A DNA stretch of 41,553 bases from a virus. Of the stretch, positions 1-41,553 are shown one piece after another. Positions within the stretch are counted from its first letter, which is position 1; every line of letters begins with the position of its first letter. Under the pieces are notes generated by a model. The model worked only from the letters and a program-made list of their open reading frames with translations, had not been told where the DNA came from and ran no database searches. The stretch is from UHGV virus genome UHGV-0389665, one strand, 5' to 3'. The position numbers were made by a program, and so were the translations under genes.

Positions 1-120
1 GGATGCGCTATGACAATGCCTATTGTAAAACGGGCTATCCAGTATAAGACGGATCACTGGTGCCCCGCAGTGTTTGTGAAGGGGCCGGATCCAGACCGGA
101 GGGCGCAGCATGAAGTGTAA
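1..120 (+). CDS. 3' end of an ORF entering from upstream of the window (frame 1, open from base 1 to TAA at 118-120), overlapping the ATG of the next gene by 11 nt
   Basis: Frame 1 is open for 39 codons from base 1 (GCAMTMPIVKRAIQYKTDHWCPAVFVKGPDPDRRAQHEV*). The stop overlaps the 110 ATG in an ATGAAGTGTAA arrangement typical of coupled genes. Confidence 0.4.
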   Translation, partial: GCAMTMPIVKRAIQYKTDHWCPAVFVKGPDPDRRAQHEV

Positions 121-310
121 TAATTGCGGAATGCACATGGAGCTTGCTATTCAGGCTGATTTAGGTATGAGCGCGAATAAGATAATTGGTCTGAGTAGTT
201 ATGATCCCGCGGCTAAAAGGTTAAAAACTATCGGATATGTGATGTACTGTCCAAAGTGCGGAAACCTGCAGGTGGACTTTGAAAAAACGATAGAACTATG
301 TGATCAGTAG
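110..310 (+). CDS. small zinc-ribbon protein (two CxxC pairs)
   Basis: 66 aa with CNNCG...CPKCG motifs, intact ORF. Confidence 0.55.
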   Translation: MKCNNCGMHMELAIQADLGMSANKIIGLSSYDPAAKRLKTIGYVMYCPKCGNLQVDFEKTIELCDQ

Positions 311-325
311 GGAAATTAGCATTTT

Positions 326-562
326 TCACCATAATAAAAACATCAGAACTAAAAAAGCAGTTGGAACAGAACAAAATATAATGAGTATCTTCAAAGATTT
401 GATTAACTTATTTAAGGATGTAAGTACTTCTTTTTCAGTTATTTTTTTAAGTTTACTTATTAAGTAAATGTAACATGAACCCGACAAAAATAGAATGACT
501 AAAACAGGAATGAAATAATTATTAAAAATAAAAAGCTTTGTACTGTTATCCATACTAAGCAC
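326..562 (-). CDS. possible small hydrophobic membrane protein in an AT-rich segment
   Basis: 78-aa ORF, strongly hydrophobic, in an AT-rich island whose composition differs from its neighbours. No clear RBS was examined. Confidence 0.3.
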   Translation of the reverse strand: MLSMDNSTKLFIFNNYFIPVLVILFLSGSCYIYLISKLKKITEKEVLTSLNKLIKSLKILIIFCSVPTAFLVLMFLLW

Positions 563-908
563 CTCACTATTTAAGAACTATAACGAAAGTATACATCTAT
601 GTTAATGACTTTACAATCATATACTTAATAGTTTTTTGAATTTTTGATACAGCAGGAAGCATGGATTCAGTAGTCAACAAAGCTGATATTCTCATGAGAA
701 AGGGTGCCCTAAAATTTTGGGGTACCTTGAGGGAAGTGAAAATTTTCGTACCCTTTTGAGGACGATGTAACGGCGAAAGCCTTTACATATAGCAACTATT
801 AATTCAACCCAACTATTTGCTATTGATATGTCACGATATGAATGCATAAGGTGTTGGACTCAAGGGCGGAGTTTCTGACCATCCTCCGCCCGGGAAGGAG
901 GTCTTTAA

Positions 909-1319
909 GTGAATCAGAAGAAATTAAAGAAGACAATATATAAGCTGGCGGAGATGTGCAATGCAACAGCATGCAAGAATTGTTTTCTGTCTTTTAATGA
1001 AAATAAATGTATGTTAAAGCATGCCAGTCTCCCGGATATAGCCAAAGGCTGTTTTGATAAAGAGCAGAGGTATGAGGGAACGATCTGGGTCCGTTTTAAA
1101 AACAAAGAAGATTTTAGTCATGCGTGTAATGACATAAGAGAGTTATTGAAAACAGAGGGAAACTATGAAGTTAGGATTTACCTTATGGATACTAATGAGA
1201 TGAAAATACAGGCATTGATGGCAGACGAAGAAGTCTTTACACAACTTATTGAGGACTATGGAGAAGATAACGTTAAACTGGTCGTGAAGGTTCCAGATGA
1301 GGTTTTATCATACTTTTAA
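909..1319 (+). CDS. hypothetical early protein (GTG start)
   Basis: 136-aa ORF preceded by GGAAGGAGG RBS. A perfect 8-bp stem hairpin GGGCGGAG..CTCCGCCC lies just upstream. Confidence 0.55.
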   Translation: MNQKKLKKTIYKLAEMCNATACKNCFLSFNENKCMLKHASLPDIAKGCFDKEQRYEGTIWVRFKNKEDFSHACNDIRELLKTEGNYEVRIYLMDTNEMKIQALMADEEVFTQLIEDYGEDNVKLVVKVPDEVLSYF

Positions 1320-1337
1320 ATGGAGGGCAGGTAAAGG

Positions 1338-3791
1338 ATGTCGGATGACTATAGTTTAAGACAATATGCGCTGGCTTATGCGAAGATGGGGATGGCAGTA
1401 TTCCCCTTGGTGCCGAAATCCAAAAATCCTGCCACACAACACGGATTCCAGAATGCCACAACGGATCCTAACCAGATAGAGGAGTGGTGGGGAGGGAACC
1501 CGAACTATAATATCGGTATTGCGTCAGGGCAGATGAGCGGTGGTATTGTTGTCGTAGACCTGGATATTGATAAAGAAAAAGGAAAATATGGCAATGAGAC
1601 CCTAAGAGAATGGGAATCAGAACATGGACAACTGCCCGATACCTGCCGAACGATAACTGGCAGAGGTGGGTATCATCTTCTTTATCGGGCTGATCGCAAA
1701 ATACTTTGCAGCATAAATGAAGAAAAGGCAGTCGATATCCGGGGGGATGGCGGTTATTTTGTGGCCCCGCCCAGTATACACGAAAATGGCAATCGGTATG
1801 AATGGGAACAGGATCCACAGGAGTTTGTACTTGAGCAGGCGGATGACCTTGTCTATGAGTTCATTGACTTTGTAAGACCCGAAAAGAAAGAGAAGCCAAC
1901 CTTTTCGGTTCCAGAAATGATTCCGGAAGGCAGCCGGGACAATACCATCTTTCGGCTTGCCTGTAGTTTACAGTCCAAAGGGCTGTCTGATGAGGCCATC
2001 TTAGCAGCGGCTATGAAGGAGAATGAAACCAGGTGTGTGCCGCCTTTGACAGATAAAGAGGTAGAACAGAAGGTAGAGAGTGCCCTTAAGTACCAAAAGT
2101 CAACCACGCCCTATTCGGAAAAGGCTCTGCCGCCTAAAGAAGGAATAACCCAGTTCGTGGATGCACCCATTCAGCTAAGATGTGAAGACTGGATCTGCAA
2201 TAAGGATGGTGTATATAAATGGATCCCAGGAAAAAAGGATACGGATCCACCGATACTTATTGATGTGTCGTATCAGCAGATCCTGCCGGTCGGCCTTACT
2301 GAAAATATAGAAACAGGTGAACAGAAGTATGACATTGCATTTAGTGTCCGAAGAAACGGAAGGTTCATGTGGAAGGATATCAAGGTGGAACCGGCTGTCT
2401 GCTGCTCTAAGACCAAGATAGTTACACTTTCTAACCTGGGTGTGGTGGTAAATGACCAGAAGGCGAAGAACCTTGTCAATTACATATCGGACATGTACAG
2501 GATTAATGAGGATCATCTGCCGGTAACAAAGGCCGTGTCGCATTTCGGGTGGATCGGGAAACAGTTTTTTCCCTATGTTAAGGATATTGTGTTTGATGGG
2601 GATAATGCGCAGGCAAAGACAGTCCAGGCCGTGGGCAGCCATGGAACATTTGAGGTTTGGCAGAAGGAATGTATGGAGTACCGGAAGAACCTCTTTGTGC
2701 GCCTATTGATGGATGCCAGTCTGGCATCTGCCTTGATCAAAAAAATCAACTGCCTCTGCTTTGTGCTTCATTTGTGGGGCGCATCCGGTACAGGAAAAAC
2801 GGTTGCGTTTATGGTGGCAGCATCTATATGGGGGATTCCGGATGAACTGATTCTGTCCGTTGATTCCACGATCAATTATTGTACAAGCAGGGCGGCACTT
2901 ATGAAAAGTATCCCTGTATTTGTGGATGAGACACAGCTTTCAAGGGGAAGCCTGGAGAAACTGATCTATGCTATGACAGAAGGAAAGGAAAGAGGGAGGC
3001 TGTCAAGAAATAGCAGCGAGAAGGATCGCAAGACCTGGGAGAATGTATCCTTTTTTAATGGTGAGCAGCCGATAGTCGGTGAGCAGTCTGGGGCCGGTGC
3101 GGTCAACCGTGTGATCGAACTGGAAATTGACCAACCGCTTTTTACTGATTTTACCCATGTACTGGAAACGGTACGGGAAAACAATGGACAGGCCGGGGAA
3201 ATGTTTGTGCGGTATATCCAGGGGATCCCGGATACGGAATTGGTAAGGAGGCATAAGGATTTATGTCAGAAACTGTCCATTCTGGCACAGAGTACAGGAA
3301 AGCAGGTGCAGAGCCTGGCCTGTATCCTCCTGGCTGATCAGCTGGCAGGAGAATGCTTGTTTCCGGGCGAGAAAGCCGTTGACCTGCTGGAAGGGGTGGG
3401 TTTCCTTAAAAGGGAGACAGAGGTGTCTCAGGCCGAAAGGGCATATCAGTTCATTATCGACTGGATTGCTGCGAACGAGAACATGTTTAACCCAATGTAT
3501 AGCAATCGGATTTTAGGCAAGATTGCAGGGGATAGCTGTCTGTTTAATCAGACTGAATTGTCAGCGGTTCTGGAAGAGAGCGGATTTAATTTTGACGCTG
3601 TAAAAAAGGAGTGGGCCGCTGCCGGATATCTGGAACGGTCAAGTGATGGAAAATATGCAATCCGTACAACGGTAGCTGGGAAGGACACTAAGGCAAGGTA
3701 TGTGAAAATTATTTTTCAGTATCCTAAGTCCATTGGTGAATATGAAGATTACGCTGGGGACAGCGAGCCGTTTTGTGGGAACATAGGTTAG
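1338..3791 (+). CDS. bifunctional DNA primase/polymerase (Prim-Pol N-terminal, PriCT-like) fused to a P-loop NTPase/helicase domain
   Basis: The N-terminus reads [22 protein letters not shown]...IGIASG...VVVDLDIDK, typical of the Prim-Pol domain. A PriCT-like segment follows ([21 protein letters not shown]). A Walker A motif GASGTGKT lies in the C-terminal half. RBS GGAGGG precedes the ATG. Confidence 0.9.
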
Positions 3792-4075
3792 AATGTGGGC
3801 AGAGTGGGAACCATGTGGGAATGAAAAAGTCTGTGTTTATAAGGGTTTATATAGAGGTTCCCACATTCCCACATATATATCTGTTACAGAGACATATATA
3901 ATTCTTTATATGTACATAGGGTTGCCACATACGAGGACTATTAACATATAGCTCCCTAAAACAAAAAAATGGGTGGGGACGTGGGAATATCCCGGAAAGC
4001 CTTATAGAATAAGGGTTTTTGCATCCCTCCAGACTGAATTTAGAAAGTGGGAAAACAAAATAAGTGGGAATACAA
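3792..4075. repeat. iteron cluster of at least 8 GTGGGAA(T) copies in both orientations around an AT-rich core; candidate origin of replication
   Basis: Direct copies are at 3796, 3804, 3815, 3972/3981, 4047 and 4065. Inverted copies TTCCCAC are at 3858 and 3866, and a variant TGCCACAT is at 3922. The AT-rich tract 3870-3960 sits immediately 3' of the primase-helicase gene. Confidence 0.55.
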
Positions 4076-4128
4076 AGTAGAAAAAGAGGGATTTTCGGAT
4101 AAGGAGAAAGAGAAAGGAGGTGGGAGTT

Positions 4129-4382
4129 TGAGACAGGTATATTACAATGTATATGACTATGGGCGTCTGATCGGATCCCATACAACCGGGGACATACAGA
4201 CAATGCTTCACTGCAGCCGGCAGGTTCCAGAACACTGTGCGGCAGAGGGCAGGTCATACAGAGGAAGATATACATTTGAGCGGTTGGGAGATTACAGTGA
4301 CGTTAAGGCCGGAGATTTGGCGGCTGAATGGGACAAGGTGAGGTTACAGATCCTACATAGAGGAAAGGCAGGGAGAATATGA
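4129..4382 (+). CDS. hypothetical protein (TTG start after AAAGGAGGTGGG RBS)
   Basis: ORF is in the frame of the 4047 track ORF. The start is chosen downstream of the iteron region because a strong RBS is present there. Confidence 0.4.
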
Positions 4383-4582
4383 AGAAAGCGAAGAGGATCA
4401 TGATGGTACAGAGTATGGTAAACACATTGGTGGACAGTATTAAGGAATATGAGAACTATGAGAGCAGAAACGGATATCCGCCTATGTATGGCAACACTGA
4501 CCAGTATGACACGAAGGAATCCATCAAGAGGCGGATTGTGCAGGCCAGGGCAGAACTGAACCATCTGGCCAAAGAGTTATAG
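4379..4582 (+). CDS. hypothetical protein
   Basis: 67-aa ORF whose ATG overlaps the upstream stop (ATGA). Confidence 0.45.
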   Translation: MKKAKRIMMVQSMVNTLVDSIKEYENYESRNGYPPMYGNTDQYDTKESIKRRIVQARAELNHLAKEL

Positions 4583-4595
4583 GGAGGTTGTCGGA

Positions 4596-5018
4596 TTGGA
4601 ATTAACAGAAAATGAAAAGAAGAAAGAGTTCCTGATGTCCTACCAGAAGGAGAAGCGGCGGGTCCGGCGCCTGGAGGAACAGTTGGAGGAAGTGCGGCAG
4701 AATAAGATGTCCCCATCCGTTACGAATGACGGGATGCCACATGGGACGGACAAGAAGGACCTGTCAGATTATGCTGTAAAGGTGGACGAGATAGAGCAGG
4801 CGATCATAGCAGCCCGGTACAGCCGGATTTGTGCATTTCAGGAGGTACAGAGGCGGATTGAGGCTATGGAGGATGAGCGGGAGAAGGCTGTTTTAAAATA
4901 CAGATACCTTGCCTTGATGAATTGGGGTAAAATTGCAATAAAAATGCAGAAGTCATATAGACAGGTTCTGAGGATACATGGAACTGCTTTGCAGCATTTC
5001 AATCGAACTGATGTTTGA
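4596..5018 (+). CDS. ArpU/RinA-like or sigma-70 region-4-like phage late transcriptional regulator
   Basis: The C-terminal HTH-like segment reads RYLALMNWGKIAIKMQKSYRQVLRIHGTALQHF. The gene sits immediately upstream of the packaging module. AGGGAGG RBS, TTG start. Confidence 0.55.
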   Translation: MELTENEKKKEFLMSYQKEKRRVRRLEEQLEEVRQNKMSPSVTNDGMPHGTDKKDLSDYAVKVDEIEQAIIAARYSRICAFQEVQRRIEAMEDEREKAVLKYRYLALMNWGKIAIKMQKSYRQVLRIHGTALQHFNRTDV

Positions 5019-5074
5019 CATGTCACATGGATTATAGTATAATTATAACATGGGAAAGTGTAAGAGGACTTAAA

Positions 5075-5686
5075 ATGAGCTCATATACAAATGCGTTAGA
5101 AGATGGCATAGAGACTATCCCTAATAATAGGGGAGATTGGTATATGATTCCCTGCGAAGTTTGCGGGCGCAAAATACGAAGTACTCAGTACAGCAGGAAA
5201 AGAACGTATCTTTGTGATTATTGCAAAGGTGTGATTAAAGAGAAAGAAAAAGTTCAAATTCCTTCTACGGAGACTAAGTATGATAGACGTTTTAATTCTG
5301 CGGTTGAGAATATAAGAAAAGCGGTAAAGGATTTTAAAAGCTATGAAAAAGCTATCGAAGTTGCTAAAGGAAGGTCATATCAGTACGGGAGTATACCGGA
5401 AGCTATGGTTGCAATTGAGCTTTTGAAAAATAAATATAAAATAGTCCCACAGCAGAAAATTGGAAAGTATAAAGTAGATTTTGTTATTCCTGAAATAAAG
5501 GTAGTTTTAGAGGTGGATGGGAAACTGTATCACTCAGATATTCGAGCCGAAGGAGAAAGAGACTTTGTTATCCATCAATCATTAGGGATAAAATGGATGG
5601 TGATTCATTACCCGGCGGAATATGTTACAAAAGATATTACGAAACTCGTTCCATTTATTAAAGAGTACATAAAAGGGAATATTTAG
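5075..5686 (+). CDS. DUF559/Vsr-like (PD-(D/E)XK fold) endonuclease-domain protein with N-terminal CxxC...CxxC zinc ribbon
   Basis: N-terminal zinc ribbon CEVCGRK...CDYCKG. C-terminal VDFVIPEIKVVLEVDGKLYHSDIRAEGERDFVIHQSLGIKWMVIHY matches the DUF559 D..H...D..R..L..G..V.R pattern. RBS AAGAGGA 7 nt before ATG 5075. AT-rich gene. Confidence 0.6.
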   Translation: MSSYTNALEDGIETIPNNRGDWYMIPCEVCGRKIRSTQYSRKRTYLCDYCKGVIKEKEKVQIPSTETKYDRRFNSAVENIRKAVKDFKSYEKAIEVAKGRSYQYGSIPEAMVAIELLKNKYKIVPQQKIGKYKVDFVIPEIKVVLEVDGKLYHSDIRAEGERDFVIHQSLGIKWMVIHYPAEYVTKDITKLVPFIKEYIKGNI

Positions 5687-5699
5687 CGAAATTGGGCCT

Positions 5700-5727
5700 A
5701 CCGGAAACGGAGGCCTTTTTCATTGTC
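5700..5727 (+). terminator. intrinsic terminator after the endonuclease gene
   Basis: GGCCTACCGGAAACGGAGGCC hairpin followed by TTTTTC. Confidence 0.5.
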
Positions 5728-5811
5728 CCTGTCGGGTGAAACCTAGACTGGCGGGGTCCTCCTTTCCCATCAACATCTCTTCAAAAGATACGTATAACAT
5801 GTATTAAACAC

Positions 5812-5840
5812 TTGACAATACGTATAGTACGTGCTATAAT
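5812..5840 (+). promoter_or_regulatory. consensus sigma-A promoter (TTGACA-17-TATAAT) for hicAB with palindrome ACGTATAGTACGT in the spacer
   Basis: TTGACA at 5812-5817, a 17-nt spacer and TATAAT at 5835-5840. The 13-bp perfect palindrome in the spacer is a candidate HicB operator. A related TACGTATA motif is at 5789-5797. Confidence 0.6.
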
Positions 5841-5861
5841 ATAATTAGAAGGAGGGAAGAG

Positions 5862-6044
5862 ATGAGGTTTAGAGAAGTAGAAAGATTGGTTTTACAAGAT
5901 GGATGGTACGAAGTAAAACAGGTTGGCTCACATCATCAATACAAACATCCAACCAAACCTGGAAAGGTTACGATACCAGAACATAAAGGGAAGGACATAA
6001 ACCCAACGGTTGTAAAATCAATTCTCAAGCAGGCGGGGCTGTAA
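5862..6044 (+). CDS. hicA: HicA-family mRNA interferase toxin
   Basis: 60 aa, MRFREVERLVLQDGWYEVKQVGSHHQYKHPTKPGKVTIPEHKGKDI, the characteristic HicA sequence. GGAGGG RBS. Confidence 0.85.
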   Translation: MRFREVERLVLQDGWYEVKQVGSHHQYKHPTKPGKVTIPEHKGKDINPTVVKSILKQAGL

Positions 6045-6078
6045 AGCCCCAAAGCCTGTACTTAAAGGAGGTGAACCA

Positions 6079-6483
6079 ATGAAATTAGTTTATCCAGCTA
6101 TATTTACACCCTATGAAGACGGCACCGGTGGTTACGCCGTAGAATTTCCAGACCTGCCGGGATGTGTAACTGGCGGGGACGACATGGCAGAGGCTATCTT
6201 CATGGCAGAGGATGCTGCAAGCGGATGGGTGTTAACAGAGCTTGAGGATGGAAAGAAAGCACCAAAGGCATCTGACTTCAAGGCAATCAGCACGGATTCT
6301 GGTCAGTTCGTAAACATGGTTGCTTTGGACATGGATTTATATGCTGCTAAGTATGGAAGCAAAGCCGTAAAGAAGACACTTACCATTCCGGCATGGCTTA
6401 ACACCTATGTGGAAGAAAACAATATAAGCTGTTCTACCGTACTGCAGGAAGCATTGAGCAGGATGGCAGAATCATCAATGTAA
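6079..6483 (+). CDS. hicB: HicB-family antitoxin
   Basis: MKLVYPAIFTPYEDGTGGYAVEFPDLPGCVTGGDDMAEAI, a typical HicB N-terminal domain. Lies immediately downstream of hicA with an AAGGAGG RBS. Confidence 0.85.
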   Translation: MKLVYPAIFTPYEDGTGGYAVEFPDLPGCVTGGDDMAEAIFMAEDAASGWVLTELEDGKKAPKASDFKAISTDSGQFVNMVALDMDLYAAKYGSKAVKKTLTIPAWLNTYVEENNISCSTVLQEALSRMAESSM

Positions 6484-6656
6484 CAATAAGACCTCATTTC
6501 GGGCGTTCAGTTATCTGGGCGCCTTCCCTTATGCAGTGAAAGATGGGTGTTAAGTTGCTTAAATCATGTAAATGATGCGGCCGCAATTCCGCCTAAGTGG
6601 TTAAGAATTTGTATACAATTTTATATCCGGGATACACTATCACCGAGGTGATAAAA

Positions 6657-6812
6657 ATGGCGCAGAAAGAACATAATTCAGCAAGCGAGTTAGAAGCAAA
6701 GGCTAAGGTAGTAGAAACGTTCAATCCTCATTGGAATGAGGGAGAGTTTTTAGGACCGAATACCTTGAGACAGAAAAAAGATATTGATAAATACGGAGAA
6801 GAGGAGTCCTGA
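6657..6812 (+). CDS. hypothetical small protein
   Basis: ATG at 6657 preceded by a GAGGTGA RBS. The track ORF extends to 6597 but has no RBS there. Confidence 0.35.
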   Translation: MAQKEHNSASELEAKAKVVETFNPHWNEGEFLGPNTLRQKKDIDKYGEEES

Positions 6813-6854
6813 GGGCTTCTCTTTTTCTATACCCAAAACAAGGAGGTGAGCCAG

Positions 6855-7406
6855 ATGGCATTAACGCCCAAACAGAAAATATTTGCAGATGAATACCTGA
6901 TAGACCTCAATGCCACCAGGGCTTACAAGGTGGCGTATCCTAGTTGTAAGAAGGATGATGCAGCGGCAGTCAACGGAAGCAAGCTGCTAAGAAATACTAA
7001 GGTCGCAGAATACATACAGGAACGCATGAAGGAACGCTCAAAACGCACAGAAATCACTCAGGACCGCGTACTACAGGAACTGGAGAAACTGGTCTTGTTC
7101 GACATCAGGAAATTGTTTGACAGTAATGGAAAACCAGTAGATATATCAATGCTTGATGATGACACTGCCGCCTGTATTGCAGGGCTGGAAGTGGTGGATT
7201 ATTTCGAAGGGGCAGGAGAGGACAGGGAGTTTGCAGGATATGTAAAAAAGTATAAACTGACTGATAAATTAAGGGCAATTGAACTGATGGGCCGTCACTT
7301 TGGCATGTTTAAGGACAAAGTAGAACTGTCAGGACAAGTTGATACCACAAACCCATATGCTGGCCTAACAACTGAAGAACTGAAGAGGCTGATCCATGGT
7401 GGATAG
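6855..7406 (+). CDS. terminase small subunit
   Basis: ALTPKQKIFADEYLIDLNATRAYKVAYP is a typical N-terminal DNA-binding motif of phage small terminases. AAGGAGG RBS. Directly precedes the large subunit. Confidence 0.8.
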   Translation: MALTPKQKIFADEYLIDLNATRAYKVAYPSCKKDDAAAVNGSKLLRNTKVAEYIQERMKERSKRTEITQDRVLQELEKLVLFDIRKLFDSNGKPVDISMLDDDTAACIAGLEVVDYFEGAGEDREFAGYVKKYKLTDKLRAIELMGRHFGMFKDKVELSGQVDTTNPYAGLTTEELKRLIHGG

Positions 7407-8793
7407 ACATGAACTGGCAATCCAGGGCGCCAAAATAGAGCTTGCAAGACGCGAGTTCTTTTTTTATTGCCATTTGAAAGCGCCAGACTTCTACAGAGAG
7501 GATCGGAAGTATCTGGTTGATCTCTGCACAGACTTTCAGGAGTTTATGGAGTCTGATGATGAAGTGATGGTATTGAATCTTCCTCCGCGCCACGGAAAGT
7601 CAAGGACTGCAGGCTTATTTGTGGAATGGGTACTGGGCAATGATCAGACAGCTAAGGTCATGACCGGTTCTTACAATGAGACATTATCCACAATGTTCTC
7701 CAAAAACGTCCGAAACGATATCATGGAGGAAAAGGCCGATGAGAACCGGATTATATTCTCAGATATCTTTCCCGGCGTCCGGATCAAGCGCGGTGACGGC
7801 GCCATGAACCTGTGGAGCCTGGAGAGCGGCTACAATAACTACCTGGCCACATCCCCAACAGGCACAGCCACTGGCTTTGGGGCATCACTGCTTATCATTG
7901 ACGACCTAATCAAAAACGCCGAGGAGGCCAACAATGAACTGACCAAGGAGAAGCACTGGACTTGGTTCACGGACACAATGCTGTCCCGTCTGGAGGAAGG
8001 CGGGAAGATCATCATCATTATGACCCGGTGGGCCAGTGATGACCTTGCAGGCCGGGCCCTGGAACATTTCAGGGAGGCCGGGGCAAAGGTACGTCACATT
8101 TCCATGAAGGCCCTGCGGGATGACGGGACCATGCTGTGCCCGGAGGTTTTATCGCGGAAGTCCTACGAGGCCAAGATCAAGGCAATGGGAGCCGATATAG
8201 CATCAGCCAACTATCAGCAAGAGCCGATTGATCTTAAGGGCAGACTGTACACCAGCTTCAAGACCTATTCAGGGGAGCTGCCACAGTTCAAGGAGATCAG
8301 GAATTACACGGACACCGCAGATACCGGTGAAGATTATCTGTGCAGCATTAACTATGGTGTGACCTTTGCCAACGAGGCCTATATACTGGATGTCTTATAC
8401 ACCAAGGATCCTATGGAGGTTACGGAACCGGCCACGGCCAGGATGCTGCTGGAAGGGCAAGTCAACGTAGCCAAGATTGAGTCTAACAATGGTGGGCGCG
8501 GGTTCGCCCGGAATGTGCGCCGCATACTGGAGCAGGAGCTGGGCAGCAATCATACCACGATAAAGTGGTTCACGCAGACACACAACAAACAGGCCAGGAT
8601 ATATTCCAACTCAGCCTGGGTTATGGAACACATATACTTCCCGGAGGATTGGAAGAATCGTTGGCCAGAGTACCATAATGCCATGATCAAATACCAAAGA
8701 GAAGGAAAAAACAAACATGATGATGCCCCAGATGCCACAACAGGTATTGCCGAGAACTGCAGCAAGGGCAGTGGGATGAAAGTTATGAAGTGA
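7396..8793 (+). CDS. terminase large subunit (PBSX-type ATPase/nuclease)
   Basis: Walker A-like LPPRHGKS. 465 aa. Position between the small terminase and the portal. Confidence 0.9.
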   Translation: MVDRHELAIQGAKIELARREFFFYCHLKAPDFYREDRKYLVDLCTDFQEFMESDDEVMVLNLPPRHGKSRTAGLFVEWVLGNDQTAKVMTGSYNETLSTMFSKNVRNDIMEEKADENRIIFSDIFPGVRIKRGDGAMNLWSLESGYNNYLATSPTGTATGFGASLLIIDDLIKNAEEANNELTKEKHWTWFTDTMLSRLEEGGKIIIIMTRWASDDLAGRALEHFREAGAKVRHISMKALRDDGTMLCPEVLSRKSYEAKIKAMGADIASANYQQEPIDLKGRLYTSFKTYSGELPQFKEIRNYTDTADTGEDYLCSINYGVTFANEAYILDVLYTKDPMEVTEPATARMLLEGQVNVAKIESNNGGRGFARNVRRILEQELGSNHTTIKWFTQTHNKQARIYSNSAWVMEHIYFPEDWKNRWPEYHNAMIKYQREGKNKHDDAPDATTGIAENCSKGSGMKVMK

Positions 8794-8806
8794 GGTGAGA
8801 AATAAG

Positions 8807-10228
8807 ATGGTACTTGAAGCGATCAAGAAACTGATCAAGAAACATATGGCAGGGCATGGGGACTTCCTAATGCGGGCAGAGACTGCGAAACGGTATTACC
8901 GAAACAAGACGGATATTCTGATGAAACCGCTTAAAAAGAAGGAGTCGGACCCAGGGGAAAACCCGCTCCGTAATGCGGACAATCGGATCCCATTCAACTT
9001 CCATGGCCTCCTGGTGAACCAAAAAGCCTCCTACATGTTCACAGCTCCGCCGCTGTTTGATCTTGGGAGCAAGCAGGCAAATAAGGCTCTCACAACGTTC
9101 TTGGGTGACAAATATGCAAAGGCATGCAAGGACCTGTGCATAGATGCATCAAATGCTACGGTGGCCTGGTTGCATCTTTGGAAAGATAAGACATCCGGAA
9201 GATATAAGTATGCAGTTGTCCCTTCCGGGGAGATCGTTCCAGTATGGAGTAAGAGCCTGGAGAAGGAACTGATGGGGGTGCTCCGCTGCTATCATGATGT
9301 GACAGATGAGGGCGAGGAGCTTGACGTGTATGAATACTGGAATGACAAGGAGTGCCAGGCCTATGCAGTACCAGCCGGGTTTACGATTGATGAAGGGCTT
9401 ATGCCATATTACTCGTTTACTGTGATCGATACGGATGGGAGCAGCAGCCAGTCCAACCAGTTTACACATGATGTCGGGGAAGTACCGTTCTTTCCATTCT
9501 TCAATAATAACACAGATACAGGGGATCTTGATGATATCAAGCCACTGATCGATGTATACTGCAAGGTGTTCAGTGATTTTGTCAATGATCTGGAGGATAT
9601 CCAGGAGGTCATCTTCGTTCTGACGAATTACGGTGGGGAAGACCTGGGGCAATTTCTGCGGGAATTGAAGGATTACAAGGCGATTCAGATAGAGAGCGAA
9701 GGTGGGGAAGACAGGTCTGGCGTTTCCACCTTGACCATTGAACTTCCGGTGGAAGCACGGGAGAAACTGCTTATGATCACCAGAAAGTGCATCTTTGAGC
9801 AGGGAAAAGGGATCGACCCGGATCCGCAGAACTTTGGAAACAGCTCAGGCGTTGCCCTGGGCTTTCTTTATTCCCTGCTGGAACTCAAGGCCGGCTTGAT
9901 GGAGACTGAATTCAAATTGGGCTTTGGCCGGTTCATCCGCTGTGCCTGTCGGGTAATGGGCATCCCGATCAAGGACGATACCATCATCCAAACATGGACC
10001 AGGACGAGTGTCAAAAACGATTTGGAGGAGGCCCAGATCGCATCTCAGAGCAAAGGCGTGATCGCAGATGAGGACATTGTGCGCAAGCATCCATGGGTGG
10101 AAGACTTTGAGCGGAGCTGGAAGGCATTCCAGGAGCAGGAGGAGAAAGGAAAGGAAGAAATTTCCGATATGTTTCCGCAGCAAAAGAAAGATCCCGATGC
10201 TCCAGATGATCAAGGTGGTGATGGATAA
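8807..10228 (+). CDS. portal protein (SPP1 gp6-like)
   Basis: 473 aa immediately after the terminase and before the MuF protein. GAGGTGAG RBS before ATG 8807. Confidence 0.8.
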   Translation: MVLEAIKKLIKKHMAGHGDFLMRAETAKRYYRNKTDILMKPLKKKESDPGENPLRNADNRIPFNFHGLLVNQKASYMFTAPPLFDLGSKQANKALTTFLGDKYAKACKDLCIDASNATVAWLHLWKDKTSGRYKYAVVPSGEIVPVWSKSLEKELMGVLRCYHDVTDEGEELDVYEYWNDKECQAYAVPAGFTIDEGLMPYYSFTVIDTDGSSSQSNQFTHDVGEVPFFPFFNNNTDTGDLDDIKPLIDVYCKVFSDFVNDLEDIQEVIFVLTNYGGEDLGQFLRELKDYKAIQIESEGGEDRSGVSTLTIELPVEAREKLLMITRKCIFEQGKGIDPDPQNFGNSSGVALGFLYSLLELKAGLMETEFKLGFGRFIRCACRVMGIPIKDDTIIQTWTRTSVKNDLEEAQIASQSKGVIADEDIVRKHPWVEDFERSWKAFQEQEEKGKEEISDMFPQQKKDPDAPDDQGGDG

Positions 10229-11832
10229 TGGCCGGGTACTGGGAGCAGCGTCAGCTTGAAACGTATAAGGCCGGGGAAATGCAGGTCAATCAGTATTTCT
10301 CCAAGCTGGAGAAAGCGTTCAACCAGACTAAGCGTGAATTACAGAAAACGGTAGAATCCTTTTACTGGCGCTATGCAGAAGAAAACGGGCTGACCTATGC
10401 GGCGGCTCAAAGGCAGCTTGACAAGGCAGAAATCGGGGAATTGCAGGATTTCATCGAGCTCTCCATGAAGAATATCGGGAAGTATAATCAGGAGGTCAAT
10501 AACCTGTCTATCAAGGCCAGGATGACCCGCTACCAGGCATTGGAGGCCCAGGTAGATGCCATGCTGCGGCAGCTTTACGCCGTGGACTATCAGGCAGAAG
10601 CAGAGAAGACCATGCAGGAGGTGTACGGAGAGGCTTATAATCGCACCTGGTACAACATCGATCAGTACCGTGGGTTCCATTCCAATTTTGCACAGGTGGA
10701 CCCGGCGGCCGTTGAAAGGCTCCTGGAGTACCCCTTCAACGGCGCCAATTTCTCCAGCCGTCTGTGGAAGCAGAAGGACCATCTCCAAACGGTACTGATG
10801 GAGGCCGTCACAACCATTTTGGTACAAGGAGTCCCGCCACAGAAGCTGGCGGCTGATTTTGCTAAGAAGATGAATTCCAAGAAGTTTGATGCATACCGTC
10901 TGCTACACACAGAGAGTTCCTTCTTGATAAGCGAGGCCACTCATGCCGGGTATCAAGCGGATGATGTGGAGAAATACCAGATCTTGGCCACGCTGGACAG
11001 CAAGACCTGCGGTATCTGTGGGGATCTGGACGGGAAAATCTATTCAGTGGAAGAAGCGGTAACGGGAAAGAATATGCCGCCGTTCCATTGTTTCTGCAGG
11101 TGCACGGATGTACCATACTATGATGACACAGACCTGGAGGACCTGACCCGCGTAGCAAGGGATCCGGAAACCGGAAAAGTCTATGAGGTGCCGGCAGATA
11201 TGACTTACCCTGAGTGGAAGCAAAAGTATATAAAAAAGGGGGAGGAAATAAAACAGAAGAAGGCGGACTATCTGGTCAGGAATAACAAAACAGCTGGAAA
11301 CACAACAAAGGAAAGGTTGACGGCAAATGAGGCGATCGCTTCAGTTCCTCCAAGGGTTCAGGAGCAGATCCACTCTGGTACGATCATTGATGTGGGCCAG
11401 ATTGGCTCTAGTCAGTACGACTATACTCGTGATATACTGTATGTAGCAAAAGGGGCAGAGAAGGAAGATATCGTTCATGAGATCGGTCATATGGTTGAAA
11501 ATAGAATGATGGATCCCGATAAAATAACTCAGATCAGGAAGAAGATAATAGGAGAAGTTGACATCTGGGATATAAAAACGGAGACGTATTATGATAATGA
11601 GGGCAATCCGGTCGATATATTTCTTCTGGAAAATGACAGGTTTGTATCTCAGTATCAGGGGAGGATATATGCTGATACTATATGGGATGCATTTGATAAC
11701 GATGGGAATTTTCGTGATGAACTGATGATGGAGTTTGTGTCAGAGCCGTTTCGGGAATACATTGCAGATCCGGAAGTGGTTAAGGGCAAATGTCGAGAAC
11801 TTTATGATCTGATCGAGGAGGCTGTGAAATGA
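10228..11832 (+). CDS. head morphogenesis / minor capsid protein (Phage_Mu_F, SPP1 gp7 family) with about 240-aa C-terminal extension containing HEIGH (HExxH)
   Basis: MuF signature CGICGDLDGKIYSVEEAV...MPPFHCFCRCT at nt 10990-11106. HEIGH at nt 11476-11490 lies in the C-terminal extension. Confidence 0.85.
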   Translation: MAGYWEQRQLETYKAGEMQVNQYFSKLEKAFNQTKRELQKTVESFYWRYAEENGLTYAAAQRQLDKAEIGELQDFIELSMKNIGKYNQEVNNLSIKARMTRYQALEAQVDAMLRQLYAVDYQAEAEKTMQEVYGEAYNRTWYNIDQYRGFHSNFAQVDPAAVERLLEYPFNGANFSSRLWKQKDHLQTVLMEAVTTILVQGVPPQKLAADFAKKMNSKKFDAYRLLHTESSFLISEATHAGYQADDVEKYQILATLDSKTCGICGDLDGKIYSVEEAVTGKNMPPFHCFCRCTDVPYYDDTDLEDLTRVARDPETGKVYEVPADMTYPEWKQKYIKKGEEIKQKKADYLVRNNKTAGNTTKERLTANEAIASVPPRVQEQIHSGTIIDVGQIGSSQYDYTRDILYVAKGAEKEDIVHEIGHMVENRMMDPDKITQIRKKIIGEVDIWDIKTETYYDNEGNPVDIFLLENDRFVSQYQGRIYADTIWDAFDNDGNFRDELMMEFVSEPFREYIADPEVVKGKCRELYDLIEEAVK

Positions 11833-12026
11833 ATCAAAAAGAGGAACTGTTAAAGATCACTACATACGAGGAATTTGATCGGCGCAGAGAAGAATTTCGT
11901 GGGTTAAAAATGGATGAGGATGTAAAGGATCACCTTTCAAAAATATTTCCCAAGTGTTATGGGGGAAAGGAAGAACTTTACAAGACACGGCCACAGCCGG
12001 GAAAGAAAAAGATCATAGGAAGATAA
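11829..12026 (+). CDS. hypothetical small protein
   Basis: 65-aa ORF with ATG overlapping the MuF stop (ATGA). Confidence 0.45.
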   Translation: MNQKEELLKITTYEEFDRRREEFRGLKMDEDVKDHLSKIFPKCYGGKEELYKTRPQPGKKKIIGR

Positions 12027-12091
12027 CCACCAGTCAGTAATGGCCGGTGGTATTTTATTGCTGCGATATCGCAGCGGAAAGAAAGGACAAA

Positions 12092-12391
12092 ATGAAGAGA
12101 TTATTTATTTCGCAGCCAATGAGAGACAAGACAGATGAACAGATCCTTGCGGAGAGAGAAAAGGCCGTCCGGTCAGCCAAAGAGTATTTAGGAGAAGAAG
12201 TGGAAGTAATTGATACTTTCTATACGGATTTCCCTGAAGGTACAAAGCCATTAGAATATCTGGCAAGAAGCATCAAGGATCTGGCCACTGCTGATGTTGC
12301 CTACTTTGCGCCTGGATGGAATGAGTTCAGGGGATGTAAGATCGAGCACATGTGTGCAGTGGAGTATGGAATGGATCGGATTGAGGAATAA
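12092..12391 (+). CDS. DUF4406-like (nucleoside 2-deoxyribosyltransferase-like fold) protein
   Basis: MKRLFISQPMRDK...VAYFAPGWNEFRGCKIEHMCAVEYGM resembles phage DUF4406 proteins. An upstream extension to 12047 is possible. Confidence 0.5.
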   Translation: MKRLFISQPMRDKTDEQILAEREKAVRSAKEYLGEEVEVIDTFYTDFPEGTKPLEYLARSIKDLATADVAYFAPGWNEFRGCKIEHMCAVEYGMDRIEE

Positions 12392-12392
12392 G

Positions 12393-12424
12393 CACGCAGG
12401 GGTATCTTGGGTGTTATTTTTATG
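12393..12424 (+). terminator. intrinsic terminator (copy 1 of duplicated hairpin)
   Basis: ACACGCAGG-ggtat-CTTGGGTGT stem (8/9 pairs including one G-U) followed by TATTTTT. Confidence 0.5.
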
Positions 12425-12435
12425 GAGGAAGAGAT

Positions 12436-12621
12436 ATGTTATTTAGACTTGGATTGTCAGACAATAGGGAAGTCACGGTCAAGAGTGAAAAGGATCCAAA
12501 TGCCTTAGCGGAGTGGATCAATGCTGTTTGCGGTGAACTGGGATTTGTATCCTGTGAGACACCAGAAGGTAAATCACTTCTTGTCAGGGTCAGTGAAATA
12601 CGCACTTTAACGGAGGTATAA
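12436..12621 (+). CDS. hypothetical 61-aa protein bracketed by duplicated terminators
   Basis: GGAGGAAGAG RBS then ATG. Flanked on both sides by near-identical terminator sequences. Confidence 0.45.
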   Translation: MLFRLGLSDNREVTVKSEKDPNALAEWINAVCGELGFVSCETPEGKSLLVRVSEIRTLTEV

Positions 12622-12658
12622 ACACGCAGGATCTTATCTTGGGTGTTATTTTTTCGCC
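12622..12658 (+). terminator. intrinsic terminator (copy 2 of duplicated hairpin)
   Basis: ACACGCAGG-atcttat-CTTGGGTGT followed by TATTTTTT. The same stem as at 12393. Confidence 0.5.
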
Positions 12659-12746
12659 TTCCTGGTATCCCAGGCGCAAAAGAGGGAGACATCACCGGAC
12701 ACGACCGGGACAACAAGTGAAGATGAATCGAAAGGAGCAGTAAGCC

Positions 12747-13340
12747 ATGAAAAAAGAAGACTTAGTGGCAAAGGGATTAACAGAGGAGCAGGCCCAGGCA
12801 GTCCTGGATGTGTGGAATGAAACCATGAAAGGATTTATTCCAAAGGAACGCTTCGATGAGGTCAGCGGGAAGCTGAAGGAAGCCAATTCAACTATTGAAA
12901 CGTTGAAGAAAAACAATACGGATAACGAGGCGCTTCAGAAGGAAGTCACCACATACAAGGAAAAAGTAAAGACTTTGGAAGAGGCGGCTGCCAATACGGT
13001 AAAGGAATATGCGCTGAAAGACAAATTGAAAGAGGCTGGTGCGGTCGATGCCAATTACATCATTTATAAGCAGGGTGGCCTTGACAAGTTCACATACGAT
13101 AAGGACGGAAACCCCGTTGGGATTGACGATATCGTGAAGCCTCTGAAAGAAGCTTCTCCCCATCTGTTTAAGACAGAGCCAGGAGCAGATTACAAGCCTG
13201 CTGGCAGAGGAACTCCTCCGGCGAAAAATCCATTTGCAAAAGACAGTTTCAATCTGACGGAGCAGGGTAAACTGCTGAAAGAGAATCCGGCCCAGGCCCA
13301 GGTATTGGCAGCAGCAGCTGGAGTAACTATCAATCTATAA
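12747..13340 (+). CDS. phage scaffolding protein (GP20/DUF4355-like)
   Basis: Charged and coiled-coil rich, AQAVLDVWNETMKGFIPKERFDEVSGKLKE. Sits just upstream of the major capsid gene. Confidence 0.75.
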   Translation: MKKEDLVAKGLTEEQAQAVLDVWNETMKGFIPKERFDEVSGKLKEANSTIETLKKNNTDNEALQKEVTTYKEKVKTLEEAAANTVKEYALKDKLKEAGAVDANYIIYKQGGLDKFTYDKDGNPVGIDDIVKPLKEASPHLFKTEPGADYKPAGRGTPPAKNPFAKDSFNLTEQGKLLKENPAQAQVLAAAAGVTINL

Positions 13341-13362
13341 CAGAAAGGATAAGGTGAATTAA

Positions 13363-14370
13363 ATGCCAGGAACAACTTTACAGGACGTTATCGTACCTGA
13401 ACTTTTTAACCCGTATGTGATCAACAGAACCATGGAACTTTCTGCGCTTCTGCAGTGCGGGATCATTGCAAATAACAGCGAATTTGATGCGCTTGCATCG
13501 CAGGCGGCGCCGACCGTCAATATGCCATTCTTCGAGGATCTGACCGGAGAATCTGAACAGGTGATCGAGGGGAACGATCTGACAGACAATAAGATCGCCT
13601 CCAACAAGGATGTGGCGGCTATCATCCGGCGTGCCAAGATGTGGAGCGCTACTGACCTTTCCGCGGCAATGGCCGGTTCCGACCCCATGGCAGCCATTGC
13701 TACATTGGTGGCTCAGTTCTGGGCTAGGGATATGCAGAAAGAACTAATCTCGGAGCTGAACGGTATCTTTGGTACGATCCCGGCTGTGACCGGGGACAAT
13801 CCAGTGGCAGCAGAGACAAGGCTGGACTCCAATCTGCTGGATATCTCAGGTAAGTCTGGAGCAGCGGCAAACTGGAGCGGTAATGCCTTTATTGATGCAG
13901 AACAGAAACTGGGGGATGCCAAAGCGCAGTTGACCGGTATTTGCATGCACAGCGCCACGGAGGCGTATCTGAAAAAGCAGAACCTGATCGCTACTGTACA
14001 GCCCTCCAATGACGTTGCATTTGGTACATATCAGGGTAAACGTGTCATCGTGGATGACGGCTGTCCTGTTGCAAGCGGCGTATATACAACATATCTGTTT
14101 GGTAATGGGGCCGTGGCCTTGGGCAATGGTAACCCGGTAGGATTCGTACCGACCGAAACAGACCGCGCAAAGCGTAAGGGATCGGGAGTGGATTATCTGA
14201 TCAATAGGCGGACCAGCATCCTGCATCCACGAGGGGTTGCGTTTACAAGTGCCTCTGTTGCAAAAACAGAAGGACCATCCAGGGAAGAACTGGCCAAGCC
14301 GGAGAACTGGAAACCGGTATATGAGCCGAAACAGATCAGGATCGTAGCATTTAAACATAAGCTGGGATAG
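13363..14370 (+). CDS. major capsid protein
   Basis: 335 aa directly after the scaffold gene, strong AAGGTGA RBS, followed by head-tail connector genes. Confidence 0.75.
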   Translation: MPGTTLQDVIVPELFNPYVINRTMELSALLQCGIIANNSEFDALASQAAPTVNMPFFEDLTGESEQVIEGNDLTDNKIASNKDVAAIIRRAKMWSATDLSAAMAGSDPMAAIATLVAQFWARDMQKELISELNGIFGTIPAVTGDNPVAAETRLDSNLLDISGKSGAAANWSGNAFIDAEQKLGDAKAQLTGICMHSATEAYLKKQNLIATVQPSNDVAFGTYQGKRVIVDDGCPVASGVYTTYLFGNGAVALGNGNPVGFVPTETDRAKRKGSGVDYLINRRTSILHPRGVAFTSASVAKTEGPSREELAKPENWKPVYEPKQIRIVAFKHKLG

Positions 14371-14380
14371 GAGTAGGGAT

Positions 14381-14758
14381 ATGACATCATCAGAAATGCT
14401 TAAGAAGATCAAGGAAAACTTGGGGCTACTCTCAGATAACAGGCAGGATCTGATGATTTCTGATGTCATCCTGGCGGTATGCGATTATTGCAATCTGGAT
14501 TCGGCGTTTATTCCGGACATACTGGAGCCGATCATCCGTAAGAAAGCAAAGGGGATCATTGATTACGAGGCGGCCAATGGGGCGGGATACTGTCCTGAAG
14601 TCGCCAGCATCAAAGAAGGTGACGGAAGCATCACCTGGGCTCAGACGGAGGGAAATACGAAGGCAAGTATCTATGGCTTATCTGAGAGCGATAAGAAGGG
14701 CCTGCGCAGGCACAGGAGGTTGAGAGGATATGTACAATCCGTATGCAGTGATGTATGA
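14381..14758 (+). CDS. gp6-like head-tail connector protein
   Basis: 125 aa. Position and N-terminal similarity to phage gp6-like DNA-packaging/connector proteins. Confidence 0.6.
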   Translation: MTSSEMLKKIKENLGLLSDNRQDLMISDVILAVCDYCNLDSAFIPDILEPIIRKKAKGIIDYEAANGAGYCPEVASIKEGDGSITWAQTEGNTKASIYGLSESDKKGLRRHRRLRGYVQSVCSDV

Positions 14759-15065
14759 CGCCAGGATGGACGTGTACCGCTGGCAGGATGAAGAGACTGA
14801 TGGGATCACGAAACCGAAGCAGGCGCCGGTGTCTAAAGGCCGGCCCTGCCGGTACAGTTCGTCTGGCCAGGTATCTACGGGGGCTCCGGCCCCGTCCATC
14901 GTAAACAGCCATAAGCTGTTTTGTGGGTTGGAGGAGGATATCCGGGAGGGAGATCATTTGGTAGTTACGCTCCGGGCCGGAAAGGTGATTGAGGTTGATC
15001 TGGGAGAGTGCCATCCGTACACATACCAGTGGCAGTGTGAGATAAGGAGGGATGATGATGCATGA
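14730..15065 (+). CDS. head closure / head-tail adaptor protein
   Basis: 111 aa with a GGAGG RBS. Gene order within the connector module. Confidence 0.55.
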   Translation: MYNPYAVMYDARMDVYRWQDEETDGITKPKQAPVSKGRPCRYSSSGQVSTGAPAPSIVNSHKLFCGLEEDIREGDHLVVTLRAGKVIEVDLGECHPYTYQWQCEIRRDDDA

Positions 15066-15583
15066 GTAATCAAAGCGACAACACAAAAGCATTTTCAGAA
15101 TTCCGCAAAGAGTTACTGGCAATGCTGGGGGACATCCGGGAAATTGACAAGAACGTACTTAACCAGGCGGTGAATGAGGGAGTGGCGTTCGCGAAGAGAA
15201 AGACCCCGACAGGAGATCATCCAAACCCTGTGACATTTACTGTTAAGAATGGACCGAAAGCTGGAACAGAAGTTAGTTTTGATATACATAAAAGTGCGGA
15301 AGCATCAGCCTGTGCTATGGTTGGCGGTTGGTTACGATGGAATTGGCATAAGTTACCAACCAAGAGAACCGGAAGCGGTGTTGAAGCCGAATTGGTCAAT
15401 AATGCTGAATATGCTTCTTTTTGGAACGATGGGCACAACATCAAGAACACAAAGAACGGGCCGTCAAAAGGATGGAAGAAGGGAACAAAAGTCCTGGAAA
15501 AGACCAGTACGTATATTGATAGAAGGATGACGGTCTTGTTTGAAAAAGAAGTTAAGGCGGTGCAGAACAAGCATGATAAATGA
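15062..15583 (+). CDS. HK97 gp10-like tail/neck component
   Basis: 173 aa. Assigned from gene order. Confidence 0.5.
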   Translation: MSNQSDNTKAFSEFRKELLAMLGDIREIDKNVLNQAVNEGVAFAKRKTPTGDHPNPVTFTVKNGPKAGTEVSFDIHKSAEASACAMVGGWLRWNWHKLPTKRTGSGVEAELVNNAEYASFWNDGHNIKNTKNGPSKGWKKGTKVLEKTSTYIDRRMTVLFEKEVKAVQNKHDK

Positions 15584-15980
15584 AATCTATAGAAGTATTG
15601 CCATGGGCCTGAAACGTATTAAGGGCTGTACAGTGCACATGGAGGATGTGCCGCAGAACTTCACGCGGCCGTCCTTTTTGATCGAATTTTATGATCAGAA
15701 TCCTTCCAGAGGAATCAATGGATGTTTGAATAATACTGTCCGGGTAGATGTGCATTATTTCCCAGAAGACAAGCGGGAGAAGAATGAGGAATGCTGGGAG
15801 ATGGGGCAGGGTCTCATGCGGGAACTGTGGATAGATGGTTTCAAGATAAAGAGCAGGAACTTAAAGATCACAGACAGTGTGCTGCATTTTATGTTCGATG
15901 TGTGCTACAGGGAATGCCTGGAGGATACGACACCGGCAATGCAGACTATGTCACAGAAAACAAACATAAAGGAGGAATAA
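15573..15980 (+). CDS. tail completion/terminator-like protein
   Basis: ATG at 15573 overlaps the upstream stop (ATGATAAATGA). Assigned from gene order before the sheath gene. Confidence 0.5.
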   Translation: MINEIYRSIAMGLKRIKGCTVHMEDVPQNFTRPSFLIEFYDQNPSRGINGCLNNTVRVDVHYFPEDKREKNEECWEMGQGLMRELWIDGFKIKSRNLKITDSVLHFMFDVCYRECLEDTTPAMQTMSQKTNIKEE

Positions 15981-15983
15981 CCT

Positions 15984-17027
15984 ATGGCGGGAACATGGGA
16001 ATCCCAAAACAAGGTACTGCCTGGAGCCTATATTAATATCCGGACAAATGAGCCGCTGTCTATTACACCAGGGGACCGCGGGATCGTTGTTATCCTGCAG
16101 GAAATGAGTGCGGGTACTGATGGTGCTATGTATACGATCACGGCAACAGAATCAGCATGGCCAGACGGAGCCACAGCGATAGATAAGAAACTGGCAACAG
16201 AAGCATTGAAAAAGGCTAAAACAGTTATTGTGTATAAACTGCCTGCCACACATGATGCTGATGATGTGACGGCTGCGCTTGCGGCCTTAAAGACCGTATC
16301 GTTTAATGTGCTTTGCTATCCATATGATGGGGATGCAGAGACAGCCAATAAAACAGCTATCGCGACATGGGTCAAGTCCATGAGAGATGATGAGGGCATC
16401 AAATGTCAAGCGGTCCTTGCCAACCATGCGGCAGACAGTGAGGGAATTCTTAATGTAGTGCAGGGGATTGTAATGTCGGACAGTTCAGAACTGTCGGCGG
16501 CTGAAGCAACAGCGTGGGTGGCAGGAGCAACGGCTGGTGCCAGCATTACCACATCTAATACTGGCATGAAGTACGTGGGTGCGGTCGATGTGAGTCCAAG
16601 GATGACAAGATCTGAGATGGAGACAGCTGTCAAGGCAGGGAAGTTTATCTTCAAGGTGGATTCAGCCCAGAATGTTACGGTCGTGTATGATATCAACTCT
16701 CTGACCACGGTCACGGTGGACAAAGGAAAGATGTTTACGAAAAACCGGGTGATCCGAACCCTGGACAATATTGCAAATGATATCACGAGTATCTTTGAGA
16801 GCTGTTATGTAGGCAGGGTTGACAATAACGAGGATGGCCGGTCAATTTTTAAGGCTGCCTTGGTGGATTATTTTAATACCCTTCAGAACATGAGCGCTGT
16901 CCAGGATTTTGAAACAGATGACGTGGTGATCATGGCCGGAACTGACACAGATGCAGTTGCAGTGACTGCCGCCGTGCAGCCCGTTGACAGTGTCGAGAAG
17001 ATATATATAACAGTTAATCTTTCATAA
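15984..17027 (+). CDS. contractile tail sheath protein (XkdK-like)
   Basis: 347 aa. N-terminal LPGAYINIRT motif typical of phage sheath proteins. Followed by the tube gene. Confidence 0.7.
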   Translation: MAGTWESQNKVLPGAYINIRTNEPLSITPGDRGIVVILQEMSAGTDGAMYTITATESAWPDGATAIDKKLATEALKKAKTVIVYKLPATHDADDVTAALAALKTVSFNVLCYPYDGDAETANKTAIATWVKSMRDDEGIKCQAVLANHAADSEGILNVVQGIVMSDSSELSAAEATAWVAGATAGASITTSNTGMKYVGAVDVSPRMTRSEMETAVKAGKFIFKVDSAQNVTVVYDINSLTTVTVDKGKMFTKNRVIRTLDNIANDITSIFESCYVGRVDNNEDGRSIFKAALVDYFNTLQNMSAVQDFETDDVVIMAGTDTDAVAVTAAVQPVDSVEKIYITVNLS

Positions 17028-17038
17028 GGAGGAGCGCA

Positions 17039-17518
17039 ATGGCAGGGAAAAACTACACGAAGCTTGCAGATCTGGTGACAGGAAGCGAGGGCAGCGCATT
17101 TATAACGGTAGATGGACAGAACCGGTATTTCTTTGAACTGTCCAAAATTGAAGCTAATATCGAGTTCACAGTATTAGCTAGAAAGCTGTTGGGACACAGG
17201 ATGAAGCAGCATAAGGTGGTAGGGGCTGAAGGGAAGGGAAATATTACTATGTATAATATCAGTCCTACGTCCTTAGCAGTTTATCAGCAGTATATCAAAG
17301 AAGGAAAGGTGCCGCAGATCAGCATCCAGACCAACAATGAGGATGAGAGTTCCACTATAGGAAGAAGGACGGTTGTTATGCGCAACTGTATCTTAGCTAA
17401 AGTTCCGGTGGCATATCTGGAGGATGGAAGCGAGGACCTGAATACAACAGACTCTGATTTTACATTTGATGATGTGGATGAGCTGGAAAGCTATGTACTT
17501 CCAGAAAACATGAGATAA
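17039..17518 (+). CDS. tail tube protein (XkdM-like)
   Basis: 159 aa directly after the sheath gene. GGAGG RBS. Confidence 0.7.
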   Translation: MAGKNYTKLADLVTGSEGSAFITVDGQNRYFFELSKIEANIEFTVLARKLLGHRMKQHKVVGAEGKGNITMYNISPTSLAVYQQYIKEGKVPQISIQTNNEDESSTIGRRTVVMRNCILAKVPVAYLEDGSEDLNTTDSDFTFDDVDELESYVLPENMR

Positions 17519-17530
17519 AGCATTTATATA

Positions 17531-17559
17531 TTGTCTCATCTAGATTTTGCAGCTATAAT
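17531..17559 (+). promoter_or_regulatory. sigma-A-like promoter (TTGTCT-17-TATAAT) internal to the tail operon, driving the 17591 gene
   Basis: -35 TTGTCT at 17531-36, 17-nt spacer, perfect -10 TATAAT at 17554-59. Confidence 0.45.
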
Positions 17560-17590
17560 AAAGGTATTAATGGGCTTGGGGGATATAGTT

Positions 17591-18304
17591 ATGGAAAGGA
17601 ATAGACGGGGCATTACCTTAAAATTCTTTATATGTTGGACTGTGACAGCAATGGGGCTTGGTTTGGTTTTTAACGGTATTAATAAAACTGGTCAAAGTAT
17701 AGGAAATGTAATATTTCTATCGATATTACTTGGCTTTTTTCTTGGGACAATTATCTTTATGATTATCGTTTTTGTCACCACAAAAAAGGCAGTTAGGAGA
17801 GGTGATCAATTACCATGTGTTACTAAATATGTAAATCCATACATAGTTGAATCTGGCAGCAATGAAGGAGGCCTTCCACAGGTAAGATATGATGATATTT
17901 TCTTACAGAAAGATGAGCGGCTTTTATTTGCGGTTCCAGCAAAGACATTTATTGAGAAAGAACAGGTGATGGGATATGCGGGAGGGAACGCAGGGGTAAG
18001 CATAAGGGTTGCTAAGGGAGTTTCTGTCAGGACTGGAAGCAACAGGGGGAGGACAGTCAGACAGAATGTTATGAAGTTTAATGATGGCGATTATGTTGTG
18101 ACCAATAAAAGAATTGTTTTTGTATCCCAGAATGATGGATTTGAGTATAATTTGAAAAAGATAAGTGCCGCAAAGAAAATTTCGCACGATACTTTTATCA
18201 TATTACAAGGCGGAAAACAAAAAAACATATGTATGGATGAAAGTCAGTTGGAAATTGCTTTTGAACTTACAAAACGTGCGATAAATGAGGCAATGAATAG
18301 TTAA
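17591..18304 (+). CDS. membrane protein with two TM helices and a C-terminal bacterial PH-like (YdbT/bPH-like) domain, encoded inside the tail module
   Basis: AT-rich ORF. TM helices FFICWTVTAMGLGLVF and VIFLSILLGFFLGTIIFMIIVFV. C-terminal GDYVVTNKRIVFVSQNDGFEYNLKKISAAKKIS is bPH-like. GGGGGA RBS 9 nt before ATG 17591. An upstream extension to 17531/17570 is possible. Confidence 0.6.
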   Translation: MERNRRGITLKFFICWTVTAMGLGLVFNGINKTGQSIGNVIFLSILLGFFLGTIIFMIIVFVTTKKAVRRGDQLPCVTKYVNPYIVESGSNEGGLPQVRYDDIFLQKDERLLFAVPAKTFIEKEQVMGYAGGNAGVSIRVAKGVSVRTGSNRGRTVRQNVMKFNDGDYVVTNKRIVFVSQNDGFEYNLKKISAAKKISHDTFIILQGGKQKNICMDESQLEIAFELTKRAINEAMNS

Positions 18305-18317
18305 TAACGAATAGGGG

Positions 18318-18352
18318 GAACGTCTAAACATAGGCGTTTCTTTTTTGTTTTG
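18318..18352 (+). terminator. intrinsic terminator after the 17591 gene
   Basis: GAACGTCTA-aaca-TAGGCGTTT stem followed by CTTTTTTGTTTTG. Confidence 0.6.
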
Positions 18353-18369
18353 TAGAAAGGAAGAATAGT

Positions 18370-18774
18370 ATGAGCAGCTTAAAAGCATTTTTAAACCCAA
18401 TCCAGACTGAGAATAGAGAAGTCTTTATATCGGATCGATTCCAGGAAAACGGAGAAAAAGTGCCGTTTGTAATCCGTCCTATTAGTCAGGATGAAAATGA
18501 AACGATCATTCGTAAACACACCAAGAAGGACAAAAAAAAGGAAAATGAATATTTCGATAGGGTAGCATATAACCAGGATCTTGTGTCTACAGCTGTGGTG
18601 GAACCTGACTTGAAGAGTGATGAATTACAGAGAGCATACGGAGTGATCGGGGAGTCAAAGTTATTGGCTAAGATGCTGTATGTCGGTGAATATGCTGACC
18701 TTATGAAGGAAGTACAGGAGTTGTCAGGGCTGGATAAAGACATCAATGACGACATTGAAGAGGCAAAAAACTGA
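18370..18774 (+). CDS. tail assembly chaperone (XkdN-like)
   Basis: 134 aa between the tube and tape-measure genes. Ends ...GCA AAA AAC TGA. Confidence 0.7.
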   Translation: MSSLKAFLNPIQTENREVFISDRFQENGEKVPFVIRPISQDENETIIRKHTKKDKKKENEYFDRVAYNQDLVSTAVVEPDLKSDELQRAYGVIGESKLLAKMLYVGEYADLMKEVQELSGLDKDINDDIEEAKN

Positions 18775-18965
18775 TAAAGCAGGGCGATGCGGAGCTGAAT
18801 TATGCTCACTTCGCCCTGCAGAAACTGGGAATAAGGGCTGGCGTTTTATCTGGTGTATGCGGAGCGGATGATCCTATGGGACAAAAGGAACGAGCATTCA
18901 CGTATGCAAGTATTGACTTGAGGGTGGAAGAGGAAAAGAGGCAGGCCGCAAGGATGAAGATGTAA
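18370..18965 (+). CDS. predicted -1 frameshift-extended tail assembly chaperone (XkdN-O/G-GT-like fusion)
   Basis: Slippery heptamer A_AAA_AAC at 18765-18771 immediately before the 0-frame stop. The -1 frame is open from there to TAA 18963-18965, about 66 extra codons (KKLIKQGDAELNYAHFALQKLGIRAGV...AARMKM), ending 13 nt before the tape-measure start. Confidence 0.5.
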
Positions 18966-18977
18966 GGAGGTGGATCC

Positions 18978-20933
18978 ATGGCAACACTAAAGGCAATGTT
19001 TAAGTTATTCGATGGGTATAGTGCAACTGTTAATAAGATCGTAACGGGTACCGATAAGGCATCGGCAGCTGTAGGAAAGGCGAGTAAGGGAACGGATGTA
19101 TATAACCGGTCATTGAAGAACACAGGAGCAGCAGCGAGCATGGCCAGCTCCGGATTGACGAAATTGATCGGCACCGTGGTAAGCCTGGCAGCGGCAAAGA
19201 AAGGTATGGATCTGACAGATACATATACGAATACGAGTGCCCGGCTATCTATGATTACCGGAAGTCTGGAAGAACAGAAGGCCTTGCAGACGGCAGTGTT
19301 CGCTGCTGCTGACCGGTCAAGGGGCAGCTACGTGGAGATGGCCAATGCGACAGCTAAGATGAAGATGCTTGCAGGAGAATCATTTGGAAGTAATGAGGAG
19401 GCTCTGGGATTTACTGAGTTATTACAGAAGTCACTAAAGGTATCTGGAGCCAGCCAAGGAGAGCAGGATTCGGCCTTCCTTCAGTTGACACAGGCAATGG
19501 CTTCCGGAAAACTACAGGGAGATGAGTTCCGGTCGATTATGGAAAATGCGCCGATGGTGGCCAATGCGATATCGCAGTATTTAGAGGTTACCAAAGGTGA
19601 ATTAAAGGAACTGTCATCGGATGGGGCTATTACGGCGGACATCATCAAGGGTGCAATGTTTAATGCGGCAGGCGACATTAATAGAAAGTTTGCCCAGATG
19701 CCCATGACTTTTGCAGATGTCTGGCAGAAAATAAAGAACACCGGAATGCAGGCGTTCGGAGATGTATTTGAAAAAGCCAATGCTATGCTTAATTCCGATA
19801 TGGGACAGGCTGCGATTATGAATCTAACGGGACTGATCTACATGGCAGCAGAAGGTTTTAGCATGCTCCTTAATGGGATTGGATGGGCTGCAGACCATTT
19901 GGACGTCCTTGCGCCCATTGTGTTGGGGCTGGCCGGTGCCTGGTTAGTGTACAATGCGACAGCCGGGATCGCGTGGCTGACTACGTTGAAGAATGTTGCA
20001 GCTATGGCATTGAAAGCGGCAGCTGACTGGGCGGAGTATGCAGCCATATTCATGCTGATATGGGCTCAAGAAGGGTTTAATGCCGCGTTAACTGCCTGCC
20101 CTATTACATGGATTATCGGAGCTGTTATATTGCTTATTGCGGCATTTTATGCAGGGGTGGCGGCAATAAATCTCTTCGCGGGAACTTCTGTCAGTGCAAC
20201 TGGATTAATCGGTGGCGCGTTTGGATTCCTGGCAGCCAATCTTTTTAATACGTTTGTATTCCCTATCTGGAACGCATTTGCCATGCTAGGGAACTTTATC
20301 GGGAATGTATTTAGCAATCCTGTGGCAGCTGTACAGATACTGTTCCTGGATATGGCTAAGACCTGTATAGATTATGTGATCAATATGGCTAAGGTCATAG
20401 AAAATGTTATTAATAAAATTCCAGGAGTTACAGTTGATATTACGTCAGGGTTAGAAGGATTTAGGTCTAGCCTTGAGGATACAATTGGTAGTATTAAAGA
20501 CGAAAGTGGATGGGAAGAGTTTATAAAACAGCCAGAGCTTATGGACGTATCCGCTATGGCGGCAGCTGGATATAATAAAGGAGCTGCCCTTGGGGAGATG
20601 GGCTCAAGTTTTCTTTCCGGTTTCGTACCAGATCTGGGTGGCACAGATATGGACTTCAGCCAGTTTGCTACAGATGGGAGCCCTGCAACCGTGAAGGGCA
20701 AAGGAAAAAATGGGGCTGTGAAGGTTGAAAATGAAGAGGACATTGAGTGGATGCGTAAGCTGGCGGAGCGGGACTATGTGGCCAGGATTGCACAAAATAC
20801 CCTTGCTCCCAACATCAAAGTGGAGTTTAGCGGCCCAATCACGAAAGAAGCGGATACGGACGGTGTTGTGGATCATATGGTCGAACGGCTAAAAGAGACG
20901 ATCGCAACCGCGCCAGAGGGGGTGCCGGCATAA
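18978..20933 (+). CDS. tail tape measure protein
   Basis: 651 aa, alpha-helical N-terminal part and hydrophobic TM-like segments in the middle. Position after the chaperone genes. GGAGGTGG RBS. Confidence 0.85.
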   Translation: MATLKAMFKLFDGYSATVNKIVTGTDKASAAVGKASKGTDVYNRSLKNTGAAASMASSGLTKLIGTVVSLAAAKKGMDLTDTYTNTSARLSMITGSLEEQKALQTAVFAAADRSRGSYVEMANATAKMKMLAGESFGSNEEALGFTELLQKSLKVSGASQGEQDSAFLQLTQAMASGKLQGDEFRSIMENAPMVANAISQYLEVTKGELKELSSDGAITADIIKGAMFNAAGDINRKFAQMPMTFADVWQKIKNTGMQAFGDVFEKANAMLNSDMGQAAIMNLTGLIYMAAEGFSMLLNGIGWAADHLDVLAPIVLGLAGAWLVYNATAGIAWLTTLKNVAAMALKAAADWAEYAAIFMLIWAQEGFNAALTACPITWIIGAVILLIAAFYAGVAAINLFAGTSVSATGLIGGAFGFLAANLFNTFVFPIWNAFAMLGNFIGNVFSNPVAAVQILFLDMAKTCIDYVINMAKVIENVINKIPGVTVDITSGLEGFRSSLEDTIGSIKDESGWEEFIKQPELMDVSAMAAAGYNKGAALGEMGSSFLSGFVPDLGGTDMDFSQFATDGSPATVKGKGKNGAVKVENEEDIEWMRKLAERDYVARIAQNTLAPNIKVEFSGPITKEADTDGVVDHMVERLKETIATAPEGVPA

Positions 20934-21595
20934 TGTCGTATTCTGTGTACTTCAAGTATGATAACAAGAAATATAAGCTTCCGGTCAACCCGGAAGAGAT
21001 CAAACGGACGAGAAATCTTAATGTGGAGACTTACCAGGTGCTTGGCACAGGGCAGGTCTCCATTCCAGCTTATTGCGAATTGGAGGAATATAGCTTTGAG
21101 GCAGAGTTCCCTAGCCAGGATTATCATTATATCGAATCAGGAGCGCGGGCTGATGCAGATTATTATGAAAAGATGTTCCGTAAGGCCCAGAAAAATAAAA
21201 AGCCTATCCGCTTCATTGCGTCCAATGATATTACGGACGATATTAGCGTGAGGGTATTGGTGAAGGGGGTGGAAGTTGTTGAAAAGGCAGGAGAGGAAGG
21301 GGATAAATACATATCCCTGACCTTGCTTGAACACAAAGGTACCAGCAAACGGTATGTGGCAGTCCAGACCCCGACCGCTACGGTTAAGCAGGAGGATACG
21401 GCCGCCGGCAGTGAGGCTGCAAATCCAGCAGTGACCGATAACAAGACACATACGGTACAATCAGGCGATACGCTTTGGGGGATTGCCAAAAAATACTATG
21501 GCAACGGAGCGCAGTATCCTAAGATTGCTTCTGCAAATGGTATTGTAAACCCTGACGTCATCAGCGTGGGGCAGGTATTGAGCATACCAGTATAG
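20933..21595 (+). CDS. XkdP-like tail protein with C-terminal LysM domain
   Basis: C-terminal HTVQSGDTLWGIAKKYYGNGAQYPKIASANGIVNPDVISVGQVLSIP is a LysM motif. Confidence 0.8.
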   Translation: MSYSVYFKYDNKKYKLPVNPEEIKRTRNLNVETYQVLGTGQVSIPAYCELEEYSFEAEFPSQDYHYIESGARADADYYEKMFRKAQKNKKPIRFIASNDITDDISVRVLVKGVEVVEKAGEEGDKYISLTLLEHKGTSKRYVAVQTPTATVKQEDTAAGSEAANPAVTDNKTHTVQSGDTLWGIAKKYYGNGAQYPKIASANGIVNPDVISVGQVLSIPV

Positions 21596-21604
21596 GAGGC
21601 GCAC

Positions 21605-22558
21605 ATGGAAATATTAGTGGAGACACAGGGCTACATCTATGACATATCCGACATGTGCACGGAAGTTTCGTGGTCGGATGTGCTTAATGATGGCGCCAGC
21701 AGCCTGGAGGTTTCATATATCAAAGACGGCCTTACTTTGGAAAATGGAGATGTCATCCGCTTGACGGATCATGATCAGGAGGACGGTATCTTTTTTGGAA
21801 AAATATTTAAGGTATCCGGTGACGAGAGCGGAATCATTAAGGTTAAGGCTTATGACCAGTTGAGGTATGCAAAACATAAGGATATGGTAGTGTTTGAAAA
21901 AGGATCCTTGAAAGGGCTGGCGCAACACATGTGTGCGTTCCTCTCACTCAAGCCGGGAACCATGGAGGAACCAGGATATATACTGCCCACGATCGCAGAC
22001 TACAACAAAACATGGCTTGATCATATGTACCAGGCAGTGTCTGATACGCTGCTCGGAACACAAGAGAAATACTGTCTAAGAGATGAATACGGCTCCGTGT
22101 GCTTGTGGAACATGCGTAATCTTCAGACGCCTCTTGTATTAGGGGATAACAGTTTGTGTACTGGGTACGGCTGGGAAAAATCCATAGACGAAGATTTTTA
22201 CAACCGGATCAAAGTTGTATGGGAGGATAAAGAAAGCGGAGTGACGGATGTCGGTACGGCAGTTGATCAGGAATCAGTCAACCGGTATGGGCTGCTCCTG
22301 TATCTTGAATCCTCCCCATCAGGGGTTGACAACGCAGCCAAAGCGCAGGATAGGGCAAATGGTCTCTTGAGGCTGTATAACCATGAGAAGGAGACTCTGA
22401 AGCTGGAATGCGTAGGGGATCTGCGGGTCCGCGCCGGGAACAGTATCTATGGCAGCATAGAAGACATAGGGCTTAACAGGCGTCTGATCGTAAGGAAAGT
22501 CACACATAATTTCTTGCCGGTACACACCATGTCGGTGGAGGTGATTGCAGATGAGTGA
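21605..22558 (+). CDS. XkdQ-like tail/baseplate protein
   Basis: 317 aa. Position after the LysM protein in a PBSX-like order. Confidence 0.55.
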   Translation: MEILVETQGYIYDISDMCTEVSWSDVLNDGASSLEVSYIKDGLTLENGDVIRLTDHDQEDGIFFGKIFKVSGDESGIIKVKAYDQLRYAKHKDMVVFEKGSLKGLAQHMCAFLSLKPGTMEEPGYILPTIADYNKTWLDHMYQAVSDTLLGTQEKYCLRDEYGSVCLWNMRNLQTPLVLGDNSLCTGYGWEKSIDEDFYNRIKVVWEDKESGVTDVGTAVDQESVNRYGLLLYLESSPSGVDNAAKAQDRANGLLRLYNHEKETLKLECVGDLRVRAGNSIYGSIEDIGLNRRLIVRKVTHNFLPVHTMSVEVIADE

Positions 22559-22826
22559 CCAGGGGAGCATGCAGGAATTTTTCAACCTGATAAAAACCAT
22601 TGTTGACAATTATATGGCTGCCAGAAAACCGGCGGCTGTATTGATGGGGATATATAACGGGGCAGCTATTATGATAGGTGAACTCCCGGTGCCATTAGGC
22701 ATGATAACAGGTAATGTAAAGACAAAGCTGGTATCTGGGGACAAGGTGCGCCTACTAAGGAATGACAGAGGGCGTGAATATTACATCCTTGAGATCATCA
22801 GCGAGCCGGATGAGACAGGAGGCTGA
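22545..22826 (+). CDS. XkdR-like (DUF2577) baseplate protein
   Basis: 93 aa. Assigned from gene order. Confidence 0.5.
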   Translation: MQMSDQGSMQEFFNLIKTIVDNYMAARKPAAVLMGIYNGAAIMIGELPVPLGMITGNVKTKLVSGDKVRLLRNDRGREYYILEIISEPDETGG

Positions 22827-22828
22827 CT

Positions 22829-23215
22829 ATGGCAGAACTTACGACATCTCTGGTATTACAGGAACGAAGCTATGGGGGGAGGACATATAAACTATCGGAA
22901 GAGAAGATAGAAGGGTTTGTGGATGGAGTGGATTCCCTGAAGCAGGCTATCTATAAGATATTATCAACAGAGCGATATGAATACCCAATCTACAGTTTTA
23001 ACTACGGGATTGCCTGGAAGGAACTGATCGGAGAGGAGCGCCCCTATGTGCGGGCAGAGATGAAGCGGATGATCCAGGAGGCGCTATTGCAAGATGACAG
23101 GATCCTGGAGGTAGACGGTTTTGTGTTTGATTTCTCCGGAGATCTGTGCCGCTGTACCTTCAGTGTTGCGAGTATTTACGGTGAGATTGAGATCGGGACG
23201 GAGGTGGCAGTATGA
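22829..23215 (+). CDS. XkdS-like (DUF2634) baseplate protein
   Basis: 128 aa. Assigned from gene order. Confidence 0.5.
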   Translation: MAELTTSLVLQERSYGGRTYKLSEEKIEGFVDGVDSLKQAIYKILSTERYEYPIYSFNYGIAWKELIGEERPYVRAEMKRMIQEALLQDDRILEVDGFVFDFSGDLCRCTFSVASIYGEIEIGTEVAV

Positions 23216-24240
23216 GTTCCGCATATGAAGAAATATTACAGGAGATGCTGAGCCGGGTACCAAGTGATGTGGAGAAGCGGGAGGGGAGCATCATATATGA
23301 TGCGCTTGCTCCATGTGCCTATTTTATTGCGCAGATGGAATTTCAACTGGAGAATTTCACTGACTTAGTGCTCCCAGATACTGCCATAGCAGAGTATCTG
23401 GATCGGGCAGCAGCGGCCTATGGCCTGGTCCGTAAAGAGGCTACGAAGGCTGTAAGGAAGATAGAGACTACCGCATTTGTGGATATAGGGACGCGCTGGG
23501 GCATCAACGGACTTACGTATACAATCACGCGCCGCCTTGGGGATACCATGTATGAGGCAGAATGCGATACCGCGGGGGAAGAAGGGAACCGTTTTACCGG
23601 CTTGATGCAGCCTATATCTAATGTGGCCGGGATCACGGCTAACCTGACAGATATTGTGTCAGCTGGTGCAGATGAGGAATCGGATGATGCTTTCCGTGAA
23701 CGATTTTATGTCAGGGTGCGCCTGCCAGCAACATCCGGAAACGCTGATCACTATCTGGCATGGGCATTGGAGGTGCCTGGGACCGGCGCGGCAAAGGTAT
23801 TCCCCCTGGACAGTGGACCAGGCAGCGTGACAGTGCTGGTGTTAGACAGTAATAAAGAGATATCCGCATCGCTTCCCAATGATGTGGCCGCATACATTGA
23901 GACGGTGCGCCCGATTGGTGCAACGGTCACGGTAGCAAGCCCGGAAGCATTGCTTATCAATATAACAGCGGACATAACTTTAGATGGAACCCAGACCCTT
24001 TCAGAAGTGGAGGATGCGTATGGTGACGCGGTTGACACCTTTTTGAAGGATGCCGCTTTTAATACTTACCGCATCAGCTATGCGAAGCTGGGAAGCTTAT
24101 TGTTAGACACTCCCGGAGTGGAGGACTTTGAGGATTTCCAAGTCAACTCTTCCATTGGGAATGTAGCTGTAGGCGGGAAGCAGGTGGCGGTCAGGGGAAC
24201 CATAGAGTTGACGGAGGTAAGTACACTTGGAACTGATTGA
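23212..24240 (+). CDS. baseplate J-like protein (XkdT-like)
   Basis: 342 aa. Position and size. Confidence 0.7.
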   Translation: MSSAYEEILQEMLSRVPSDVEKREGSIIYDALAPCAYFIAQMEFQLENFTDLVLPDTAIAEYLDRAAAAYGLVRKEATKAVRKIETTAFVDIGTRWGINGLTYTITRRLGDTMYEAECDTAGEEGNRFTGLMQPISNVAGITANLTDIVSAGADEESDDAFRERFYVRVRLPATSGNADHYLAWALEVPGTGAAKVFPLDSGPGSVTVLVLDSNKEISASLPNDVAAYIETVRPIGATVTVASPEALLINITADITLDGTQTLSEVEDAYGDAVDTFLKDAAFNTYRISYAKLGSLLLDTPGVEDFEDFQVNSSIGNVAVGGKQVAVRGTIELTEVSTLGTD

Positions 24241-24760
24241 TCTATTGCCACCAAAATATGATAGGAATATAACAATGCAGACACTACAGAAGTTATTGGG
24301 AAAGGCCACGGATGATCTGGAAAATGGACTCAGCAACACTATCTCTGAGTGCTTCATATCAACAGCCAGCAGTCTCCTAAGCCGGTATGAGAAGATGTTC
24401 GGCTTAAAAGTCAGCATATCTGAATCAGACGCATTTCGCAGGGAACGCATAACAGCCAAGATGTCAGTCACGGGAACAGTCACGAAAGCTATGCTCATGG
24501 ATGTGGCGAGCCGTTACTCTAATGGGGAAGTAGAGATCACAGAAGATGCGCCAAACCATAAGTTTACAGTCAGTTTTGTTGGAATGCTGGGGATCCCCCA
24601 AAACATGGATGGGTTGAAGATGACTATAGAAGAGATCAAGCCGGCGCATTTGGCGGCTGAATATGAGTATTTCTATAATACATGGAACGACATAAGCCAT
24701 ATGACGTGGGATGAAGCTTCGGCATATACATGGGAAGGAATAAGGACGGTGAATCTATGA
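24227..24760 (+). CDS. XkdU-like (DUF2313) tail protein
   Basis: 177 aa. Assigned from gene order. Confidence 0.55.
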   Translation: MELIDLLPPKYDRNITMQTLQKLLGKATDDLENGLSNTISECFISTASSLLSRYEKMFGLKVSISESDAFRRERITAKMSVTGTVTKAMLMDVASRYSNGEVEITEDAPNHKFTVSFVGMLGIPQNMDGLKMTIEEIKPAHLAAEYEYFYNTWNDISHMTWDEASAYTWEGIRTVNL

Positions 24761-25161
24761 GCGAGACAACGAACTATAAACTTAAGAAACCGGAAGGAAA
24801 TCTATATATCAATGTAGCTGATCTGAATTTTAACGCAGACATCATTGACACAGAACTAAAGAAGTATCAGGACGGTCTCATCCGCGCAAATGGAAAAAAG
24901 GACATAACCCTTACCGCAGCCAGCTGGACAGGAAGCGCGGCACCATATACGCAGGTTGTGGCAGTAGCTGGGATTACAACGGAGGACGTTCCCAGCGTAG
25001 GGATCATCTACCCAACAAACTGTACCAGGGCGCAACAGAAGGCTATCAATAAAGCCGTATCTTATATTTATGATGTAGAGACTGGAGCGGGGAAGATAAC
25101 CGTAAGGGCAACACAAAAGCCAGCGGTCGACATTACGCTTGGCTTGAAAGGAGTGGTTTAA
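24757..25161 (+). CDS. putative tail fibre/receptor-binding component
   Basis: ATG 24757 overlaps the upstream stop (ATGA). The track start at 24730 is in the same frame. Confidence 0.45.
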   Translation: MSETTNYKLKKPEGNLYINVADLNFNADIIDTELKKYQDGLIRANGKKDITLTAASWTGSAAPYTQVVAVAGITTEDVPSVGIIYPTNCTRAQQKAINKAVSYIYDVETGAGKITVRATQKPAVDITLGLKGVV

Positions 25162-25857
25162 ATGGCGCATGTACCGATTAGCTTGGTAGGGGGCGGGGGT
25201 GCGGACCTTGACCTGATCACCGTCACGCCAGCAGATGTACGTAAAAATAAGGTCTATGTGGATGCTGATGGAAATGCCCAGAATGGTGCTATGCCTGAAC
25301 TGCCGGAAACAATCTACACACCAAGCGTATCTGATCAGACCATTGCAGCTGGACAGAGGCTTGCCGGAACACAGACTATAAAGGGAGATAGTGACCTAAT
25401 CGCGGCCAATATCATATCAGGCAAGAACATATTTAATGTCCCCGGAAACCGTAAGTATTTTGATGTGGTAAGTAATGTCATCTACAATGGGAACGTTTCT
25501 TATACCAGTTATAAACCATCCGGTTCCAAGGACAGTTACAAGGGACAGGGAGTATCCTGCGGGGCACCTTACAGCAGTTATAATTCAGTTGTCTTAAGAA
25601 TTTATCAGGATACATCTGGTGCCGGTGCAGAAGCAGATGTGGTCCTTAGGAAAGGCAATGTAAGGAAAGCTGCCGTCATAGTAACCAAATATATAGGACA
25701 GGCGTATGAGACAGTGTGGATGGAAATATGGCGGGAGTCTAATGGGGAGATATGGTTTTATCCTTTTCGAGGGAATGTAAACGGTACTTATCATACAGTT
25801 ATTGAAGTACTCGGGGTATCATCTGCTGATATCTCAAAGGATAACGAATGGGGTTAA
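25162..25857 (+). CDS. putative tail fibre protein
   Basis: 231 aa, Gly-rich N-terminus. Last structural gene before the lysis genes. Confidence 0.45.
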   Translation: MAHVPISLVGGGGADLDLITVTPADVRKNKVYVDADGNAQNGAMPELPETIYTPSVSDQTIAAGQRLAGTQTIKGDSDLIAANIISGKNIFNVPGNRKYFDVVSNVIYNGNVSYTSYKPSGSKDSYKGQGVSCGAPYSSYNSVVLRIYQDTSGAGAEADVVLRKGNVRKAAVIVTKYIGQAYETVWMEIWRESNGEIWFYPFRGNVNGTYHTVIEVLGVSSADISKDNEWG

Positions 25858-25879
25858 TTAAGAAGGTGAGGTATATGAC

Positions 25880-26131
25880 ATGCAGATACCCACAGACATC
25901 ATGGTGGCGCTTATCGGCCTGGCAGGGAGTGCATTTGGGGCTTTTATAGGCGTCCTGGCATCCGCTAAGCTGACTAATTACCGGATTGAACAGCTGGAGA
26001 AAAAAGTGGACAAGCACAATACGGTGATTGAGCGTACATACAAGTTGGAGGAGACACAGGCAGTCATTCAGGAGCAGATCAAGGTTGTCAATCATAGGAT
26101 TGGCGATCTGGAAAGAGATAGAGAGGAATAA
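25880..26131 (+). CDS. XhlA-like hemolysin/lysis-associated membrane protein
   Basis: 83 aa with an N-terminal TM helix VALIGLAGSAFGAFIGVLASA followed by a coiled coil. AAGGTGAGG RBS. Confidence 0.6.
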   Translation: MQIPTDIMVALIGLAGSAFGAFIGVLASAKLTNYRIEQLEKKVDKHNTVIERTYKLEETQAVIQEQIKVVNHRIGDLERDREE

Positions 26132-26135
26132 GATT

Positions 26136-26462
26136 ATGAATATTAATGTAATGATGCAGTATATGTCATATTTGCTGGTTGCTGTTGGATTAATGGCTTT
26201 TCTGGTATCAGTCATCACTCAGGTGATTAAAGCATGGCCGGGACTGGACAGGTTGCCAACATCGGCAGTGGTTATTGTATTGTCTTTGGTGTTGTGCCCT
26301 GTAGCCTTCCTTGCATTGATGGAATGGAAAAAGCAACCAATCACATGGTGGATGATTTTTGGATGCATGATTGCGGCCTTTGTGGTTGCCTTGGTATCCA
26401 TGGATGGCTGGGAACGGTTAAAAGAAATATGGGAGAGAACAGGTTACAAGAAATCAGAATAG
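26136..26462 (+). CDS. holin-like multi-pass membrane protein
   Basis: 108 aa with three hydrophobic helices and a charged C-terminus. Immediately follows XhlA. Confidence 0.55.
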   Translation: MNINVMMQYMSYLLVAVGLMAFLVSVITQVIKAWPGLDRLPTSAVVIVLSLVLCPVAFLALMEWKKQPITWWMIFGCMIAAFVVALVSMDGWERLKEIWERTGYKKSE

Positions 26463-26515
26463 AATGAAGCGCATAGCACATATGGACATGTAGTATTCTA
26501 TTACGGAGGTATGAG

Positions 26516-29500
26516 ATGATCACAGTATTATTTAAGGATGGATCTGACTATGGAGAGGCATCAGGCAGACTGTGGCAATGGGATTATGGTCAGACCCTGA
26601 GAATCCAGGGGCTGGATCTTCCGACCGCGGCGGAGATACATTTTTCCCTACAGCAGTCAGGCGGGGAGGCCGTAACCCGTATCGGCACTACTAGGGATGG
26701 CGTGACGGAGGTAGTGATTCCGGACAGCCTCCTGGAGGGGGACCAGGTACAGCCCTATTATATCCATGTGTGGGTGTACCTGGCGGATGAGACCAGCGGC
26801 CAGACTGCCAAGACTGCACAGATATGGATAAATACACGGTCTAAGCCAGAAGCGTTCGACAAGCCAGAGGAGGTAGAATTGTTTCGTGACGCCATTGCTG
26901 CGGTCAATAAAGCGGTTGAAAAGGCGGAAGCAGTTGGAACTGTAACTCCGGAACAAATATCTGTAGCTGTTGAATCTTACTTTGAATCAAATCCTGGAAC
27001 AGACATCAACGCCTTAGAGGAGGCTACCGGATTAGACTATGGGATTGTAATCAGCGAAGATATCCAGAAAAAAATATCAATGGATCATATGGTAGAATGT
27101 ATCATTAACCGTGCGATTGAACTGGGGTTGATCAATCCCGTCATCAGCGGCCTCTCCACATACTCCGTTGTCAATTGGTCAGATAATTGGAGTTTTACAA
27201 AAGATAACTCTACATATACAATCGTCAATCTCCCCCATACCTGCAACCAATCGGATGGGGCAAGCCAAAGTATGTACCGTGGGAAGACATGGTATAGTAA
27301 AGATTTAGTTGTATCCAATGATGATGGAACGAAGGTATTTTATATTATATTTGAAGCGGCCGGACAGAAATCCACTGTTTATGTAGACAACGTAGAGATT
27401 ATCAGTTATGAAGGCGGCTACACGCCCTTTATAGTTAAGCTTGCCAATCTTACATCCGGCGCACATAAAATAAAGATAATGTGTGATAATACTGCTGATA
27501 CTAACCTGATACCAGTATCAGCAGATTTCAACTTTAATAACGGGCTACATAGGGATGTCTATCTCTTTACCCAGTCATTGGTTGGCTTTGATGCAGTCGA
27601 ATTTGGTGATTCAAGAATGCACATTATTCCATCCGTTGTTACAATTGGCAGCACTAGCAATGCCAGCGCCAAGTTGTCTATAAAGGCTAAAATAAATAAT
27701 ACCGGAGTAAAAAACATCAATGCGGTTATCCGAATGACACTGTATGAGAGATCGACCGGGAATACAATACTCTCTGATTCTGAAAATGTTATGCTGCCAT
27801 CTTCCGGAAGTTACAATTATGATGCCACATTTGACGTAACCTCTGTACATTTATGGAATGGTATTAAGGATCCCTTCCTATATATCGTCAAGCTGGATCT
27901 TCTCGTATATGGTGATATTCTGGTAGACACACTCTCCGACCGCATTGGTTTCCGCAAAATATCTCTGGATGAAGCAAACGGCTTTCTACTGAATGATAAA
28001 AGCTACCCGCTGAGAGGCGTTGCAATGCATCAGGATTATCCGGGAGTCATGTCTGCTATGACCAAAGACTGCTTTGATGCTGACTACTCTACCGTGATTG
28101 ATATTGGCTGTAATGTAGTTAGGCTGGCTCATTACCCGCACGATAAATATGCATTTCAAAAATGTGATGAACTCGGCCTGATTGTACAGACTGAAATTCC
28201 ATGGGTGAATCATTGCGGCGTAAATGCCACTCAGGAATACTATGACTGCATAAAAACCAATCTGGCAAGTATGATAAGAAATCACTACAACCACCCCTCC
28301 ATTGTTTTCTGGGGACTTTCCAATGAACTGAATGGAAGCCACTGGAAAGGCGGCGGAGATCCACAAGGAGGTTATAGCTATTCAAAAGCGCTGGAATGGA
28401 ATAACCTTTTGTACACATATGCAAAGACACTGGATAGCACCAGGTTTATTGGTTTTGTTGCACATCCAAACACCTTTAACAATACCCCGGCAAATTCGGC
28501 TGATTGGTCGGCTGATTGGATCGGACTCAATCTATATTATGGATGGTACTATGGTAATTTTAATGGGCTTACTACTGCCCTGGATCATTATCACAACCAT
28601 AGGCCTTTTCTCGCATTAACAGAATATGGCGCCGGTGGGAATCCAGCAACCCACAGCGAGACTCCTTTGACAACCACCACAACCGGAACCGGCGGAGCTG
28701 TTCATGATGAAGAGTATCAGAATCTATTCCACGAGTCTCACTTAGAGCAGATCCAAGCCAAGCCATGGCTGGTATTCACCTCGCTCTGGGTACTGTTTGA
28801 TTTTGCGGTATCCGGGAGAAACGAGGGCCGGATGCCCTATACAAACAATAAAGGGCTCATCACGCGGGATAGACAGGTTAAGAAAGATTCCTTTTTCTTA
28901 TATAAGGCTGCCTGGAACCCTGAACCGATGATCTACATTACAAGCCGCCGATTTACTGCAGTGCGTCCAGATACAATATCCATCAAGGTCTATGCGAACA
29001 CGGACTCGGTATCACTTTACCGGGCAGATGGGACCACATTGATCGCCACACTTACCACAGCTACAAAATGTGGCGTTGTCTGGGAGTTTAATAATGTCTC
29101 CTTCTCTTCCTCTACATCCGATGAAGTCTTTGTCGTAAAAGGCACCAAGAATGGTATTGAAGTAAGGGATGAAGTTACCTTCTATCATGAAGTGCAAGAA
29201 GCACCTGGACCAGAATATGATTATCATGTTGACATTGACTTTACCGGCTCAAATGACAACCTTGTTGCCAATGATAAAATGGGACATGCAACAGTTAGCC
29301 TGTCAGGTTTTACTGGTATTGCAACATCCGGATTTAATTCCGCCGGATATCTAAATAATACAGACGGCACCGGTTTGGTTACTATAAGTAATCTTGGACT
29401 TGATCAATTATCTGGTCCCGTTGAAATCGGTATGGAGTTTGCGGATTTCTCATTCACTACAATAAACCACAGAGGTCGATTCATCATGATGAATGATGAT

Positions 29501-31078
29501 ATATATGACTGCTATGTGATATGCGATGATGATTCAAGAAAGTACATTGCTATTGAATATACAAATGACGATAATACTACAGTTGTAGGAAGAACACCGC
29601 AGCTTAGCACACAGCATTCCTATAGCAATCTTAAGCTGACCATGCGCTTTGACGATATTTCCCAGCCTTGCTCATCTTTCCGATATACCCGTACACCGTC
29701 TGGAGGCACGGAAGAAGAAATCGTTGTCTCAGAGATGAATGACTATAATACGCCTGGAACGACCCAGCCATTAAGTCACTTCACCCGTGCTGCAATCACT
29801 GGAAACAGTATATACCTATTGAACCGATCAGCGAAGGATCGTCCTTTAAAAGCAACTCTTAAACGTTTCTTTATAAGAACGGAGAAAACCGGACGTTACA
29901 TTTCAGCTACTTATAGCAATAAAACTCCGGCAGTTGGAGACACGGTTGATCAATCATTAATAAATGTTACCCTAACAGAGGCAGACGGGACAAAACAGAC
30001 CATATCAGATTTTACGATCACAGAAGCTGATCTCATATTAAAAGCGGGAATAAACACTTTTACTATAAATCATGATGGGCTTACATGTATCCTATCAATC
30101 CTGGTAGGTACCAGCTTAGTTATAACTCGGCAGCCAGAGAATGTCACAGCAAATGCTTGTGAATATGCATCCTTTGATATTGAAGCTACTGGTACAGACA
30201 TGTCCTATCAATGGAAATATTATACAAACAACAAATGGATGGATGCATCTACGGGAGCATCGTTAACGGTTGAAGCCTTAGGTGTACGCAATGGCAGACA
30301 ATATAAGTGTGTAGTATCAGATATTTTCGGGAATAGCGTTGAATCAAATGTTGCAACCTTGACAGTCAATACGCCAACAGCTGAGCAATATTACGACTTT
30401 GGCAGGAAGATAGCATATGTTCCACTATCTGGCCTAAATGAAAACAGCACTGTACTGGCTACCATTGAAGGATATTCCTATCCATCAAAAGACAACATCG
30501 GGGGTACTCACATGATCACCAGCAAGGCTCCGAGTAATAACACCGGCACCTGTGGCGTTACAATACAGTTTAACGCTGATACGTATGAATCCTTTTATCT
30601 ATGTATGAATCATACTCCATCCTCTCAAAGCGCGAATGTAGAGCGATATAGCAGGGTGTTCAAAACGGATCCATCTATACTGAAGTCTTATCCATTGACG
30701 GTATTATTGACACAGGATACATTTAAAACAAACTATGATGAAGTATCGGAATACAATGCAATTCCATCTCCTGGTACCCTCCAAAAATACTCTGGATATC
30801 TATACATAAATACGGGTGATAGAAAAACATCAGTAACAAAGAATCCTGAATACTATACTACAAGTCAATCTCTTACGGAAGCGATAGCAAGTGGAGAGCA
30901 ATACTATAACTTTGATACACTGAAAATCAGTAGACTAAAAGTATGGAAGGACAGGAAATATATCAGTATATCAGAAGCATTGGAATCGGCAGTTACCCCG
31001 GATATTGATATACAGATCGGGGACGATGGATTACCCTATAATGCCGGAACAAGCGGAGAATTGGTATGTAGCTTATAA
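26516..31078 (+). CDS. 1520-aa virion-associated protein: BppU-like N-terminal domain, glycoside hydrolase family 2 catalytic core, and bacterial Ig-like domain
   Basis: GH2 TIM-barrel motifs VVRLAHYPHD, NHPSIVFWGLSNELNG (acid/base NE) and LALTEYGAGG (nucleophile E) are roughly at nt 27930-28920. The Ig-like segment YQWKYYTNNKWMDASTGASLTVEALGVRNGRQYKCVVSDIFGNS is at about nt 30080-30330. No signal peptide. GGAGG RBS. Confidence 0.8.
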   Translation: MITVLFKDGSDYGEASGRLWQWDYGQTLRIQGLDLPTAAEIHFSLQQSGGEAVTRIGTTRDGVTEVVIPDSLLEGDQVQPYYIHVWVYLADETSGQTAKTAQIWINTRSKPEAFDKPEEVELFRDAIAAVNKAVEKAEAVGTVTPEQISVAVESYFESNPGTDINALEEATGLDYGIVISEDIQKKISMDHMVECIINRAIELGLINPVISGLSTYSVVNWSDNWSFTKDNSTYTIVNLPHTCNQSDGASQSMYRGKTWYSKDLVVSNDDGTKVFYIIFEAAGQKSTVYVDNVEIISYEGGYTPFIVKLANLTSGAHKIKIMCDNTADTNLIPVSADFNFNNGLHRDVYLFTQSLVGFDAVEFGDSRMHIIPSVVTIGSTSNASAKLSIKAKINNTGVKNINAVIRMTLYERSTGNTILSDSENVMLPSSGSYNYDATFDVTSVHLWNGIKDPFLYIVKLDLLVYGDILVDTLSDRIGFRKISLDEANGFLLNDKSYPLRGVAMHQDYPGVMSAMTKDCFDADYSTVIDIGCNVVRLAHYPHDKYAFQKCDELGLIVQTEIPWVNHCGVNATQEYYDCIKTNLASMIRNHYNHPSIVFWGLSNELNGSHWKGGGDPQGGYSYSKALEWNNLLYTYAKTLDSTRFIGFVAHPNTFNNTPANSADWSADWIGLNLYYGWYYGNFNGLTTALDHYHNHRPFLALTEYGAGGNPATHSETPLTTTTTGTGGAVHDEEYQNLFHESHLEQIQAKPWLVFTSLWVLFDFAVSGRNEGRMPYTNNKGLITRDRQVKKDSFFLYKAAWNPEPMIYITSRRFTAVRPDTISIKVYANTDSVSLYRADGTTLIATLTTATKCGVVWEFNNVSFSSSTSDEVFVVKGTKNGIEVRDEVTFYHEVQEAPGPEYDYHVDIDFTGSNDNLVANDKMGHATVSLSGFTGIATSGFNSAGYLNNTDGTGLVTISNLGLDQLSGPVEIGMEFADFSFTTINHRGRFIMMNDDIYDCYVICDDDSRKYIAIEYTNDDNTTVVGRTPQLSTQHSYSNLKLTMRFDDISQPCSSFRYTRTPSGGTEEEIVVSEMNDYNTPGTTQPLSHFTRAAITGNSIYLLNRSAKDRPLKATLKRFFIRTEKTGRYISATYSNKTPAVGDTVDQSLINVTLTEADGTKQTISDFTITEADLILKAGINTFTINHDGLTCILSILVGTSLVITRQPENVTANACEYASFDIEATGTDMSYQWKYYTNNKWMDASTGASLTVEALGVRNGRQYKCVVSDIFGNSVESNVATLTVNTPTAEQYYDFGRKIAYVPLSGLNENSTVLATIEGYSYPSKDNIGGTHMITSKAPSNNTGTCGVTIQFNADTYESFYLCMNHTPSSQSANVERYSRVFKTDPSILKSYPLTVLLTQDTFKTNYDEVSEYNAIPSPGTLQKYSGYLYINTGDRKTSVTKNPEYYTTSQSLTEAIASGEQYYNFDTLKISRLKVWKDRKYISISEALESAVTPDIDIQIGDDGLPYNAGTSGELVCSL

Positions 31079-31135
31079 CGAAACTGCACGGCCCTGGGAT
31101 TGTTCTGGGGCCTTATTTTTTGATGGAGGTACGAC

Positions 31136-31978
31136 ATGACAGCATTATTAAGGAGACAGGCCGTGATTGACAAGTACGCAGAGATCATAGGCCGCAACAT
31201 ATACAGCCAGTCCCTGAGGGATTACTGCTATAAGGTATACAAGGACGGCAAATATTACAGTGATTGCTCATCATCCATCTGCTACGCTTATCAGCAGGCA
31301 GGGCAAGGCTTCGGGGTCACAAATACTGCGGGCATGTACAACTCTACCAAACTGACCACGGTGGATGCGGACATAGCCCAGGGTATCCCTGACACGTCCC
31401 GGTTACGATCAGGGGACATGCTGCTGTTTGCCGGTACGGATGCCAGCAGGCCAAAGCGGATCGGCCACGTGGAGATGTACTGTGGAGATGGTATTATCTG
31501 CGGACATGGCAGCGGAAGACCGTCCTACAAAGACCTGACCGCCTACTGCAAGAGCCGGTACAACTCCTGGGCGTCCGGGGGCTGGCGTAAGGGCCTGGTG
31601 GCTGTGAAGCGATACATACAGGATGATGCAGTGACGGAGCCGGAGCAGCCGAGGAGATCTGGATGGCAGGATAACACAGACGGTTCCCGAAGCTTTTACC
31701 TGGGCAACACCGGGGAGCCAGTCCGCAATAGCTGGTACCTGTATACAGACGGTAAGTGGTACTGGTTTGACGGCGCCGGTCGCATGGTGATCAACACCTG
31801 GTATCAGTACAAGGGTGACTGGTACTACCTGGGTGCTGATGGCGCAATGGTAAAGGGCCTGCAGGCCAGCGGTGGGAAGTGGTATTATCTGGATCAGGAC
31901 GGCAAGTTGTCCATGGATCCGGTGGTGTTGACGCCCGATCAGGACGGGGCGCTGCGGTGGCCGGGGATGGGAGCGTAA
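31136..31978 (+). CDS. endolysin: NlpC/P60- or CHAP-like cysteine peptidase with C-terminal cell-wall-binding (YG/W-rich) repeats
   Basis: Catalytic-type Cys in DCSSSICYAY and His residues in IGHVEMYCGDGIICGHG. C-terminal repeats GKWYWFDGAGRMV, GDWYYLGADGAMV and GKWYYLDQDGKL. Confidence 0.85.
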   Translation: MTALLRRQAVIDKYAEIIGRNIYSQSLRDYCYKVYKDGKYYSDCSSSICYAYQQAGQGFGVTNTAGMYNSTKLTTVDADIAQGIPDTSRLRSGDMLLFAGTDASRPKRIGHVEMYCGDGIICGHGSGRPSYKDLTAYCKSRYNSWASGGWRKGLVAVKRYIQDDAVTEPEQPRRSGWQDNTDGSRSFYLGNTGEPVRNSWYLYTDGKWYWFDGAGRMVINTWYQYKGDWYYLGADGAMVKGLQASGGKWYYLDQDGKLSMDPVVLTPDQDGALRWPGMGA

Positions 31979-31982
31979 TAAA

Positions 31983-32012
31983 AAAGACAGCGGGGATTAT
32001 CGGTCCTCGCCG
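31983..32012. terminator. hairpin terminator between the convergent lysin (+) and HTH (-) genes
   Basis: GACAGCGGGGA-ttatcggt-CCTCGCCGTC imperfect stem with an A6 run on the 5' side, which becomes a U-run for the minus-strand transcript. Confidence 0.4.
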
Positions 32013-32013
32013 T

Positions 32014-32238
32014 CTACTTTGTGGGAAAGTGTGACTTGATATCACTGCACCCACATATATAATCCATGCTGACATCATAATGCTTTGCAAGCTTGATCAT
32101 AGATTCAAGCGGGATCCTGGTATTGCCCAGTTCGTAATCCGCATAAGTCCGCTGGCCCACATGCAGGATACTGGCAATGTAGGTCTGTGTATATTCATGG
32201 TCCTCTCGCAGTGACCGTAATCGCGTTGTGTAATGCAT
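32014..32238 (-). CDS. XRE-family helix-turn-helix transcriptional regulator
   Basis: 74 aa. LRSLREDHEYTQTYIASILHVGQRTYADYELGNTRIPLESMIKLAKHYDVSMDYI is a classic HTH_3 motif. Confidence 0.8.
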   Translation of the reverse strand: MHYTTRLRSLREDHEYTQTYIASILHVGQRTYADYELGNTRIPLESMIKLAKHYDVSMDYICGCSDIKSHFPTK

Positions 32239-32257
32239 GGTATACCTCCATCCACAT

Positions 32258-32331
32258 TGTACCCTAGAGTTATATACTCTATTGACTTTTAGAGTTATAA
32301 ACTCTAAAATAATACGTAAAGTGAAGGGGGG
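32258..32331. promoter_or_regulatory. divergent control region with two perfect palindromes TAGAGTTATATACTCTA and TTAGAGTTATAAACTCTAA (candidate operators of the adjacent HTH regulator)
   Basis: The palindromes are at about 32263-32279 and 32288-32306, separated by TTGACTTT (-35-like). They lie between the minus-strand HTH gene and the plus-strand 32349/32439 ORF. Confidence 0.55.
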
Positions 32332-32438
32332 GAATAGACATCATTATTATGGAAAGAACAGAGAATAAATACCATAATTTACCACATCCTTTTTGGTGGA
32401 TACGGCAGTACAATGTCCTTATAAAGGAGGGGATAGGT

Positions 32439-32606
32439 ATGGATAAAAAGCGAGAGGACAAGCCGCCAGAAGAACCTGACGAAGAGGAACTACTGAAAGA
32501 GTATGAATGGGCTGAGAAACACGTTCCAGATGATGTGATCCCGAAGCCGAAGCCGGGTGAATTTGAGAGGATTTGGAGAAGGATCCAGGAAGAAGGGAAG
32601 CAGTAA
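32439..32606 (+). CDS. small acidic hypothetical protein
   Basis: AAGGAGGGG RBS then ATG 32439, giving 56 aa rich in E/D/P. The track ORF is extended to 32349. Confidence 0.4.
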   Translation: MDKKREDKPPEEPDEEELLKEYEWAEKHVPDDVIPKPKPGEFERIWRRIQEEGKQ

Positions 32607-32665
32607 CACCTTGTCTGTCTGTCCCATATAATATAGTACAAACTATATTAGAGGAGGAGAAAAGA

Positions 32666-32881
32666 ATGTGTTGCTGTAGATGTTGTTGTAGATGCTGCTG
32701 TTGCTGCCCGTGGTGGTTCAGTTCTGGTGGAGGAAATAACTGGGGCGGAAACTGGGGTAACAATTGGGACCCATGCGCCAATGAGAGGCGTTGGGCATAT
32801 CGGGAAGGTTTTAATGATGGTTATAGAGTAGGATTTGAAGACGGGAGATGGAATAGGCGTCCATGTCCACGGTCAAACTAA
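32666..32881 (+). CDS. 71-aa poly-cysteine / Gly-Asn-Trp-repeat peptide
   Basis: Strong RBS GAGGAGGAG 8 nt upstream of ATG 32666. The product is MCCCRCCCRCCCCCPWWFSSGGGNNWGGNWGNNWDPCANERRWAYREGFNDGYRVGFEDGRWNRRPCPRSN. Confidence 0.45.
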   Translation: MCCCRCCCRCCCCCPWWFSSGGGNNWGGNWGNNWDPCANERRWAYREGFNDGYRVGFEDGRWNRRPCPRSN

Positions 32882-32925
32882 AATGTAACGAGGCGGGTAC
32901 CGGATGACCGGGCCCGCCAATCGCT

Positions 32926-33192
32926 TTAATCTACATCATATGCCTCGGACATCAAGCGGATTCCAAGGCGTATACCTTCAATAAACCCTTCCTCTTGACC
33001 GGCAACTAAGAGATTCATCTGAAGATCCATTAATTCCTCAAATTGATCATGTAATTCTGATGGCAGCTTAGCAATGAAATTCTGCTGTGCTATGTATGCC
33101 TGTTCTCTGATCAGAGAATACTTTTCCGACCGGCGCCCTACTGAATCTGCTGGTATAAGTCCACCATTATATATTTCTCTTATTAAATTCAT
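32926..33192 (-). CDS. hypothetical 88-aa protein
   Basis: AAGGAGG RBS 7 nt before ATG (MNLIREIYNGG...). The track ORF extends 18 codons further upstream. Confidence 0.45.
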   Translation of the reverse strand: MNLIREIYNGGLIPADSVGRRSEKYSLIREQAYIAQQNFIAKLPSELHDQFEELMDLQMNLLVAGQEEGFIEGIRLGIRLMSEAYDVD

Positions 33193-33304
33193 TAAAGACC
33201 TCCTTAAGCGATGTGTAGTTGTCACCAAATTTAATGTCCCAATCACGGTAGAACTACGATTTTTTTACATCCATCTGATGTATTACACATCAAAATGCGC
33301 CTAC

Positions 33305-33553
33305 AATCTACCAGTTTCTACTACCCTATTAGACACAATAAAGTCACAAATACACTGAAAAACAACGCAAAACCGTACTTTTTGGACGGTAAATATTAAC
33401 AACACTTTAATGTTGGGTGATTTTCAGAAGGGTAGGAATTAGTACTAAAATGGTTGAAAAGGGTAGGTTTTATAAGGGTTTGCGGGGATTCGGTAACCTT
33501 CTTGAATCTACCGCTTTCTACTAGGTTCTTGGGGCCTATTGGTCACAGTAAAG
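33305..33553. repeat. about 50-bp imperfect direct repeats (AATCTACC..TTTCTACTA...AAAGTCACAAAT) immediately 3' of the integrase gene; candidate integrase arm-type sites / attP region
   Basis: Copy A is at 33305-33352 and copy B at 33503-33553. Copy B abuts the integrase stop codon. Confidence 0.45.
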
Positions 33554-34690
33554 TCACAAATTAATTTTTATCTTTTCGATTTCGTTTCTTAAATCCTCTA
33601 ACTCACGGTGGCCATAGACTTTATTTGTTACATCACCTTTGAAGGAATGGCCCATCATTCGCTTGCGATCGTTTTCTTTTACTTCGTATTTTTCACAAAG
33701 GCGTGAGAATGTATGTCTGCAATCATGCGGCGTGTGTTTTGGCTCTCCCTGAAGGTTAAGCCTTTCAAGTAATTCATCTTCTCGTGCACGAAATTCCCAT
33801 GCGCTACAGGTGAGAAGCCGATTATATTTTTCTATTCGGTGTTTTACCATAGGATAAATCAAGGAGTGGATCGGTACGGTGCGGTTTTTACCGGCATCTG
33901 TTTTTAGACCACCCATAAAATACTTATCCTTTAGATTGACTTCAAGGCCAATGTATTCCGATATGCGCCAACCAGAGTAACACATGATCAGAAGCATCTC
34001 TGCGGTATCATCCGATCTGTTTTCCCACAGTGTTTTTAACTCTGCATCGGTGAAGGGCACACCATGTTCATCATCATCATCCTTTTTGATGCTCACAAAC
34101 TGGCTATAATCTTTATCGCACCATCCCCGTCCATCCGCATACTTATACATCTGGCGGTACAGGTTCTTGATGAGCTCCAGGCTGGCATGTTTTAGAGGGC
34201 AGGCATCCAAGTTGTCCTGAAGATCCTTCGAGCGGATGGCCCGAAACTCTTTGTTATAAAGTACTTTGCAGTTCTTATATGCCGCTCTAATCGAGTTTTT
34301 GTTTGAGTTTGAGTATTTGTTCCCTTCAGCAAATTTATCGGCGTAGAATGCCTCGTAGACCTCTGAGAAGGTCTTTTCTGGCTCCTCCGGCTCAATTCCT
34401 TTGAGGCGGTTGTAATCGGCCAGAATCTTCAGTGTCAGGTTATCGAGATTCTTAGTCTCATCCGGCAGCTGCAGGGTGGCCTCCATTCCAGGGGTATAGG
34501 TGCCGGCCTTGTAAGACGTAAGGACGACAAAGCCCTTCATCCAGTCATCTACATAGCAGAGGGCAGGAGGGCGGTTGCCGTCAAGATCCGCTGGCGGGTG
34601 GACCGCATAGGCATTTTTGCGTTTCTTCCCCAGGTACCGGATGGATCCGTAACCATTGGGGAGCCGTGGGTGTTTTTTCCGTGTTGGCAT
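33554..34690 (-). CDS. int: tyrosine site-specific integrase
   Basis: 378 aa. The C-terminal catalytic region HDCRHTFSRL...MMGHS...VYGH carries the R..H..R..Y tetrad. Confidence 0.9.
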   Translation of the reverse strand: MPTRKKHPRLPNGYGSIRYLGKKRKNAYAVHPPADLDGNRPPALCYVDDWMKGFVVLTSYKAGTYTPGMEATLQLPDETKNLDNLTLKILADYNRLKGIEPEEPEKTFSEVYEAFYADKFAEGNKYSNSNKNSIRAAYKNCKVLYNKEFRAIRSKDLQDNLDACPLKHASLELIKNLYRQMYKYADGRGWCDKDYSQFVSIKKDDDDEHGVPFTDAELKTLWENRSDDTAEMLLIMCYSGWRISEYIGLEVNLKDKYFMGGLKTDAGKNRTVPIHSLIYPMVKHRIEKYNRLLTCSAWEFRAREDELLERLNLQGEPKHTPHDCRHTFSRLCEKYEVKENDRKRMMGHSFKGDVTNKVYGHRELEDLRNEIEKIKINL

Positions 34691-34861
34691 TATATCATTC
34701 CTTTCTGATTTAGGGTAAAATTAATACGCCCTCTTGCCAGGACGCTCCAGGAATGATATAATCCAATTGTGATTAGTTGAATTGTATCTTCCTGGATTCG
34801 TCCAGCAAGAGAGAATCTATGTGAGAGCGGTTCCTGCTGGTAACAGGGCCGCTTTTCACAT

Positions 34862-34889
34862 TTGACAATTTCCGTATATTTGGTATAAT
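34862..34889 (+). promoter_or_regulatory. near-consensus sigma-A promoter TTGACA-16-TGgTATAAT (extended -10) reading into an ORF-free structured region
   Basis: TTGACA at 34862-67 and TATAAT at 34884-89 with TGG immediately upstream. Confidence 0.55.
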
Positions 34890-34895
34890 ATACTT

Positions 34896-35305
34896 AACAA
34901 GACAGCCAGTAAGGGAGGTTAGGGCTCCCCGCCCTGGCGTGATATTAAGCTAAGAGATAGCCGTCTACTTTGTCAGGAGCAGGGCGGCTATTTCTTATGT
35001 GTGTAAGTTAGGATTGCAACGATTAGTAATGCCACTGATGTGATTAACTGCAATTCCTCATATGTACTCATAAGCATCCCCTCCTGTCAAGACTCAGGAC
35101 GGGTGCCGCAGCCGCTCTACTGGCTGCCCGGGTAAGGATATTATATTTTCAAGGTGGTAGGTATAGGTTTTCGCACTTTGGTGCGAATGGCCCCGTAGGT
35201 GACCACCAAATGGTTGTCAGGTTTGTGGATTTTAAATCCATAAACCAATAGTGGCCATTTGGTGGGGGACTCTGGGAGTTCGTAGCTCCTGGGGCTTTTT
35301 GCTTG
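34896..35305 (+). ncRNA. candidate structured non-coding RNA of about 400 nt (promoter to terminator, no ORF above about 15 codons on the + strand)
   Basis: Nested hairpin with an 11-bp stem CCACCAAATGG (35203-13) / CCATTTGGTGG (35255-65) enclosing GTTTGTGGATTT..AAATCCATAAAC. Further hairpins TTCGCAC-tttg-GTGCGAA and AGGGC-tcccc-GCCCT. Terminator-like CUGGGAG-uucguag-CUCCUGG + GGCUUUUU at 35273-35300. Confidence 0.35.
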
Positions 35306-35319
35306 GATCTAATTGTCAG

Positions 35320-35967
35320 TTATTTTAGGCTTAAAGTAATTGTTTCTACTTTTGGATTATCCCAATTCCAGAGTTCTTTAATTTGTACGGTAATATCACT
35401 CATATCTGAAATTCTATAAGCTTTAGCAACATTAAGTGTTGTACCGGACATAACCTTCTTTGAATAGTTGTCAAAAGCTTCTTCTCGTTCATCGTATGAC
35501 AAGTATGCAGAATCACATTCAACACCATTTTGAAATACTGTAATAGAATAATCAGCCAAATACGCACCAGTAGGCTCGGTTTTCTTATTTGTATAGTCAT
35601 AGTAAAGCGCGACACAGGGGTAACCATCGTAATCAAAGGAATATACTTTATGGTCTGTATATTTAATAGAACAGGTGGCTATAGAAAAGTCGAATTTTGG
35701 CGCTTCCTGTGAAGCAATATAAACACCATCATTACCTACATAATAACCATCAGGAGTTGTGGTGTTGGAAAGCATAATACCGTTCTCGTCCATATAATAG
35801 CTTTTTCCAGCATCTTCAATCCAGCCGGTAGCAAAACTGCCATCGTCATTTTGATACATCCATTGACCGGCAGCTGGCGATACCCAGGTTCCAGCAAATG
35901 CGGTACTGCTTAATACCATGGACATTGCAAGCGCGGCGATAAATAATTTTATTTTTCTCATAAACAA
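35320..35967 (-). CDS. secreted protein with signal peptide, cell-wall-binding repeats and a C-terminal domain of unknown function (lysogeny-expressed cargo; superinfection-exclusion candidate)
   Basis: Signal peptide MFMRKIKLFIAALAMSMVLSSTAFA. Repeats GTWVSPAAGQWMYQNDDGSFATGWIEDAGKSYYMDENG. GGAGGG RBS. Sits between int and the ImmA/repressor pair. Confidence 0.7.
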   Translation of the reverse strand: MFMRKIKLFIAALAMSMVLSSTAFAGTWVSPAAGQWMYQNDDGSFATGWIEDAGKSYYMDENGIMLSNTTTPDGYYVGNDGVYIASQEAPKFDFSIATCSIKYTDHKVYSFDYDGYPCVALYYDYTNKKTEPTGAYLADYSITVFQNGVECDSAYLSYDEREEAFDNYSKKVMSGTTLNVAKAYRISDMSDITVQIKELWNWDNPKVETITLSLK

Positions 35968-36035
35968 ACCCTCCTTAGTTTTGGCTGTGCCATTTTTATT
36001 AAAAAGCCATAGGCTGATTAATTTTGTCTGTGCGT

Positions 36036-36518
36036 TTATAGAGTGAAGAATGTAGTTGTGATTTTTTGATTCATATATTGATATAATTCGCGCCTTGTTA
36101 AATCTCGATAGTCAATAGAGGGACTATGATATATTTGTGGCATCAATTCAATTGCAAAGAGATTTGCCTCATATTCATACAGGCTTTCTTCTTGGTCTTC
36201 AATATCAAAAAGGTTCAATCGCTCGTCTTTTTGCAATAGTACATGTCCGAGTTCGTGGGCACATACAATTTTTCCTGCATAAGAATTTAGTGCACTTGAT
36301 AAATATATCATTGCATTGATGGGGCTAACATTTTCTGGAATACTTTCTGGCTTTTCGAGTATGTCTGAAAAACCATATATTCCTTTGCTAAGTGAAATAA
36401 AACGCACCCCAATACCGGCCATCCTACATATTTCAAAGGGATTAGAAGTACCAAAAAGATTATTGCATCCTTTTGCCATCGACTTGAGTCTATCGTATCT
36501 TTTGCGATTAATCTCCAT
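36036..36518 (-). CDS. ImmA/IrrE-family zinc metallopeptidase (anti-repressor protease)
   Basis: HELGH motif in AHELGHVLLQ. 160 aa. Directly downstream of an XRE repressor in the same orientation. Confidence 0.8.
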   Translation of the reverse strand: MEINRKRYDRLKSMAKGCNNLFGTSNPFEICRMAGIGVRFISLSKGIYGFSDILEKPESIPENVSPINAMIYLSSALNSYAGKIVCAHELGHVLLQKDERLNLFDIEDQEESLYEYEANLFAIELMPQIYHSPSIDYRDLTRRELYQYMNQKITTTFFTL

Positions 36519-36523
36519 ACTCC

Positions 36524-37330
36524 TTAATCTCCATTAGATAAAATACTATTTGCCATAGTGATTATGTCTTCGTCTGATAATCCATCAGTCTTCCATGCAG
36601 CTAAGTGTTCGCGGGATCTTAAGAATTTCTGCGCTTCCCCAACAGTTTTAAAATGAGGAGACGGAACAATAGTACAGCAACTCTTATCTTCGCGCGTGAT
36701 ATCATCGCGTTTGCGTATATCATCTGTTACTTCTATGTCAGTGCGTTCATGAGCAGTTTGCGGGAGAAGATAGGGGTCACGAAGTGAACCCAACTCAGAA
36801 ACAGTATTGTTTTTTGTGGCAATACAGCGTTCATATTCTTTATCTAAAATGGTATCTATGAGCTCTTGACCATGCATATCTAATGCGCGATATTTTTTAA
36901 GATGGTTATTTTCTTTAGAATTTAATGATATATTTTTATCCAGTACATGATTTGCGAGGTATTCTTTTAATGCACATCTCATGTTATCAAGAGTTATAAA
37001 TTTTTTAGAAGGCAGCAATGCATCAAAATCCTCAGCAAAAAAACAGCGGATAAGCTCGTTCTCAGATATCTCAAATTCCTTACTCAGAATCCGGAAGATG
37101 CGCTGGAGATTTTCACCCAGATAATAATTTTCTTCCCATCCCATTATATAAGCCGGTGTTGTGTCTAAAGCATTCGCTATGTTGACAATTTTTGATTGCG
37201 GTAGCCCTCTGCCATCTATTTCTATTTTATTAATTGATGAACGCGATTTATAGCCCGCTTTTTGTGCTAACTCTTCTTGAGACATTCCTAGTTCTTCGCG
37301 GCGCTTTTTAATCCTTTCTCCTATTTCCAT
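36524..37330 (-). CDS. XRE-family HTH phage repressor (ImmR-like), 268 aa
   Basis: N-terminal LGMSQEELAQKAGYKSRSSINKIE HTH. Divergent from the Cro-like gene. Confidence 0.8.
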   Translation of the reverse strand: MEIGERIKKRREELGMSQEELAQKAGYKSRSSINKIEIDGRGLPQSKIVNIANALDTTPAYIMGWEENYYLGENLQRIFRILSKEFEISENELIRCFFAEDFDALLPSKKFITLDNMRCALKEYLANHVLDKNISLNSKENNHLKKYRALDMHGQELIDTILDKEYERCIATKNNTVSELGSLRDPYLLPQTAHERTDIEVTDDIRKRDDITREDKSCCTIVPSPHFKTVGEAQKFLRSREHLAAWKTDGLSDEDIITMANSILSNGD

Positions 37331-37397
37331 TTTTATACCTCCATAAATTTATAATATCATAAAGTAGAAAGAAATTCAACAATAAACAAATAATATG

Positions 37398-37451
37398 TTG
37401 ACAAATATTGAACAAAAGAGTATGATACCAACTGTAGACAAAATGACTACA
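37398..37451 (+). promoter_or_regulatory. early rightward promoter TTGACA-17-TATGAT with operator TGTAGACAAAATGACTACA just downstream
   Basis: TTGACA 37398-403, TATGAT 37421-26. The 19-bp near-palindromic operator at 37433-37451 recurs identically at 37680-37698. Confidence 0.6.
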
Positions 37452-37464
37452 TAGGAAAGGAGGT

Positions 37465-37722
37465 ATGGTGATGACTAATGTTGTGTTGCTAAACCAATTA
37501 ATTAAGAAATCTGGTTTAAAAAGATGTTGGATTGCAGAACAGCTGGGTTTGTCTTATTTTGGCTTTCAAAAAAAAGTAAATAATGAAAATCAGTTTAAGG
37601 CAAGCGAAATAAAAAAACTATGTGAGTTGTTAAATATTGCATCCTTGAAAGAACGAGAAAATATTTTTTTTGCACCAGATGTAGACAAAATGACTACAAT
37701 TATCAAAAAGGAGGAAGCATGA
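37465..37722 (+). CDS. Cro-like small DNA-binding protein
   Basis: 85 aa with AGGAGG RBS and the HTH-like LKRCWIAEQLGLSYFGFQKKV. Divergent from the repressor. Confidence 0.55.
   Translation: MVMTNVVLLNQLIKKSGLKRCWIAEQLGLSYFGFQKKVNNENQFKASEIKKLCELLNIASLKERENIFFAPDVDKMTTIIKKEEA
37680..37698. promoter_or_regulatory. second copy of 19-bp operator TGTAGACAAAATGACTACA upstream of the antirepressor gene
   Basis: Exact repeat of 37433-37451. Confidence 0.5.
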
Positions 37723-38579
37723 ACGAGTTAGTAAAAGTAGGATGCCACGATATAGTGGAAATCAAGTGGAGGGGACAGAAGGTCGTTACCACGGCTCAGT
37801 TGGCGGAGGTATATGAAGCCTCTGATACGCAAATTAAACAGAATTTCAACAATAACGAAAAGCACTTTGAAGAGGGAAAGCATTTCTTCTTGTTGAAGGC
37901 ACGGGAATTAAAAGAGTTTAAGAACTTGGTAGAAAATTTCGACCTAGTTGCCAAGAATACCCCGCAACTGTATCTTTGGACACATAAAGGAGCCAGCCGT
38001 CACTGTAAGATGCTTGGAACCGAGAAAGCTTGGGAACAGTTCGATAATTTGGAAGAAGCGTATTTCAACCCGCAGACATCTATTAACATGGATGACCTAG
38101 ACCCTGACACACAGCTAATGAATCTGCTCGTTAGAAATATTTCAAGGCAGGAGTTGGAGCAGAAGCGGCAACGAGAAGAGCAGAAGAGACAGGCTGAAAA
38201 ATTGGAACAGCTGGACAATAGAATTGACGCCATCAAGGAAGTGGTTTCCCTTCGTCCCAATGCCTGGAGAAAAGATACTGCCAACATTATTAATAAGATG
38301 GCATTGATGGCCGGGGGATATGACCACATAAAAACTATCAGAGATGAGTCCTATCGCATCCTGGAAGAACGGATGCATGCGGCACTGAATATACGTCTTA
38401 CAAATAAGAGAAAGACAATGGCCCTCAATAATGTTTGCAAGTCCAAACTGGACAAGTTAAACATACTCGATGTAATTGCGGATGATCCTAAATTGATCGA
38501 GGGGTATATATCAGTTATTAAGGATATGGCAATTAAATATGGAATTGCAGATGCAAAAGACATATTAAACGAAAACTAA
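37719..38579 (+). CDS. phage antirepressor (ORF6N N-terminal domain plus C-terminal ORF6C/KilAC-like region)
   Basis: VVTTAQLAEVYEASDTQIKQNFNNNEKHFEEGKHFFLLKARELKEF is typical of the ORF6N domain. Confidence 0.75.
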   Translation: MNELVKVGCHDIVEIKWRGQKVVTTAQLAEVYEASDTQIKQNFNNNEKHFEEGKHFFLLKARELKEFKNLVENFDLVAKNTPQLYLWTHKGASRHCKMLGTEKAWEQFDNLEEAYFNPQTSINMDDLDPDTQLMNLLVRNISRQELEQKRQREEQKRQAEKLEQLDNRIDAIKEVVSLRPNAWRKDTANIINKMALMAGGYDHIKTIRDESYRILEERMHAALNIRLTNKRKTMALNNVCKSKLDKLNILDVIADDPKLIEGYISVIKDMAIKYGIADAKDILNEN

Positions 38580-38607
38580 AATAAAAACGTAAGGAGGAGT
38601 ATAAAGT

Positions 38608-38829
38608 ATGGTCATTACATTAAATAAAATCGAATTTAGCAGGGATGAGTTAAAAGATATTAAGGGATGTTTGGTATGCGGAGTTATTGATAGTGTGGAT
38701 GACGGCGGAGAGAAATTTATTGAATTGGGTTTTTGTAATCCAGAATCTAAAAAGCTTACTCAGTTAAGAGTTTATGCGGATGGAACCATGTGTGTAGGCT
38801 CATCTGTGGAAGAGAGTGAAGGAGAGTGA
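38608..38829 (+). CDS. hypothetical early protein
   Basis: 73 aa with AAGGAGGAG RBS. Confidence 0.5.
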   Translation: MVITLNKIEFSRDELKDIKGCLVCGVIDSVDDGGEKFIELGFCNPESKKLTQLRVYADGTMCVGSSVEESEGE

Positions 38830-39058
38830 TATCGTGGCAAAACTATGGTTAAGCCCGGAAGAAGCCGCCCCTGTTCTGGGAATGAAACCAGCTAAGATTC
38901 GGGACTACATGCGCAGAGGCATCCTGGATCTGGGCCTGGCAATCCCGCCGGAGAAGACAGGTAAGACCATGTGGGAGTTCCGGATATACCCGGCGAAGGT
39001 GGAGCGGATAATTGGCGAGAAGCTGGAGCATCCACGGGAAGGAGTGACATCAGAATGA
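38816..39058 (+). CDS. hypothetical early protein, possibly HTH/excisionase-like
   Basis: 80-aa ORF. A GTG at 38834 is an alternative start. Confidence 0.4.
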   Translation: MKESDIVAKLWLSPEEAAPVLGMKPAKIRDYMRRGILDLGLAIPPEKTGKTMWEFRIYPAKVERIIGEKLEHPREGVTSE

Positions 39059-39174
39059 AACGGAACAATGAACCAGATCGGATGCAGCGGGCGCTAGCAA
39101 TCATAACAATGGTGATGACGGTGCTCTATATGTATAAGTGCTGGCAGGTGGACCAGCTGATCAGGATGTTATAG
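39055..39174 (+). CDS. 39-aa hydrophobic peptide
   Basis: ATG overlaps the upstream stop (ATGA). ALAIITMVMTVLYMY is a TM-like segment. Confidence 0.3.
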   Translation: MKRNNEPDRMQRALAIITMVMTVLYMYKCWQVDQLIRML

Positions 39175-39189
39175 GAGGATAAGAACGAA

Positions 39190-40314
39190 GTGAGAGATGA
39201 AAACATGGAAACTTTATTAAAACATATCAAGGAAGGGAGATATGTTCCAGATACCATCTTCGACATTAGGAGAATGTTGGCCTACAAAGATATGGAGCTG
39301 TACGCAAAACCATGCTGTGATTGGATCGTGTCCGCAGGATTGGTAGATGGAATACATATTGCGAGAGATATTGAATCACCCTGGAATTTGGTGATAGATG
39401 TCCATGGGATGGATTTATGCAGAGAGATACTAAAGTCATACCTCCAGCCAGAGGATGTGGGTACCCTTTGTGATGTTGCCAAATGGTGTCATGAATTGGT
39501 GATTCTTAATAATAATCAGATATACAGCCTTAGAAAAATGACTACAAAGGATATAAAGGCCAGTCAGAAGGATCTGATCGGGTGTACGAATGAAGATGAT
39601 AAAGAAGTTGCCGAACTGTTAAGGGCCGAGTTGGAGAGTAGGCGGCTGATATGTAGAATACGTCATTTAGTGGGAAGGATCGGGTTCACCTGCCGCTTGC
39701 TGGCAATGTTCCGGGGGCCGATGCGTGCCTTGGTTCCAGTCATAAAAGAAGCCTGGAAGGGATGGGAACTAAACGGAAGCGATTGCTATGCCAGGAGCAG
39801 TGGAAAGTATGCAGAAGCTATGAGGCGTTTTACGAATGCCCATGGAGGTACAGCAGGAGCCTGCAAGCTTCGTGGTGATGACCTAATACGGTACATATAT
39901 CTGGCAGTTAAAGTTTACGGGAAAGAGAACCGGACAGAGTTCAACCATGCAAAAGCTTATAAGTCATGCCTGGAGATAGAAAAGAGGTACCAGGAACTTA
40001 AGCAGGTCATGGACACCATCGGCAGGCTGACGCCCATGGAGCTGCTAAGACTGTACCCAGTTGATAAGGAATATGACGGCAAGAAGTGGGGAACCAAGGA
40101 TTACTTTTATACCATAGACCGGTTAAGGCGCCTGCCAGCAGACAAGCCCATTGGGGATGCCCAGGACGTTGCCGTTCTTTTATGGGACTATCAGAACTGG
40201 GACCTGGCCTTCCTGCTCCTCCAGTGGGAGAACGTTCTGGGAGATTTACATGTTTACTGCAATGAGCCCGGTCCGCAGGATGAACTCCATGACAGGATGA
40301 AAAAGGCGGTGTGA
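39190..40314 (+). CDS. hypothetical 374-aa early protein
   Basis: Long intact ORF with GGAGG RBS. No recognisable motif. Confidence 0.55.
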   Translation: MRDENMETLLKHIKEGRYVPDTIFDIRRMLAYKDMELYAKPCCDWIVSAGLVDGIHIARDIESPWNLVIDVHGMDLCREILKSYLQPEDVGTLCDVAKWCHELVILNNNQIYSLRKMTTKDIKASQKDLIGCTNEDDKEVAELLRAELESRRLICRIRHLVGRIGFTCRLLAMFRGPMRALVPVIKEAWKGWELNGSDCYARSSGKYAEAMRRFTNAHGGTAGACKLRGDDLIRYIYLAVKVYGKENRTEFNHAKAYKSCLEIEKRYQELKQVMDTIGRLTPMELLRLYPVDKEYDGKKWGTKDYFYTIDRLRRLPADKPIGDAQDVAVLLWDYQNWDLAFLLLQWENVLGDLHVYCNEPGPQDELHDRMKKAV

Positions 40315-40591
40315 ACGGATGGGCAGACGCAAGGCGACAAAGCCAACTCGAAACCAGAAAATTATTATGAGTAAGTCCGGCCTGTTGGTAAATAACTGGT
40401 TGGTACTGGAAGAAACAAAGACGGAACTGAGGCTTGTGAGTCGCGGGTCCGGTGCAAGGCGGACAATAAAAAAGTCCTCATAGAAGTTGGCGCTTCCATA
40501 AGGACAAGCATAGGCCGGGAGGCGCTATACCAAAGTACAATCAACTACAGTATAGCACCTCCGGGCCGGAAAGGGAAGAGGATTTATCAGC

Positions 40592-40876
40592 ATGAGTAAT
40601 ATTGCTGCAAACATTGATGGTGAATTGATGGATCTTGAGATTATGGCAGAAAATGCCAAAGTCCTGATAGATGATGTTGAGCAGGACTACTTTGGTTGGG
40701 ACACTGAAAAATCAGGCGAAACATGGAGAATACAGGGAGAGTACTTTACCAAGGCCGGCATCAAGGCCAGGATGATAAATGACATTGCTTTTGATATGCT
40801 GAACAAAATTAAGAAATTACGTGAACTTATAAATAGCATTGATGAGGAGGTAGGCAAGCATGACATTTCCAATTGA
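40592..40876 (+). CDS. hypothetical early protein
   Basis: 94-aa ORF. Confidence 0.45.
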   Translation: MSNIAANIDGELMDLEIMAENAKVLIDDVEQDYFGWDTEKSGETWRIQGEYFTKAGIKARMINDIAFDMLNKIKKLRELINSIDEEVGKHDISN

Positions 40877-41030
40877 TATTGAAGAATATACAAGGGATAA
40901 GATGAAACTGCTTGAAGATCCGGACATGGGGGATTATGCGGTATTCAGGGCAATGGCTATATTTGCGAACATGGCATATACCGCTGGCCTGGAAGCTGGC
41001 AGGAAGGAGGCCGAAATATGCAAAGAATGA
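40860..41030 (+). CDS. hypothetical 56-aa protein
   Basis: GAGGAGG RBS then ATG 40860, overlapping neighbours at both ends. Confidence 0.35.
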   Translation: MTFPIDIEEYTRDKMKLLEDPDMGDYAVFRAMAIFANMAYTAGLEAGRKEAEICKE

Positions 41031-41266
41031 TATGTATCCCATCTGACCAGTATACCCGGATGCTTGAAAGCTATGACAAAGCTATGGAGGAATTGCAGGG
41101 ACTTAGGGAGCAGCTGCGGACGGTCCAGGGTGATGTGGATGGAGCTGCACAGGGGCAAGCAGAAGGTCGCACTGGAGACATTGTGGATATTCTTATGTCG
41201 GCTGACGATGAAACCTTGAAGGAAGTGTACCATTTCGTCCAAGTTTATGCAGGGAGGACATACTGA
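41018..41266 (+). CDS. hypothetical early protein
   Basis: 82-aa ORF with GGAAGGAGG RBS. Confidence 0.45.
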   Translation: MQRMICIPSDQYTRMLESYDKAMEELQGLREQLRTVQGDVDGAAQGQAEGRTGDIVDILMSADDETLKEVYHFVQVYAGRTY

Positions 41267-41296
41267 TTGCGATATCGCAACAGAAGGAGAACAACA

Positions 41297-41553
41297 TGAA
41301 TAAAGAGGAGATAAAGAAAATAGTGCTGGACTATATAAACGAGAATGGATCTGCCAGCTATGCGGAACTGCAGTGGCTGTTTGATCAGCATGGCTATGAT
41401 TATAAGGGGGCCCTGATGTCGTGCGCAGATGCATGTGAGCATGTTGTGTTCTGGTCTGACTGGAATGCAGAAGCCTTTGACCTGATGGCGGAACTGCTCC
41501 ATGAGAATGTGATCCACCGGGAGCCAGCGCATCCCCTGCGTTACCTGGTGGAT
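41297..41553 (+). CDS. hypothetical protein, 5' part (runs off the window end)
   Basis: GAAGGAG RBS and ATG 41297. No stop before the window end. Confidence 0.45.

Follow-up and report, generated by a model that had tools for sequence, protein, structure and literature searches.

What is carried in the gap between the lysin gene and attP of a temperate phage of the gut bacterium Enterocloster citroniae, and at which stage in the life of a lysogen would it be used? The lysin-att region is a familiar cargo hotspot, and in the window analyzed here (the whole stretch of 41,553 nt) it holds an unannotated gene for a poly-cysteine protein. The lysin gene (31136-31978, + strand) is followed at its 3′ side by a terminator-like hairpin (31990..32010, + strand), which forms the left edge of a mobile cassette. 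The attP core (33497..33525) was located by sequence comparison with an integrated E. citroniae prophage (L002), with which homology stops at 33525; a tyrosine integrase gene (33554..34690, − strand), identified by Pfam and PHROGs searches, lies beyond it. The initial annotation had proposed that the gap contains accessory cargo, and this was borne out. Homology with another sequence (L004) begins at 31981, and the block 31981-32925 was found again in another phage, where it follows a different lysin (95.5% identity). The cassette is mosaic among related phages, with different lysins and different neighbors. No contrast in GC content between the cassette and its surroundings was detected, and a phage genome BLAST search with the region gave no match.

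The Cys-rich gene (32666-32881, + strand) encodes 71 aa and has an AGGAGG sequence 8 nt upstream. Its product is composed of a poly-Cys/Arg tract, a G/N/W linker and a conserved core (WDPCA-ERRWAYR-GFNDGYRVGFEDG) with the pattern G-x3-G-x3-G-x3-G, the glycines falling at i, i+4, i+8, and i+12 (G48, G52, G56, G60). The Cys-rich N-terminus noted earlier was confirmed, although 11 rather than 12 of the first 14 residues are Cys. Low-complexity TGT/TGC sequence at the 5′ end and the lack of a call for this gene in the NCBI annotation favor the view that a TGY simple-sequence repeat has opened a chance ORF. We give this view practically no credence, since it is already refuted by the substitution pattern and the in-frame alleles. 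Comparison with Hungatella revealed 26 synonymous and 4 non-synonymous changes (pS 0.67, pN 0.02), dN/dS is about 0.01-0.03, and in all 37 distinct alleles (61-137 aa) the Cys tract varies in length but stays in frame with the core. The failure of coding conservation that would have disqualified the ORF was thus not observed. An identical 71-aa product is encoded in three phage contexts with synonymous differences only, and the RBS, promoter, and terminator are conserved as well. We conclude that the ORF is a true gene and that purifying selection on it is strong.

The Cys protein is a member of a family, so far undescribed, that occurs in spore-forming Lachnospiraceae (Enterocloster, Hungatella, and relatives). 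Cys makes up 18-27% of its members, in clustered CC(C)R motifs; the window allele has 13 Cys in 71 residues, and other alleles have as many as 29 in 137 (repeats CCCR, CCR, and GCGCGNNS). A profile search of 1.84 billion representatives retrieved nothing beyond the family itself, apart from spurious repeats. The AlphaFold model was uninformative (pLDDT 40.7). A match to Yae1_N over residues 47-60 only (E = 0.017) stayed at 15.3 bits, below the cut-off of 27.5; the spaced Gly of the core resemble the deca-GX3 motif of Yae1/Lto1 (PF09811), but with four glycines only, a motif-level likeness that is not evidence of homology. Three candidate homologs were rejected, P0002 as a Nextera-adapter chimera containing DVYKRQ, and P0003 and L013 as repeat-driven false matches. 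A 2026 preprint on "CysRRep" proved unrelated to the family.

A predicted promoter of mother-cell sigma-K type, P2 (32606..32635, + strand), precedes the gene. It consists of the −35 element AC (32606-32607), a 17-nt spacer and the −10 element CATATAATA (32625-32633), within the family-wide block ACAC-n-TTGTC-n5-GTCC-CATAtaaTATA. Of 22 distinct upstream sequences, 21 contain a block of this type (ACAC-n-TTGTC-n5-GTCC-CATAnnnTATA), and the window and Hungatella copies of it are 90% identical despite near-saturated synonymous sites. P2 matches the sigma-K consensus AC-N17-CATAnnnTA in silico, although its embedded TATAAT fits sigma-A too; the −10 CATATAAT and the −35 AC also fit the sigK P2 promoter of C. 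difficile, which, like the consensus, was taken from the literature (PMC3789822). In the genomes that carry family genes, cotJA is preceded by a promoter of this type too, which in five lineages reads AC-N17-CATA(a/g)ACTATAGTAGAAA. A scan of 554 kb of fetched DNA gave 78 occurrences of the motif, all but 2 of them upstream of family genes or cotJA, compared with 0-7 in shuffled sequence; the + strand of the window contains one. Because CATATAAT includes a perfect sigma-A −10 (TATAAT; the promoter scan also gives GTAACA-18-TATAAT), vegetative transcription of the Cys gene may be possible. The conservation of the spacer bases TTGTC goes beyond what a sigma factor needs, so an extra regulator may act at P2. 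A 9-nt inverted repeat (TAATATAGT-ACAA-ACTATATTA, 32629..32650) overlaps the P2 −10 and the leader; it is not kept in distant family members, and it caused a spurious sub-threshold miRNA match in Rfam, which was discarded.

Downstream lies a GC-rich hairpin terminator (32889..32923) common to two convergent genes, which forms the right edge of the cassette. The hairpin is conserved, with a compensatory change in L001. The Cys gene is therefore an autonomous unit made up of a sigma-K-type promoter, a strong RBS, the ORF, and a hairpin terminator, and its chromosomal copies occur without the HTH gene and without the acidic gene described below. With its own promoter (32606-32635), its own terminator (32889-32923), and a mosaic presence and absence among related phages, the unit is a moron in the lysin-attP gap. 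It resembles other phage morons in its promoter-ORF-terminator build, its position between lysis module and att, and its mosaic distribution; it differs in that its promoter is of a sporulation-sigma rather than a housekeeping type.

The upstream part of the cassette begins with a divergent HTH_3/XRE regulator gene (32014-32238, − strand), whose 74-aa product matched Pfam HTH_3 over residues 7-61 (46 bits against a cut-off of 23, 5e-12). A gene for an acidic 55-aa protein (32439-32606, + strand) follows. A predicted sigma-A-type promoter for the acidic gene, P1 (TTGACT-17-TAAAAT, 32282..32310, + strand), was found by promoter scan. Two perfect palindromes had been described in this control region. 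The former, candidate operator O1 (TAGAGT-TATAT-ACTCTA, 17 nt, 32265..32281), is present with a center of 5 nt, not 6, and pairing is confined to its 6-nt arms. The latter, candidate operator O2 (32287..32309), is indeed perfect but longer than claimed, i.e., a 10-3-10 palindrome (TTTTAGAGTT-ATA-AACTCTAAAA), and it occupies the spacer of P1. O1 and O2 are related to each other, and exact operator sites number two in the 41.5-kb window against 0.18 expected, both in this region. It is plausible that the small HTH protein represses the acidic gene via these paired candidate operators over P1. The regulator had also been called autoregulated; the HTH protein and two operators are there, but autoregulation is suggested by geometry only, because the promoter scan left the HTH gene without a convincing promoter of its own.

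Acidic and Cys genes are adjacent and paired in every phage copy. Their description as a two-gene operon is partly correct. No terminator separates them, so control by P1 and the repressor may extend to the Cys gene. The latter nevertheless possesses a conserved promoter of its own and is found elsewhere without the acidic gene or the HTH. The 74-aa protein sits in an interchangeable "repressor slot" of the cassette, in which L003 has HTH_26 and L012 and L020-24 have RHH plus Spo0A_C. An XRE protein is thus no essential controller of the Cys gene, being swapped in sister phages and missing from the chromosomal copies. As a unit the cassette recurs in part: the acidic/Cys pair is constant in phages, whereas the repressor is exchanged and the gene for a DUF6809 protein lies outside. 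The exchangeable repressor, the operators over P1 and the acidic gene form a separate, phage-only layer. The acidic protein belongs to a narrow family limited to Enterocloster and was modeled as two helices (pLDDT 76); Foldseek found no match to the model in PDB or BFVD, and searches of PHROGs, NCBIfam, PADLOC, and PDB sequences with the Cys and acidic proteins returned nothing significant. We rejected a longer reading of the acidic ORF (85 aa), as it is without an RBS and its extra N-terminus is missing in L003 and L020. In phages the Cys protein is 99-100% identical, compared with 70-90% for the acidic protein.

Spores are the between-host transmission route for many gut Clostridia. To our knowledge, the spore surface proteins of gut Clostridia are almost unknown outside C. 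difficile and Bacillus. Homologs of the Cys gene were found in divergent orientation beside cotJA-cotJB-cotJC in at least five lineages (L014-17, L019/73/78, L065, L067, L077). This synteny is restricted to a more distant subfamily (about 50% core identity); members of the close, phage-type subfamily are not located beside cotJ. The cotJ-like operons of C. difficile are sigma-K dependent (PMC3789822). Because the promoter is conserved and relatives lie beside this spore-coat operon, a role in spore formation is suggested. With modest confidence, we favor a phage-borne, sporulation-expressed, Cys-rich spore-surface protein that would be functionally analogous to CdeM/CdeC, and for it we infer sigma-K dependence, spore localization, and cross-linking.

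In a sporulating lysogen, mother-cell RNA polymerase with sigma-K would transcribe the Cys gene from P2, independently of the phage repressor; transcription from the upstream phage layer could also read through into it. The protein, predicted to be disordered alone, would be deposited in the outer spore layers, where its N-terminal poly-Cys tract may cross-link via disulfides or metal bridges and the conserved Gly-x3 helix may mediate protein-protein packing. Its action would be comparable to that of CdeM/CdeC and CotY/CotZ, Cys-rich proteins of exosporium and crust, with in-frame gain and loss of Cys, Asn, and Gly repeats giving rise to a hypervariable tract.

The closest known systems are the exosporium proteins of C. 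difficile. CdeM and CdeC carry CNCCNCCRK, CCRQGKGK, and NGNNGG or NGNNGGNNNNC repeats (PMC6101409), and the Cys family resembles them in being rich in Cys, in its CC(N/R) plus G/N-rich repeats, in having no recognizable domains, and in being lineage-restricted. The exosporium proteins of C. difficile are expressed in a mother-cell specific, sigma-K dependent manner (CD1067, CD1581). A sequence relationship to CdeM/CdeC is not detectable, the exhaustive HMMER search having given the Cys family only; the comparison was made through family and database searches. More broadly, Pfam, NCBIfam, PDB, and exhaustive HMMER searches detected no sequence homology between the Cys protein and known spore proteins. 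Unlike CdeM/CdeC, the Cys family is much smaller (61-137 aa), has a Cys tract that begins at residue 2 and a WDPCA...GFxxGYxxGFxDG core, and is phage-carried, its spore location being putative. CotY/CotZ of the B. subtilis crust and ExsY of the B. cereus group exosporium are likewise Cys-rich; they are late mother-cell proteins that self-assemble and are disulfide-stabilized (PMC6101409), but are folded, about 150-160 aa long, and not low-complexity.

We know of no phage that carries CotY/CotZ or ExsY. Sporulation-related genes, among them truncated spo0A and ykoV/Ku, have been reported from gut phages of spore-formers. The classes in that survey include no structural genes of coat or exosporium, and the word "coat" has 0 occurrences in it (PMC10294663). 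Sister phages of the one studied here contain Spo0A_C-only, Ku, and ligase genes within the same cargo region, gene classes also reported in the survey, whose truncated spo0A and ykoV/Ku are both seen here. On a sporulation reading of the Cys gene, sporulation-linked genes (Spo0A_C-only proteins, Ku/ligase, and the Cys gene) are enriched in the cargo region between lysin and att in these phages.

Three other functions have to be weighed against a spore-surface protein. An XRE-repressed two-gene operon whose acidic and basic Cys-rich products form a toxin/immunity pair or a small anti-phage module had been suggested. The divergent HTH with two operators over P1, the constant adjacency of the two genes in phages with no terminator between them, the complementary charges of their products, and the location in a known cargo hotspot all agree with such a pair. 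We consider it very unlikely: the Cys gene stands alone on chromosomes and next to cotJ, a promoter of its own is shared by the whole family, and the regulator has been non-orthologously replaced. Nor would a lone "toxin" be expected to be under purifying selection in many chromosomes. No defense or toxin-antitoxin model was matched beyond the generic HTH; in PADLOC the HTH alone matched, weakly, the HTH parts of the RmrA and capH models, and no model matched the acidic, Cys, or DUF6809 protein. Machinery for a RiPP or bacteriocin (modification enzyme, protease, transporter) was absent from all contexts, and no RiPP leader was found, the Cys tract being N-terminal and without an NCBIfam match. 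The acidic protein might instead be the real cargo, an Acr-like DNA-mimic under an Aca-like repressor, with the Cys gene a chromosomal sporulation gene that was captured beside it and hitch-hikes. A small protein whose promoter is controlled by small HTH or RHH repressors that replace one another is a pattern known from acr-aca loci, and Aca-regulated anti-CRISPR operons share with this cassette a small acidic gene, a promoter overlapped by exchangeable HTH/RHH operators, and a position at the prophage end. The acidic protein is small, very acidic, and two-helix, its promoter is governed by such repressors, and its family is narrow and phage-restricted. Yet the regulator is divergent rather than downstream and co-transcribed, neither the sequence nor the fold of the protein matched a known Acr (Pfam, PHROGs, PDB, BFVD), and it is the Cys gene that is more conserved in phages. 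We regard an Acr-like function as quite unlikely.

A metallothionein-like protein made in vegetative lysogens, from P2 read by sigma-A or from P1, would bind metal or buffer thiols, sequestering Cu, Zn, or Cd or quenching electrophiles and oxidants. The high content of Cys in CC(C)R clusters, the TATAAT inside P2, and the lack of a predicted fold, as is typical for apo-metallothioneins, are compatible with this function, which we nevertheless judge unlikely. A metal-responsive regulator or operator is absent, neither Pfam nor NCBIfam gave a metallothionein match, the invariant C and the −35 AC, common to cotJA promoters, are not needed for sigma-A, and the family has cotJ synteny. The Cys protein may bind metal, and a spore-coat protein could do so too, so that the two functions are compatible with each other.

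A spore-surface role leads to a broader and more doubtful proposition, which we put forward tentatively: that gut Lachnospiraceae phages convert the spore surface of their lysogens with a sigma-K-driven, hypervariable poly-Cys coat or exosporium protein. If this were true, lysogenic conversion would concern the dormant stage rather than the vegetative cell, and changes in the repeat tract would alter spore cross-linking, adhesion, germination, or transmission. The phage would be a concrete case of a structural, not regulatory, sporulation gene on a phage, and the effect of a prophage on spore properties would become directly testable in Enterocloster. The Cys family would add a new group of sporulation proteins, small, hypervariable, and Cys-rich, that is missed by standard gene callers and NCBI annotation, and P2 would provide a compact, recognizable sigma-K-type promoter signature for Lachnospiraceae.

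A convergent gene for an 88-aa protein (32926-33192, − strand) is present on the other side of the shared terminator, as reported earlier, but as neighboring cargo outside the mobile unit. A complementarity of 19 nt between this gene and the Cys gene was considered as antisense pairing and rejected, as it reduces to a common EGFxxGxRxG motif. The GxxxG repeats of the 88-aa protein are similar to the core of the Cys protein, with a local EGFx[DE]GxRxG match at the motif level that is not evidence of homology. The protein matched Pfam DUF6809 over positions 1-85 of 85 (65.5 bits against a cut-off of 27), and in E. citroniae it is named DUF6809 family protein by NCBI.

The genome (the window, 1-41553) is that of a complete temperate phage with attP gene order (the excised form), running from primase/helicase, terminase, structural and lysin genes through cargo and attP to the integrase, ImmA-like, cI-like, cro-like and antirepressor genes. 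The cargo lies between the endolysin (31136-31978; NlpC/P60 domain and choline-binding repeats), with a terminator-like hairpin at its 3' side (31990-32010), and the tyrosine integrase (33554-34690, minus strand). A 74-aa HTH_3/XRE regulator (32014-32238, minus strand) is divergent from a very acidic 55-aa ORF (32439-32606) and a 71-aa Cys-rich ORF (32666-32881; AGGAGG 8 nt upstream), followed by a hairpin of -23 kcal/mol (32889-32923) and a convergent 88-aa DUF6809 gene (32926-33192). The initial annotation had described twin palindromes in the control region. Both are present, although the centre of O1 (TAGAGT-TATAT-ACTCTA, 32265-32281) has five bases, not six, and O2 (32287-32309) is longer than was given, a perfect 10-3-10 palindrome, TTTTAGAGTT-ATA-AACTCTAAAA, filling the spacer of the acidic gene's promoter P1 (TTGACT-17-TAAAAT, 32282-32310). 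The two operators are related, and their sequence is found at no other place in the window.

The Cys-rich ORF had been proposed as a gene, to be refuted by a lack of coding conservation in relatives. Its coding sequence is conserved there, which decides that test, with near certainty, for a real gene. Homologs drawn from genome, virome and metagenome scans were found in Hungatella hathewayi DSM 13479, Enterocloster aldenensis, [Clostridium] clostridioforme, Clostridium sp., several MAGs and 54 metagenome contigs. The window and Hungatella ORFs differ at 26 synonymous and 4 non-synonymous sites (pS 0.67, pN 0.02), the core alone at 15 and 1. Among 37 distinct alleles (61-137 aa), an N-terminal tract of CCCR, CCR, NS, NCGG or GCGCGNNS units varies from about 9 to 85 residues, and in all 37 it is in frame with the core WDPCA-x-ERRWAYR-x-GFNDGY-x-VGFEDGR. 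These substitution counts and in-frame alleles argue against a non-coding reading. The identical 71-aa product occurs in at least three phage backgrounds differing in lysin or regulator; the 2-3 differences inside the ORF are all synonymous, and the flanks are 92-95% identical. Near-identical strains among metagenome contigs L046-L056 are distinguished solely by how many NCGG and CCR units they have (alleles of 89-105 aa), which points to rapid gain and loss of repeats in frame, as in some spore-surface proteins. The genome of phage L003 carries the gene twice, and a scaffold gap (N run) with duplicated flanks lies at the 3' end of the gene (about 8449-8460); the doubled gene probably broke this assembly. 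One database entry retrieved as a possible homolog (P0002) was rejected as an assembly artefact, in which a translated Nextera adapter (DVYKRQ) links the parts of a chimera.

The NCBI accessions of the neighboring proteins are consecutive and leave no number spare, showing that annotation pipelines skip this ORF. Several other loci also have no gene call for it, several gene callers miss it, and the protein collection does not contain the exact sequence, leaving the family unseen in protein databases. Neither a paper nor a family model describing it was found in the literature, Pfam or NCBIfam. The protein is 18% Cys, with 11 Cys (not 12, as first counted) in the first 14 residues; Arg is interspersed in the Cys tract, which is followed by a G/N/W linker and a core with Gly at i, i+4, i+8 and i+12. 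We agree that there is no signal peptide, and a transmembrane segment is also lacking. The only Pfam match was a sub-threshold Yae1_N; NCBIfam, PHROGs, PADLOC and PDB gave none. HMMER, run exhaustively against 1.84 billion representatives, returned family members and nothing else related, and AlphaFold produced no confident structure.

A promoter block, P2 (32606-32635), precedes the Cys gene. The pattern ACAC-n-TTGTC-n5-GTCC-CATA-nnn-TATA recurs in 21 of 22 distinct upstream sequences, its end lying some 32-37 nt from the ATG. Three positions in the middle of the -10 vary (TAA, TAG, CAA, CTA, TGA, TTA), and CATA, TA and an AC exactly 17 nt upstream are invariant. According to Saujet et al., the -35 element is AC for sigma-K and ATA for sigma-E, with a -10 common to both, and the C. 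difficile sigK P2 promoter is CATATAAT plus AC (PMC3789822). The window P2 carries exactly CATATAAT; judged by the C. difficile consensus, its predicted layout is the mother-cell sigma-K pattern. Window and Hungatella are 90% identical over the block, with adjacent synonymous sites near saturation. Independent support comes from cotJA genes adjoining family members in five lineages, which carry AC-N17-CATA(A/G)ACTATAGTAGAAA on the opposite strand. In 554 kb of fetched DNA, AC-N16/17-CATAnnnTATA occurred 78 times (0-7 in shuffled sequence): 59 sites lie upstream of Cys-family genes matched by the search pattern, and the others, save two, upstream of cotJA or MFCC-type family variants. In silico, P2 may also be read by sigma-A as GTAACA-18-TATAAT, the TATAAT being embedded in its -10. 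We regard a sporulation-type promoter as the probable identity of P2, and the conserved TTGTC in its spacer suggests that a further factor is involved. Overlapping the P2 -10 and leader is a perfect 9-nt inverted repeat, TAATATAGT-ACAA-ACTATATTA (32629-32650), which is kept only in close relatives; a role as operator is conceivable, as is an mRNA hairpin formed when P1 transcripts read through. It also produced a spurious Rfam miRNA match.

The cotJA-cotJB-cotJC genes form the Mn-catalase spore-coat operon. A distant subfamily (core WDPCAGvRxRAYRxGFxNGYWAGYNDA, often with a further, C-terminal Cys cluster) lies divergently beside this operon in loci L014-17, L019/L073/L078, L065, L067 and L077. 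CotJA and CotJB are only 41-62% identical among these loci, which thus represent separate lineages. Expression of the cotJ-like operons of C. difficile depends on sigma-K (PMC3789822). The Hungatella and E. aldenensis copies adjoin a degraded Spo0A_C gene, 47-71% identical to the phage Spo0A_C, which suggests a prophage origin for them. Sister phages encode a Spo0A_C-only protein that lacks the receiver (113 aa, Pfam 2e-30; 4929-5270 in L012, 4162-4503 in L020-L024, 5331-5666 in L006), its gene lying upstream of the acidic and Cys genes and divergent from them. A Ku and ATP-dependent DNA ligase (NHEJ) pair immediately follows the Cys gene in L020-L024 (about 5486-7250) and L012 (6253-8009); as NHEJ is spore-associated in Bacillus, it represents further sporulation-themed cargo.

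CdeM and CdeC, two exosporium proteins of C. difficile, carry CNCCNCCRK, CCRQGKGK and NGNNGGNNNNC repeats (PMC6101409). They are a close parallel in composition to the Cys protein. CD1581 and CD1067, which we take to be the CdeM and CdeC genes, are strongly sigma-K dependent in C. difficile. The best-supported reading, favored by a modest degree, is that the Cys product is a putative phage-borne, mother-cell-expressed, Cys-rich spore-surface or coat-associated protein; a structural or cross-linking role is an even bet. The initial annotation had suggested a toxin/immunity-like or defence module, which found no support from PADLOC beyond a generic HTH match; a RiPP is likewise unsupported by NCBIfam and the gene neighborhoods. 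Phage-carried sporulation genes are known from a survey (PMC10294663), namely regulators, Ku and cell-wall enzymes, and that survey reported no coat/exosporium-type structural gene with a sporulation promoter. The chief interest lies in a hypervariable family that escapes annotation and in the chance to test whether prophages influence spores.

BLAST against phage L004 placed the cassette edges at 31981 and 32925, right behind the lysin stop and the hairpin; DUF6809 is therefore outside the cassette. Chromosomal homologs have no HTH, acidic or DUF6809 gene close by; what they retain is some 45 nt of upstream sequence and the terminator hairpin, where a G:C pair has been replaced by A:T in a compensatory change. 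The acidic gene directly precedes the Cys gene in all phage copies. The divergent regulator differs: the window and L004 have HTH_3, L003 has HTH_26, and L012 and L020-24 have an RHH protein together with a Spo0A_C-only one. The lone chromosomal unit, the constant phage pair and the swapped regulator thus define two layers: the Cys gene, very probably an autonomous unit, and a phage-specific repressor, P1 and acidic gene. In the simplest view, the HTH protein acts with O1, O2 and P1 to repress the acidic gene and perhaps also transcription that reads through into the Cys gene. The acidic protein (two Pro-linked helices, restricted to Enterocloster) may assist the basic Cys protein as its partner or chaperone, or it may be an Acr-like anti-defence protein controlled by a repressor of the Aca type. 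A 19-nt stretch of the Cys gene (32803-32821) is 84% complementary to the DUF6809 gene (32974-32992), because both proteins share an EGFx(D/E)GxRxG Gly-x3 motif; heterotypic helix packing of the two is conceivable.

An integrated prophage 99.8% identical to the window was found in assembly GCA_003433945.1 (L002), in a host that the NCBI names of the flanking proteins identify as Enterocloster citroniae. Homology stops at 33525, the att core, and attP spans about 33497-33525. A degenerate second copy of the core and integrase-proximal arm (33305-33351 versus 33505-33561, 78-89% identical) lies 200-210 nt before the genuine attP and may be either an arm-type site for the integrase or what cargo acquisition left behind of a previous att/int junction. 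A 1520-aa tail-region protein (26516-31078) with glycoside hydrolase family 2 domains (precomputed Pfam, L002) probably degrades the receptor, as a tail fibre or depolymerase. Between the integrase and the ImmA/cI module, a 215-aa secreted protein with cell-wall/choline-binding repeats (35320-35967, minus strand) is likely encoded by another lysogenic-conversion gene.
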